Below the pieces are notes generated by a model, which searched no databases, was not told where the DNA came from, and was given only the letters and a program-made list of their open reading frames with translations. From the NCBI GenBank assembly GCA_963716725.1, contig CAVQUB010000002.1, positions 256,001 through 320,000 on the forward strand: a stretch of 64,000 nucleotides of DNA, given 5' to 3'. The position numbers and the translations under genes were made by a program. This DNA is from an uncultured delta proteobacterium. GTDB lineage: Bacteria > Myxococcota_A > Polyangia > Polyangiales > Polyangiaceae. Below, one piece after another: positions 1 to 64,000 of the stretch. Numbering within the stretch: the stretch's first letter is position 1; the number at the start of each line of letters is the position of its first letter.

Positions 1-812
1 CGCTCGGGGGCGGAAACATCCGGGGCTCGTCGGTCTGCCTCCGGGTGGTGGTCCCGGTCGCGCTCGCGAACTGCTCACGCTGGGGCAACCCCGGGATGGG
101 CGCTCCGCGGTGGACGGTCGTCTCGTCATCGTCGCCGAGGCTGGGAGCGCGAGAGTTCGGCGGAAACGCCACCGCTGGTAGCGGCGCCGGCGGCAAGGGC
201 GGAGGCACGGAGCGTGGACGCGCGTTGGGCATCGCGGGGCGGGCAGCCGGCGGCGGCGGCTGCCCCGGGGACCGGCGCATCGTCGGTGCTTCTTCCGCCC
301 AGGGCGACGCGGCTGGCGGCGGCATCGCGACCTGGGCTGCGGGCGCCGCCCGCGCCGGGAGCGTCCGCGACACCTCTTGTGCCACCGCCTGCGGTCCGAC
401 GCGCTTCTGCAGCGCGACGTAGACCAAGCGCGCGATCATGCCAGAGCTTGGTGTCGGCGTCTGAGGCGCCGAGCTGCATCGCGCGCTGCAGCACCTTCTC
501 GGCTCGGCCGGCGTCACCGCGACGCAGCAGGACCTCCCCCAGGTAGCGGAACGCTCGGCCGTCGCGCGGGTTGGCCTTGCCCGCGTTGACCAGCGCGTTC
601 TGCGACTCCGCGAGCAGGCCGGCCTCCAGGTACATGCGGCCGACGGCGAGCATCACGTCGCCGTCGTTTGCGTGCCATTGCTCGGCCCGCGCGCCGACCT
701 CGCGCACGAGGTCCTCGCGCGGCGAAACGCCGAGGCGGGTGCAGAGGGCGACGGTCGAGTCGGAGTCCGGGTTCGACCGCCAGTCCTCCAGGAGCTGCTC
801 AAAGGCACCCAT
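1..812 (-). CDS. Tetratricopeptide-repeat protein, N-terminal part (runs off the left edge; 1-nt frameshift near 425)
   Basis: TPR-like helices (LAVGRMYLEAGLLAESQNAL, AFRYLGEVLLRRGDAGRAEKVLQRAMQL). After HDRAL a shifted frame gives VYVALQKRVGPQAVAQEVSRTLP and then a Pro-rich linker. Confidence 0.7.
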
Positions 813-987
813 CGGGGACGAGAGGATAGTCAGAAGGCGTGAAAAGCTCTAAGAGTTTCGGGGGCCGGCTCGAAATGGGACACTCGGGGACCCGGTCCCC
901 AGGGCCCCCGTCCGAACGGGACCGCTGGCACTGGGACCCGCTCAGTTGTGCAGTATCCACCCGGGCCCGCACCCCAGAAAGGCCGTT

Positions 988-2455
988 ATGTGCGGCGTCT
1001 TCGGCATCTACGGCCACCCGGAAGCGGCCAACCTGACCTACCTCGGTCTGCACGCGCTGCAGCACCGCGGCCAGGAGAGCGCGGGCCTGGTCGACCAGCG
1101 ACGGCCAGCCAGCTGTTCCTGCACCGCGGCATGGGGCACGTCATCGACGTCTTCCCGCCCGAGCAGATCGCCGAGCTCCCGGGCACGAGCGCGATTGGCC
1201 ACGTCCGCTACTCGACCGCCGGCGGCTCGTTCCTGAAGAACGCGCAGCCCCTGGCCGTCGACTACGCCCGCGGCTCGGTCGCCGTCGCGCACAACGGCAA
1301 CCTGACCAACGCCGAAGCACTGCGCGAGAAGCTGGAGGAGCGCGGGTCGATCTTCCAAAGCGTGAGTCGACACCGAGGTCATCGTCCACCTGATGGCGAT
1401 GAGCAAGGCGCGTCGAGTCGAGGAGCGAATCGCCGACGCGCTGCGGTCAGGTCGAGGGCGCGTACTCACTCTTGTTCCTCACCGAGCAGGCCATGATCGC
1501 GGTCCGCGATCCGATGGGCATCCGGCCGCTCTGCCTGGGCATCTTGCCGGGCAAGCCGGACGCCTACGTCAGTCGCCAGCGAGCCGACCGAGCTTCGACC
1601 TGATCGACGCCGAGTTCGTCCGGGACGTCGAACCCGGCGAGATGGTCGTGATCGACGCAAGCGCGGCATCCAAAGCTCGCGTCCTTTCGAGCGTGCACGC
1701 ACGCACACTCGTGCATCTTCGAGTACGTCTACTTCGCGCGGCCCGACTCCACCATCGACGGGATCAGCGTGTACGAGGCCGCAAGAACCTGGGGCGCGCG
1801 CTGGCCCGGGAGCACCCGGTGCGACGCGGACGTCGTGATCCCGGTGCCGGACTCGGGCGTTCCCGCGACCATCGGCTACGCCGAGCAGAGCGGGCATCCC
1901 CTTCGAGATGGGTCTCGTGCGCAGCCACTACGTCGGCCGCACCTTCATCGAGCCGCAGCAGAGCATCCGTCACTTCGGCGTCCGCCTGAAGCTGAACCCG
2001 GTCGGCGACGCTGCTGCGCGGCAAGCGCGTCGTCGTCGTCGACGACAGCATCGTGCGCGGCACCACCAGCCGCAAGATCGTGAAGATGCTGCGCGACGCC
2101 GGGCGCGCGCGAGGTGCACATGCGCATCTCCAGCCCGCCCAACGCGCTGGCCCTGCTACTACGGCATCGACACGCCGACCCGCGGCGAGCTCATCGCGCT
2201 CGAGCCATAGCGTCGAGGAGATCAATCAGTACATCACGAGCGACAGCCTCGACTACCTGAGCCTCGAAGAGATGGTCGATGCCGTGGTCAACACCCACCC
2301 CGACAGGCAAGAGAGCCCGCCGCGCAGCCTGCCGATTATGCAGGCTGCGATCCAGAACGGACAGTCGTTTTGCCACGCATGCTTGAGCGGGCGAGTACCC
2401 GGTCGAGTTCTCGCCCCACCCTCGCCACCGCAGCTCCAAGCTGGTGGAAAGCTAA
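988..2455 (+). CDS. purF: Amidophosphoribosyltransferase (multiple frameshifts, probably sequencing errors)
   Basis: MCGVFG N-terminal Cys nucleophile, [57 protein letters not shown] and PCYYGID, spread over several frames. Confidence 0.95.
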
Positions 2456-2494
2456 CGAGCCTGCGGGGCGTGCCATAATGCGGGCTTTAGAGCC

Positions 2495-3415
2495 ATGTTG
2501 ACCAGCCTTGCCAGACCGCGTCTCGGTCTACGAGGTCTCACCTCGCGACGGTCTGCAGAACGAAGCCGCTCCCATCCCGCTCGAGGCCAAGCAGCGATTG
2601 GTCGAAGCGCTATTCCGCGCCGGCGTTCGCGCCTCGAGCTGACCAGCTTCGTCTCTCCGCGCTGGGTGCCTCAGCTCGCAGACGCCGACGAGTTGGTGTC
2701 GCGGCGTGCGGGCTCGGCCCGGCGTCACGCTGAGCGCGCTGTGCCCCAACGCAAAAGGCTTCGAACGCGCCAAGGCGGTGGGCCTGGACGAAATCGCGGT
2801 CTTCATGTCGGCCAGCGAGACCCACAACAAGAAGAACACCAACAAGACCATCGACCAATCCCTCGAGCACTTTCGCCGAAGTAGTCCCGCCGGCGCTGGA
2901 AGCCGGGCATGCGCGGTTCGGGCCTACGTCTCGACCGTCTGGGGCTGCCCCTACGAAGGCGCCGTCGATCCGAGAGCGCTCCCTCGACCATCACCCAGCG
3001 CCTGCTCGACCTCGGCTGCTACCAGGTGTCCCTCGGCGACACCATCGGCGTCGGGACCCCGCTGCAGACCCGCAAGCTCTGCGAGATGTTCCTGGCCGAG
3101 GTGCCGAGCGATCAGCTCGCGCTACACCTGCACGACACCCGGGGGACGGCCCTGGCCAACGCCCTGGTCGGACTCGAGCTCGGCGTGCGCGACTTCGACG
3201 CTTCGGTGGCGGGGCTGGGCGGCTGCCCTTACGCGCCCGGAGCTGCGGGCAACCTCGCGACCGAAGATCTCGTCTACATGCTGCACGGCATGGGCATCGA
3301 GACTGGCATCGACCTGGAGGCGTTGATCGAGGCGGGCCGGGTCGCCGAGGCCGTGACGGGCCGGAGGCTCCCGGGCAAGGTGCACCAGGCCGGTCCCTTC
3401 AAGCTGCGAAGCTGA
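2495..3415 (+). CDS. hmgL: Hydroxymethylglutaryl-CoA lyase (frameshifted)
   Basis: EVSPRDGLQNE, GCPYEG, LGDTIGVGTP, HLHDTRG and GLGGCPYAPGAAGNLATED across frames. Confidence 0.92.
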
Positions 3416-3443
3416 GGGGGGTCTGGCCGGCCTTTGCGGGTCG

Positions 3444-5036
3444 CTACTCGCCCGCCACGCAGGTGAGGCGAGTGAAATATACCTGCCAGCTGCCCGACCG
3501 GCGGTCGTCGAAGAGCACCCCGACGTCACCCTGGGGGCCGAACACGGCAATGGGGGACACGGTGTCGCTCGGGTTGTTGGTGACGCGCTTGCGGGGCGAG
3601 ATCACCTCGAGGTCGTTGGACATCATCTGGGTGTAGAGCTCGTAGTTGCCGTCGTGATCGTCGGCCCAGAGCAGGAGCAGCCGGTCGCCGAGGGGAAGCA
3701 TCCACTGGGTGCGCGCGAACTGGGCGCCCGAGGTGATCTTCTTGTCCTTGACCAACACCGTACCGTCTTCCTTCACCACTGCGGCCCAGATGGCGCTTCC
3801 GGGCACTCCGTTCGGGCGCTTGCTGTAGGCGACGATGTAGCGGTCTTTGTTCCAGATGATGGTGGGATCCACCGCGCTGTCGTCGCTCAGCGTGATCACC
3901 GCGCTCGGCGAGGTCAGATCCGGCGCCAGGGTCCGCATGCCGACCTTCTTGGACAGGGACGAGACCATGTTGAAGGCCATGCCGATGGTCTTTTCGCCTT
4001 CGGCGATGCGTGGGCTCTCGGCGTGCAGGTTCGGTCCCGTGAGCTCGACGTTGCCGCCGAGGAGCTTTCCTTCCACGTCGATACGCTGGCCGTACACCCG
4101 ATAGTCGTTGGGCCCGTTGCGGCGGTCGTCCCAGACCAGGATGAACTCGGACCCGTTCCAGATCATGCTCGCGTGCAGCGAGAACCCGGGGGCGTTGGTC
4201 ACCCGCACGTCCGGGCCCAGCTTCTGGCCCGTCGCGTCGATCCGATTGAAGTAGATCTCGTAGTCGTTGTCCCGGCGGTCTTCCCAAGCCGTGCCGAAGA
4301 TGGCGCCGGTCCAGACCATGGGTCCGGTGAAGGTGTCGCTGGGCACGTTCGTGATCGGCGAATCGCCGAACTTGGTGCTGCCGTCCGCGCTCAGGCCCTT
4401 CACGTAGGTGCGCCAGGCGCTCTTCTGCCCAGCGTAGGCTGCGGCATAAAAGTCGTCGTTGTAGGCGATACCGCCGCGCCCGGCTTGGATCTGGTCGAGC
4501 CCCGAGACCCGCACGTCGCCGCCGCCCACCGGGACGTAGCTCATGCCCTCGTCGATCACGCCGTTGCAGTTGTTGTCGACGCCGTCGCACACCTCGGTGC
4601 CGCCCGGGTAGGCCTTCGCGCTGGTGTCGTCACAGTCGTCGCCGCAGGAGCCCGGCGCGCCCGGGGCAAAGCCCGGCCGCGGGCCCTTGAAGCCGTCTTT
4701 GTCCTGATCCAGCGCGAGCTCGCGGAAATCGCAGCTACCGTTCTCCGGGAGGCAGGTGTCCTCGGTGCAGGGATCCTCGTCGTCACACTCGACGGTCAGG
4801 GGCTGGGCGCATTTGCCCTCGACGCAGGCCGTGCGGACGCAGAGATCCTCGGTGGCGCAGTCCTCGTCCGTGATGCAGTCGGGCATCGGCACGTCAGGAG
4901 TCGCGTCCATCGCGTCGGGGCCCGCGTCGGTGTCCGAGATTCGGAGCCCGCTCTTGCTGCCGCAGCTCACGGTCGCCGCGGGGGCAATGACGAACGCCAC
5001 GCTGAGCGCGATCAGCGCTCGACGAATCAGTAGCAT
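3444..5036 (-). CDS. Cys-rich lipoprotein with a MopE-like putative metal-binding motif and a repeat (propeller-like) C-terminal domain
   Basis: Signal peptide and lipobox-like ATVSC; DCDDTSAKAYPGGTEVCDGVDNNCNGVIDE motif; repeated W-D-RR blades (WEDRRDNDYEIY, WDDRRNGPNDYRVY, FDDRRSGSWQVY). Confidence 0.7.
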   Translation of the reverse strand: MLLIRRALIALSVAFVIAPAATVSCGSKSGLRISDTDAGPDAMDATPDVPMPDCITDEDCATEDLCVRTACVEGKCAQPLTVECDDEDPCTEDTCLPENGSCDFRELALDQDKDGFKGPRPGFAPGAPGSCGDDCDDTSAKAYPGGTEVCDGVDNNCNGVIDEGMSYVPVGGGDVRVSGLDQIQAGRGGIAYNDDFYAAAYAGQKSAWRTYVKGLSADGSTKFGDSPITNVPSDTFTGPMVWTGAIFGTAWEDRRDNDYEIYFNRIDATGQKLGPDVRVTNAPGFSLHASMIWNGSEFILVWDDRRNGPNDYRVYGQRIDVEGKLLGGNVELTGPNLHAESPRIAEGEKTIGMAFNMVSSLSKKVGMRTLAPDLTSPSAVITLSDDSAVDPTIIWNKDRYIVAYSKRPNGVPGSAIWAAVVKEDGTVLVKDKKITSGAQFARTQWMLPLGDRLLLLWADDHDGNYELYTQMMSNDLEVISPRKRVTNNPSDTVSPIAVFGPQGDVGVLFDDRRSGSWQVYFTRLTCVAGE

Positions 5037-5624
5037 CCGCCCACTCCCTCGACGTCGATGGGAACGCAGAAGAGCCCGGGCGGGCACTTGGCCGCGCCGA
5101 AGAGATCGCAGAATCTGCACGCACTCGGTGCCCTGGCCGGTCACCACGCAAACGAAGCCGCCCGCGCAGTTCGAGCCGCCGCAGGCGTCGCCTTGTTTCC
5201 CAGTGCCGACCGGCGCGCAGACCGAGCCAAACACCTCTTGGTCGCACTTCTTGGTTGGATACTGGACGAAGGGGTAACACCCCTCGTTGGGCGGACAGGT
5301 GTTGGGGCCGAAGAGATCGCACTCCTTGATGGGTGGTGGAGGCGCCGCGTCCGGACAGCCGGGATCGATGTAGGTCCCGCCACTGCCGCCGCTGCCCCCG
5401 GTTCCGCCCGTCCCGCCCGTGAAGCCACCGGTTCCGCCACCGGTCGGCACCCCGCCGAAGCCCCCGGTCGTGATCCCACCGGTCCCGCCGGACGTCGTCC
5501 CGCCAGAAGCGGAGCCCCCGGTCCCGTCCTTGTCCCCCGCGACGCTGCCGCCGCAGGCGGCCGCGACAAGCAGCGCGGCGACCGCAGAGGCCGAACCCCA
5601 CACACCACCAAGCCCGAAGCGCAT
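5027..5624 (-). CDS. Myxobacterial Gly-rich/Cys-rich lipoprotein (1-nt frameshift near 5113 fuses it to the next gene in the ORF track)
   Basis: Lipobox AAAC and a GTGG linker, then a Cys-rich domain. The corrected frame ends ECVQICDLFGAAKCPPGLFCVPIDVEGVGGCY-stop, overlapping the ATG of the next gene. Confidence 0.7.
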
Positions 5625-5829
5625 TGGCGCGAGACTAGCAGGGTTCGTGCCACAGCTCACTGCGGTCGAAGCCCATGCGCCGCCCGGTTCGCATCGACGC
5701 TTTCCGGCGGGCCGTGCGGATTCTGACGTCCCGATCCGCTCGGTCACTCGGCCGGTGCTTGCCGGAAGTTCCGGCACGGGCTACCCGTGGCGCCGTCGCC
5801 GTGACGTCGGCGGCACAGGTGTGTCCACG

Positions 5830-6447
5830 ATGACTTACAGGTCAGTCCTCGCGTTGTCGGTTCTGTCCCTGCTCGGCTGCGGGCGGAGCGAGGAACCCGC
5901 CGGAGCCCGCCCCGCCCGGGCCGCGACGGCGGAGGTCGCCGCTCCGACCCGCAGCACCGCGTCGGCGGCCGCGCCCGCGGAGAAGCCTCGCTGCGTCATT
6001 GCGACCTCGACGACTCCGGCCGCGCAGGCCGAGCCCGCGCGCCAATGCCCTCCAGATCCGACCGGCAACCTGAGCCTCCGCCGGGGCCACGTGACCTTCG
6101 CCGACGCGCCCGGCACGCCGCGCGTCGAGGTCGAGGTCGCCGACCAACCCGAGGGCCGTGAACGCGGCCTGATGTATCGGACCGGGATGCCGGAGGGAGC
6201 GGGCATGCTGTTCTCATGGCCGGACGAACAGGTGCGGAACTTCTGGATGCGCAACACCTGCCTCCCCCTCGACATGCTGTTCATCGACTCGCGCGGCTTC
6301 ATCGTGGGCATCTTGGAGCAAGTGCCCACCATGAACGAAGCGTCTCGGACCATCCCCTGCCCCGCAACCCACGTCCTCGAGCTCAATGCTGGATGGACCC
6401 GATCCCGCGGTGTGGTCGCCGGCCAGCGGCTCCGCATCGAACCCTGA
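5830..6447 (+). CDS. DUF192 family lipoprotein
   Basis: Lipobox LLGC; VEVEVAD..RERGLMYR..GMLF..FWMRNTCLPLDMLFID..VLELNAG. Confidence 0.85.
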   Translation: MTYRSVLALSVLSLLGCGRSEEPAGARPARAATAEVAAPTRSTASAAAPAEKPRCVIATSTTPAAQAEPARQCPPDPTGNLSLRRGHVTFADAPGTPRVEVEVADQPEGRERGLMYRTGMPEGAGMLFSWPDEQVRNFWMRNTCLPLDMLFIDSRGFIVGILEQVPTMNEASRTIPCPATHVLELNAGWTRSRGVVAGQRLRIEP

Positions 6448-6465
6448 ACGTCGAAGAGTGATCCC

Positions 6466-7338
6466 ATGAACCGATTGAACGTCGTCGTCTTCCTTCCTCT
6501 CGTGCTCGTCGCCTGCGAGGAGCCGCCTCCAGAGCCGGAGCCGCCCGCGCGCGCGGTCGCCACGCCGGCGCCCACGGCGGTCGCGAGCGGAGCCATCGAC
6601 CTCACGCATCGCGCGGCCATGACCGCCGCGGCCCGACCGGCCCCGGCACCCTCCGAGCGCAAGATCGCCGCCAAGCCGGTGGCGGATGTGAAACCGAGCC
6701 CCGACGATCCGCTCGGCGGCAAGTTCTCCCTCGCGGACGCGACCAAGGGGTTGACCGGGAAGGGCACGCTCATCGCCGAGATCAAGACCGCCAAGGGCAC
6801 GCTCTCTTGCACCCTCTACGAGGACAAGGCGCCGCTCACGGTCGCGAACTTCGTCGGGCTCGCGCGGGGACTGCGCCCGTGGAAGACGCCGCAGGGCAAA
6901 TGGGAGAAGAAGCCGGGCTACGACGGGACCACGTTCCACCGCGTCGTGAAGGGCTTCATGATCCAGGGCGGCGATCCGGCGGGCACCGGTTCGGGCGAAC
7001 CCGGCTATGTGATCCCCGACGAGGTGTGGGAGGACGCCCTCCACGATCAGCGCGGCCTGCTCTGCATGGCGAACCGCGGCCCGAACACCAACGGCATGCA
7101 GTTCTTCGTCACGGACGGCGTCGCCGCCCACCTGGACGGCGGCTACACCATCTTCGGAAAATGCGAGCCCGAGACGGTGGTCGAGGCGCTGGCGAACAGC
7201 CCGGTTCAGGGCGAACGCGCGGTCCCTCCTCCAAAGATCGAGAAGGTCACCATCAGGCGTTTGGCCAAGCCTGCCGCGGCGCCGGCCGCGGCCGCCAGCG
7301 GCGCCCCCTCCCCGGCCCCGGCGCCCAGCGCCAAGTGA
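6466..7338 (+). CDS. Cyclophilin-type peptidyl-prolyl cis-trans isomerase, lipoprotein
   Basis: Lipobox LVAC; APLTVANFVGL, FHRVVKGFMIQGGDP, MANRGPNTNGMQFFVT, HLDGGYTIFG. Confidence 0.93.
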   Translation: MNRLNVVVFLPLVLVACEEPPPEPEPPARAVATPAPTAVASGAIDLTHRAAMTAAARPAPAPSERKIAAKPVADVKPSPDDPLGGKFSLADATKGLTGKGTLIAEIKTAKGTLSCTLYEDKAPLTVANFVGLARGLRPWKTPQGKWEKKPGYDGTTFHRVVKGFMIQGGDPAGTGSGEPGYVIPDEVWEDALHDQRGLLCMANRGPNTNGMQFFVTDGVAAHLDGGYTIFGKCEPETVVEALANSPVQGERAVPPPKIEKVTIRRLAKPAAAPAAAASGAPSPAPAPSAK

Positions 7339-7414
7339 GCGCTCGAACTTAACTGCACCGGCCGCGCCGCGGGCGGTGTAAGCAGAGGACCGTGAAGAAC
7401 GTTTGGGTGCGGCC

Positions 7415-8314
7415 ATGAAGGATCTGCAGACGAGAGTGTGCTCGTGGGGGCGAGTCGCCGTACTGATGCTGGTCGCGTGGAGCGCCATGGGTTGCGGCGG
7501 AGGCGCCCTCGCCGCCGCAGCACCGGAGGCCCCCATGGCTCCCGAAGCGACCGCGACCGCGGCGCCGGAGGAGGTCGACATCGACCGAAAGGACTCGAGC
7601 GGCGATGAGGCCACGCTCTACAAAAAGGCCGAGGCAGGTCCGATTCCGGCACGGGGAGGCATGGCTCAAGCCACGCCACCGTCGCCGCCGACGACGAATA
7701 AAGACCCCGCGGTCCACGACTCCGCGACGATCGGCAAGGAGCAAGCCGCGGTGGCCACGGGCTCGGACGGCAAGGCCGTCGCCGGCCCGTTGCTGATCTA
7801 CAAGGCCCAGATCTATCTGGCCGTGTTCGAGGCTCGGAAATCCATCGACGCCGTCGAGAAGCTCGCGAAAGAGAACGGCGGCTACCTGGTCTCGCGGGAG
7901 GATTCACGCATCACCATCCGCATTCCGGCCGGCAAGTTCGACGGCGCCATCGACGAGATCGCGAAGATGGGCGACCTCTTGCACCGCAACGTGAACGTGC
8001 AAGACGTGACCGCCGAGTACACCGACTTGGCGATCCGCATGCGAAACCTCGAGGTGATGCGCGAGCGACTCGAGGAGCTTCTGAAGAAGGCCGCCAAGGT
8101 CGAAGAGGCCCTGGCCGTCGAGCGCGAGCTCGAGCGAGTGGCCGGGCAACTCGAGCGCATCAAGGGGCGGCTCAAGCTCCTGCGTGAGCTGGTGAGCTTC
8201 TCGACCATCACCGTAGAGTTTCAACCGCGACCAGTCGATCACGTGAACTCCAAAGTGCATTTGCCGTTCCCGTGGTTAGATCGGCTCGGGCTCGGAGAGC
8301 TACTGCGTCTGTGA
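7415..8314 (+). CDS. DUF4349 domain lipoprotein
   Basis: Lipobox AMGC; ITIRIPAGKFD..QDVTAEYTDL, a coiled coil, then IKGRLKLLRELVSFSTITV. Confidence 0.8.
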   Translation: MKDLQTRVCSWGRVAVLMLVAWSAMGCGGGALAAAAPEAPMAPEATATAAPEEVDIDRKDSSGDEATLYKKAEAGPIPARGGMAQATPPSPPTTNKDPAVHDSATIGKEQAAVATGSDGKAVAGPLLIYKAQIYLAVFEARKSIDAVEKLAKENGGYLVSREDSRITIRIPAGKFDGAIDEIAKMGDLLHRNVNVQDVTAEYTDLAIRMRNLEVMRERLEELLKKAAKVEEALAVERELERVAGQLERIKGRLKLLRELVSFSTITVEFQPRPVDHVNSKVHLPFPWLDRLGLGELLRL

Positions 8315-8321
8315 CAGGAGA

Positions 8322-8789
8322 ATGGCCATGAAGCGCATCATATCGGCTCTAGCTCTGGCAGCCCTGGCCCTGGTCGGCTGCGGCCACCATTTCGAGGCGA
8401 CGACCCCACAGGGCTTCGTCGAGCTCGAAGATCAAGAAGCCTACGACTACCGAGCGACCACCGCTGACGGCCTGGTGATCGCGGTTCGAGAGATCGATCA
8501 CGATCCGAAGGGGGAAGTGAACTTCTGGGTTCGCGCCATCGAGAACCGCATGCGGCAGCGCGGTGGCTACGCTCTGGTCGGCACGAAGGACGTCAAGACC
8601 CAGAGCGGACTCGGTGGCAAGCAGCTCCGCTTCGGCCACGACGAGAGCGGGAAGCCGCACCTCTACTACGTCACGATCTTCGTGACCCCGGATCACATCT
8701 TCTTGCTCGAGGCCGGAGGCACCAAAGAGCTGATGGACAAGGGCGGCCCCGAACTCGACCAGGCCATCGCCGGCTTCCGCGTGAAGTGA
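8322..8789 (+). CDS. Hypothetical lipoprotein
   Basis: AGGAG RBS, lipobox LVGC, good codon bias, 7 nt after the DUF4349 gene. Confidence 0.75.
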   Translation: MAMKRIISALALAALALVGCGHHFEATTPQGFVELEDQEAYDYRATTADGLVIAVREIDHDPKGEVNFWVRAIENRMRQRGGYALVGTKDVKTQSGLGGKQLRFGHDESGKPHLYYVTIFVTPDHIFLLEAGGTKELMDKGGPELDQAIAGFRVK

Positions 8790-8813
8790 CAGGCCGAGCT
8801 CCCGCCGACCGCG

Positions 8814-9722
8814 TCATTCCGGACGAGGGTGGCGCCGCCGGAAGAGGACCGCGCTGCGCCCCCAGCGGTGGCGAAACATGATCGGCAGCGCAAACGCGGG
8901 AGAAGCTCCGGCGTAGAAGAGCGCCGTGTAGAGCACATGCGCCTGCTCGGGCTGCCCAGGGAAGAAGAAGTGCACGAGCAAGAGCGCGACGCCGACGTTG
9001 CGCACAGCCACTTCGATCGTGGTCGCGACGGTGTCGTCGTCGTAGCGGCCCAGCGCCCGCATCAGCTGGGGAACGCCGAGGGCGAGGCTCGCGCCGAAGG
9101 CGACGATCACCAGGGGCGGCTGCCAACCAAACTCGACCACGCGGATCTTCCCGCTTCCCAGCGCGCCGAGCGTGATGAGGGCGATCAGCGAGAGCGCGCC
9201 ACGGATGCTCCACCTGCTGACCGCTGCCGAACGACCGGGGGCGAATCGACGCAGCACCATGCCCGCGGCCAGAGGGATCAACAGGTAGGCGAAGATCTCG
9301 ACCACGATGCGTTGGGTGGGAAGAACGAAGCCCGGCGGCAGGTGGGACCGCGCGGCGACCCGAAGCACCAGGGGCACCGTGGCGATGCAGCCCAAGGTGC
9401 TGACCGTGGTGATCGCGATGCTCAGCGGCACGTTGCCCCGTCCAAAGAAGGTCAGGAGATTGGAGAAGGCACCGCCCGGAACCGCCGCCACCAGCAGCAG
9501 GCCCACCGCCCAGCCCTTGCCCAGCCCCAAGGCCTGCGCGAGGCCAACGGCCAGCAGTGGCACGCAGACCACCTGAACGATGAGCCCCAAAGCCAACCCG
9601 CTCGGGTCGCGCACGATGGACTTGAAGTCGGCCAGCGTCATCGTCGCGCCCATGCCCGCCATCGCGAGCACGAGCTGGAGCGGCACCAACACGACGTCCA
9701 GGGAAGCGAGAGCGTGGAACAC
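8814..9722 (-). CDS. Bile acid:sodium symporter (BASS/SBF) family transporter
   Basis: MAGMGATMT, PGGAFSNLLTFFGRGNVPLS, IEVAVRN; hydrophobic, multi-TM. Confidence 0.88.
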   Translation of the reverse strand: MFHALASLDVVLVPLQLVLAMAGMGATMTLADFKSIVRDPSGLALGLIVQVVCVPLLAVGLAQALGLGKGWAVGLLLVAAVPGGAFSNLLTFFGRGNVPLSIAITTVSTLGCIATVPLVLRVAARSHLPPGFVLPTQRIVVEIFAYLLIPLAAGMVLRRFAPGRSAAVSRWSIRGALSLIALITLGALGSGKIRVVEFGWQPPLVIVAFGASLALGVPQLMRALGRYDDDTVATTIEVAVRNVGVALLLVHFFFPGQPEQAHVLYTALFYAGASPAFALPIMFRHRWGRSAVLFRRRHPRPE

Positions 9723-9783
9723 CGAGAGCGCCCTCTACCCCGAGCCTGAGCGGAGGCAAACGCCGGAATCGGCAGGTCGCCGG

Positions 9784-11154
9784 TCAGTCCGGTTGGTACA
9801 TCACCGTCTGCGAGCCCTCTTGATGGTAGTACTTCGCGAATCGCGGGCGCTGGAAGCTGAGCGCACCAAATGAGTTGACCACGATGCTCCAGACCGCCGT
9901 GGCGTAGAACAGAGGTCCGAGCCGGAACCCGCCGACGGCGAAGAGGCAGAACAAGAACACCGAGTAGTCGTTCGAGAAGCGGTAGCCGAACTGCACCCAG
10001 CCGGTGTTTTGGTAGAAGAGCGTCGGCACCGCGACGGCGAGGGCCGTGAGCGTCAGCGCCCAGTGCACACGCGTCCACTTTCGGGGCCAGAGCAGCCACA
10101 AATACAGGGGCGTGGTCACCCACAGCGCGAGCCCGTGAGCGTTGATCTGAAAGCGTGGGTCGGCTGGCGCCTTGGCGATCCACGGTAGGCTCGTCAGGAC
10201 GACGCCCAGGTTCTTGCCGAAGTAGTGGTAGCTGAAGAGCCCCCACTTCTCCATGCGGGGCCGCCACAATACCGTGAGGTAGCGGTAGCCGAACTCGAAG
10301 GCATCGCCGAAGCGCGCTCGGTTGTACCAGGCCGCGATGGCGAGCACCGCCACCAGCGGCGCCCCGAAGGCCAGTATCAGCGAGAAGAAGCGTCGTCGAT
10401 CGATGGTCGCCCACGCGACCCGCAGCCGACGCCCGAGCGCTACCAAGCCGCGTTCACCCGGGACGGACGCGTCGTTCGCCTGCCCTCCCATCGAAACTCG
10501 AAACGCCTCGAAGACGAAGAGCGGGACGGCGTAGAGCATGGGCGCTCGGGTGAGAAACCCGACCCCGACCAACACGCCCGCGAGCACCGGCCTCTCGGCG
10601 TCGAGGGCGCACAGCACGTACAAGGCGGCGATAGCCGTGCCGACGACGTGGGCCGCAAACCAGACCGTGCCCTGCTCCGCAGTGAAGAAGTACACCGTCC
10701 CGAAGGCGAAGAGCAGGCTGAGCAGCAGGCTGAACCTCGTTGTTCGCCCGGTGAGTCCCATGCGCCGCAGCTTCTCGATGCACAAGAACAGCACCGCAGG
10801 CGCAATGCCCGCCAGCCAAAGGAAGAACTGACCGTCTTGCACTCGAACCGCGCTGCCGCCCAGCTTGACCAGGGGCAGGAGCAGCAGCGCCGGGAAGGGC
10901 GGAAAGACGATGAACCATCGCCCCCCTACCTCCGCAAAATCGTTGTTCTGCGCGTAGCCGGGCGGCGGCCCACCGAGGTCGAGCCGCCCCTTCAGCCAGC
11001 CTTCGGCGAGCAGCGCGAAGTGGTTGAAGGGCGTGTGCTCGGTGAGCGTCTGCCGGGACGCGCAGGCAAAGTAGACCGCGGTCGCGGCAACGTAGACCAC
11101 GAACGCGAGAGTCAGTCGGCGTGCGCGCCCGTCGTCGCGGAGCCTCGACCACAT
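9784..11154 (-). CDS. Polytopic membrane protein, probable GT-C fold glycosyltransferase
   Basis: About 10 TM segments; periplasmic loop ending FPPFPALLLLP, LTRAP, WYNRARFGDAFEFGY and FGYRFSNDY, typical of PMT-like/GT-C proteins. Confidence 0.6.
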   Translation of the reverse strand: MWSRLRDDGRARRLTLAFVVYVAATAVYFACASRQTLTEHTPFNHFALLAEGWLKGRLDLGGPPPGYAQNNDFAEVGGRWFIVFPPFPALLLLPLVKLGGSAVRVQDGQFFLWLAGIAPAVLFLCIEKLRRMGLTGRTTRFSLLLSLLFAFGTVYFFTAEQGTVWFAAHVVGTAIAALYVLCALDAERPVLAGVLVGVGFLTRAPMLYAVPLFVFEAFRVSMGGQANDASVPGERGLVALGRRLRVAWATIDRRRFFSLILAFGAPLVAVLAIAAWYNRARFGDAFEFGYRYLTVLWRPRMEKWGLFSYHYFGKNLGVVLTSLPWIAKAPADPRFQINAHGLALWVTTPLYLWLLWPRKWTRVHWALTLTALAVAVPTLFYQNTGWVQFGYRFSNDYSVFLFCLFAVGGFRLGPLFYATAVWSIVVNSFGALSFQRPRFAKYYHQEGSQTVMYQPD

Positions 11155-11218
11155 CGCCGCCGCAAGCTACCACAGGCTGAGGGTCGACAAATCCCGGGAC
11201 TGGTGTACCTTCCGCGCC

Positions 11219-11836
11219 GTGTCCAAGCCGCTGCTCAGCGTTCCACTCGCCGATCTGGAGCGCGGTCCTCTCGACGTGGGATGGGACCTCGGGGAGGCCT
11301 GGCTCGCCGACTGCCTCGAGGGCACCGACGCGACCGCGGTCGGCCCGGGCAGGTTCGACGCGCGACTGACCCTGACCGGCGACGAGGTGCTCGTCCAGGG
11401 CCGTGCACGGGCGAAAGTGACAGTCCCGGAGGCCCGCACGCTCGACCCCGTGGAGCTGACCCTCGAGAGCGAGGTGGTCTTGATGCTCTCGCCCCGGCCG
11501 ACCGACGTCGGGCCCAAGCGCACCCGGCAGCCCAAGAAGAACCCCGAGAAAACCGCGACCAAGCCGCCTCCGAAGGCCTGGAAGGCCGCCCCCGAGCTGA
11601 GCGACGACGAGGCCGGGCGGGACACCTATTGTGGTGACGTGGTCATGCTCGACGACTTCGTCCGGGAGTTCCTGCTGCTCGAGCTGCCCATCGTCGTACA
11701 TAAGGACTTGCCAGCCGACCCCGCACCCGGTATCGCTCCGCCCCCGGCTCTGGTCCCGGAGCCTGAACGGCGAGTCGATCCCCGGCTCGCCCCGCTCGCA
11801 GCGATCGCTGAGCGACTGCGCGAGCGAAAGAACTAA
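11219..11836 (+). CDS. yceD: YceD/DUF177 family protein
   Basis: Directly upstream of rpmF; LDDFVREFLLLELP and DPRLAPL motifs. Confidence 0.8.
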   Translation: MSKPLLSVPLADLERGPLDVGWDLGEAWLADCLEGTDATAVGPGRFDARLTLTGDEVLVQGRARAKVTVPEARTLDPVELTLESEVVLMLSPRPTDVGPKRTRQPKKNPEKTATKPPPKAWKAAPELSDDEAGRDTYCGDVVMLDDFVREFLLLELPIVVHKDLPADPAPGIAPPPALVPEPERRVDPRLAPLAAIAERLRERKN

Positions 11837-11848
11837 GGAGCGATTCCC

Positions 11849-12040
11849 GTGGCGGTTCCGAAGCGACGAAACACTTCCAGCAAGCGCAACACGCGACGCG
11901 CGAACCACGACAAAGTGGCGGCGCCCAACATCGTGCCCTGCACCAACTGCTCGGCCCCCATGGTGTCGCACCGGGTCTGTCCCTCCTGCGGCTTCTACAA
12001 GGGCAAACCGGTCGGCAAAGCTCCCGCTGAAGAAACCTGA
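11849..12040 (+). CDS. rpmF: 50S ribosomal protein L32 (zinc-ribbon type)
   Basis: MAVPKRRNTSSKRNTRRA..CTNC..HRVCPSCGFYKG; AAGGAG RBS. Confidence 0.97.
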   Translation: MAVPKRRNTSSKRNTRRANHDKVAAPNIVPCTNCSAPMVSHRVCPSCGFYKGKPVGKAPAEET

Positions 12041-12121
12041 CCGGCGCGACCGCGCGGGCAGCGGCCCAGGCGCACCGCTTTTTGCGGTGACGTCCTGCGC
12101 GAGCGATCGTACGCAGCGAGC

Positions 12122-13120
12122 ATGACCATCGCCGCTGGACCCCGAAGCCGCATCGCCGGCACGGGGGCGTATGTGCCCGAGCGGGTGATGACGAACGCCG
12201 AGCTCGAGAAGCTGGTCGACACCTCCGACGAGTGGATTCAGGAGCGAACCGGGATCAAGCAGCGACGCGTCGCCGCTGAGGGCGAAGCCGCCAGTGACAT
12301 GGCAGTCCAGGCGGCTCGCCGCGCGCTCGAAGCCGCTGGTCTCGAGGCGACCGATCTCGACATGATCGTGGTCGGGACCATCAGCGCCGACATGCCGCTG
12401 CCCGCCTGCGCGGCTTTCGTGCAACAGAAGCTGGGTTGCCCCGGCATCCCGGCCTTTGACGTCGCGGCGGCCTGCGCGGGCTTCGTCTACGCGCTGTCCA
12501 TCGGCGATCAGTTCATCCGCAGCGGAGCCCACCAGCGCGTGCTCGTGATCGGGGTGGAGCTCCTGTCGCGCGTGCTCAACTGGAACGACCGCGCCACCTG
12601 CGTGCTCTTTGGCGATGGCGCCGGCGCGGCGGTGCTTGCGCCCGCCTCCGACGACGGGCGCGGCGTGCTCTCGACTCGGCTCTACACCGACGCAACCTTG
12701 GCCGAATCTTTGTGCATCCCCGCCGGCGGCAGCAAAGAGCCGCTCACGTCCGCGGGCATCGAGGCTGGTCGGGACAAGGTGCACATGATCGGCGGCGACA
12801 TCTTCAAGATCGCCGTGCGCAACCTCACCAGCTCGTCGCGCGAAGCCCTGACCGCGGCGGGCATCGAGGCCAGCGCGGTGGACTGGGTCGTTCCGCATCA
12901 GGCCAACTTGCGCATCATCGCTCAGGTCGCGCAGCGCCTCGATATCCCCCTCGATCGCTTCGTGCTCAACATCGAGCGCTACGGCAATACCTCCAGCGCG
13001 TCGATCCCCATCGCCCTGGACGAAGCCGTGCGCGACGGCCGCGTCAAGCCGGGAGACACCGTGCTGATGTGCGCGCTCGGCGCGGGCATTTCCTGGGCCA
13101 GCGCCCTCGCGCGCATGTGA
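12122..13120 (+). CDS. fabH: 3-oxoacyl-ACP synthase III
   Basis: AACAGF, LFGDGAGA, PHQANLRII, YGNTSSASIP. Confidence 0.96.
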   Translation: MTIAAGPRSRIAGTGAYVPERVMTNAELEKLVDTSDEWIQERTGIKQRRVAAEGEAASDMAVQAARRALEAAGLEATDLDMIVVGTISADMPLPACAAFVQQKLGCPGIPAFDVAAACAGFVYALSIGDQFIRSGAHQRVLVIGVELLSRVLNWNDRATCVLFGDGAGAAVLAPASDDGRGVLSTRLYTDATLAESLCIPAGGSKEPLTSAGIEAGRDKVHMIGGDIFKIAVRNLTSSSREALTAAGIEASAVDWVVPHQANLRIIAQVAQRLDIPLDRFVLNIERYGNTSSASIPIALDEAVRDGRVKPGDTVLMCALGAGISWASALARM

Positions 13121-14100
13121 TGGCCATGAGCACGGCCTGGCTCTTTCCCGGACAAGGCACCCAGAGCGTCGGCATGGGCAAGGCGCTCCACGACGCCTCT
13201 CCGGCCGCGCGCGAGGTCTTCGCTCGCGCCGACCACGCGCTGGGCTGGTCGCTCTCGCGGCTCTGCTTCGAGGGTCCGGAGCACGACCTCACGCTCACGG
13301 CAAATACTCAGCCCGCCATCGTCACCGTCAGCATGGCGACCCTCGCGGCCATCCGCGAGGCGCTGCCCTCGCTGCCTCCACCCGCCTTGGCCGCAGGACA
13401 CTCCCTGGGCGAGTACAGCGCGCTGGTCGCCGCCGGAGCCTTGGGTCTCGAAGACGCGGTTCGCTTGGTCCACGTGCGCGGCAAGGCAATGCAAGACGCC
13501 GTGCCCGAGGGGCGAGGCGCGATGGCCGCGCTCATGGGCGGCGACTCGGACGCCGCGGCGGAGCTGTGCCGCGATGCCGCTGAAGACGGCAGCGTGCAGC
13601 CCGCGAACTTCAACGCTCCGGGCCAGGTCGTCATCGCCGGCACCAAGGCGTCGGTCGAGCGCGCGAGCGCATTGGCCGCGGCCCGCAAGCTGAAGGCAAT
13701 TCCGCTGAAGGTGAGCGCACCCTTCCACTGCGCGCTCATGGCGCCTGCCGCCGAGCGCATGCGCGCCGAGCTCGAGGCGGTCGCCTTTGGCCCCCTCGAG
13801 TTCCCGGTGGTCAGCAACGTCGAGGCTCGACCCAACGACGACCCGAGGAGAGTCGCGGAGCTCCTGGTGCGACAGATCGATGGCGCGGTGCGCTGGCAGC
13901 AGACCGTCGAGCTGATGGCCGCTCAGGGCGTGGATCGCGCGCTGGAGATTGGCCCCGGCAAGGTCTTGGCCGGGCTGGTCAAGCGGATCGACAAGCGCAT
14001 CTCGGTGCATTCGGTGGGCGACCCCGAGAGCGTGGCGCGCCTGGCGGAAGCCCGCGGTGCGTCAGGATCTTCCCGCTCGACAGCCGGCGCGGCGTGGTAA
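13120..14100 (+). CDS. fabD: Malonyl-CoA:ACP transacylase
   Basis: FPGQG, GHSLGEY, VSAPFHC, EIGPGKVLAGL; TGATG overlap with fabH. Confidence 0.96.
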   Translation: MAMSTAWLFPGQGTQSVGMGKALHDASPAAREVFARADHALGWSLSRLCFEGPEHDLTLTANTQPAIVTVSMATLAAIREALPSLPPPALAAGHSLGEYSALVAAGALGLEDAVRLVHVRGKAMQDAVPEGRGAMAALMGGDSDAAAELCRDAAEDGSVQPANFNAPGQVVIAGTKASVERASALAAARKLKAIPLKVSAPFHCALMAPAAERMRAELEAVAFGPLEFPVVSNVEARPNDDPRRVAELLVRQIDGAVRWQQTVELMAAQGVDRALEIGPGKVLAGLVKRIDKRISVHSVGDPESVARLAEARGASGSSRSTAGAAW

Positions 14101-14127
14101 ACGGGTTCCGCCCCAACGGGAGCGAAG

Positions 14128-14874
14128 ATGTTCGATCTGAACGGCAAAGTCTGTCTCGTCACCGGCGGCTCGCGCGGCATCGGCCGCGCCTGCGCGGAGG
14201 CGCTGGCTTCGCGCGGGGCTCATGTGGTGATCGGGTACGTCGGCAACGAGGCAGCGGCTCGCGAGGCGGCAGCGTCCTGCGAGGCCGCCGGCGGCAAGGC
14301 CGAGCTCTGCCAGTTCGACGTGAGCCAGACGGGCGCCGCCGAGGCCGCAGTCGCCGACGCAGCCAAGCGGCTCGGTCGACTCGATGTCTTGGTGCTGAGC
14401 GCCGGGATCTCCCTCGATGGGCTGCTCCTACGCCTGAAAGACGACGACTTCGACCGCACCCTGAACGTGAACCTCAAAGGCGCCGTGGCCTGCGCCCGCG
14501 GGGCGCTGAAGCCCATGATGCGCGCCAAGAGCGGCCGCATCATCTTCGTCTCGAGCGTGGTTGGCGAAATGGGCAACATCGGGCAAACCGCCTATGCCGC
14601 ATCGAAGGCGGCGTTGCTCGGGGTCACCAAGTCCCTGGCCCGCGAGTACGCCTCCCGCAACATCACGGTCAACGCCGTGACCCCCGGCTTCATCGAGACG
14701 GACATGACGAGCGAGCTTTCGGAGGAGGCCAAGACCGCCATGCTCTCGGCGGTCCCGCTCTCGCGCGCCGGCCGGGCGGGCGAGGTGGCCGCCGCGGTGG
14801 TCTTCCTGGCTTCGGACGAAGCGGCCTATGTCACCGGACACGCGCTCCGCGTGAACGGCGGCATGTATATGTAA
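14128..14874 (+). CDS. fabG: 3-oxoacyl-ACP reductase
   Basis: TGGSRGIG, YAASK, PGFIETDMT, NGGMYM. Confidence 0.96.
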   Translation: MFDLNGKVCLVTGGSRGIGRACAEALASRGAHVVIGYVGNEAAAREAAASCEAAGGKAELCQFDVSQTGAAEAAVADAAKRLGRLDVLVLSAGISLDGLLLRLKDDDFDRTLNVNLKGAVACARGALKPMMRAKSGRIIFVSSVVGEMGNIGQTAYAASKAALLGVTKSLAREYASRNITVNAVTPGFIETDMTSELSEEAKTAMLSAVPLSRAGRAGEVAAAVVFLASDEAAYVTGHALRVNGGMYM

Positions 14875-14957
14875 TTACTGACTTTATTCAACTAGCTCAA
14901 AATCCTTACCCAACCCTGGGCGCGCCGCGGTAGGACGCGCCCCTTCTGGAGGAAAAA

Positions 14958-15206
14958 ATGGCGGAAGGCCGGAACATCGAGGCCGAGGTCAAGCGCATCA
15001 TCAAAGAGCAGCTCGACGTCGACGAAAAGGACATCAAAGCGGAGTCCACCTTCATCGACGATCTCGGAGCGGACTCCTTGGGATTGGTGGAGCTGGTCCT
15101 CGCTTTCGAAGAAGCGTTCGAGATCGACATCCCGGACGAAGACACCGAGAAGATTCGGACCGTCCAGGACGCGGTCGATTACATCGAGAAGAACGCTCCG
15201 GCCTGA
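14958..15206 (+). CDS. acpP: Acyl carrier protein
   Basis: DLGADSL phosphopantetheine site, [21 protein letters not shown]. Confidence 0.97.
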
Positions 15207-15290
15207 GCCCGGAGCGACCTCGGATCGGGTCGTCGTGTCAGCTGTCGAAGCTGCTGCACGGCGACCCAGGTTCGTGCCCTGGAACCTCTG

Positions 15291-16538
15291 ATGGAGCGCG
15301 TCGTAGTCACCGGAATTGGTCTGGTCACCCCCAATGGGATCGGGGCGGATGCGACCTGGCGATCGCTGATCGCCGGGGAGAGCGCCGCAGCGCCCATCAC
15401 CCTGTTCGACGCCGATGAGCGCTACCCGTCTCGCTTCGCCTGCGAAGTGAAGGGTTTCGATCCGGCCGAGCACATGGATCGGAAGAAGATCAAGGAGGTC
15501 ACCCGCTTCACCACCTTCGCGATGGCGGCGACCAAGATGGCCTTCGCCGACGCTGCCCTCGAGCTGACCGACGAAGAGCGGGACACCACCGGTGTGTTCA
15601 TCGGCGCCGGTCTCGGCGGGCTCGAGAACCTGGAGCGCAGCACGCTGGTCCTCGACAAGAAGGGCCCGGGCAAGGTCAGCCCCTATCTGATCCCCTCGAT
15701 CATCGCGAACATGGCCGCCGGCCAGGTCTCCATCGCCTTCGACCTGCGGGGACCCAGCTACGCGCACACCAGCGCGTGCTCGTCGAGCGCCCACTCCATT
15801 GGCGAAGCGTACCGCTGGATCCAGGAGGGCCGCGCCAACGTGATGATCGCGGGCGGGGCCGAGGCCACCATCTCCCCCCTGGGCATCGCTGGATTTTCCG
15901 CCATGTTCGCCCTCTCTCGCCGCAACGACGAACCGAAGCGCGCCAGCCGCCCTTGGGACCGCGGTCGAGACGGCTTCGTATGCGGGGAAGGCGCCGGGAC
16001 CCTGGTGCTCGAGTCGCTGACCCGCGCCAAGCAACGCGGCGCGCGGATCCTGGCCGAGATTTCCGGCTTCGGAGCGTCGAGCGACGCTCACCACATCACC
16101 AAGCCTTCGCCCGGCGGCACCGGCGCACAGCGCGCCATGAAGACCGCGCTCGCCGACGCCGAGCTCAGCCCCGACCAGATCGACTACATCAACGCGCACG
16201 GCACCAGCACGCCGGCGGGTGACGTCGAGGAGGCGAGGGCCGTCATCGCTTGCTTCGGCCAGCACGCTCTCGACAAGAAGCTCTGGCTCAGTTCGACCAA
16301 GAGCATGATGGGACACCTGCTCGGCGCCGCCGGCGCCGTGGAGGCCATCGCCTGCATTCGGGCCATCGGCACCGGCTCGATCCCGCCGACTATCAACCTC
16401 GAGGACCCAGAGCCGGACTTTCCCCTCGAGTTCGTGGCAAACCAAGCCCGCGAGCGCCGCGTCCGCCACGCCCTGTCGAATTCCTTCGGCTTCGGCGGCA
16501 CCAACGCCAGCCTCGTGCTCTCCGCCTTCGAGCCCTGA
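15291..16538 (+). CDS. fabF: 3-oxoacyl-ACP synthase II
   Basis: SACSS, NAHGTST, KSMMGHLLGAAG, SNSFGFGGTN. Confidence 0.96.
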   Translation: MERVVVTGIGLVTPNGIGADATWRSLIAGESAAAPITLFDADERYPSRFACEVKGFDPAEHMDRKKIKEVTRFTTFAMAATKMAFADAALELTDEERDTTGVFIGAGLGGLENLERSTLVLDKKGPGKVSPYLIPSIIANMAAGQVSIAFDLRGPSYAHTSACSSSAHSIGEAYRWIQEGRANVMIAGGAEATISPLGIAGFSAMFALSRRNDEPKRASRPWDRGRDGFVCGEGAGTLVLESLTRAKQRGARILAEISGFGASSDAHHITKPSPGGTGAQRAMKTALADAELSPDQIDYINAHGTSTPAGDVEEARAVIACFGQHALDKKLWLSSTKSMMGHLLGAAGAVEAIACIRAIGTGSIPPTINLEDPEPDFPLEFVANQARERRVRHALSNSFGFGGTNASLVLSAFEP

Positions 16539-16556
16539 CCCTCCCAGAGCCCGACC

Positions 16557-17021
16557 ATGCAATGCCCTTCGTGCAGATCGATGGAGAGCCGCGTCGCGGA
16601 CTCGCGCCTCGCCTCGGGCGGCACGGTCACGTGGCGGCGCAGGGAGTGCGACGCCTGCAAGCGCCGTTTCACGACCTACGAGCGGGCCGAAGTGACCGCG
16701 CCGCTGGTGGTGAAGAAGGATGGCCAGCGCGTGGCCTTCGATCGGCAGAAGGTCCTGGCAAGCCTGCGTATCGCCTGCAACAAGCGACCGGTTTCACCCG
16801 ACCAGCTGGAAGAAGAAGCGGAGACGCTGGAGCGCGAGTTGTCCGAAGGCGGGGACCGCGAGGTGAGCTCGCTCGTGATCGGAGAGCGCGTCATGGATAG
16901 GCTTCGGCGCCTCGATCAGGTCGCGTACGTTCGATTCGCCAGCGTCTACAAGTCATTCCGTGACATCGACGAGTTCATGCGCGAGATGAGCGTACTCGTG
17001 CGCCCCAAGGACGGAGAGTGA
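16557..17021 (+). CDS. nrdR: Transcriptional repressor NrdR
   Basis: CPSC..RRRECDACKRRFTTYE zinc ribbon, ATP cone, VAYVRFASVYKSF. Confidence 0.96.
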   Translation: MQCPSCRSMESRVADSRLASGGTVTWRRRECDACKRRFTTYERAEVTAPLVVKKDGQRVAFDRQKVLASLRIACNKRPVSPDQLEEEAETLERELSEGGDREVSSLVIGERVMDRLRRLDQVAYVRFASVYKSFRDIDEFMREMSVLVRPKDGE

Positions 17022-17027
17022 GGCCAG

Positions 17028-18155
17028 ATGGGCGACGTCGATGCCAAACTGATGGCCCGTGCCATCGAACTCGCGCAGGGCGGTGACCCTTCGCCAAACC
17101 CACACGTTGGCTGCGTCGTCGCCGAGGGCGGCACGATCTTGGCCGAAGCGTTCCACGCGACGGCGGGCCTCGATCACGCCGAGGTCGCGGCGCTGCGCGC
17201 CGCAGGCGAGTCGGCCCGGGACAAGACCCTCTACGTGACGCTCGAGCCCTGCAATCACGAGGGCAAGACCGCACCCTGTGTCGACTCCATCCTCGCGGCC
17301 GGCATCAAGCGCGTCGTAGTCGGGTGCGGCGACCCCAACCCCAACGTGCCGGGCGGCGGCGCCGATCGATTGCGCGCCGCTGGTGTCGAAGTGGTCATGG
17401 GCGTCCTCGAGAAAGAAGCGCGCAGCTTGATCCGCCCCTGGACCAAGTACATCACCGAAGGCGCCTCCTTCGTCGGCGTCAAGCTCGGGGTCTCGCTCGA
17501 CGGTCGCATCGCAACCCGCACGGGCGCGAGCAAATGGATCACGTGCCCGGAGTCCCGCACGCGCGTCCAGGCACTCCGGGCGCGCCACGACGCGGTCATG
17601 GTCGGCATCAACACCGTGATCGCAGACGACCCTCGCCTGACGGTGAGGGACGTTCCTGGCCGCAGCCCCGTCCGCGTCATCGTCGACAGCAAGCTGCGCC
17701 TGCCGGCCTCATCCCAGCTGGTTCAGAGCGCGCGCGACGTCCCGACCTGTGTCATCACCACCTCCGAAGGGCCTCGGGGTGCGGAAGAAGAGCTGACCGA
17801 GTTCGGCCTGTCGGTGATCCGCGTCGCCGCGACGGCCGAGGGCCGGTGCGACATGCGGATCGCGCTGAAAGAACTCGCAGCCCGCGAGGTCGTGAGCGTC
17901 CTGTGCGAGGGAGGAGCTGAGCTCGTCGGCAGTCTGCTCGCCTCGGGCTTGGCCGGCGAAATGCACGTGTTCATCGCTCCGGTCATGCTCGGTCCCCGCG
18001 GCCGCCCCGGCGCCGTCGATTGGGCGGGGCCCGAGACGCCCTCGGATGCGCCCCGCATCGATCCTCCGGCCTGGGAGCTCTGCGGCAACGACGCCTACGT
18101 CTCCGGGCCGGTGGTCTACCCGAAGCGCTCCGTGCGAACGACCTCGCACGGCTGA
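17028..18155 (+). CDS. ribD: Riboflavin biosynthesis deaminase/reductase
   Basis: PNPHVG, HAE, TLEPCNHEGKTAPC, SLDGRIA, DDPRLTVR, EGG. Confidence 0.95.
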   Translation: MGDVDAKLMARAIELAQGGDPSPNPHVGCVVAEGGTILAEAFHATAGLDHAEVAALRAAGESARDKTLYVTLEPCNHEGKTAPCVDSILAAGIKRVVVGCGDPNPNVPGGGADRLRAAGVEVVMGVLEKEARSLIRPWTKYITEGASFVGVKLGVSLDGRIATRTGASKWITCPESRTRVQALRARHDAVMVGINTVIADDPRLTVRDVPGRSPVRVIVDSKLRLPASSQLVQSARDVPTCVITTSEGPRGAEEELTEFGLSVIRVAATAEGRCDMRIALKELAAREVVSVLCEGGAELVGSLLASGLAGEMHVFIAPVMLGPRGRPGAVDWAGPETPSDAPRIDPPAWELCGNDAYVSGPVVYPKRSVRTTSHG

Positions 18156-18243
18156 GTGAACCGGGCTCAGCTCGGGATTTCGGCCACGGGTCACCTCCAC
18201 TTGGACTGGCGGGCCCGAGGGCCCGTGTTAGGTTTCCCGGTGC

Positions 18244-18762
18244 ATGGCCGTCCGCGAAATCCTCGAGTACCCGCACCCCGTGCTGCGTGAAGTCGCCAAG
18301 CCCGTCGCCCGCGTCGACGGCGAGATCCGGCGGCTGGTCGATGACATGGCAGAGACCATGTACGACGCGCCCGGCGTCGGGCTCGCTGCACCGCAGATCG
18401 GCGTGGGCCAACGCGTCTTCGTCATCGACATCGCCAGCGAGGACGAACCCAGCGAGCTCCTGGTGTTCATCAACCCCGAGCTCGTCGAGACCAGCGGAAG
18501 TCAGACCTGGGAAGAGGGCTGCCTCTCGTTTCCCGGCGTGAGCGAGGAAATCAAACGCGCGGAACAGGTCAAGGTCCGCGCCCTCGATCGAGACGGCAAG
18601 AGCTTCGAGCTCGAGGCCGAGGGCCTCTTGGCCGTCGCTATCCAGCACGAGCACGACCACCTGAATGGCGTGCTCATGATCGACAAGCTGAGTGCCCTGA
18701 AGAAGCGGATGATGGGCCGAAAGCTGGCCAAGAAGCAGAAGTCCGAGGACGCCGAGGCCTGA
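18244..18762 (+). CDS. def: Peptide deformylase
   Basis: [24 protein letters not shown]. Confidence 0.97.
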
Positions 18763-18822
18763 ACTCGAGCGACTCGGCTCCTCGCCCGGTCGGCTTCGCA
18801 CTGCCCCCGACGTCGACGGGCT

Positions 18823-20685
18823 TCAGCGCGATGGGGGTCGAGTGAACAGGCTCGCTTCGAATGCAAAGCCGCGCGCCGAGAGCTCGTCCGCGATCTTGGG
18901 CACCGAACCCGAGGGGCTGAAGGTTCCCTCGACGGCGCCGCCGGCCGCGGTGCGCTCCACCGCGAAGGTGAAGACATCGCTCAGCTCGACCTCATCGGCG
19001 GCGGCTCCGGCGATCTCGGCCACCCGCAAGACTCGGAGACGTCCGTCGCGCAACCGTCCCACTTCGACCACCACGTCAAAGCTGGATGCGATGAGCTCGC
19101 GCGCCGCAGGAACGCCGCCATCGGTGCGGGACCGCGCCACGTCGGCCGACAGACGGCCCAGGGCTCGTCGCGCGTTCGCAGCGTAGACGCTGGCGACGAC
19201 GCCCGACACACCGTCCCCGATGACGTCGACGACCGTAGCGGTGAGCGCGGAGTTGGCGAGCTCGACGACGAGGCGAGCCCCCGGCACTCGCGCCGCGATT
19301 GCCAAGGTTTGCGCGGACTCGTCGCCCTGCGCCAGGGAGAGACGGGTCACGCCCTCGGCAGCCGGTGACACGTCGTCGACGTCGAACAATACCACCTGGC
19401 GCGAGTCGGTCTGCGCCGCGGCGATGGCGGCGACCACCGCGCTGGTGCCCAAGTCTCGCGGACCCGACACCAACACGTTCAGTCGCGCAGCCACACAGTG
19501 CCCGAGGAAGGTGGCGATGGCCCGGGAGATAGTGCCGCCGCGTACCAGCTCCTCGAAGGTCGCACCCACCCGGCGCACCTTCCGGATCACCAGCAGCCCG
19601 GTCGGGGCCCCGGGGCCGATCGCCGCGGACAGATGCGAGCCGTCCCGCAGCCGTCGCTCGACCGTCGTCTCGCCGTCGCCGAGGGGCTTGCCCGCCGCGC
19701 GACAGAGCCGCCGCACGACGCGGCGCAGGGCGTCTTCGGACGAGAACCCCGGCGTGATCGGCACGTGGCGACCGCCCTTTTGCGCCGAGACCGCGTCGAA
19801 GCGCGTCGCGACGATCTCGCTGACCGTGGAGTCCACCAAGAGCGGGCCGACGGGGCCGAGCTCGAAGAGCTCCGCGCGGGCTTCCTGCGAGAGCCGCCCC
19901 ACGTCGATGTCGTTGGGCAGGTCCCCCTGGCTGCGAAGCTCGTGGGCGCGTTCCTCGATCGACCGCTCGATGCGCCCCCGCGCCGTCTCGTCGATGATGC
20001 CGTCGAGCAGCGTGGGCTCCAGATCTTGAACGACGCGTCCCACCAGCGAGGCCAGAGCAGAGCGGTAGCTCCTGGTGGCACCGTCCGTCTCCGCCATCTG
20101 CCGCAGGTCGATGTCCGCGTGTGAAACGTCGATGACACTGGCGAGCGGGATCTTCTCGGAGGGGTGAACCTCCGACGGGACCTCGGGCCGCGGCGCAGAT
20201 GGCATACGCGGCGGTCCAGGAACCTCCGGGTACGCGCCGCTCGGTTCTTCGGGTTCGTTCTCGGGGAACGCGGTCGCTCCGGACTCGCTGCCAGCCGCCC
20301 GCACCGCAGCGGGAACTGGGCCGCTGCCAGTCTGCTCGCCGCTGGTGGACGGCTCGCTGGTGCCGTCCGGCATCTCTATGCGCAGGACGAAGTCACCGAT
20401 GTAGATCCGATCACCTTCGCGCACGATCGTCGCCTGGGATATCCGGCGACGATTGACGTAGGTGCCGTTGGTGCTGTTGAGGTCGGTGACGATGAAGCGC
20501 GAGTCGCGGAAGATCAGCCGCGCGTGGCGCTTGCTGACGTTGCCCTTGGGCAACATCAGATCATTGCCCTGAACGCGGCCGACGCTGATTTCGGGGCGCT
20601 CGAACACCTCGCGGCGTTCAGCACCCCCCTTCTCGCTGATCACGATGGCGAACAAAGACCCACTCGATGGCGTAGGGGAGATCAC
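18823..20685 (-). CDS. FHA domain fused to a degenerate CpaF/TadA-like secretion ATPase domain
   Basis: FHA motifs GRVQGND..VSKRHA..STNGTYVN. TadA scaffold (GPLLVDSTVSEI, RLRDGS, IRKV, NVLVSG) is present but Walker A reads GPRDLGTS and Walker B/His box are absent. Confidence 0.75.
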   Translation of the reverse strand: MISPTPSSGSLFAIVISEKGGAERREVFERPEISVGRVQGNDLMLPKGNVSKRHARLIFRDSRFIVTDLNSTNGTYVNRRRISQATIVREGDRIYIGDFVLRIEMPDGTSEPSTSGEQTGSGPVPAAVRAAGSESGATAFPENEPEEPSGAYPEVPGPPRMPSAPRPEVPSEVHPSEKIPLASVIDVSHADIDLRQMAETDGATRSYRSALASLVGRVVQDLEPTLLDGIIDETARGRIERSIEERAHELRSQGDLPNDIDVGRLSQEARAELFELGPVGPLLVDSTVSEIVATRFDAVSAQKGGRHVPITPGFSSEDALRRVVRRLCRAAGKPLGDGETTVERRLRDGSHLSAAIGPGAPTGLLVIRKVRRVGATFEELVRGGTISRAIATFLGHCVAARLNVLVSGPRDLGTSAVVAAIAAAQTDSRQVVLFDVDDVSPAAEGVTRLSLAQGDESAQTLAIAARVPGARLVVELANSALTATVVDVIGDGVSGVVASVYAANARRALGRLSADVARSRTDGGVPAARELIASSFDVVVEVGRLRDGRLRVLRVAEIAGAAADEVELSDVFTFAVERTAAGGAVEGTFSPSGSVPKIADELSARGFAFEASLFTRPPSR

Positions 20686-20787
20686 AAGCGGCCCGATAGA
20701 TCTGCCGAAATCCCCGGGGACCTGTCAATCACGAGCCGCCGGGGGCCACGATTATTGCAGATTCCGACGCTGAGGGACGTTTTCTCG

Positions 20788-20976
20788 TCAGGGCTCGGTC
20801 GGCCCGGACTGACCCCGGACCTCGGTGGTCACCAGGGACAGCAGTTCGCCGGCCAAAGCCATCACGTCCCGCTCGGAGAACCCGCTGCCGCGAAGCTCGC
20901 GGTAGATGGTCTTGGCGAGGATCCGCGCGGCGCGGGGGTCATTGGGGGCGGGACTGCTCTCGAACGGAAGTGCCAT
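20788..20976 (-). CDS. Small (62 aa) helical protein of myxobacterial type
   Basis: DPRAARILAKTIYRELRGSGFSERDVMALAGELLSLVT: amphipathic helices, good codon usage. Confidence 0.7.
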   Translation of the reverse strand: MALPFESSPAPNDPRAARILAKTIYRELRGSGFSERDVMALAGELLSLVTTEVRGQSGPTEP

Positions 20977-21021
20977 CTGGATGAACCACTCTGGGGGGAT
21001 GCGTCTACGACCCCTGCACTA

Positions 21022-21037
21022 TGAAAGATTGGTGCCA
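21022..21037 (-). promoter_or_regulatory. Candidate sigma54 (-24/-12) promoter for the 62-aa gene
   Basis: Minus strand reads TGGCACCAATCTTTCA against the consensus TGGCACN5TTGCA (one mismatch at -12), 45 nt upstream of the ATG. Confidence 0.45.
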
Positions 21038-21167
21038 ACGACGATGGGGCGTACCAGAGCCCGTATACCCTTCCGATCGTCGCTGAGTGACGCGCCGCCC
21101 GCATACCGGCCTTCGCAGTAGGGCGCGAAGGCCACGCAGCGGCGCGAGTCGACCGAAGCGCACTGGT

Positions 21168-21530
21168 TCAACCGGAAAACGCGCTTGGCTCTGGATAACT
21201 GGTGACCAGCCGCTTGGCCGGCCGCTCGACCCCGGTGAGCAGGCTGGTCACCAGCTCCCGCCCGTCGTCCCCGAAGTAGAGCGCCTCGCCGACGTCGGGA
21301 GCGCCGGAGTCCGGGATGGCCACTCCGTTGGGCTGGAACCGAACCCGGCCGGTCAGCTTGCGCTGGAGCGCCAAGTGGGCCGGCAGCCAGGTCTCCGAAC
21401 GCCGGTCGCGCACGGCCACGCAGACCCCGTCTCGGAAGTGGTACTCGGTGTTCTTGGTCACGAACATCCGGTGGCGGCGGCGCTCAGTCGTCCGGGCGCC
21501 AAGGCGGTCTTTGGAAGCGTGCTGACTCAT
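21168..21530 (-). CDS. Hypothetical protein (120 aa)
   Basis: Protein-like sequence RRRHRMFVTKNTEYHFRDGVCVAVRDRR; AGGAG RBS upstream on the minus strand. Confidence 0.7.
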   Translation of the reverse strand: MSQHASKDRLGARTTERRRHRMFVTKNTEYHFRDGVCVAVRDRRSETWLPAHLALQRKLTGRVRFQPNGVAIPDSGAPDVGEALYFGDDGRELVTSLLTGVERPAKRLVTSYPEPSAFSG

Positions 21531-21668
21531 GAGGGGCTCCTGTTGCTGTCGACCCCGCGAGGCTGTCAGCGTGACGCCGCGCCGGCCAAGTTTCGGCGCG
21601 CCTTCCGCAAGCGCTTCGCTAACACCAACAACTTAGTCAGAGCGGCCTGCACCCCGTACCATTTGCTC

Positions 21669-22116
21669 GTGCAACGGCGCTCGCGCGGCCCTGGGCTACG
21701 CAAGACCACCGCTCTCCCGGTGGTGCGGCGTCGTTCCGTCGAACTCTGGCAGAGCACCGACTATCATTGGCGCCAGCTCTTCGAATCAGCCGACGTGATG
21801 AGCGAGGGCGCCAACGCGTTCGGAGCCCGACGGCCCCGTCTACTACGGCTCGACGAGCCTGCTCCTGACCGTCACGTCGCAGGGCGGGCTCGTTCCCGAC
21901 GACGATCTCGAGCGTCTGCTCGCGCTCTTGCCCTACGACCCCCATGCGCGGCTGCGGGCGGTTCGGGTGGCTTGTCTCGAAGCCCAGCTGCGTTCGGGCG
22001 GCTCCTTGGGCCGCGTGCGCGCCGAGGTCAGTGTGAAACGGGACCCACGCGGCGCGCGCGTCGATATCGACGTCGAAGCCGACGTGCACGCGTTGGGCGC
22101 CGTCACGTCGGGGTAG
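21669..22116 (+). CDS. Hypothetical protein (one apparent frameshift near 21820)
   Basis: LPVVRRRSVELWQSTDYHWRQLFESADVMSEGA continues in another frame as EPDGPVYYGSTSLLL..DPHARLRAVRVACLEAQLR..VDIDVEA. Confidence 0.55.
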
Positions 22117-22284
22117 CCTCGGCGCTATCTCGACACGGAGGTCAAGCCCTCCGATCCGAAGCGCAACGGTGGCAGAAGCACGCCAGAAATCCGCAATGGA
22201 GTCGCCAGCACGCAGGGATCACTTGACAGCACTGCGGCTGAGGAAGAATTGAGATGCTTACCGCGCCTTGCGCGAGACCACCGC

Positions 22285-23286
22285 ATGAGCATAAAGCGCA
22301 AAAAGCGACGCGACGACAAGGTCATCCATGTCGTCTTCGGTCCGGGAGGCGGCCGCGTCCAAACCAAGCAGCGACGCGCCCCCAGCGAGAAACGCGACGC
22401 GGCCGCGCCGAGCCGGGAGCCGCTGACCGACCTGTTCACCCAGAGTGAGATCGCACGCCTCCTCACCATCTCGCCCGCTCGCTTGCGCACCCTGGACAAG
22501 ACCGGCGTGGTGACGCCCACGGGGCGACGGCGGGGTCGCCGGGCCTACACCTTCTCGGATCTGATCGCGCTGCGGACGGCGGCAGCGCTGTTGGAGCAGA
22601 ACGTGCGACTGCGTGACGTGACCCGTGCGGTGGGCGCGCTCAAGCGAACGCTGCCGCGAGTCGCGCGTCCGCTGGCGGAGCTGCGCATCGTGTCCGACGG
22701 TCAGCGCGTGGTGGTTCGGAGCCACGACGGCGCATTCGAACCGTTGACGGGGCAGATGGTTCTCGACTTCGAGGTGAAATCTCTCCGCGACGACGTGGTG
22801 CGGGTGCTTCGCCCCTCCGCCGGCCGGGAGCGATCACGCACGGCCTACGAGCTGTACCTGCGCGCGAGCCAACTCGACGAAGATCCATCGACCATGGATC
22901 AGGCGGAGGCTCTCTACCTGCAGGCGATAGAGCTCGACCCGTGGCTGGCCATTGCCTACACGAACCTCGGCAACGTTCGCTTCCGGCGCAGCGACGCCGA
23001 AGCTGCAGAAGTGCTCTATCGCCGCGCCCTCGAAATCGATGGGCGCCAGCCCGAGGCCCAGTACAACCTGGGCTACGTCATGCTCGAGCGGGGCCTGCCG
23101 GAGCTCAGCATCCCGCTCTTTCACGGCGCGCTCGAGAGCGACGCCAACTTCGCCGACGCCTACTTCAACCTGGCGATGGCCTACGAGCAGGTGGGCGAAA
23201 CCGGCAAGGCTCGTCCATATTGGAAGAGCTACATCTCCCTCGAGCCCCAGGGCACCTGGACCGAGATCGCCAAGCGCCACCTGTAG
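22285..23286 (+). CDS. MerR-like HTH plus tetratricopeptide-repeat protein
   Basis: FTQSEIARLLTISPARLRTLDKTGVVTP..YTFSDLIALR (MerR HTH); three TPRs (AYTNLG, AQYNLG, AYFNLA). Confidence 0.85.
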   Translation: MSIKRKKRRDDKVIHVVFGPGGGRVQTKQRRAPSEKRDAAAPSREPLTDLFTQSEIARLLTISPARLRTLDKTGVVTPTGRRRGRRAYTFSDLIALRTAAALLEQNVRLRDVTRAVGALKRTLPRVARPLAELRIVSDGQRVVVRSHDGAFEPLTGQMVLDFEVKSLRDDVVRVLRPSAGRERSRTAYELYLRASQLDEDPSTMDQAEALYLQAIELDPWLAIAYTNLGNVRFRRSDAEAAEVLYRRALEIDGRQPEAQYNLGYVMLERGLPELSIPLFHGALESDANFADAYFNLAMAYEQVGETGKARPYWKSYISLEPQGTWTEIAKRHL

Positions 23287-23309
23287 CCTCGGCCTGGGAC
23301 CGCCCGCCG

Positions 23310-24148
23310 CTAGCCGAGCACGCGGTGCCTCAGGCTCGGGAGATTCGCCCTCACCCGCGCGAGCACCTGCGGATCCAACTCGGCGAGCGCGACGCCCGCG
23401 CCGTCGGAGGCCTCGGCGATGACCGTGCCCCAAGGATCGGCCACCAAGGAGTGACCGTAGGTCGTGCGTCCCTTGGGGTGAGACCCCCACTGCGCCGCGG
23501 CGACCACGAAGCACTGTGCCTCGATGGCTCGCGCGCGCAGCAGCACGTGCCAGTGATCCTTGCCCGTCAAGAGCGTGAAGGCCGCGGGCACCAGCAGCAC
23601 CTCGGCGCCGCGATCGGCGAGCGCGCGATACAGCTCGGGGAAGCGCAGGTCGTAGCAGATGCTGAGACCGAGCTTGTACCCGAGCACGTCCACCACCACC
23701 GGCTCGCGCCCGGCGGTGGTGGCCACCGACTCGCTGATCTCGCTGCCGTCGGGCAAGCGCACGTCGAAGAGGTGGATCTTGCGGTAGCTGCCCAGGAGTT
23801 CGCCTCTGGATCCGATACACAGCGCAGAGTGTTGAAGGGGCGCTCTGGATCGCCGCTCTGCTCGGGAAAGCCACCGGCGACGAGCACCACCTTGCTGTCG
23901 CGCGCCATCTCGGAGAGCGCGCGCTGGATCGGCGCCGCGCCCTCACCCAGCTCCTCGGCCAGGCTCCGCTTGTCGGCCTCGGGGCCCATGAACGCGAAGT
24001 TCTCGGGCAGGAGCACCACCTGGGCGCCGCGCTGGGCCGCGTGGCGTACCCAGTGCCCGCAGCGCTCGAGGTTGTCGCCCACCTCTTCCTGGCTCTGGAG
24101 TTGCACCGCGGCGATTCGCAGCGGCTCCCTCGCGTTGGTCCCGGTCAT
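23310..24148 (-). CDS. Carbon-nitrogen hydrolase (Nit1 / deaminated-glutathione amidase-like), frameshifted near 23800-23830
   Basis: [53 protein letters not shown]. Confidence 0.88.
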
Positions 24149-24261
24149 CGCGCCCGAGCATAGCCGCGTCGGGTCGGGCGGATGGCACGAAACCGGGGCC
24201 GGCGCGCTCCAGGCTGGTTTCGCCGTCCAAGGGTCGGTACGCTCGCCTTCGAGTCCGCGCC

Positions 24262-25686
24262 ATGAGCGAAAAGACCACGGGAGCAATGGCCGAATTCGGC
24301 ACGCCCCCCTCACCCAACCGAGGCGGACCGGTAGCCGGCCTCGTCCTGCTCTACGCGGAGAGCTACGCGGAGCTTCCCCCGGTGTGGCTCCTCGACAAAG
24401 ACCACATGCGCATCGGCCGGGACGAGGGCACCGACATCCGCATGGGCGTCAACGCGGTGTCCCGGGTGCACGCGGAGCTCGATTGGACCAACGGCGCGTG
24501 GGTGCTCCGCGACTGCGGCAGCCGAAATGGAACCCTGGTAGACGGTCGGCGCATCGACGTCGTGGAACTCGAGCCATCGAACGAAGTCCGGATCGGCGAC
24601 GCGATCTTGAAGTTCGTGGACAAACACGCCGAAGCCCACGCCGACTACCGCATCGACGGCGCAATGGTGCCCTCCGCGGAGCGTCGGGGCCCGAGCGACG
24701 GCGCGCTGATCGGCGGCTATCAGATCGATCGCATCGCGGCAGATCTCGGCCGAATCGCTCCCACGCCCCTGAGCGTGATGCTCTTGGGCGAGAGCGGGAC
24801 CGGCAAGGAGGTCGTGGCACGCGAGCTGCATCGCCTGAGCGGGCGGCGCGGGACCTTTGCCGCCGTGAACTGCGCCGCCATCCCCGCGACCCTGCTCGAG
24901 AGCGAGCTCTTCGGCTACAAGCGTGGCGCGTTCTCCGGCGCGGATCGCGACAAGCCCGGCCTGATCAGCAGCGCGCACGACGGCACGCTCCTGCTCGACG
25001 AGATCGGCGACATGCCGCTCGACGCGCAGGCGAAGCTGCTGCGCGTGTTGCAGGCGAAAGAAGTGTTCCCGCTCGGCGCCACCGCTCCCGAACGCGTCGA
25101 CGTGCGCGTCGTCTGCGCGACGCACCGCGACCTGTGGCGACTCCAGCAAGGAGGCGCCTTCCGTCAGGACCTGTTCGCACGACTCAACGAGTACCAGCTG
25201 CGCCTGCCCGCGCTGCGCGATCGCAAAGAAGACATCTTCATGTTGGTGCGCGCATTCTTGGCTCGCCACGGCCGGCCCGAGCTGACTCCGTCGTTCGGGT
25301 TCATGACCGCAGCCCTTCAGTACGACTGGCCGTACAACGTGCGCGAGCTCGAGGCCTGCATGAAGCGCTGCGTGGCGCTGAGCGAGTCGACGGTGCTCGG
25401 CGACCAGCTCTTGCCCGCGCCGGTGATCGAGTCCATGGAGGACTACGGGGGAGCGCTGAAGGCCGGCGGCGCGCCGAGTTCCGACAGCTTGCCACCGGCA
25501 GCGGCCAGCGCTCCGGCGGCGCCCCGGGGACAGATCCCCACCGACGTCGAACTCCGCGCCCTGCTCGAGCAGCACCAGGGCAACGTGGCGGCGGTGGGAC
25601 GCCAACTCGGCAAAGCTCGCATGCAGGTCCACCGTTGGATGAAGCGTTACGGGATCCAGGTCGACGACTTTCGTCGCACGACCTGA
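24262..25686 (+). CDS. FHA-domain sigma54-dependent enhancer-binding protein
   Basis: FHA (IGR..VSRVHA..GSRNGT), [36 protein letters not shown]-terminal Fis-type HTH. Confidence 0.93.
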
Positions 25687-25687
25687 G

Positions 25688-26386
25688 TCAGGGGCACGCA
25701 TCGGCGCCGCTCGCGCCCACAATGGCGCAAGCGCGCGGGGCCTCGACGCAGGCTCCGTCCACGCAGGCGCGGACCAAGTAGCGGGCGCGCCCGTCCGGAC
25801 ACACGCAGCAACTCTGACTGCATACGGACGCCGCCGTGCACGCAGCGCCGACCGGCGCGCGAGGGGCCACGCTGGGGCACGGGTCGCAGCCCGCACGCAC
25901 GACCTCCGCCAAGAGCGCAGCTCCACCAGCGTCGCGATCGACCAGGCTGACGACGCCCGCGTGGCGGCAGGGCGCGCGGCAGCGCTCGAGGGCAGCGTGC
26001 TCCGCCGAACACTTCGCGAGCCCCTCGCCTCGCTCGAGGCATAGCGGCGCGCTGCAAGCCGCGCTGCAGTCCAGCCGCTGACCCGCCACGCACCCAAGGT
26101 AGGCTCGCCGCTCCCGCTCGCAGCCCGCCCGAGTCGCGCTCCGGCTCTCGACCACGCAGTGCTCGACGCACGCGCTCAGGTCCCGGGGCCTGGAGCCATC
26201 GCGGTCGCAGCCGCTCCCGGTCAGGACGGCGCAGGCCTCGCCGCAACGCTCCGTCGACCCGGCGGGGTCCTGCCGAGCCGCCGGGTTCGAGCGGCAGCCG
26301 GGGGCGACGACCGCCGCCAGGACGGCCCACGCGAACCCGATCCGTCGAGCGCGGCGGCTGGGGCAGGGCGGAGGGGGTGAGGGCAT
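25688..26386 (-). CDS. Cys-rich exported protein or lipoprotein
   Basis: Basic and hydrophobic N-terminus ending VVAPGC; more than 20 Cys in about 230 aa. Confidence 0.6.
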   Translation of the reverse strand: MPSPPPPCPSRRARRIGFAWAVLAAVVAPGCRSNPAARQDPAGSTERCGEACAVLTGSGCDRDGSRPRDLSACVEHCVVESRSATRAGCERERRAYLGCVAGQRLDCSAACSAPLCLERGEGLAKCSAEHAALERCRAPCRHAGVVSLVDRDAGGAALLAEVVRAGCDPCPSVAPRAPVGAACTAASVCSQSCCVCPDGRARYLVRACVDGACVEAPRACAIVGASGADACP

Positions 26387-26504
26387 TTGCGCGGCTTTTC
26401 GGGACAACTTGAGACGGAACTCATCCTAGGCTACCCGGACGCTCGCGATTTCGAGTAGATGGCTCGCCAGGTTGAGCGGCCAGCCGCTCCTTTTTCGGCC
26501 CTCG

Positions 26505-29188
<2,684 letters not shown>

Positions 29189-29206
29189 CGGGACGAGGCA
29201 ACTCCG

Positions 29207-32417
<3,211 letters not shown>

Positions 32418-32446
32418 ACGGGCGCGCTGGAAAGGTTTTGGTCGCG

Positions 32447-33199
32447 ATGTCGCCAGCGCCGCGCACGCGAAAGAAGGCTCCTCGCACGGATCGCTCGAAG
32501 TCAGGTGCCGCCAAAGGGGTGGTGCCCGCGTTCGATCTGCTCTGTCGCCAGCATCCCGACGCGCACTGCGAGCTCGAACACGCCGATCCCTTCCAACTCG
32601 TGGTGGCCACGGTGCTCTCGGCCCAAGCCACCGACGTCGGCGTCAACAAGGTCACGCCCGAGCTGTTCCGGCGCTGGCCCAACCCGGCGGCGCTGGCCGG
32701 CGCCAAACCCGCCGAGGTCGAGCAGGTGATCGGCAGCCTGGGCTTCTTCCGTCAGAAGACCAAGAGCATCACCGGCCTCGCGCAGCGCTTGATGGCCGAT
32801 CACGGCGGCCAAGTGCCACGCACGCTGACCGAGCTGACCCAGTTGCCCGGTGTCGGACGAAAAACGGCCAACGTCGTGCTCGGCGTGGCCTTCGGCGCGC
32901 CCGAGGGGGTGGTGGTCGACACCCACGTGCTCCGGCTCTCGCAGCGCCTGGGCTGGAGCAAGCACGACACGCCCGAGAAGGTCGAGCTCGACTTGATGCA
33001 GCTCTTGCCGCGTGAGCACTGGGACCGCGTCTCGCACACGCTGATCTTCCACGGTCGGCGTGTCTGCTCGGCGCGCAAGCCAGCGTGCGCGGCCTGCAGC
33101 GTCAGCGAGCTGTGCCCGAGCGCGTTCGCGGCCGAAGCGGTCGGTCGCAAACCGCCACGGGTGCGCGCCGACACCGGAAAGAAGCAGACCAAGAAATGA
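32447..33199 (+). CDS. nth: Endonuclease III
   Basis: LSAQATD, LPGVGRKTANVVL HhH, VDTHV, CSARKPACAACSVSELC 4Fe-4S motif. Confidence 0.95.
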   Translation: MSPAPRTRKKAPRTDRSKSGAAKGVVPAFDLLCRQHPDAHCELEHADPFQLVVATVLSAQATDVGVNKVTPELFRRWPNPAALAGAKPAEVEQVIGSLGFFRQKTKSITGLAQRLMADHGGQVPRTLTELTQLPGVGRKTANVVLGVAFGAPEGVVVDTHVLRLSQRLGWSKHDTPEKVELDLMQLLPREHWDRVSHTLIFHGRRVCSARKPACAACSVSELCPSAFAAEAVGRKPPRVRADTGKKQTKK

Positions 33200-34435
33200 C
33201 GACCGTCGCCCGCATCGAGCTGTTCCACGTCGCGGTCCCGCTGCCGGCCACCTTTCGGCCCAGCTGGATCCCCGGATTCCCGCAGAATGAGAACCGGTTC
33301 ACGCTGGTCAGGATCACGACCGACGACGGCATCGAGGGATACAGCGCCGGGCCCAGCATGGGCCACGAACGCTCGGGGCTGGGCGAGTTGGTCGGCCCGT
33401 ACCTGATCGGCGCCGACGCCACCGACATCGATCTGGTGCAACAGCGCCTGCGAGAGATGAGCTACCTCGGGTGGCGCAACTGGTGGATCGAGCCCGCGTT
33501 CTGGGACATCTTGGGCAAGCTCGCGCACAAGCCCGTGTACGAGCTGCTGGGCGGCAAGTCTCGCGAGGTGTCGCTCTACGCTTCGACGGGCGAGGTGAAG
33601 GAACCCGGCGCGCGCATCGCCGAGGCCGAGGCTCGCCTGGCCGAGGGATTCTCCGCCATCAAGCTGCGCGTCCACGACTTCGATCCTGCCGTGGACGAGC
33701 GGCAGGTGGTCGAGACCGCCAAGGCCATGGGCGGCCGCATGAAGATCGGCGTGGACGTGAACCAGGCTTGGCGCGTGACGGCCATCGGCCCGGCGCCGCT
33801 CTGGGATCTCGCGCGCGCCAAGCGCTTCGCCGACGTCTGCGCTGATTCGGGCTTGGCGTGGGTCGAGGAGCCTCTGCCGATGGACGCCTACGACGACCTC
33901 TCCGAGCTCACGCGCGTACAGCCGCGTCCCCATCAGCGGCGCGGAGCTCCACACCCAAGGGCTGCCTGAGCTGCGCATGATGATCGAGCGACGCTGCTAC
34001 TCGATCTTCCAACCCGACGCGATCTTCACCGGTGGCATCGCGCAGACGTTGGAGGTCGCGCGACTCGCCAAGCAGGCCGGCCTGATCTACACGCCGCACA
34101 CCTGGACCAACGGCATCGGCTTCGCGGTGAACCTTCAGCTCTATCTGGCGACGGACTCCCAGAAGGAACTCGAGTATCCGCTGAACCCTCCAGGGTGGGT
34201 GCCGGAGGCTCGGGACGGCCTGCTCGAGACGGCATTCCTACACCGTCGGGGCAAGCTCGAGCCCCCGACCTTGCCCGGGCTCGGCTTCCGGATCGATCCG
34301 CGCGCGCTCGCTCGGCACGGCAAGCGCTTCTTCGTGATGGACAAGAAACGCCTGGTCTGGTTCTCGCTCCGCAGCCGAGGGCTCAAGGCGTCCCTCGAGA
34401 TCGACAAGGCCCGCAAGGCGGCGGCGCGCAGCTGA
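33196..34435 (+). CDS. Mandelate racemase / muconate lactonizing enzyme (enolase superfamily) protein, frameshift near 33915
   Basis: WDILGK..PVYELLGG, KLR, DVNQ, EEP, GAE, QPDA, HTW; ATGA overlap with nth. Confidence 0.85.
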
Positions 34436-34499
34436 CCGAGCACCGGCCCTCGGTGCCGCACCGGGTGCCGCTCTGCCACCAAGAGCTGAAAGGCCTCAC

Positions 34500-35054
34500 C
34501 TAGTCTCCCAGCAGCTTGCGCACCTTGTCGAGCAGCTCCTTCACCTTGAACGGCTTGACGATGTAACCGCGGGCGCCCACCTGGATGCCGTGCACGATGT
34601 CGGCCGGGGAGTCTCGAGCCGTGATGAACAAGATCGGAATGCGCCGGGCGCGGGGCACGAGCTTCAAGCGCTGCGCCACGCCAAAGCCGTCGAATCCCGG
34701 CATCATCACGTCGAGCAGCACCAGCTGCGGTGGGGGCTCCGCGGTCGCCTGCGCAAACGCTTGCGGACCGTCTTTCGCCCAGCTCACCTCGTAGTCGGGC
34801 TCCAACATCCGGACCAGCAACTTCGCGATGGCGGCATCGTCGTCGGCAACCACGATTCGCTTCCGCGGCGGCGGCGGCGGCGGTTTCTTGCTGACCGGCG
34901 ACCCCGGGGCCTTCGAGAGCCTCCTCGACGGACGCTTCGACGAGGTCGCCTTCGACGGGGTCGCCTTCGACGCCGAAGGCCTGGCCGGAGCTTTGGACGG
35001 CGTGCTCCTCGGGCGCAGCGACTTGCGACCCGGCGGCGCCTTCGAAGCTGGCAT
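34500..35054 (-). CDS. Single-domain response regulator with a Lys/Pro/Ser-rich N-terminal extension
   Basis: VADDD, LLDVMMPGFDG, FITAR, YIVKPF. Confidence 0.88.
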   Translation of the reverse strand: MPASKAPPGRKSLRPRSTPSKAPARPSASKATPSKATSSKRPSRRLSKAPGSPVSKKPPPPPPRKRIVVADDDAAIAKLLVRMLEPDYEVSWAKDGPQAFAQATAEPPPQLVLLDVMMPGFDGFGVAQRLKLVPRARRIPILFITARDSPADIVHGIQVGARGYIVKPFKVKELLDKVRKLLGD

Positions 35055-35154
35055 CGTCCCCTTGTACGTTTCGAAAGTGAGGGTCGCAAGCGTCCTGTCG
35101 GACGGTCGCCCCTCGACGCTTCCCTTCGCCGGCGCGCCTCGCTAAAACGCCGAG

Positions 35155-36402
35155 GTGTTCCTCGGTTATTCGTGCCGCCGCTGCAACGCCGAGCTTGGTC
35201 CCGACGAGGCGACCTACCGCTGCCCCCGCTGCTCCGGCAACCTCGACGTTCGCTGCGACATCGCCCAGACCGACCGCGACCGCATCGCCCAGAGCCGCGA
35301 CCCTTCCCTTTGGCGATACGCGCCCCTCTTGCCGGTGCCCGTGGCGGCCGACGACGCCGGGCCGCTTCGAGGCGTCGGTGGCACACCGCTCTATTGCGCG
35401 CCGCGGCTCGCGCAAGAGTTCGGACTCGGCCGCGTCTGGCTCAAGGACGAAGGTCGCATGCCCACCGGCTCGCTCAAAGATCGCGCGAGCGCGGTGGTGG
35501 TGCAGCGAGCAAGAGCCCTCGGCCTGAGTCCGATCATCACGGCGTCCACCGGGAACGCCGGAGTGGCGCTGGCCGCCATGGCGCCCTGTGCGGGCATCGC
35601 TGCGGTTATTTTGGTTCCCGCGAGCGCGCCGCCCGCCAAGTTGGCGCAGCTCCAGGTGTTCGGCGCGCAGCTGGTGCTAGTGCGCGGCAGCTACGACGAC
35701 GCCTTCGATCTGAGTGAAGCCGCGGCTCGCGAGTTCGGCTGGTACTGCCGCAACACGGCCCAGAACCCCTTCACCACCGAGGGCAAGAAGACAGTCTCCT
35801 TCGAGATCGCCGAACAGCTCGGCTGGCGCGCGCCCGATCGGGTGTTCGTCTCCGTCGGCGATGGCAACATCTTGGTCGGCGTGCACAAAGGCTTTAGCGA
35901 GCTGTTGGCCCTGGGCTTCATCGACCGCATGCCCAAGATCATGGGAGTGCAGGCCGAGGGCTCTTCGCCCATCGCCCGCGCCTTCCTCGCAGGCAGTGAT
36001 CGCATCGAGCCCTGCCAGACGAACACGCTGGCCGACAGCATCGCGGCTGGACGCCCGGCGGACGGCGAGCGCGCGTTGGCAGCGGTGCGCGAAACAGGCG
36101 GCGCGTTCGTCATCGTCAGCGATGACCAGATCTTGGAGGCGATCCCGAAGTTGGGGCGCGCCGCGCAAGTCTTCGCGGAGCCCGCGGCCGCAGCAGCTTA
36201 CGCGGGCCTCGAGGCCCTCGCCCGAGCCGGCGAGCTCGCCTCCGACGAAGAGGTCGTCGTGCTCGTCACCGGCACCGGCCTGAAAGACGTCGGCGCGGCG
36301 ATGCGTGCCGTTCCGGGCGCCCCACCCAGCATCGAGCCCTCGCTTTCGGCCCTCCGGGACGTACTATCCGTGGTTCCGCCCACCCAAGAAAGACAGCCAT
36401 GA
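35155..36402 (+). CDS. thrC: Threonine synthase-like PLP enzyme (fold type II)
   Basis: N-terminal CxxC..CxxC, PTGSLKDRAS (PLP Lys), ASTGNAG, EGKKT, EPAAAAA, TGTGLKD. Operon context suggests a catabolic role, so the symbol denotes family only. Confidence 0.8.
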   Translation: MFLGYSCRRCNAELGPDEATYRCPRCSGNLDVRCDIAQTDRDRIAQSRDPSLWRYAPLLPVPVAADDAGPLRGVGGTPLYCAPRLAQEFGLGRVWLKDEGRMPTGSLKDRASAVVVQRARALGLSPIITASTGNAGVALAAMAPCAGIAAVILVPASAPPAKLAQLQVFGAQLVLVRGSYDDAFDLSEAAAREFGWYCRNTAQNPFTTEGKKTVSFEIAEQLGWRAPDRVFVSVGDGNILVGVHKGFSELLALGFIDRMPKIMGVQAEGSSPIARAFLAGSDRIEPCQTNTLADSIAAGRPADGERALAAVRETGGAFVIVSDDQILEAIPKLGRAAQVFAEPAAAAAYAGLEALARAGELASDEEVVVLVTGTGLKDVGAAMRAVPGAPPSIEPSLSALRDVLSVVPPTQERQP

Positions 36403-37858
36403 TCGACCTGACCGTGAACGAAGCCGGCCTCGCCAAGGCCGTGCAGCGCGCAAAAGAGAAGAACGTCGTCATCCCGACGCTGGCGCAGATGGTCGATCCC
36501 AAGCAGATCCCCGCGAAGGTCGTGGCGAACCTGAGAGACATCGGCCTCTGGGACCTGAACCCGGCCAACCTGTTCCGGATCGGCTGGCACAACGATCCGG
36601 TGGAGAAGGGTGGCGGCTTCGGCCGCGTGAACTACGTCGAGCTGCCCAGCGCCCTCACGGGGGTCGAAGCACGCATCATCGCGCTGGTCGGCAAGTGGTT
36701 CCCCACTGGCGCCCACAAGGTCGGTGCCGCCTTCGGCTGCCTCGCGCCGCGCCTCGTGACCGGCCAGTTCGATCCGACCTCGCAGAAGGCCGTCTGGCCC
36801 TCCACCGGCAACTACTGCCGCGGCGGTGCCTACGACTCCGCGCTGCTCGGCTGCGAGTCCATCGCGATCTTGCCCGAGGGCATGAGCAAGGAGCGCTTCG
36901 AGTGGCTCTCGAAGGTGGCCGGCGAGGTGATCAAGACTCCTGGCACCGAGAGCAACGTGAAGGAGATCTTCGACAAGTGCTGGGAGCTCCGCCGCTCCGG
37001 CCAATCGCTGATGATCTTCAACCAGTTCGAGGAGCTGGGGAACTACCTCTGGCACCACGAGGTCACCGGCCGCGCCATGGCCGAGGTGCTCGAGCACGAG
37101 CTCGGACCCAAGGGCCGCTTTGCCGGGCTCGCCGTCACCACCGGCTCCGCCGGCACCATCGCGGCCGGCGATTTCCTCAAGAAGCAGTTCTCCGGCAGCA
37201 AGATCGCCGCCAGCGAAGCCGCCCAGTGCCCGACGCTCTTGGCCAACGGCTTCGGCGAACACCGCATCGAGGGCATCGGCGACAAACACGTGCCCTGGAT
37301 CCACAACGTCAAGAACACCGATCTGGTGATTGCCGTCGACGACGAGGCGAGCGTCTCTGCCATTCGACTGTTCAACGAGCCCGCGGGCAAGAAGCACCTG
37401 GCCGGTCGTGGACTCGAACCGGCGTTGATCGAGAAGCTTTCGCTGCTGGGGATCTCCGGTGCGGCCAACCTGATCTCCGCCATCAAGATGGCCAAGTGGT
37501 ACGAGCTCGGGCGCGAGAGCGTGGTGATGACCGTGCTCACTGATTCCGTGGAAATGTACCGCAGTCGCCTCGCCGAGCTGAACGCGGAGCGCGGAGCGTT
37601 CACCGAGGTGGACGCGGCGGTCGCCCACGAACGCCACATCTTGGGCGCCGGCACCGACCTGATGGAGGAGCTGAGCTACCCCGCGCGCAAGCGCGTTCAC
37701 AACTTGAAGTACTACACCTGGGTCGAACAACAGGGCAAGACGCACGCCGAAATCCAGGAGCAGTGGCACGACGACGAGTACTGGACGGGGATCCCCGAGG
37801 TCGCGCCCAAGCTCGACGAGCTGATCGTCGAGTTCAACGCGCGCACGGGGCTCGGCTG

Positions 37859-37859
<1 letters not shown>
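36399..37859 (+). CDS. PLP-dependent enzyme (cysteine synthase-like beta family) of the type found in Se-molybdenum hydroxylase clusters
   Basis: FPTGAHKVGA (PLP Lys), PSTGNYCRGG, GSAGT, HRIEGIGDKH, GISGAAN; ATGA overlap with the upstream gene. Confidence 0.8.
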
Positions 37860-40485
<2,626 letters not shown>

Positions 40486-40495
<10 letters not shown>

Positions 40496-41715
40496 GCGGC
40501 CCCCGTCCCTTGTTCCTGGATGCAGGCGACAGCTCCGCCCTGATCACCGGCGGAGTGGTGGCGGCCTTCGGCCCGCACGCCCGCGCGAGTGACGACGCAA
40601 GAGTGATCGACTGCCGCGGCATGTCGGTCCGTCCTGGCGCCGTCAACGCGCACACGCACTTGTACAGCGGCCTCGCTCCGCTGGGCATGCCCGCGCCGGA
40701 GCCGCCGCCAGAGAGCTTCGTGCAAATCTTGGAACGCGTCTGGTGGCGACTCGATCGGGCGCTCGACGCCGCGTCGCTCCGCGCCGCCGCCGAGCTCTAC
40801 ATCGCCGAGGCGCTGCTCGCAGGCACCACGACGCTGATCGATCACCACGAGTCGCCGAGCTTCATTTCAGGCTCTCTCGAACTGCTCGCTGATGCCGCCC
40901 AGACTCTGGGCTGTCGCCTGGCCACGGGCTACGGCGCGACCGATCGCAACCGGGGCCCCGACGAAGGACGCCGAGGTCTCGACGAGTGCCAGCGCTTCGC
41001 TCGGGAAAACACCCGCCCGCTGGTCCGACCGCTAGCCGCGCTGCACGCCTCGTTCACCGTGAGCGACGACACGGTGATGCACGCCGGGAAGCTCGGCTTG
41101 CCGATGCACGTGCACGTGGCCGAAGATGCCGCCGACGTCGCCGACGCCAAGCAGCGCGGCTATGCCGGTCCGCTCCAGCGCCTGATGGCCCTGGGAGCCT
41201 TGCCCCCGGGTTCGATCCTCGCACACGGCGTGCACCTCAGCGAAGACGAGGTGCGGAGCGCCGATGGTGCCGGGCTCTGGTTGGTGCAAAGCCCGCGCTC
41301 CAACGCCGGCAATCGGGTCGGCTTCGCTCGCACCCTCGACGCTAGCTGCCACGTCGCCCTCGGCACCGACGGATACCCCGCAGACATGCGGGCCGAACGG
41401 GCGGCGCTCTTGACCGAGGCCCGAGGCGCGGGACACGTCATGGACGATGCGCTCGGCGCGGCACGCGCCCGCGGCGCCTACCCGCTGGCGTCCTCGCTCT
41501 TCGGTCTGAGGCTCGAGAGTGAAGTCGGCGCGGGGTGCGCGGCCGATCTGGTCGTCTGGCGTTCCCTCGACGACAACTCACCGCTCTACGTCGTGGTGGG
41601 AGGCGAGCTCGTCGTGGAAAGCGGGCGCCTTTGCCGCGGCGAGATCCAGCTCATTCGAAGCCGGGCCGCCGAGCAGGCGCCCTTGCTCTGGCAGCGCATG
41701 AAGGCCCTGCCATGA
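40486..41715 (+). CDS. SsnA-like metal-dependent amidohydrolase
   Basis: NAHTHLYSGLA, WWRLDRALD, GTTTLIDHHESP, LHASFTVSD, HVHVAE, AHGVHL, PRSNAGNRVG, LGTDG. Confidence 0.85.
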
Positions 41716-42980
41716 GTCGACTCTCCGTCGATTTCGATCGCCTCTACGCCTCCCTCACCACGCTGGGCGAGATCGGCGCGTACCAGGACACACGCACGGG
41801 TCTCAGCGGCGTGAGTCGCCTTGCTCTCACGGCCGCCGACGGCGCCGGGCGACGCCACGTGGTCGAGCAGATGAACTCCCTTGGGCTCTCGGTGAGCGTT
41901 GACCGAATCGGGAATGTGTTTGCCCGGCGGGAAGGCCTCCGCCCCGAGCTTTCGCCGGTGATGATGGGGTCGCACATCGACTCGGTCGAGACGGCGGGAC
42001 GCTTTGACGGTTGTCTGGGAGTGCTCGGCGGCCTCGAGGTGATCGCGACCCTGAACGATCACGGCGTGCGAACCGCGCGCCCCGTGCTGGTCGCCTTCTT
42101 CACCGACGAGGAGGGCTCGCGCTTTGGCACGGACATGCTGGGCAGCGCCGTCGCGACCGGGCGGCTGTCGCTCGATGAGGCCTACGGTCTCCGGGACAAG
42201 CGAGGGCTCGTGCTGCGCGACGAGCTCGAGTCCATCGGGTTTCTCGGCGACGCATGCGAGCGGATGGCCCCGCCGCATGCCTATCTCGAGTGCCACATCG
42301 AGCAGGGCCCGGTGCTCGCGTCCCGCGCTGTCGAGCTGGGCGTCGTCACCGGGGTGCAGGCCATCAGCTGGCACGAGCTCACCATCGTTGGCAAGAGCGC
42401 CCACGCGGGCACTACGCCCATGGGCCTGCGCGCCGATCCGGCGGTGGCCGCGGCGCGCATCGCGCTCTTCATGCGCGAGATGGCCACTTCGGGTCGCTAC
42501 GGCGATGGCATGCGAACGACGATGGGCTCGATCATCCCGCGACCCGGGTTGGTCAACGTCGTGCCCGCCGAGGTGGTGTGCACGGTGGATCTTCGAAACC
42601 CGGATGACGCTCATATGCGGCGCGCCGAGACGGATCTCATCGGGTACTACGCCGAAGTCGAGAAACTCGAAGGGGTGAAACTGAGCTGGCGCCAGACCGC
42701 GCGCACCGACACCGTGACCTTCGCAGAGGGCGTGCAGGACCGCATCGAGGCCGCCGCCAAAGCCCGAGGCCTCTCGACGGCTCGAATCGTCTCGGGCGCC
42801 GGCCACGACGCCCAAGAGCTGTCGCGCATCGCGCCGGCCGGCATGATCTTCGTTCCCGGTGAGCACGATGGCATCAGCCACAACCCTCGCGAGCTCTCGA
42901 CCCGGGAGCAGTGTGGCAACGGCGTGAACGTGCTTCTGGACGTCCTCACCAGCTTCGCCAACGAGGAGACCCCAGCATGA
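41712..42980 (+). CDS. M20 Zn-dependent N-carbamoyl-amino-acid / allantoate amidohydrolase family enzyme
   Basis: [43 protein letters not shown]. Confidence 0.9.
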
Positions 42981-43921
42981 CAGCTGCTCGCGTGGTTCGC
43001 GTCGCAGTGACTGAGACGCGGAATGCCTTTGCCGACATGCCCGCGAGTGTGGGCGAGCTCGAGCAGCTCGAGGGCCGACTGGAGCAGTTGCGCGCGGCAA
43101 ACGTGGAGCACCACGTCGATCTCATGCGCGCCGCCCGGGCCCAAGGCGTGCAAATCATCGGCTTCGGCGAGCTCTTCGCTGGCCCGTACTTCGCCCTCGG
43201 TAAGAACCCGCTCTGGTTTGCCCTGGCCGAAGATGCGCGGGTCGGTCCGACGGTGACGAGGCTGTCGGCGGCCGCCAAAGAGCTCGGACTGATCGTGGTC
43301 GCTCCCATCTACGAGCGGGACCCCTCCGGCCAGCGCTTCAACACGGCCGTGGTCATCGACGAACGCGGCGCGGTGCTCGGCAAGTACCGCAAGACCCATC
43401 TGCCCTGCGGCGAGAACGAGCAAGGCGCCTTCGACGAGCCCTTCTACTACGACAAGAGCGACGGTCGGAACGGCGCGGGCGAAGCCGTCGTCTCCGAGAA
43501 CCCGTTTTTTCCCGTCTTCCAAACTTCCCTCGGCCGCATCGGCGTCGCCATCTGCTACGACCGCCACTTCGACTGCGTGATGCCCTCGCTGGCTCGCGAG
43601 GGCGCCGAGTTGGTGTTCGCTCCCGCCGTCACCTTCGGACAGAAGAGCCAGCGCATGTGGCACCTCGAGTTCCAAGTCGATGCCGCACGGCACAACCTCT
43701 TCATTGCGGGGTCGAATCGGCGCGGCAGTGAGCCGCCCTGGGACCAACCGTACTTCGGCGAGAGCCACATCGCGGGGCCGAACGGCGTGCTGCCGAACCT
43801 GAGCTCGCACAAAGACCTGATCGTCGCCGACGTCGCCCTCGACGAGCTGTCGAGACCCGACCCCTCGGGTTGGGATCTGCCGCGAGACGTGCGCTACGAC
43901 ATCTACTCGAAGCGCGGGTGA
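42977..43921 (+). CDS. Nitrilase-superfamily amidase, beta-ureidopropionase-like
   Basis: Glu-Lys-Cys triad in [16 protein letters not shown] and ICYDRHF; ATGA overlap. Confidence 0.8.
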
Positions 43922-43941
43922 GGGTCGAACAGCGGCGGCCC

Positions 43942-45975
43942 TCAAACGCTGACGTAGCTCACGCCGCTCTGCTCGAGCACGCTCCGACCGAGCAGCGCCA
44001 TGAGCCGTAAGTAGGTGAGGTCCACCTCGCCGCTGGCAGTGCCCCTGAGCCCGTCTGCCGGTGTGGCCTCGGCACAGGCGAGGTCGAAGCCCTCGCCCCG
44101 GTAGCGCGCGAGACCGTCCTCGAAGGTCGCGCTGAAGTCCTGGCCTCGAAAGCGAGCGAGCACCGCGAAGCCCGCTTCGGTCTTCTCGACGAAGAATCCG
44201 TCACGGCTGCGGTGCAGCTCGAACTGCTCGCGGCTGCCGAAGAAGCGCGGCTTGAGCAGGTAGGGCCCGCCGTCTTCCGGGCAAAAGACGTCGCAGTTGC
44301 CGCACTCGTTGCAGAAGTCCGCAAAGTTCGCCAGCTGGTGCTTCTTCTCGACGCTGAGCTGACCCTCGCAGCGGATCTGGAACAATCCGGAGGCGTCGCG
44401 CACCGCCTTTTCGATGGGGATCACCTGGCGCGGCAGCTCAAAGGTGAAGTTCGCGTCGTTGGGGCAGACCGGAACGCACTTGTCGCAGGTCAGGCAGTCG
44501 AAAAAGACCAGCAGCGAGCCGACCTTCTTGGGAGACTTGTTGTTGGCGGCGCGCGTGTAGCGAGCGTCGACCAAGAGCTGCTCGAGGTAGTCGCGCGTAT
44601 TTTCCAGCTTCGCTTCCGAGACCCAGCGCGCCCAGAGTTCGGAGCCGGCGGCCGCTCGGAGATCTCCGCCGTCGGCCAAGGCTCGACGGCATGCGGCGTT
44701 CTCGCCGCCGCCGGCTCGCGAAAGGGTCAGCTCGGCGTTGCCCCGACCACGAACCACGAGGTCTTCGATGGTCCTGGCCTGCACGGCGTCCATGCGGACT
44801 CCAAGCTCACGGAAGTACCCGTCGAGCCGGGCGTAGCCCCCAGTGCGCAGCAGATCGGTGCAGACCGTCACGGGTACGAGTCCGAGGCAGACCGCGTCGG
44901 GGAAGTTCTTGGCGTCGATGCCCGCAGAGAAGGAGATCGGGAAGCGGTCGCCGAAAGTGTCCCGGAAGCGCCCCACCAAGCTCATCGCCAGTACGTGGAG
45001 CGGCTGACCGGACAGGTACATCACCTTCTCGGAGGGAGGGAAGAAACTCCGCTCGTTCTGGACGATCAGCGTGTTGCTGAACTTCACGCCGAAACCGCGC
45101 CCCAGCTTGTCGGCCTTGTCGCCCAGGCGGCCCACGAGCGCGACGGCCTGCTCCCAGCTCGCGTCTTTCTCGAAGGCTTCGTCGGGCGCGTGATCCGCGT
45201 AGCCCAGCACCTCGTTCAGCAACCGCCGAACCTCGGACTTGCCGAGCAGCGTCGGGTTGAGCTTCACGATGCAGTGCAGCCCGACCTCTTCCAGCAAGAA
45301 CGCCGTGATGCGCTCGATCTCGCCGGGTGGGCAGCCGTGAAAAGTCGAGAGCGTGAGCGTGTCGGAGAGCCGAGTGCGAAACTCGAGATCGCGGTATTGC
45401 GACAGTTCGGACGGTATCTGACGGCGCAGACGCTCCACGACCTCCTTCGCGTCCATCATGCCTCCGAGGAAGGCCCGCACGCGCTCGCTCTGAATGCCAG
45501 CGAGGTCGTAGCCGACGCTCATGTCGAAGATCACGCGGTCGAAGCCCGGGTCGAGATCGAGCTTGCCGCTGGCGATCAGGATCTCGACCAGCATCGAGGC
45601 CTTCACGTACTCCTCCAGCGACTGCTCGAGCGTCAGCTCCTGAGACCACTCGACGTTGTAGCCGATGGTCTCGGCGTCGATGCAGGGGCGGGGGATCTGC
45701 AGGCGATCCATGATTTGGACGGTCTTCAGCTCGAAGATCCTGCCGCCGCCCAGGAACGAGAGCACGATGTTCTGCGCCAGCTGAGAGTGGGGGCCGGCGG
45801 CGGGCCCGAGCGGCGACGAGGCGGTGTGGCCGTGGAAATTCACGGACAAGTCCTTGCCCGGCAGGCCGCGCACCATCTTCTTCTGGGGCAGATGGAAGAT
45901 GGACTGTTCGGTCTCGATCTGGCTCAGCGCCCGCGTCAGGAGACGTGCGAAGGGATACGGAACGAGCTCGGCCAC
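43942..45975 (-). CDS. YgfK-like oxidoreductase: FMN/DHODH-like barrel plus 2x[4Fe-4S], lacking the central FAD/NADPH module
   Basis: GPAAGPHSQLAQNI..GGRIFELKTVQ, RPCID..YNVEWS, LSTFHGCPP.EIE, KLNPTLLG, GVKFSNTL, MYLSG, CTDLL..GGY, then CLTCDKCVPVCP and CNECGNCDVFCP. The start could be 45999. Confidence 0.82.
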   Translation of the reverse strand: MAELVPYPFARLLTRALSQIETEQSIFHLPQKKMVRGLPGKDLSVNFHGHTASSPLGPAAGPHSQLAQNIVLSFLGGGRIFELKTVQIMDRLQIPRPCIDAETIGYNVEWSQELTLEQSLEEYVKASMLVEILIASGKLDLDPGFDRVIFDMSVGYDLAGIQSERVRAFLGGMMDAKEVVERLRRQIPSELSQYRDLEFRTRLSDTLTLSTFHGCPPGEIERITAFLLEEVGLHCIVKLNPTLLGKSEVRRLLNEVLGYADHAPDEAFEKDASWEQAVALVGRLGDKADKLGRGFGVKFSNTLIVQNERSFFPPSEKVMYLSGQPLHVLAMSLVGRFRDTFGDRFPISFSAGIDAKNFPDAVCLGLVPVTVCTDLLRTGGYARLDGYFRELGVRMDAVQARTIEDLVVRGRGNAELTLSRAGGGENAACRRALADGGDLRAAAGSELWARWVSEAKLENTRDYLEQLLVDARYTRAANNKSPKKVGSLLVFFDCLTCDKCVPVCPNDANFTFELPRQVIPIEKAVRDASGLFQIRCEGQLSVEKKHQLANFADFCNECGNCDVFCPEDGGPYLLKPRFFGSREQFELHRSRDGFFVEKTEAGFAVLARFRGQDFSATFEDGLARYRGEGFDLACAEATPADGLRGTASGEVDLTYLRLMALLGRSVLEQSGVSYVSV

Positions 45976-45995
45976 GGTGGCCGGATGATAGCCTG

Positions 45996-47015
45996 TCAAC
46001 GGCCCGCGCGGAACTTGCCGATCAGCTCTTCCGAAGCTGTGTACGGGTCGGTCTCGCGGCGCGCAATGCGTCCGGCGGCCGCTTCGACCTCGTCGCCGAG
46101 TTCAGCGAGGGCTTCTTCGGCGAGTGCGTCGCGCAAGAACGACAGCATCACGAGGTTCATGCGCTCCGCGCGCCGGGCGCGCCCCGCGTCGCTGTCGAGC
46201 CAGGCGCGGTGTTCACGGAGCTTCTGTTCGAGCTCATCGACGCCCGTGCCCCGGGTCGCCACCGTCTTCACGATGGCCGGCGTCCAGCCCGCGCTCGTTG
46301 CGCCGGACTCGGCTCGAGCGTTCGCGGTAACGCCGCTGTGGCCCCGGGATTTGGACGCGGAGACAGAGAACAAATCGCCGCTCAGCGCCAGCATCACTTC
46401 GAGATCGCGCACCGTAGCGTCAGCGCCATCTCGGTCGGCCTTGTTGACGGCGAAGACGTCGGCGCACTCGAGGATGCCCGCCTTGATGGCTTGCACGTCG
46501 TCACCGAGGCCTGGCGCCATCACCACCAAGGTGGTGTGTGCCATGCGGGTGACGTCCAGTTCGTCTTGTCCCACGCCAACCGTCTCGACGATCACCACCT
46601 CGGCGCCCCAGGCGTCGAGGATCCGGCTCATGTCGCTGGCGGACCGCGAAAGCCCCCCCAGCGCGCCGCGGGTGGCTACCGAGCGAATGAAGACCTCGGG
46701 GTCCTCGAAGTGCCGCTGCATCCGGATGCGGTCGCCGAGGATCGCGCCTCCAGAAAACGGGCTGGTGGGGTCCACCGCAACCACCCCGACGCGATGACCC
46801 GCTCTGCGCAGGCGCACGACCAACTGATCGGTGAGCGTGCTCTTGCCGGCGCCCGGCGTCCCGGTGACGCCGATCAGCCAGGCATGCCCGCTGTGGGGGT
46901 AGAGCTCCTTCATCAGCTCGCGATGGCCGGGCAGCCGATCGTCGACCGCGCGGCAGGCGCGCGCCGCGGCGAGGGTATTCCCCGAGAGCACGCGCGCGGC
47001 AAGCTCACTCGGCAT
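45996..47015 (-). CDS. meaB: MeaB/ArgK family GTPase (copy 1)
   Basis: GTPGAGKST, VDPTSPFSGGAILGDRIRM, ETVGVGQ, GDDVQAIKAG, NKAD. Confidence 0.92.
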   Translation of the reverse strand: MPSELAARVLSGNTLAAARACRAVDDRLPGHRELMKELYPHSGHAWLIGVTGTPGAGKSTLTDQLVVRLRRAGHRVGVVAVDPTSPFSGGAILGDRIRMQRHFEDPEVFIRSVATRGALGGLSRSASDMSRILDAWGAEVVIVETVGVGQDELDVTRMAHTTLVVMAPGLGDDVQAIKAGILECADVFAVNKADRDGADATVRDLEVMLALSGDLFSVSASKSRGHSGVTANARAESGATSAGWTPAIVKTVATRGTGVDELEQKLREHRAWLDSDAGRARRAERMNLVMLSFLRDALAEEALAELGDEVEAAAGRIARRETDPYTASEELIGKFRAGR

Positions 47016-47025
47016 CCTGCCCCCT

Positions 47026-48384
47026 TCAGCTCCGTTCGCGCTTCCGCTGTTCCATGATGCGCTCGACGGTGCGCGTCGTCATGCGCCCCTCGCGCACCTC
47101 GACGTCTGCCATCAGGCGCTTGTGAAAATCGATATTGGTGCGAATACCGCCAATGATGAACTCGTCCAGCGCTCGATCCATGCGCACGATGGCCTGTTCG
47201 CGCGTGGGCGCGTGCACGATGACCTTGGCCAACAGCGAATCGTAGTGCTGGGGCACGGTCCACCCGCCGTACACGCCGGAGTCGATGCGGACGCCACCAC
47301 CCCCGGGCGGATGGTACTCGGTGATGAGCCCGGGCCACGGCGCGAAGGTCTCGGGATCCTCGGCCATGATCCGGCATTCCAGCGCGTGGCCCCGGAACTT
47401 CCACGGGCGGGTGTCGGGCAGCTCGAGCTTCTCGCCGGCGGCCGCGCGAATTTGTTCGACCACGAGATCGACCCCCGTCACCACCTCGGTCACCGGGTGC
47501 TCGACTTGCACCCGGGTGTTCATCTCCATGAAGTAGAGGCTCTTGTCCTCGTCCATCAGGAACTCGAGGGTGCCGAGGCTCGTGTAGCCCGTCTCGCGCA
47601 CGGCCTTGCGGATGCGCTCGCCCATCTCGGAGCGAAGCTTCTCGCTCATGATGTTGCTGGGAGACTCTTCCACCAGCTTCTGGTTCCTACGCTGCAGCGA
47701 GCACTCGCGTTCGCCGAGAGTCCACACTTGCCCGTGCTGGTCGGCGAGGGCCTGAAACTCGATGTGGCGCGGTCGCTCGACGAAGCGCTCCAGGTAGAGC
47801 TCGGGGTTTCCGAAGCTCGCCATGGCTTCCGCCGTCGCGCTTTCGAACGCCCGCCGCACCTCCGCGAGCTTGCGAACGACGCGCATTCCTCGGCCGCCTC
47901 CGCCGCCACGCGCCTTCACCATCACGGGCAGCCCGACCCGTTTGGCCTCGCTCTCGGCGTGAGAGGCGCTCTCGAGCGCGGTGCTGCCCGGCAACAGCGG
48001 CAACCCGAACCGCTCGGCGGCTTCCCTGGCCCTGAGCTTGTCGCCCCACTGCCGCATCGCATCCGGTGTCGGCCCGATGAAGGTGAGCCCACACTGCCCG
48101 ACGATCTGAGCGAACTCCGGGTTCTCCGACAAGAAGCCGTAGCCGGGGTGGATGGCGTCGGCCCCGGTGATCTCCGCGGCGCTGATGATGGCCGGAATGT
48201 TGAGATAGCTGCGGGTGGCAAGCGCGGGGCCGATGCACACCGCCTCGTCGGCGAAGCGAACGTGCAGCGCCTTCGAATCCACCTCCGAGTGGACCGCGAC
48301 CGTCTCGAGGTCGAGCTCGCGACAGGCGCGGATGATGCGCATGGCGATTTCGCCACGGTTGGCGATGAGGACCTTGCGGAACAT
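47026..48384 (-). CDS. accC: Acetyl-CoA carboxylase, biotin carboxylase subunit
   Basis: IANRGEIA, HPGYGFLSEN, GGGGRGM, RECSLQRR, EMNTRVQVEHPVTE. Confidence 0.95.
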   Translation of the reverse strand: MFRKVLIANRGEIAMRIIRACRELDLETVAVHSEVDSKALHVRFADEAVCIGPALATRSYLNIPAIISAAEITGADAIHPGYGFLSENPEFAQIVGQCGLTFIGPTPDAMRQWGDKLRAREAAERFGLPLLPGSTALESASHAESEAKRVGLPVMVKARGGGGGRGMRVVRKLAEVRRAFESATAEAMASFGNPELYLERFVERPRHIEFQALADQHGQVWTLGERECSLQRRNQKLVEESPSNIMSEKLRSEMGERIRKAVRETGYTSLGTLEFLMDEDKSLYFMEMNTRVQVEHPVTEVVTGVDLVVEQIRAAAGEKLELPDTRPWKFRGHALECRIMAEDPETFAPWPGLITEYHPPGGGGVRIDSGVYGGWTVPQHYDSLLAKVIVHAPTREQAIVRMDRALDEFIIGGIRTNIDFHKRLMADVEVREGRMTTRTVERIMEQRKRERS

Positions 48385-48387
48385 GGC

Positions 48388-48834
48388 TCAGCTCTTCTTG
48401 AGCTTGAAGAGCTTCTGCCCGAACTCGACGCTCTGTCCGTTCTCGACGAGCACCTCGAGGATGGCGCCCGGGAACTCGGCCTCGATTTCGTTCATCAGCT
48501 TCATGGCCTCGATGATGCAGAGCGTCTGGCCCTTCTTCACCGCAGCGCCCACCTCGACGAAGAAGTCCGCGTCCGGCGCCGGTGAACGGTAGAAGGTGCC
48601 GACGAAGGGCGAGGTGATGAACACCACGCTGGGATCGCCCTCTTCTTCTTTGCCCGCAGCGGTGACCGACACCTGCGGCGGGCCCGCGACCGCAGCGGCG
48701 GCGGTCACGACCGGCGTGCCGCGCGCCATGCCCACGCGGATTCGCACGTTCTCATCCTCGTATTCGAACTCCGAAGCGCCTCCATCCTCGAGGGTCTTGA
48801 GGAGGTTCTTGATCTGCTTCAGCGGAAGGTCCAT
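48388..48834 (-). CDS. accB: Biotin carboxyl carrier protein
   Basis: [20 protein letters not shown]. Confidence 0.95.
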
Positions 48835-48890
48835 CGCGCGCGAAGCTACTCCGAGAGCAAGAGCAGCGTAAAGCGCGTCATTTCCCCGGG

Positions 48891-48916
48891 GCGGCGCGAA
48901 GCGAGTTTCGCGCCGC
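48891..48916. other. Perfect 10-bp inverted repeat (hairpin) between aroQ and accB
   Basis: GCGGCGCGAA-gcgagt-TTCGCGCCGC. Confidence 0.7.
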
Positions 48917-48945
48917 GCCTCGTCGTGACGCCCTGCGGCGCAGCG

Positions 48946-49518
48946 CTAGCGCTGAGCGCGTACGCGGGTGAGCAAAGCGCGAAGGGCCAGCAGGTACGAG
49001 TCCACGCCGAAGCCCGCGACCCGGCCGACGCAGGCAGGCGCGACCCGTGAGCGCCTGCGGAACTCCTCGCGGGCATCAGGGTTGGTCAGATGAACCTCGA
49101 CCGCTGGCACCCCCGCGCCCTTGAGCGAGTCGTACAGCGCGTACGAGGTGTGCGTGAGTGCTCCGGGGTTGATCAGAATCCCAGCCGAGCCGTCGTCTTG
49201 CGCCGCGTTGATCCAATCGATCAGCTGGCCTTCGTGGTTGCTCTGCCGACATACGGCCTCGGCGCCGAGCTCCCGCGCTAGGGCGGTGATCCGCGCGTGG
49301 AGCTCCTCGAGGGTGACGGCTCCGTAGATCTCGGGCTCGCGGCGGCCGAGACGATCCAGGTTGGGGCCGCTCAGCACCAGGATACGGTCGAGCCCCGCCC
49401 CCCGCGCCTTGCGGTGGCGCGGCGGAACCCGCGGCGCCGGCGAGCGTCGGGCCTTGACGGCGGGAGCACCGCGCCGACCTTTGGGGTTGCCCGCAGTGGT
49501 TCGCGAGCGCGCCGTCAT
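48946..49518 (-). CDS. aroQ: Type II 3-dehydroquinate dehydratase (basic N-terminal extension, start uncertain)
   Basis: GPNLDRLGRREPEIYG, QSNHEG, INPGALTHTS, EVHLTN..REEFR. Confidence 0.93.
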   Translation of the reverse strand: MTARSRTTAGNPKGRRGAPAVKARRSPAPRVPPRHRKARGAGLDRILVLSGPNLDRLGRREPEIYGAVTLEELHARITALARELGAEAVCRQSNHEGQLIDWINAAQDDGSAGILINPGALTHTSYALYDSLKGAGVPAVEVHLTNPDAREEFRRRSRVAPACVGRVAGFGVDSYLLALRALLTRVRAQR

Positions 49519-49522
49519 CGTT

Positions 49523-49882
49523 TCAGCCGAGCTCTTCGGCCAGCTTGGGAGCGGCCAGCCGGAGCAAGAAGCGACCCTTGCCCAGGTTGCCCTCGGGCGT
49601 CATCGTGATCGCCACGAAGTAATTCTCGTTGAGCACGCGGATCAGCGTCACCATTTTCGCGCTCTTGAACGCGACCTCGCGGGTGTCCCCCGCTTCGAGC
49701 ATCTCGGACGCGCGCTGGATCGCCTTGACGACCACGCTCACTTCGGCCCCGACGGTCTCGATGTCGAAGGGCGAGTCACCCTTCGAGTAGCTCTCGAGCG
49801 GAATGCCCTCGAAGTCCATGAGTAGGCCGGCCGTGCCGCCCTCCACCCCGTCGACCATGCCTTGAAGGGCCTCCTTGAACAT
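49523..49882 (-). CDS. mglC: Roadblock/LC7 protein, MglC-like polarity regulator
   Basis: MDFEGIP..YFVAITMTPEGNLGKGRFLLRLAAPKL resembles Myxococcus MglC (FDGI, GNFGKGRYVLR, recalled from memory); lies upstream of aroQ-accBC. Confidence 0.8.
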   Translation of the reverse strand: MFKEALQGMVDGVEGGTAGLLMDFEGIPLESYSKGDSPFDIETVGAEVSVVVKAIQRASEMLEAGDTREVAFKSAKMVTLIRVLNENYFVAITMTPEGNLGKGRFLLRLAAPKLAEELG

Positions 49883-50110
49883 GGGCAAATCGTACTTTCT
49901 TTGGCTGTCCTCGGTGAATGTTTCTGCGGTCCCGACCGGGACCGGCCCCGCGGAAACCCACGATGAACCGCCCCCAGGGCCCCGGGATTCAGCCGGCGGG
50001 AGCCCCAAAATCCAGCCGTTTGTCGGGTGCCCAACCGCTTTTTCCATGGGGCTTGCACCCGGACGCCGGCTGGGAGATGTCCTCCAAGGAGTTCTGCCCG
50101 CTGACCGTCC

Positions 50111-50140
50111 TTGACCCCCCCGATGGCGAACGGCTACCTT
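50111..50140 (+). promoter_or_regulatory. Candidate sigma70 promoter for the aconitase-like gene
   Basis: TTGACC-N18-TACCTT, 70 nt upstream of ATG 50211. Confidence 0.35.
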
Positions 50141-50210
50141 CCCGTCGCTCTCGAGGCGCGTGGCCCCGGGACGTCGAATTTGCTCGCTCGAAGTAGGTAG
50201 TCGAAAGCCC

Positions 50211-52013
50211 ATGCGTGCGCGGGCGGGGGATCCGCCCCGCACAATGACTCAGAAGGTCCTCGCCGGACGAGCCGACGATCCGGAGCTCAAGGGCGACTTG
50301 GTGCGGGTCAAGGTCGACCAGGTCATCCTGGCGCGGGAGCCGCAACGCGTCCTCGGGGAGGCGTTGCAGGCCGGCATGAAGAAATGCGCGGTCGAGGTCG
50401 CCGTGGCCTACGACACACGCTGCGTGACGACCGATGGCGCCGAGACGCCGGGCGACCGCACGATGCGGGCTGCGCTCGCAACGGGCCTTCTGCTCTGCCG
50501 ACCCGGCATCGGCTTTCCGGCTCCGGTCCACCTGGAGCGTTTCGGCAGTCCAGCGCGACTGGCGCTCACCGACGAGCCCCGCCTCGCGTCCGTCGGTGGG
50601 GCAGGCATGCTCACCTTGGTCGCCGCGCCGTCGCAATTGGCCGAAGTACTGGCCACTGGCGCGCTCTGGCTCAGGCCACCGCGCAGCGTTCAGGTCCTGC
50701 TGTCGGGCCGAATCCGTCCCTTCGTCTGCGTTCGCGACGTCGCCCTCGAGCTCGTGCGCCGCGGACTGGGAGAAATCATCCAGCGAGTCGATCGCGAACA
50801 CCGCGCACCCGTCGTCGTGGAGTTTGCCGGACCGAGCGCACGCCTCTTGTCGGTGCCCGATCGCGCGGTGCTCGCCGCGCTCGGTCCCCACGTCGGCGCC
50901 GCCGCGGCAGTCTTCGTCAGCGACGAAAAGACCGAGGTCTACCTCCGCGATCAACGTCGCTCCAAGGCTCACCGCAGCCTCACGCCTGATCCGGGCGCCC
51001 CCTGCGACGACGTGATCAGCGTGGATCTCTCCGCCGTGGACCCCTTGGTCATGGATGAACAAGGCGTGGTCCGCCCGGTGCGCGAGCTGGCGGGCAAGCC
51101 GGTGGTGCAGGTCGTGCTGGGCGGCGACTCGGGCGCGTCGCTCCGCGATCTCTTGGCAGCAGCCGCGCTGCTCAAGAGCAAGCGCGTGCCACCCCGCCTC
51201 GATCTCTTGATCGCGCCTCCGTCGCGTCAGGCCCTCGAGGTGCTCGCTCACTCGGGCGCGCTCGTAGATCTCATCGCCACGGGCGCACGGCTGATCGAGC
51301 CGGATCAGCGCCTGGTGACCGGCGAGCTCTACCCGCCCCCGGCCGGCGGCGTCTCGCTTCGGACTTGTGATCCGGAGCCAAGCGCTCCGCCCGAGCGTCG
51401 CTTCGTGGTCGCCTCCGCCGAGACCATCGCTTACGCGGTGGCCTCGGGCAGCGTCGGGGATCCTCGGTCCTTCAAGCGTCCAGTCCGCGTCACTGTGCCC
51501 CGCACCCTGCCCACCGACGACGTGCTCATCGTGCGCAAGTCGAAGACCAAGGGCAAGGCCGAGGGCGACAGCGCCAAGGCGACGCTCGCGACCTTCCCCC
51601 AACCCACCGGCTGGAACGCCGCCGCGGCGCTCACCTTGGTCAAGGAGCGCTCAATCCCCACCGAGCCCAGCGCGATGCTGCTGCCAACCCTGGACGCGGT
51701 CCGCTGGGCCGCGCGTCACGCATCCGAGCTTGGCCCTGCCCTGCGCGCGGTCATCGCGGAGCACCTGCCCGCAGGCATCGTGCCCCAGTTCGCCGCGCTC
51801 GGCATCGCAGCCTTGACCACAGACGCCGCGACGCTCAAGAAGCTCGGGCTCGAGCCGAGCATCTCCTTGCCGGCCCCGGCCGACGGCGAGGTGTCCGTCA
51901 GCGCCGGCTCGACCAAGGCCACTCTGCGCTGGGAGGCTGTCGGCGCCGAACGCGCCTGGACCGAGGCCGGCACCGCCCGGGGCTCGACGGCCGTGGCAAA
52001 ACCGGGCCGCTGA
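50211..52013 (+). CDS. Aconitase/LeuC-family protein with a C-terminal swivel-like domain; catalytic and Fe-S residues absent
   Basis: TMTQKVL, VHLERFGSP, VVEFAGP, LSVPDRA, DLSAVDP, ASAETIAYAVASGSVGDPR. DSHT, GSCTN, CxxC and NRNF motifs are replaced. Confidence 0.75.
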   Translation: MRARAGDPPRTMTQKVLAGRADDPELKGDLVRVKVDQVILAREPQRVLGEALQAGMKKCAVEVAVAYDTRCVTTDGAETPGDRTMRAALATGLLLCRPGIGFPAPVHLERFGSPARLALTDEPRLASVGGAGMLTLVAAPSQLAEVLATGALWLRPPRSVQVLLSGRIRPFVCVRDVALELVRRGLGEIIQRVDREHRAPVVVEFAGPSARLLSVPDRAVLAALGPHVGAAAAVFVSDEKTEVYLRDQRRSKAHRSLTPDPGAPCDDVISVDLSAVDPLVMDEQGVVRPVRELAGKPVVQVVLGGDSGASLRDLLAAAALLKSKRVPPRLDLLIAPPSRQALEVLAHSGALVDLIATGARLIEPDQRLVTGELYPPPAGGVSLRTCDPEPSAPPERRFVVASAETIAYAVASGSVGDPRSFKRPVRVTVPRTLPTDDVLIVRKSKTKGKAEGDSAKATLATFPQPTGWNAAAALTLVKERSIPTEPSAMLLPTLDAVRWAARHASELGPALRAVIAEHLPAGIVPQFAALGIAALTTDAATLKKLGLEPSISLPAPADGEVSVSAGSTKATLRWEAVGAERAWTEAGTARGSTAVAKPGR

Positions 52014-52071
52014 CCCGCCAGCGGCCGGAGCCGTCGACTGGAGCCCCGCAGCTCGTCTATGCTCCGCGACC

Positions 52072-52887
52072 ATGCGAAGCGTCCGAACACTCGGGGTGGC
52101 ATGCGGTCTGACCCTCGCAACACCCGCCCTTGCACAGGAAGAAGCGCCGGCCACGCCGGACACGGCAGCGGCTGCGCCAGCGACCGCGGACACGGCGAAG
52201 CCAGCTGCGCCAGAACCCACGAAGGTCGCCAATCCAACCAGCCTCGCCAAAGAGAGGGACGAAGCGGGCAGCAACGAGAAGCCGGCGACCACGGCCTCTC
52301 TCGACGAAGCCGAGGCGAAGGCAAAGAGCGCGAGCGCTTACGGTCATGGCCGGCAGTTCGGGCTGCGCGGCGGGATTGTCGGCGGTTACCGGATGGTGTT
52401 CCGCTACGACAAGTCTCCATTCTGCAACGACTACGACACGACGAAGAGCCTCAAGGACCAGCAGAAATTCTGTGGTCATTCCTCACCGCTCGCCGCCGAG
52501 GTAGCGCTCAGCTTTGCGCCAATCGACGGCATCGAGCCCTTTGTGTTCGGGCGCTTCGGCCTTCAGCCCGAAAAGAAGACCGACACCGACCCCGTCCTCA
52601 TCTTCGGCGCCGGACTCCGTGTCTACACGATGTCGGACTCGGCCTTCAAAGTGTTCATCGAACCGGCGTTGGGCGTCGAGCTCGAAGGTGGACGCGGAAC
52701 CGAGGAGTGGAAGGCGAACGACCCGGACTACAAGAAGGACGTCCTGTTCCACCTCGCGGCCGGCCCTCAGTACGACTTCGCCAAGATGATCGGCGTCTAC
52801 CTCGACGCGGGAATCACCACCGGCATCCTGCGCAGCATCCACTCGAACCTCGAGCTCCAGCTCGGCCTGCAGTTTCGGGCGCCCTGA
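52072..52887 (+). CDS. Putative outer-membrane beta-barrel protein
   Basis: Signal peptide (ALA-QEE), Ala/Pro-rich linker, alternating beta-strand pattern, C-terminal [10 protein letters not shown]. Confidence 0.6.
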
Positions 52888-53378
52888 TGAGCGCCCGCCC
52901 GTTTCGCGTGCTCGGCGTCCAGCAGGTGGCCATCGGCGCGCGGGACAAGAGCGCGCTCCGAAGGCTCTGGATCGACACGCTCGGGCTGCCCCTCGTGGCC
53001 GAAAAGCGCATGGAGCGGGAGAACGTCGACGAGGACATTGCGGCGGCCGGCGTCGGCCCCTTCCGCGTCGAAATCGATCTGATGCAGCCCATCGATCCGG
53101 AGAAAAAACCCGCCGTGCACGAGGTGCCCCTCAATCACCTCGGGCTCTGGATCGACGATCTGCCCAGGGCCGTGGAATGGCTCACTGCGCAAGGCGTCCG
53201 CTTCGCGCCCGGCGGCATCAGACCCGGCGCCGTCGGGCACGACATTTGTTTCATCCACCCCAAGGGCAACGCCGAGTCACCCATCGGCGGCGAGGGCGTG
53301 CTGATCGAGCTGGTGCAGGCCCCGCCCGAAGTGATCGCGGCCTTCGACCTCATCGCGAGCCAGGCTCTCCAGCTCTGA
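52887..53378 (+). CDS. VOC-family protein, probable methylmalonyl-CoA epimerase
   Basis: [46 protein letters not shown]; mutase and MeaB genes nearby. Confidence 0.75.
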
Positions 53379-56028
53379 CAAGTCTCTTCGCCAGCAGGTC
53401 GAGAGCGAAGAAGATCGGGCAGCCCATCGCGGCGAGCACGACGAATTTCGGACTCACGGGTCCAGTGCCGATTGCGGCGGACAGCGGCGGGAAATAGAGA
53501 ACAGCCCACGCGAAGACCAGCTCCGCAGCGACGCCCACCACGAAGAATGGGTTCCGGAGCAGTCCGCGGTCGAGACCCGAGCGGCGAGTGTAGCGTCGGC
53601 CCACCAAGTTGCCGACCTGCAGGAAGATCACGCTCACGAGCGTGATCCCGGTGGCGCTGCGATACAGAGCGTCGTCGGCCGGCGGAATCACGCCGAAGCG
53701 CCAGCCTCCGGCCCACAGCACCGTAAAGAACATGCCCATGGACCACAGCGCCTGAATCGCGCCCAGAAACAGGTAGCTTCGGAGCAATAGCGAGCGACTG
53801 AGCAGCCGACCCTGAGCGCCGCGGGGAGGGCGCTTCATCTCCTCCCCGTCCGGTGGCTCTTGTCCGAGGCCGATGGCGGGGATCAGATCGCTGCCGAGAT
53901 CGATGCAGAGGATTTGGATCACCGTGAGCCCGAGCGGGATCGGCAGGGCGACGTAGAGGAGGAAGGGAACGATCTCGGGGACGTTGCTGGCGAGCACGTA
54001 GCTCGTGAACTTCTGCACATTCGCAAACACGGCCCGCCCTTCTTCGATGCCCGCCACGATGCTCGAGAAGTCATCGTCCAGCAGCACGATCTGCGCCGCT
54101 TCCCGCGCCACGTCGGTGCCAGCGATTCCCATCGCGATGCCGACGTCCGCCGCGCGCAGCGCCGGTGCGTCGTTGACCCCGTCTCCCGTCATTGCCACCG
54201 TGAGCCGCATGCGCTTGAGCGCCGCCACGACGGCCAGCTTCTGCTCCGGCGTGGTGCGCGCGAATACCCGGGCTCCCGCTTGCAGAACCTCCACCAACTC
54301 GTCCTCGCGAAAGCGCGCCAGCTCCTCGCCGCTGCACACGGCGCCGCTATCCGATCCGGCATCGACGATGCCAGCTTGCTCGGCGATGGCGTGCGCGGTG
54401 TCTGGGTGGTCACCCGTAATGAGGATCACCCTCACCCCGGCGGCATGACAGCGTGCGACGGCCTCCGGAACTCGCTCCCGCAGGGGGTCCTCGAGACACA
54501 GAAAGCCGAGCAGGGTGAGACGGTCATCCAGCTCGACTTCGCTGGCACCTTCCGCGCGGATCTCGAGCCCGCGCGACGCCACCGCGATGATGCGCAGGCC
54601 GCGGGACGCGAGGTGACGCACGTTGGCGTCGCACCGTTCGAGCGTCGCGCCATCGGCGGGTTGACCACGACTCGCGCTGAAGACCTGGGCCAGGTGCGGG
54701 CGCACCACCTCCCACGCGCCTTTGATCACGAAGTGCTGCTCGCTCCCGAGGCTCACGACACTAGCCGCGCGCCGAAGCGCCACGTCGAAGGGCAAGTGTC
54801 GAACGATGCCCCTCGCGATGGCCTCGGGCGCTCCCCCGGCCCGCACCAGCGCCCGGGCGGCCGCCACGTCCAGCGGATCGCCCGCGAGCTGTCCGGCGTT
54901 GTGGTGGAGTTCCGAAGCGCCCACCGCCGCCTCGAGCACCCGACGAGCAGCGTCGCCGCTGAGGGCTTCACCGCTCAGCGCATCCACCGTCGCGACCACC
55001 GTGAGCTCGTTCTTGGTCAAGGTCCCGGTCTTGTCGGTGCAGATCACGTTCACCGCGCCGAGCGCTTCGACCGCGTTCAGGCTCTTCACCAAGACCTTCT
55101 TCTTGGCCAGCCGGACGCCGCCCATGGCCAACGCCAGCGTCAGCGTGGGCAAGAGACCCTCGGGCACGTTGGCCACGATGATGCCCAGCATGAACACGAT
55201 GTTGGTCCAGAGCGGACGGCCGGCGACGGCGCCGTAGGTGAAGAACACGAGACCCATCGTCAGCGCGATCGCGGTGAGCACCCTCACGGTCCGTGCCACC
55301 TCTGCTTCCAGTGGAGTGGGCGGGCGCCGGACCGCCACGCTCAGCTCCGCGACCTTCCCGAACTCGCTGCGCCTCCCCGTGGCGAAGACGATCGCTTCGG
55401 CGGAGCCCCGGAGCACGACCGAACCTGCGAAGGCGATGTTGGAGGAGTCGACGAGCCTGCCCGCCACCATGGCCTCGGGCGAGAGGCTCACGTTTCGGCT
55501 CTCCCCGGTTAGCGCGGCGTTGTTCACCAACAAGCCGTTGGCCGCCACGACGCGAGCGTCGGCCGGGACCCGGTCGCCCTCACCGAGCAGGATCACGTCG
55601 CCGATGGCGACTTCGGCGATGGGCAAGCGACGCTCGCGCCCGCCCCGGCGAACTCTGATCTCTCGGGGCAAGAGCTGCGCCAAGGCCTGCATCGCGCGCT
55701 CGGCTCTCAGCTCTTGGGCAGCGCTGAAGGCAGCGTTCAGCGCTGCCACGCCGAACAGGGCCCAGCCGAGCACCGCCATGCCCTCTCCCGATTGCATCCG
55801 GTCGGCGACGAAGCAGAGTAGCGCGGACACCGTAAGCAAGAGGCTGAACAGGTTGAGCAGCTGTTTGCCCAGGGACCTGATCAAGCTGAGCCGCGGGGCG
55901 CCGCTCAAAACGTTCGGTCCGAGCTCGGCAACCCGCTCACGGGCCGTGGCGTCATCGATCCCATCGCGCGCGCTTCCAAGCAGCGCGAACACCTCGGCAC
56001 ATTCCAGGTTGTGGATCTGCCTCTTCAT
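53350..56028 (-). CDS. Cation-transporting P-type ATPase, P2C (Na+/K+, H+/K+)-like
   Basis: [62 protein letters not shown]. Confidence 0.9.
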
Positions 56029-56861
56029 CCACGCCCACTCCGCACCACGGCCACGTCGCAGGGCGCGTCGCGAAGCACCTGCTCGATGGGATTGCCGTAG
56101 ACAACTCGCCGGGGAAGCGAGCGTTCGGTCGCACCGAGACAAATCAAGCGGGCACGCTGCCGACCGGCCTGCACCAAAATCTCTCGCGGCACGTCGTCGG
56201 AGACGACGGCGCTCGAGCCCATCGCGAAACTCCGGTCGGCGAGCTCGCCGCGAACCTCCTGCTCGACGGCGCGAACGAACCGTCGGCCCTCAGCGAGCAG
56301 ACGCTCCGCGGCGGAGGCGTCGAGTCCTCGATAGCGGAGCCTGGACACTTCGCGCACGAAGAGTAAGTGCAGGTGGACGAGCCCGGGCCCCAGATGCCGC
56401 AGCAGCGGCAGCGCGCCGGCGGCTCCACGGGCATGTCCCGCGAGCGGCAAGAGCACGCGCTCGGGGTGCCCCAGCGTTCCTGGGTGCACCACTCGCATCG
56501 CCACCACCGCGCAGGGGGCGCGGGCGAAGATCTCCGCCGTGACCGTCTTCGCGAGGTAGGCCAGCTCCCTGGCCCGTTGGCGTGTGCCCGCGACAATCAG
56601 CGCGTCGCTCCGACCTCGCAGTCGCTCCAGGATGAGATCCGCCACCGGACGCCCTTCGCGGGGCACCAGCTCGCATTCGAGGGCAACGCCCGCGAGGCCG
56701 CACTCCGACTCGATCCGTCCCAGGCGAGACTCGACCTGTGGAGGCCCCTCGTGCACGTGCATGAGCCGGAGTCTTCTTTCCGCCGAAGATGCCGCGAAGC
56801 GCACGGCGTAGTGCGCAATCCAGTCACCATTCAGGCTGCCGTCGTAGGCAAAGAGCAGCAC
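56025..56861 (-). CDS. Tandem universal stress protein
   Basis: LFAYDGS..LMHV; second domain VLLPL..LICLGA..GNPIEQVLRDAPCDVAVV; ATGA overlap with the ATPase. Confidence 0.85.
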   Translation of the reverse strand: MLLFAYDGSLNGDWIAHYAVRFAASSAERRLRLMHVHEGPPQVESRLGRIESECGLAGVALECELVPREGRPVADLILERLRGRSDALIVAGTRQRARELAYLAKTVTAEIFARAPCAVVAMRVVHPGTLGHPERVLLPLAGHARGAAGALPLLRHLGPGLVHLHLLFVREVSRLRYRGLDASAAERLLAEGRRFVRAVEQEVRGELADRSFAMGSSAVVSDDVPREILVQAGRQRARLICLGATERSLPRRVVYGNPIEQVLRDAPCDVAVVRSGRG

Positions 56862-56873
56862 GCATCCCTCCCC

Positions 56874-57857
56874 TCAGCTCGACCGAAACACCTCGAGCAG
56901 TCGCCGTGCACCCTCGGTCGGCGTGATGCTACCGCTCTGAACCAGCGCCTCGATGGCCGGACCCGCGCTCTTCACGCCGGGGTCATCCCACAACTCCGCC
57001 GCGAGCGCCTCGCGCACCAAGCCCGAGAGCCAGTGCTTTCGTTGCGCACTTCGGCGCTCCTCGAGGGCGCCGCTCAACTGGAGAAAGCGGCGATGCTCTT
57101 CCAAAAGCGCCCAGACCTCCTCGATGCCGCGCGCCTCGATCGCGCTGACGGTAGTGACCCGCGGCACCCACGGCGAGCCGTCACCGCGCAAGAGTCGGAG
57201 CGCGCTTCGATACTCGGCCGCAGCGCGCTCCCCGCGCTGGCGCTCGGCACCGTCGGCCTTGTTGATGGCGATCACGTCGACGAGCTCCAGAATTCCGCGC
57301 TTGATGCCCTGCAGCTCGTCACCGGCGCCCGCGAGGGCCAGGAGCAAAAACGAGTCGACCATGCTCGCCACCAGATGCTCGCTCTGCCCGACCCCCACCG
57401 TCTCGACCAAGACCACATCGAAACCAGCGGCCTCGCACACGAGCAGGGCTTCGCGCGTGTGGCGCCCGACGCCTCCAAAGGCGCCCGCCGCCGGGCTGGG
57501 GCGAATGAACGCGGCCTCTGCGGCCGAGAGCCGCGACATGCGCGTCTTGTCCCCGAGGATGCTGCCGCCCGACACCGAGCTCGAAGGGTCCACCGCGAGC
57601 ACCGCCACCCGATGCCCTGAGGCGATCAGGAACAAGCCCAGCGCCTCGATGAAGGTGCTCTTGCCCGCGCCTGGGACCCCGCTCACGCCGATTCGGGCGG
57701 CGTTGCCGGTCTGGGGCAGGATGCGTTCGAGGAGCCGCTGGGCGGCGTCGTGGTGATCGCTGCGCCTCGACTCGACGAGCGTGATCGCCTTGCCGATGGC
57801 CCGGCGCTCGCTCGCGAGCACCCCCCGAGCCAGCTCCTCGATCTCGTCGGGGCTCAC
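56874..57857 (-). CDS. meaB: MeaB/ArgK family GTPase (copy 2)
   Basis: GVPGAGKST, VDPSSSVSGGSILGDKTRM, ETVGVGQSE, GDELQGIKRG, NKADG. Confidence 0.93.
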   Translation of the reverse strand: MSPDEIEELARGVLASERRAIGKAITLVESRRSDHHDAAQRLLERILPQTGNAARIGVSGVPGAGKSTFIEALGLFLIASGHRVAVLAVDPSSSVSGGSILGDKTRMSRLSAAEAAFIRPSPAAGAFGGVGRHTREALLVCEAAGFDVVLVETVGVGQSEHLVASMVDSFLLLALAGAGDELQGIKRGILELVDVIAINKADGAERQRGERAAAEYRSALRLLRGDGSPWVPRVTTVSAIEARGIEEVWALLEEHRRFLQLSGALEERRSAQRKHWLSGLVREALAAELWDDPGVKSAGPAIEALVQSGSITPTEGARRLLEVFRSS

Positions 57858-57863
57858 GGCGCC

Positions 57864-60014
57864 TCAGCGTGCGCGGCGCGCCTCGATGGCGCCCAGCACT
57901 CGATCCGCCGACACCGGCACGGCGGTGCCGGGACCGAAGACCGCCGCCACACCGGCCGCTTCCAGGGCCGGGTAGTCCTGCGCGGGGATCACTCCGCCAC
58001 ACACCACGATCACGTCCTCGGATCCCGCGCGCCGAAGCTCGTCGATGAGCTCCGGCACCAAGGTCAGATGACCCGCGGCTTGCGTGGAGACTCCGATGGC
58101 GTGCACGTCGTTCTCGATGGCCTGACGGGCGACCTCGGCCGGTGTCTGGAAGAGCGGTCCGACGTCGACGTCGAAGCCGGCGTCGGCAAACGCAGTAGCG
58201 ATGAGCTTCGCGCCGCGATCGTGGCCGTCCTGCCCCATCTTGGCCACCAAGATGCGCGGGCGCCGACCCTCGGCCTTCAGAAACTGCTCGATGCGTTCGC
58301 GCAGCGCTCCCCACTTCGCGTCATCCCGATAGTAGCTGCCGTACACGCCCGCGATGCTGCGCGTCTCGGCCTGGTGGCGGCCCCAGGCTGCCTCGAGCGC
58401 GTCCGAGATCTCGCCGACGCTGGCCCGGGCGCGCGCCGCCGCGACGCTGAGCTCGAGCAGATTGCCCTGACCCGCCTCGGCGGCTTTCCGCAGCGCGCCG
58501 AGGGCGTGCTCGAGCGCCTCTCCGTCCCGCGCCTTGCGGACGGTCTCCAGGCGGGCGATCTGCGACGCTCGCACCGCGGTGTTGTCCACGACCCGGACCT
58601 CGACCGGCTCTTCGTGCGCGGCTTGGTACTTGTTCACGCCGACCACGACGTCGTTGCCACGATCGACGCGCGCCTGCCGGCGGGCCGCTGCTTCTTCAAT
58701 GCGCAGCTTGGGCATGCCCGCCTCGACGGCGCGCGTCATGCCACCGAGCTTCTCGACCTCGTCGATGAGCGCGAGCGCCTTTCCGGCGAGGGCGTGCGTC
58801 AGGTGCTCCATGAAATAGCTGCCCGCCCAGGGATCGACCACGCGGGGGATACCGGTCTCGTGCTGGATCACCAGCTGCGTATTGCGGGCGATGCGCGCGG
58901 CGAAGTCACTGGGCAGCGCCATCGCCTCGTCGAAGGAGTTGGTGTGCAGGCTCTGGGTCCCGCCGAGCACCGCCGCCATGGCCTCGATGGTGGTGCGGAT
59001 CACGTTGTTGTGGGGATCTTGCTCGGTGAGGCTGACGCCGCTGGTCTGACAGTGCGTGCGCAGCAGCATCGAATCGGGGTTCTTGGGGCCAAAGTGGCGC
59101 TTGATTAGGGTGGCCCAGAGCAGCCGCGCTGCCCGGAGCTTGGCCACCTCCATGTAGAAGCTCATGCCGATGCCGAAGAAGAACGACAGCCGCGGCGCGA
59201 AGCTGTCGATGTCGAGGCCCTTGGCCAGCGCGGCGCGCACGTACTCGAGGCCGTCGGCGAGCGTGAACGCCAGCTCCAGATCTGCCGTCGCCCCGGCCTC
59301 TTGCATGTGATAGCCCGAGATCGAAATCGAGTTGAAGCGCGGCATCTGTCGCGCCGTGTATTCGATCACGTCGGCGACGATCCGCATCGAGGGCGCCGGC
59401 GGATAGATGTAGGTGTTGCGGACCATGAACTCCTTCAGAATGTCGTTCTGAATGGTCCCGGTCAGCTCCCCGGGTTTCACGCCCTGCTCCTCGCCGGCCA
59501 CGATGAACATGGCCAAGATGGGCAGCACAGCGCCGTTCATCGTCATCGACACGCTCATCTCTCGGAGCGGGATGCCGTCGAAGAGGATCTTCATGTCCTC
59601 GACGGTGTCGATGGCAACGCCTGCCTTGCCGACGTCGCCGACCACGCGCGGGTGATCGCTGTCGTAGCCGCGATGGGTGGGCAGATCGAAGGCGACACTG
59701 AGGCCCTTCTGGCCTCCAGCCAGACCTCGGCGATAAAACGCGTTGGACTCTTCGGCGGTGGAGAAGCCCGCGTATTGGCGGATGGTCCAGGGACGTCCGG
59801 CGTACATGGTCGCTTTGGGCCCGCGAACGAAGGGGTAGTCACCCGGGATGCTGTCCCCGAAGTCGAGCCCCTCGAGGTCCTGTCGAGTGTAGAGCGGCTT
59901 CACGTCGATGCCCTCGGGCGTGTGCCAGACCAGGGTCTCGGGATCTTTGCCTTTGAGCTCGCCGGTCGCGAGCCGAGTCCAGTGGCTGAGGTCAGCGCTC
60001 TGCTTCGGATCCAT
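57864..60014 (-). CDS. scpA: Methylmalonyl-CoA mutase (B12-dependent)
   Basis: [50 protein letters not shown]12-binding motif. Confidence 0.96.
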
Positions 60015-60081
60015 GGCGCAGACTTTTAGCACCGAACGCCTGGCGGTGGACGTTCCCCCGCTCGTGCCTTATCCCTCGACC

Positions 60082-60684
60082 ATGGACGCGGTCGATGATG
60101 TGCTCGGGTTCTGGTTCGGCACTCCGGATCCGGTCGGCGATCTGCCCGACGAGGTCTTTGCGCGCTACTGGAAGCGCGACGACGCCTTCGACGCCGAGAT
60201 CCGAGAACGCTTTTCGGCGCTGCACACCAGCGCCGCGGCATCGGAGCTGGACTCCTGGTGCGCCACTGCCCGCGGACGCTTGGCGCTGGTGATCCTGCTC
60301 GACCAGTTCTCCCGAAATCTGAGCCGCAAGAGCCCCGGGGCCTTCGCCAACGACGAAAGGGCGCTGGCCGTGGCCCTCGAGGGCATCGAGCAGGGCGAGC
60401 TCGCGCAGCTCTGCCCGATGCAACGCTACTTCCTGATCATGCCGACGATGCACGCCGAGGACCTCGCGGCCCAGGAGCACGGGATCCGACTCTTCGACGA
60501 GCTCGTGAAGCTCACCGAAGACCCGGGGCTCGGTAGACGCTTCGCCGGCGCCGCCGACTTTGCCCGCCGTCACCGGGACATCGTCGCGCGTTTCGGCCGG
60601 TTCCCGCATCGCAACGCCAGCCTGGGACGCGCGTCGACGCCCGAAGAGACCGAGTTCCTGAGCCAGCCCGGCTCCTCGTTCTGA
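60082..60684 (+). CDS. DUF924 family protein
   Basis: VLGFWF, FDAEIRERF, LDQFSRN, MHAE, FGRFPHRNASLGRASTPEE. Confidence 0.88.
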   Translation: MDAVDDVLGFWFGTPDPVGDLPDEVFARYWKRDDAFDAEIRERFSALHTSAAASELDSWCATARGRLALVILLDQFSRNLSRKSPGAFANDERALAVALEGIEQGELAQLCPMQRYFLIMPTMHAEDLAAQEHGIRLFDELVKLTEDPGLGRRFAGAADFARRHRDIVARFGRFPHRNASLGRASTPEETEFLSQPGSSF

Positions 60685-60726
60685 GGGTCAACGCCGGCCC
60701 CGGTGGAAGTCGTGTACTGTTTGCAG

Positions 60727-61263
60727 ATGCGCGCGCTGTTCCCGGCTTTGCTCTGTCTCACGCTCATCGGCTGCGGATCGTCGGATGACGACTCGGGGGG
60801 AGGAGGCGGTCCCGGCGGCAGCTGCGACGGCTCGGCGTCCGGCGGCGCCGCCTTCGAGTGCAAGGTCCTCGAGATCGTCAATCAACACCGCGCCCAGGGC
60901 GCGACCTGCGGGGGCAGCGCTCAAGCGCCGGTCGGGCCGCTGAAGATGCATCCTATCTTGCGCTCGACGGCCCGCGCCCACGCCGACGACATGGCGACGC
61001 AGGGCTACTTCGCCCACCAGAGCCTCGACGGCAGATCTCCCTTCGATCGCATGAGCGACGCGGGCTACGACTTCAAGACCGCCGGCGAGAACATCGCGGC
61101 GGGCAGCGCAACGCCCGAAGGCGCGATGGATCAATGGATGAACAGCCCGGGCCACTGCACGAACATCATGAAGGCCGGGTTCGAGGATCTGGGCGTGGGG
61201 TACGTCGAGAAGCCGGGCACCAAGTACACCCACTACTGGGTCCAGAATTTCGGCGCGCAGTGA
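60727..61263 (+). CDS. CAP/SCP domain lipoprotein
   Basis: Lipobox LIGC; AHADDM..YFAH, GENIAAG, WMNSPGHCTNIM, YWVQNFG. Confidence 0.9.
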   Translation: MRALFPALLCLTLIGCGSSDDDSGGGGGPGGSCDGSASGGAAFECKVLEIVNQHRAQGATCGGSAQAPVGPLKMHPILRSTARAHADDMATQGYFAHQSLDGRSPFDRMSDAGYDFKTAGENIAAGSATPEGAMDQWMNSPGHCTNIMKAGFEDLGVGYVEKPGTKYTHYWVQNFGAQ

Positions 61264-61275
61264 GCTGACCTAGCG

Positions 61276-62088
61276 TCACGACCTTCGGCGCGCCGCATCG
61301 ACTAGCGCCCGGGCCCGCGCCGCATCGACCGGCTCGTGCACCTGCCCCTCGCGTTTGAGCGAGGTCCCGACGATCACGCCATCGGCGATCTTCAACAGCT
61401 CGCCGATGGTCGCGGCGCTCACACCGCTGCCGACAAAGAGCGGGCGGTCCGGCACCGCGCGCCTCACGACCTCGAGCCGTGACACGCTCGTCGCTTCACC
61501 CGTGCCCGAGCCCGTCACGATCAGGCCGTCGGCGAGGCCACGCAGGGCCGTGTCCTTGGCGCTCTGCGCCAGATCGAAGCCCGCGGGCGGGGTCGCGTGT
61601 TTCACCGCCACGTCGGCCAGGATCTCCACGCTCGCCCGGCTCGCGGCGCGTTCGCGCAAGGTCTCCGGCGCGCGCCCCTCGAGCGTGCCCTGGTCGGTGT
61701 GCATCACGCCGACGTGCACGTTCACCCGGATGAAGTCGCCGCCGGTCGCCGCCGCGATGGCCAGGGCCGCCCGCGCGTCGTTGCGCAGCACGTTCACTCC
61801 GATCAGAGGCTCGGGGCCCACGGCAATCCTCAGCCGCTCGGTCATCGCTGCCATCTCGGCGATGGTGGTCGCCGGCACGCGGTCGCCGAAGAAGGGAGCG
61901 TCACCGAAGTTTTCGACCACGAAGCCGTCGAAGCCCGCGGCGACCAGTACCTCCGCGTCGGCCAGCGCGTGATCGACGACCAGCTTCCGGCTCGAAAAGC
62001 GCGGACTGCCGGCCAGCGGTAAGAGGTGCACGACGCCGAGCAGGACGCGCTTGCCGGCGCGCACCCGGGCAGCAATGGCGCGCGGCAC
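61276..62088 (-). CDS. BtpA/SgcQ family TIM-barrel protein
   Basis: GVVHLLPL, ENFGDAPF, GVNVLRND, TDQG, VKHA, VTGSGTG, VGSGV, DGVIVGTSLK. Confidence 0.9.
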   Translation of the reverse strand: MPRAIAARVRAGKRVLLGVVHLLPLAGSPRFSSRKLVVDHALADAEVLVAAGFDGFVVENFGDAPFFGDRVPATTIAEMAAMTERLRIAVGPEPLIGVNVLRNDARAALAIAAATGGDFIRVNVHVGVMHTDQGTLEGRAPETLRERAASRASVEILADVAVKHATPPAGFDLAQSAKDTALRGLADGLIVTGSGTGEATSVSRLEVVRRAVPDRPLFVGSGVSAATIGELLKIADGVIVGTSLKREGQVHEPVDAARARALVDAARRRS

Positions 62089-62090
62089 GG

Positions 62091-62936
62091 CTAGAGCCCC
62101 ACGCGATCGATCACCGCGTCGAGGGACTCGCTCAGCCCGCACTTCTCCATTCGGGTCACGAAGCGAAGCTCGTACTCAGGAGTCACGGCGCTCGCGACCA
62201 GGTGGATCGACACTCCGAGGTGGTAGGGCATGGCGAGATCGAGTTCGTAGATGTCGCCGACCAAGAGTGTCTGCTCGGGCGCGGTCCCCGTCTCCTGCCA
62301 GATCCGGCGGAGGACCTCGTAGTAGCGGCCGCGACGCAGATAAACCGGACGCGGCAAGCCCTCGAGCAGCTGCGTCTCGGGCAGCCCGGTGAAGCGTGCG
62401 TCGAGCTCCGTCGGTGGCTCGATGAACGCCTTCATCGCGTTGCCGCGCACCGTCGGCCGCCGCTCGGCGTCGGGCAAGAGCGCTTCGACCTTGCGTGTGA
62501 CCGCGGCCGTCCCCGAGTTGGTGACGACGTAGATCGGTGTCCCCGTCCCGAGCAAGCGCTCGAGCACCTGCTTCGCACCCGGTCGGAAGACCGTCGCCGA
62601 GAGTTCGTAGCTGCGTGAGTAGAGATCGGAGAGCGCCTGCTCCCGCTCGGCCGATTCGCGATAGGCGCCAAAGCGGTCCATGATCATTCGCGCGACGGTC
62701 GTCGAGCGAATGTAGGGATCCGCGTTGCCCGGCGCCACGAGCTTGCCCTGGAAGAGCCAGCCGTACTCGCTGGGGCTCGCGCGGACGGTCGCCTCGCCCT
62801 CGGCCCACTCCGCCGCGATGTCGCGCCCGAGGCGCTCCGCGAGGTCGGCCCGGTAGGCCTCCACGAAGGGAGCGCCCTCTTCCTCGGCGAGGGTGAAGGT
62901 TCCGTCGAAGTCGAGCAGGACGCAGTCGAAACGCAT
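62091..62936 (-). CDS. HAD-superfamily hydrolase
   Basis: LDFDGT, VVTNS, VGDIYELD. Confidence 0.8.
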   Translation of the reverse strand: MRFDCVLLDFDGTFTLAEEEGAPFVEAYRADLAERLGRDIAAEWAEGEATVRASPSEYGWLFQGKLVAPGNADPYIRSTTVARMIMDRFGAYRESAEREQALSDLYSRSYELSATVFRPGAKQVLERLLGTGTPIYVVTNSGTAAVTRKVEALLPDAERRPTVRGNAMKAFIEPPTELDARFTGLPETQLLEGLPRPVYLRRGRYYEVLRRIWQETGTAPEQTLLVGDIYELDLAMPYHLGVSIHLVASAVTPEYELRFVTRMEKCGLSESLDAVIDRVGL

Positions 62937-63031
62937 GGGGGGCAGCGGCGAGCAGCCTAGCACCCCGGAAATCCGTCGGAAACTGCTTCGAGCACCACGA
63001 CCAGTCCGAGCCTCGGGCATCATTGCCAGAC

Positions 63032-63336
63032 ATGCCGCTCTTCGGCCGCTCCGACGGCGATCTGATCCGTGATCTCTCCCCGCTCCGCAGGATTGTCCCG
63101 CACCTGATGCGGACTCGCGCCGGCGCCGTCGTCTTCCACGATTGGTCGGCGACGACGGAGCGCCCGCGGTGAAGGACACGGTCGAGATCCGCTGGAGCTT
63201 CGACGAGCACATCAACGACGGTTTCTACTGCGCGTCGTCCCTGGCGTTGGCCAAAGAGGTAGTCGAAGATCCAGAGAGCGTGCTGGGGCCACCCGTCGAC
63301 GCTGCTCGGGGCGGAGCGCGCGCGGCCGCGAGTTGA
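63032..63336 (+). pseudogene. Internally deleted remnant of a 2-oxoacid dehydrogenase E2-like acyltransferase gene
   Basis: N-terminus MPLFGRSDGDLIRDLSPLRRIVPHLMRTR joined out of frame near 63142 to C-terminus VEIRWSFDEHINDGFYCASSL..VEDPE. Confidence 0.6.
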
Positions 63337-63337
63337 C

Positions 63338-64000
63338 TCAGACGTCGAGTACGTCGGCCTGATCCGCGCGGTCCATGATGAAATGGAAGCGGGCCTGGGG
63401 GTCCTTGCCCATCAGATCGCTCACCACGCGGTCGGTGGCCAAAACGTCCGCGACTTCGATCTTGAGCAGCCGCCTGGTCTTGGGATTCAGCGTGGTCTCC
63501 CACAGCACCTTGGGCATCATCTCTCCCAGGCCCTTGAAGCGAGTGATCTCGGGCTTGGACTTGCCGCGGGCGTGATCCTTCACGATGCGCGCTTTGTCGG
63601 CGTCGTCCACGGCCCAGAAGGTCTCTTTGCCGATGTCCACCCGGTAGAGCGGCGGCACGGCCACGAAGAGCTTGCCCTGCCGGATCACCTCCGGCAGGTG
63701 ACGGTAGAAGAAGGTGAGCAGCAGCGTCGTGATGTGGTGACCGTCGCTGTCGGCGTCCGCGAGCAAGACGACGCGCTCGTAGCGCAGGCGCCCGATCTCG
63801 AAATTCTGACCGACGCCGCAGCCGAGGGCGGTGACCAGATCGGTGAGCTCTTTGTTCTCCATCACCTTGCCCAGGCTCATGCCCTCGGTGTTGAGAACCT
63901 TGCCGCGCAGGGGCAGCACCGCCTGCGTATTGCGGTCGCGCCCTTGTTTGGCGCTGCCCCCGGCGCTGTCGCCTTCGACGATGAAGAGCTCGGTGTTGCG
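63338..64000 (-). CDS. Type IIA topoisomerase subunit B, C-terminal part (ParE/GyrB-like, no long insertion)
   Basis: [47 protein letters not shown]; truncated by the window edge. Confidence 0.92.

Follow-up and report, generated by a model that had tools for sequence, protein, structure and literature searches.

Which pathway is encoded by seven neighbouring genes of a myxobacterium, several of which resemble genes for the reductive degradation of uric acid? That pathway was elucidated as recently as 2025, and in no organisms other than gut anaerobes. According to the available text of two preprints, the E. coli route (ygeW-ygeX-ygeY-hyuA-yqeA ... ygfK-ssnA-ygfM-xdhD) corresponds to the 2,8-dioxopurine pathway of C. 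sporogenes, and the roles of the E. coli core enzymes YgfK and SsnA were shown in vitro (10.1101/2025.05.19.654654; 10.1101/2025.04.24.650524). The locus analysed here occupies positions 35155-45999 of a stretch of 64,000 nucleotides (the window). A sequence-only reading had proposed a myxobacterial cluster of the reductive urate/2,8-dioxopurine type, in which hydrolases replace the carbamoyltransferase branch. Two observations fit with a myxobacterial origin: the source genome (G000) contains 45 MYXO-CTERM matches whereas 14 control genomes contain none, and among the matches listed the named homologs nearest to the nitrilase are Polyangiaceae and Myxococcales MAGs.

The locus and its genes

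The gene cluster is real. All seven gene families named beforehand were confirmed with Pfam and NCBIfam models (Table 1). Six genes lie on the forward strand, and at all five junctions between them the stop of one gene overlaps the start of the next, as had been claimed. The YgfK-like gene is convergent on the reverse strand and its stop codon lies 20 nucleotides from that of the nitrilase gene. The nitrilase gene starts at the position given in the table and not at 42911.

Table 1. Features of the locus, with positions in the window unless another contig is named
Feature	Positions	Strand	Evidence	Overlap with next gene
ThrC-like fold-II PLP enzyme, 415 aa	35155-36402	+	PALP 263 bits (Pfam); TIGR00260 205.8 bits, cut-off 167	ATGA
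PLP2, cysteine-synthase/CBS-like fold-II PLP enzyme, 486 aa	36399-37859	+	PALP 57 bits (Pfam)	TGATG
XDH, molybdenum hydroxylase of family TIGR03311	37859-40495	+	domains in three frames (Pfam, NCBIfam)	GTG..TGA, 10 nt
XDH indels	extra bases at 39143, 39189, 39511, 40411; missing base at 40257			
SsnA-like amidohydrolase, about 409 aa	40486-41715	+	NF005540 243.3 bits; TIGR03314 232.1 bits	ATGA
M20 carbamoylase-type amidase, 422 aa	41712-42980	+	TIGR01879 376.8 bits, cut-off 204	ATGA
Nitrilase-superfamily hydrolase, 314 aa	42977-43921	+	CN_hydrolase 135.5 bits	
Short YgfK, 685 aa	43942-45999	-	TIGR03315 419.1 bits, cut-off 835.3	
Hydantoinase outside the cluster	G000:C5:518593-519951		586 bits, cut-off 393.25	

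Five single-nucleotide indels interrupt the XDH reading frame in the window, as judged against five orthologs of the same genus, none of which has them. The broken gene gives four NCBIfam pieces (442.7 + 135.7 + 217.1 + 32.4 bits, about 828 in sum, with a TIGR03311 cut-off of 830.45), and intact orthologs exceed the cut-off with 932.9 bits (G002) and 892.8 bits (G009). Taken at face value, the window sequence would describe a cluster which is dead in the source strain through genuine pseudogenising mutations. However, contigs of four public metagenome runs, from four studies, disagree with the window: wherever they cover these sites, they lack the four extra bases and contain the missing one, the exception being one low-depth X8 contig which does not differ from the window at 39189. 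Breakage also extends to other genes of the window (5 of 34 in all), including gyrA, which is ordinarily essential, and a bamA-like gene, while the six remaining cluster genes are intact. Since the indels are found neither in the orthologs nor in the contigs of the public runs, they are almost certainly assembly errors, and loss of the cluster in the source strain is very improbable. None of the public RNA runs contains the window stretch.

Core enzymes and the displaced branch

XDH combines two [2Fe-2S] clusters with a Moco domain and has no FAD subunit. Its identity to E. coli XdhD is 30%, and that to XdhA is 30% as well, so that the comparison does not point to one substrate. Its designation as 'Se-type' proved to be a family label only: genes for the maturation proteins YqeB and YqeC, looked for together with selD as marks of a selenium-dependent molybdenum hydroxylase, were recovered from none of the five genus genomes searched. 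By contrast, both proteins occur in every published strain with the pathway, according to the available text of one preprint (10.1101/2025.04.24.650524). The selD gene is present in all five genomes, each time with one in-frame TGA.

The YgfK-like protein matches TIGR03315 (1012 positions) at 5-397 and 910-984 only, and it scores below the cut-off because model positions 398-909 are absent. This short YgfK consists of the YgfK N-terminal domain (41% identity to residues 7-405 of E. coli YgfK) and a 2x[4Fe-4S] ferredoxin domain with two CxxCxxCxxxCP motifs (32% identity to residues 904-979); it has no GltD-like FAD/NAD(P)H module. Among the sampled genomes of the phylum the short form is the usual one in Myxococcota, with 46-64% identity to the protein studied here. 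As XDH and short YgfK both end in Fe-S clusters and lack a FAD/NAD(P)H module, electrons would have to come from a separate carrier.

The SsnA-like amidohydrolase is divergent from canonical SsnA on sequence comparison. It stays below the cut-offs of both families in Table 1 (444 for NF005540, 455.5 for TIGR03314), so surveys based on the SsnA family would probably miss such clusters. Identity to E. coli SsnA is 34% across residues 43-441, the HTH metal motif can be seen, and the gene forms a single frame in all orthologs.

The reported absence of ygeW, ygeY, ygeX, arcC and a hydantoinase from the window extends to the whole contig (tblastn, E<=1e-8). Among the genus genomes searched, ygeW exceeded its cut-off in 0 of 5 (best about 30 bits), ygeY in 0 of 5 (cut-off 321.5; best 112 bits, at another genomic place) and arcC was found in 0 of 7. 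YgeX/dpaL is not in the cluster and was over the cut-off of 276 in none of the four genomes other than G000, which carries one copy on contig C28 (310.5 bits). By these searches ygeW, ygeY and arcC are missing from the genus, and a complete ygeW/ygeY/ygeX/arcC set, which would have counted against the sequence-only reading, was not found elsewhere in the genome, this dpaL copy being the only member recovered.

Two hydrolases stand in the cluster instead, and the nearest solved relatives of both are ureidohydrolases. The M20 amidase belongs to the hydantoinase/carbamoylase family (NF006769 413.4 bits, cut-off 452). Its nearest solved structure is N-carbamoyl-beta-alanine amidohydrolase 8c46 (276 bits), and other relatives are the L-carbamoylases 8apz and 3n5f, yeast beta-alanine synthase (228 bits) and allantoate amidohydrolase (160 bits). 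An identification of this enzyme as YgeY was rejected (no blastp match to E. coli YgeY at 1e-3). The nitrilase is closest to beta-ureidopropionase 6ftq/8pt4 (108 bits) and N-carbamoylputrescine amidohydrolase 5h8i (105 bits), with about 45-52 bits to D-carbamoylase structures; among the 120 matches listed, its homologs are 64-99% identical and the named ones are mostly Myxococcota MAGs. Known pathway intermediates are (R)/D-configured in the available text of 10.1101/2025.04.24.650524, whereas the nearest relatives of the M20 enzyme are L-carbamoylases or beta-ureidopropionases, which makes the predicted assignment of the two hydrolases to the alpha- and beta-ureido groups ambiguous.

The full cluster is syntenic in five of the six other genomes of the genus, so the concern that the gene order might not be conserved in relatives does not apply. 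A genome of the sister genus (G009) combines XDH-SsnA-PLP2 and the same short YgfK with a true YgeW (526.5 bits, cut-off 500), YgeY and carbamate kinase. XDH-SsnA-PLP2 keeps its order in other Myxococcota loci, and outside the genus 8 of 10 nitrilase loci lie beside XDH, SsnA, PLP2, M20 or YgfK. Across 401 sampled genomes of the phylum, YgfK occurs in 71, a YgeW-like gene in 56 and the nitrilase in 13; YgfK accompanies the nitrilase in all 13 of these genomes and YgeW in none, and 22 of the 71 YgfK-positive genomes have neither nitrilase nor YgeW at the thresholds used, figures which overstate the association since the compared genomes are mutually related.

A hydantoinase/dihydropyrimidinase is encoded outside the cluster, among unrelated neighbours in G000 (Table 1). 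It was over the cut-off in all five genus genomes searched, and its G002 ortholog shares 38% identity with E. coli HyuA. All 8 cluster-bearing relatives have such a gene over the cut-off, compared with 9 of 33 other genomes, in a set whose members are related to one another; linkage to YgfK-centred Myxococcota loci was found in 0 of 68. The sequence-only reading offered no explanation for the missing hydantoinase step.

Searches for an oxidative urate route gave no uricase in the 7 genus genomes and no HIU hydrolase in the 6 that bear the cluster. COX1 is present in 7 of 7 (heme-copper oxidases), which makes the proposed 'anaerobic' character of the pathway doubtful.

The two PLP enzymes

The ThrC-like enzyme carries an N-terminal CxxC...CxxC zinc ribbon. 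It reaches 298.3 bits on NF006050 (cut-off 303), and among solved structures it comes closest to threonine synthase 2zsj, with 193 bits. The possibility that it is the single housekeeping thrC was rejected: G000 holds a second thrC-like gene on contig C11 with 29% identity to the cluster copy, and by sequence the cluster enzyme is classed as a paralog of housekeeping thrC.

PLP2 reaches 94.9 bits on the cysK model (cut-off 351), and its best PDB match scores only 72 bits. Four compared sequences all share the lysine of an AHKV motif and an STGNY loop; by analogy with CysK enzymes these would be the PLP-binding lysine and the carboxylate loop. In species-representative genomes, 597 stretches match PLP2, and in the 80 loci kept for comparison, which span many phyla, the best segment is 64-72% identical; in Myxococcota loci outside the genus identity is 39-51%. 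By these comparisons PLP2 represents a family that is uncharacterised and strongly conserved, with members in the purine clusters of many phyla.

Within the 80 loci of other phyla, a ThrC-like enzyme occurs in 49, DpaL in 2 and both together in 0, a pattern compatible with replacement of YgeX by the ThrC-like enzyme. PLP2 itself is no simple substitute for any known step, as it is found beside true DpaL in two Bacillota loci and beside YgeW and YgeY elsewhere. We tentatively consider, as a reading with rather less in its favour than against it, that PLP2 and a second PLP enzyme that varies between clusters (a ThrC-like enzyme, 'PLP3', DpaL or a beta-eliminating lyase) may together carry out an undescribed reductive purine step in many phyla. 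They might act directly on the 3-ureido group of albizziin, by beta-elimination or replacement, or else handle the D/L-diaminopropionate pool. Within the same reading, Myxococcota may add a pathway version that works without NAD(P)H modules and without YqeB/YqeC, a urate route in respiring cells where uricase was not found. PLP2 is mentioned in the available text of neither pathway preprint, and PLP2-bearing purine clusters of Myxococcota or Chloroflexota are not described there (10.1101/2025.05.19.654654; 10.1101/2025.04.24.650524).

Predicted pathway, alternatives and related systems

From the observed gene content, synteny, family membership and displacement pattern across genomes, we consider it fairly probable that the seven genes encode the reductive uric-acid (2,8-dioxopurine) pathway in a myxobacterial form, with catalytic steps predicted by homology. 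The TIGR03311-type molybdenum hydroxylase would dehydroxylate urate to 2,8-dioxopurine, short YgfK would reduce the ring, and the SsnA-like amidohydrolase would open the six-membered ring. The single D-hydantoinase/dihydropyrimidinase of the genome would probably act in trans to open the hydantoin ring, a role suggested by co-occurrence among related genomes. The nitrilase-type and M20 carbamoylase-type enzymes could then hydrolyse off the two ureido groups of 2,3-diureidopropionate. This would give NH3 and CO2 and forgo the ATP of the usual route through YgeW phosphorolysis, YgeY and carbamate kinase. Finally, the ThrC-like enzyme, PLP2 or both may convert 2,3-diaminopropionate (or beta-ureido-alanine) into pyruvate and ammonia. 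Nitrogen scavenging from prey is speculation.

The same enzyme types could instead degrade another N-heterocycle (xanthine directly, 8-oxoguanine-derived bases, pterins or another oxopurine), with XDH working oxidatively and passing electrons via Fe-S clusters to short YgfK. The equal distance of XDH from XdhD and XdhA would allow this, as would the position of the E606 feature proposed for XdhD, which sits in an insertion missing from all TIGR03311-type enzymes. The lack of an NAD(P)H module in XDH and short YgfK and the low family score of the SsnA-like protein point the same way, and a smaller cluster of XDH, M20, nitrilase and beta-eliminating lyase, which has neither SsnA nor YgfK, occurs in another family. 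Yet in the Bacillota locus L107 a TIGR03311 enzyme (1334 bits) lies within a canonical purine cluster, between full-length YgfK and HyuA, and the sister Myxococcota clusters contain YgeW, YgeY and arcC of the lower urate pathway; another heterocycle is thus unlikely.

A role in reductive pyrimidine or hydantoin catabolism appears more improbable still. Here the YgfK barrel would be a dihydropyrimidine-dehydrogenase analog, the orphan dihydropyrimidinase would open the ring and the hydrolases would act as beta-ureidopropionases or carbamoylases. Both hydrolases are indeed closest to beta-ureidopropionases, and the dihydropyrimidinase scored above its cut-off in each of the five genomes searched, but G000 gave no PreA/DPD homolog beyond PyrD. 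With reductive pyrimidine (Pyd) and hydantoinase/carbamoylase systems the locus also shares a dihydropyrimidinase elsewhere in the genome and ureidohydrolases of nitrilase and M20 types. However, such a role would leave XDH, SsnA and the two PLP enzymes, the conserved core, without function. In contrast to Pyd systems, the hydrolases stand in an operon with XDH and SsnA and no dihydropyrimidine dehydrogenase was found in G000; the dihydropyrimidinase gene is unlinked to the cluster, and nitrilase and YgeW exclude each other across the sampled phylum.

The reductive urate reading, with hydrolases in place of the carbamoyltransferase branch, is supported by comparative genomics: synteny, the YgeW, YgeY and arcC genes of G009, and co-occurrence of nitrilase and YgeW in 0 of 401 genomes. 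The cluster is best described as a rearranged variant of the known one, with two hydrolases for the ATP-yielding enzymes and two PLP enzymes for the usual last enzyme, all functions being predicted. In common with E. coli and C. sporogenes it has an XDH-family hydroxylase, the YgfK N-terminal domain and an SsnA-like amidohydrolase, and two ureido groups on a C3 skeleton and a PLP enzyme at the end of the route are expected. Unlike E. coli, it lacks YgeW, YgeY, YgeX, carbamate kinase, YgfM, YqeB, YqeC and the FAD/NAD(P)H module of YgfK, HyuA is encoded outside, the host has heme-copper oxidases, and the M20 amidase, the nitrilase, the ThrC-like enzyme and PLP2 are added.

Another related system is the UacX/UacY variant of Clostridioides difficile, as given in the available text of 10.1101/2025.05.19.654654. 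There, too, the reductase has no FAD domain, XDH has no YgfM, and a hydrolase replaces YgeW and carbamate kinase. The present cluster has a truncated YgfK where C. difficile has the PydA-like UacX, and hydrolases of nitrilase and M20 carbamoylase type where it has the D-aminoacylase-type UacY; YgeY and YgeX are also replaced.

If our reading is correct, the pathway extends to a large environmental phylum, with a YgfK homolog in 71 of 401 sampled Myxococcota genomes; the string 'myxococc' occurs 0 times in each of the two preprints (10.1101/2025.05.19.654654; 10.1101/2025.04.24.650524). The energy-conserving carbamoyl-phosphate branch would then appear exchangeable, with plain hydrolases swapped in where O2 respiration is possible. 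PLP2 and short YgfK, which has no built-in electron-input module, would be two directly testable enzyme families. Most PLP2 purine clusters of Myxococcota and Chloroflexota keep a YgeW/OTC-like enzyme, YgeY and carbamate kinase and have 'PLP3' as second PLP enzyme. The combination of M20, nitrilase and ThrC-like enzymes is a trait of the window's genus, and that of M20 and nitrilase recurs in a few other genera.

Gene layout and the XDH reading frame

We consider the seven genes a real and conserved cluster that encodes a novel version of a pathway itself described only very recently, the reductive degradation of urate via 2,8-dioxopurine. The window occupies positions 256001-320000 of contig C2 in the host genome (G000), which comprises 7.9 Mb in 35 contigs, with 68% G+C and an estimated completeness of 84%. 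Gene calls were taken from Pfam and NCBIfam scans and from the junction sequences, which bear out the overlapping stop and start codons of the sequence-only reading: overlaps of 1-10 bases are found at all five + strand junctions (ATGA, TGATG, GTG..TGA, ATGA and ATGA). An Rfam scan of the window gave no match.

Cluster genes, and differences of metagenome contigs from the window within the XDH gene (X1, X3, X7 and X8, public metagenome runs)
Feature	Position	Strand	Source
ThrC-like PLP enzyme	35155-36402	+	Pfam/NCBIfam
PLP2, cysteine-synthase-like, 486 aa	36399-37859	+	Pfam/NCBIfam
XDH, TIGR03311-type molybdenum hydroxylase	37859-40495	+	Pfam/NCBIfam
SsnA-like amidohydrolase	40486-41715	+	Pfam/NCBIfam
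M20 amidase, hydantoinase/carbamoylase family	41712-42980	+	Pfam/NCBIfam
Nitrilase-superfamily hydrolase	42977-43921	+	Pfam/NCBIfam
YgfK-like gene, convergent	43942-45999	-	Pfam/NCBIfam
Base left out	39142		X1, X3, X7; X8 without cover here
Base left out	39189		X1, X3, X7; one low-depth X8 contig without the difference
Base left out	39514		X1, X3, X7
Base inserted	behind 40258		X1, X3, X8
Base left out	40410		all four runs

Two MeaB-type GTPases are encoded in the window. One (56874-57863, -) adjoins a methylmalonyl-CoA mutase gene (57864-60068). The other (45996-47015, -) lies between accC and the short ygfK, the start of which overlaps its stop (TTGA); this arrangement is kept in five genomes of the genus (G001-G005) and absent in G009, G184 and G423. 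Directly upstream of the ThrC-like gene, about 700 bases (34423-35134) have no counterpart in the syntenic region of the genus genome G002, and a response-regulator ORF is found there (34500-35141, -).

Pfam and NCBIfam place the XDH domains of the window in three reading frames; a single frame is present in all six orthologs examined. Aligned at the nucleotide level with five orthologs from the genus, the window copy shows five private 1-nt indels: one base too many at each of 39143, 39189, 39511 and 40411, and one too few at 40257. Contigs from four metagenome runs of four studies (biofilter, two wastewater, groundwater) were aligned to positions 37800-40600, stretches without contig cover being left out as evidence, and carry the same five differences from the window. 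These contigs also depart from the window by 39-40 substitutions over 1.1-1.7 kb of the interval 38.9-40.6 kb, the majority of the listed ones falling at 39.2-40.3 kb; one 455-base contig further upstream is identical to the window. Frame breaks were scored by the longest-open-frame ratio; counting tblastn frame changes gives an undercount. Orthologs in the syntenic stretch of G002 are available for 34 window genes, and in five of these the open frame falls below 90% of the length: a bamA-like gene, gyrA, MR_MLE, the XDH and a P-type ATPase. Since gyrA is ordinarily essential, its break points to consensus error in the assembly. On this ground we assume an intact XDH in the organism itself and regard the broken frame as an assembly artefact.

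Frame-breaking errors lie in the stretch 26505-40495, where the bamA-like gene (26505-29160), gyrA (29710-32414), MR_MLE (33064-34432) and the XDH are all split; most other window genes are intact. A further CN_hydrolase ORF (23310-23942, -) matches model positions 93-255 only and is probably another frame-broken gene.

Comparison with the characterised pathway

As outlined in two preprints (10.1101/2025.05.19.654654; 10.1101/2025.04.24.650524), urate is converted to 2,8-dioxopurine by XdhD/DOPDH and the ring is reduced by YgfK or UacX, after which SsnA yields ureidomethyl-hydantoin and HyuA 2,3-diureidopropionate. According to the same outlines, the two ureido groups are taken off by YgeW (with carbamate kinase and ATP yield) and by YgeY, in an order on which the two research teams disagree, and YgeX finally converts 2,3-diaminopropionate to pyruvate. 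Judged by titles and abstract openings, publications since 2023 on the intermediates of this pathway deal almost entirely with gut microbes or host disease, and none of them with an environmental or myxobacterial variant. Nothing related was found in the literature on ssnA, threonine synthase and purine.

Twelve E. coli cluster proteins from locus L138, YgeY and YgeX among them, served as references. The short YgfK is 41% identical to residues 7-405 and 32% identical to residues 904-979 of E. coli YgfK, and has nothing that corresponds to YgfK model positions 398-909, which make up the GltD-like FAD/NAD(P)H module. A profile search of PDB sequences with the short YgfK alignment gave weak ferredoxin-motif matches only (E 0.06 or higher) and no match for the N-terminal 400 residues. 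The SsnA-like protein shares 34% identity with E. coli SsnA over its full length and scores below the cut-off of either family model (243 bits against 444; 232 against 455.5). The XDH, in its G002 copy, is 30% identical to E. coli XdhD and likewise to XdhA; the TIGR03311 cut-off of 830.45 bits is exceeded by intact orthologs (932.9 and 892.8 bits). Residue E606 of XdhD falls inside an insertion which the other enzymes compared lack. In a Bacillota locus, a TIGR03311 protein is encoded between full-length YgfK and HyuA; around a second XDH-family locus (contig C21) no recognisable purine genes were found. None of the twelve E. coli proteins was matched in blastp at 1e-3 by PLP2, the nitrilase or the M20 enzyme.

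YgeW, YgeY, YgeX and carbamate kinase had been found missing from the window, and most of this gap extends to the genus. In five genomes (G000, G001, G002, G003 and G005; G002 is 97% complete in 5 contigs), ygeW, ygeY, arcC, yqeB and yqeC are nowhere above cut-off, and arcC was likewise not found in two further genomes. For ygeX/dpaL the absence holds in four of the five genomes; G000 has a dpaL above cut-off on contig C28, among unrelated neighbours. A D-hydantoinase/dihydropyrimidinase exceeds the cut-off in all five, unlinked to the cluster and with unrelated neighbours; the hydantoinase is predicted to act in trans, encoded outside the cluster. Searches by tblastn with proteins from canonical clusters agree with these results, and tblastn detected no dihydropyrimidine dehydrogenase in G000.

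Each of the five genomes has a selD with one in-frame TGA (G000:C6:227368-228291 and its orthologs in G001, G002, G003 and G005), which probably encodes a selenocysteine-containing SelD. If so, the genus would use selenium, despite no yqeB or yqeC being found. Elsewhere in G000 (G000:C5:555799-558955), a second nitrilase-like gene in two frames, 39% identical to the cluster nitrilase, adjoins an M20 gene that weakly resembles YgeY; this pair lies ~37 kb from the orphan hydantoinase.

Distribution across Myxococcota

Conservation in relatives, proposed as a check on the cluster, was confirmed within the genus: G001-G005 share the whole of it in synteny, the AccC-MeaB-YgfK side included. In G001, a ~3 kb insertion between XDH and SsnA (L031 5496-7553) encodes a Uma2-family endonuclease and a cNMP-binding protein. 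G009, of a different genus in the same family, carries XDH-SsnA-PLP2 followed by a different second PLP enzyme (PLP3); its other strand encodes YgeW (526.5 bits, cut-off 500), YgeY (53% identity to a canonical one) and a short YgfK, and its carbamate kinase lies on another contig.

The phylum was surveyed in 401 sampled genomes (YgfK E<=1e-40, YgeW-like E<=1e-100, nitrilase E<=1e-60). YgfK homologs were found in 71 genomes, which represent 52 of 254 genera; most have open frames of 600-750 aa, and only 7 exceed 1000 aa. YgeW-like genes occur in 56 genomes, 16 of them above cut-off, and the nitrilase in 13 genomes of 8 genera. YgfK is present in each of the 13 nitrilase carriers, a YgeW-like gene in none of them; among the 71 YgfK carriers, 36 have a YgeW-like gene and 22 neither this nor the nitrilase. 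Restricted to these 71 genomes, Fisher's test yields p = 2.5e-5, a value overstated because the genomes are related. Outside the genus, eight of ten nitrilase loci adjoin XDH, SsnA, PLP2, M20 or YgfK. The 68 YgfK-centred loci outside the genus, taken with ~10 kb per side or up to the contig end, hold SsnA in 31, PLP2 in 21, XDH in 16, YgeW and YgeY in 15 each, arcC in 11, PLP3 and an adjacent GltD module in 9 each, M20 of the carbamoylase type in 3, and nitrilase and ThrC-like genes in 2 each; neither HyuA nor DpaL was found in any.

Taken together, the survey, G009 and the YgfK loci suggest that the usual Myxococcota form combines a short YgfK with XDH-SsnA-PLP2-PLP3 and YgeW-YgeY-arcC, and that the window's genus has a derived form, with M20 and nitrilase in place of YgeW, YgeY and arcC. 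This hydrolytic branch would stand in for YgeW, YgeY and carbamate kinase without ATP yield. We judge the pathway-level reading, which draws on homology and the displacement pattern across genomes, to be somewhat better than even.

One Myxococcota family (L134 3425-10881 of G223; L132, L133, L136) has a smaller cluster that encodes a beta-eliminating lyase of PLP fold type I, XDH, a protein with a protoglobin domain, M20 and nitrilase, and has neither SsnA nor YgfK next to it.

Hydrolases, PLP enzymes and lifestyle

Among proteins of solved structure, the nitrilase comes closest to animal beta-ureidopropionases and N-carbamoylputrescine amidohydrolase (~105-108 bits), D-carbamoylases being much further away (~45-52 bits). 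Of the named proteins, N-carbamoyl-beta-alanine amidohydrolase and L-carbamoylases resemble the M20 enzyme most (261-276 bits), and allantoate amidohydrolase reaches 160 bits. The division of labour in the sequence-only reading, nitrilase on the 3-ureido and M20 on the 2-ureido group, fits these relatives. L-carbamoylases, however, are L-specific. Since the published intermediates are (R)-configured (10.1101/2025.04.24.650524), the reverse may apply, with the nitrilase acting on the 2-ureido and M20 on the 3-ureido group.

A search of species-representative genomes with the PLP2 alignment pattern gave 597 matching stretches. The best 80 of these (64-72% identity in the best segment) are mostly from Chloroflexota, the other labels being Desulfobacterales/Desulfobacteraceae, Deltaproteobacteria, Actinomycetota, Terriglobia, SAR324, Bacillota and one Polyangiaceae MAG. 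Loci of these best 80 contain ThrC-like genes (49) or DpaL (2), never both, together with carbamate kinase (32), OTC-like carbamoyltransferase (29) and HyuA-like genes (28); M20 of the carbamoylase type and nitrilase were found in none. Six loci were annotated with NCBIfam. In five, PLP2 adjoins SsnA and other recognised purine-pathway genes (across the five: Se-type XDH or XdhABC, YgfK, YgeW, YgeY, HyuA, carbamate kinase, adenine and guanine deaminases), and the sixth, L089, has only carbamoyltransferase, carbamate kinase, an ABC transporter and a ThrC-like gene.

In the PDB, PLP2 comes closest to a cysteine synthase, with a score of only 72 bits, and the protein Atlas has generic names only. 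The terms 'threonine synthase' and 'cysteine synthase' are absent from the texts of both preprints (10.1101/2025.05.19.654654 and 10.1101/2025.04.24.650524), one of which scored every nearby PF00291 gene as YgeX. We infer that the second PLP enzyme, which varies between ThrC-like, PLP3 and DpaL, is the terminal lyase, a role that would here fall to the ThrC-like protein; PLP2 would then serve a constant, so far undescribed step.

A recurrent Chloroflexota operon (L089, L054, L068, L072, L087, L090) has the order OTC-like carbamoyltransferase, carbamate kinase, PnrA-like nucleoside-binding ABC transporter, ThrC-like, PLP2, HyuA-like. XDH and SsnA are often not near it, and it resembles the lower half of the pathway as a unit of its own.

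MYXO-CTERM signals number 45 in G000 and 61 in G002, against none in 14 control genomes, and the closest named nitrilase homologs are from Polyangiaceae and Myxococcales MAGs. COX1 is present in all seven genus genomes and uricase (PF01014) in none; HIU hydrolase occurs in G006 only, which at 73% completeness is also the sole genus genome where the cluster was not found. A hydrolytic branch without ATP yield would make sense in an organism capable of respiration. Near-identical DNA is present in biofilter, wastewater, groundwater and sediment metagenomes.
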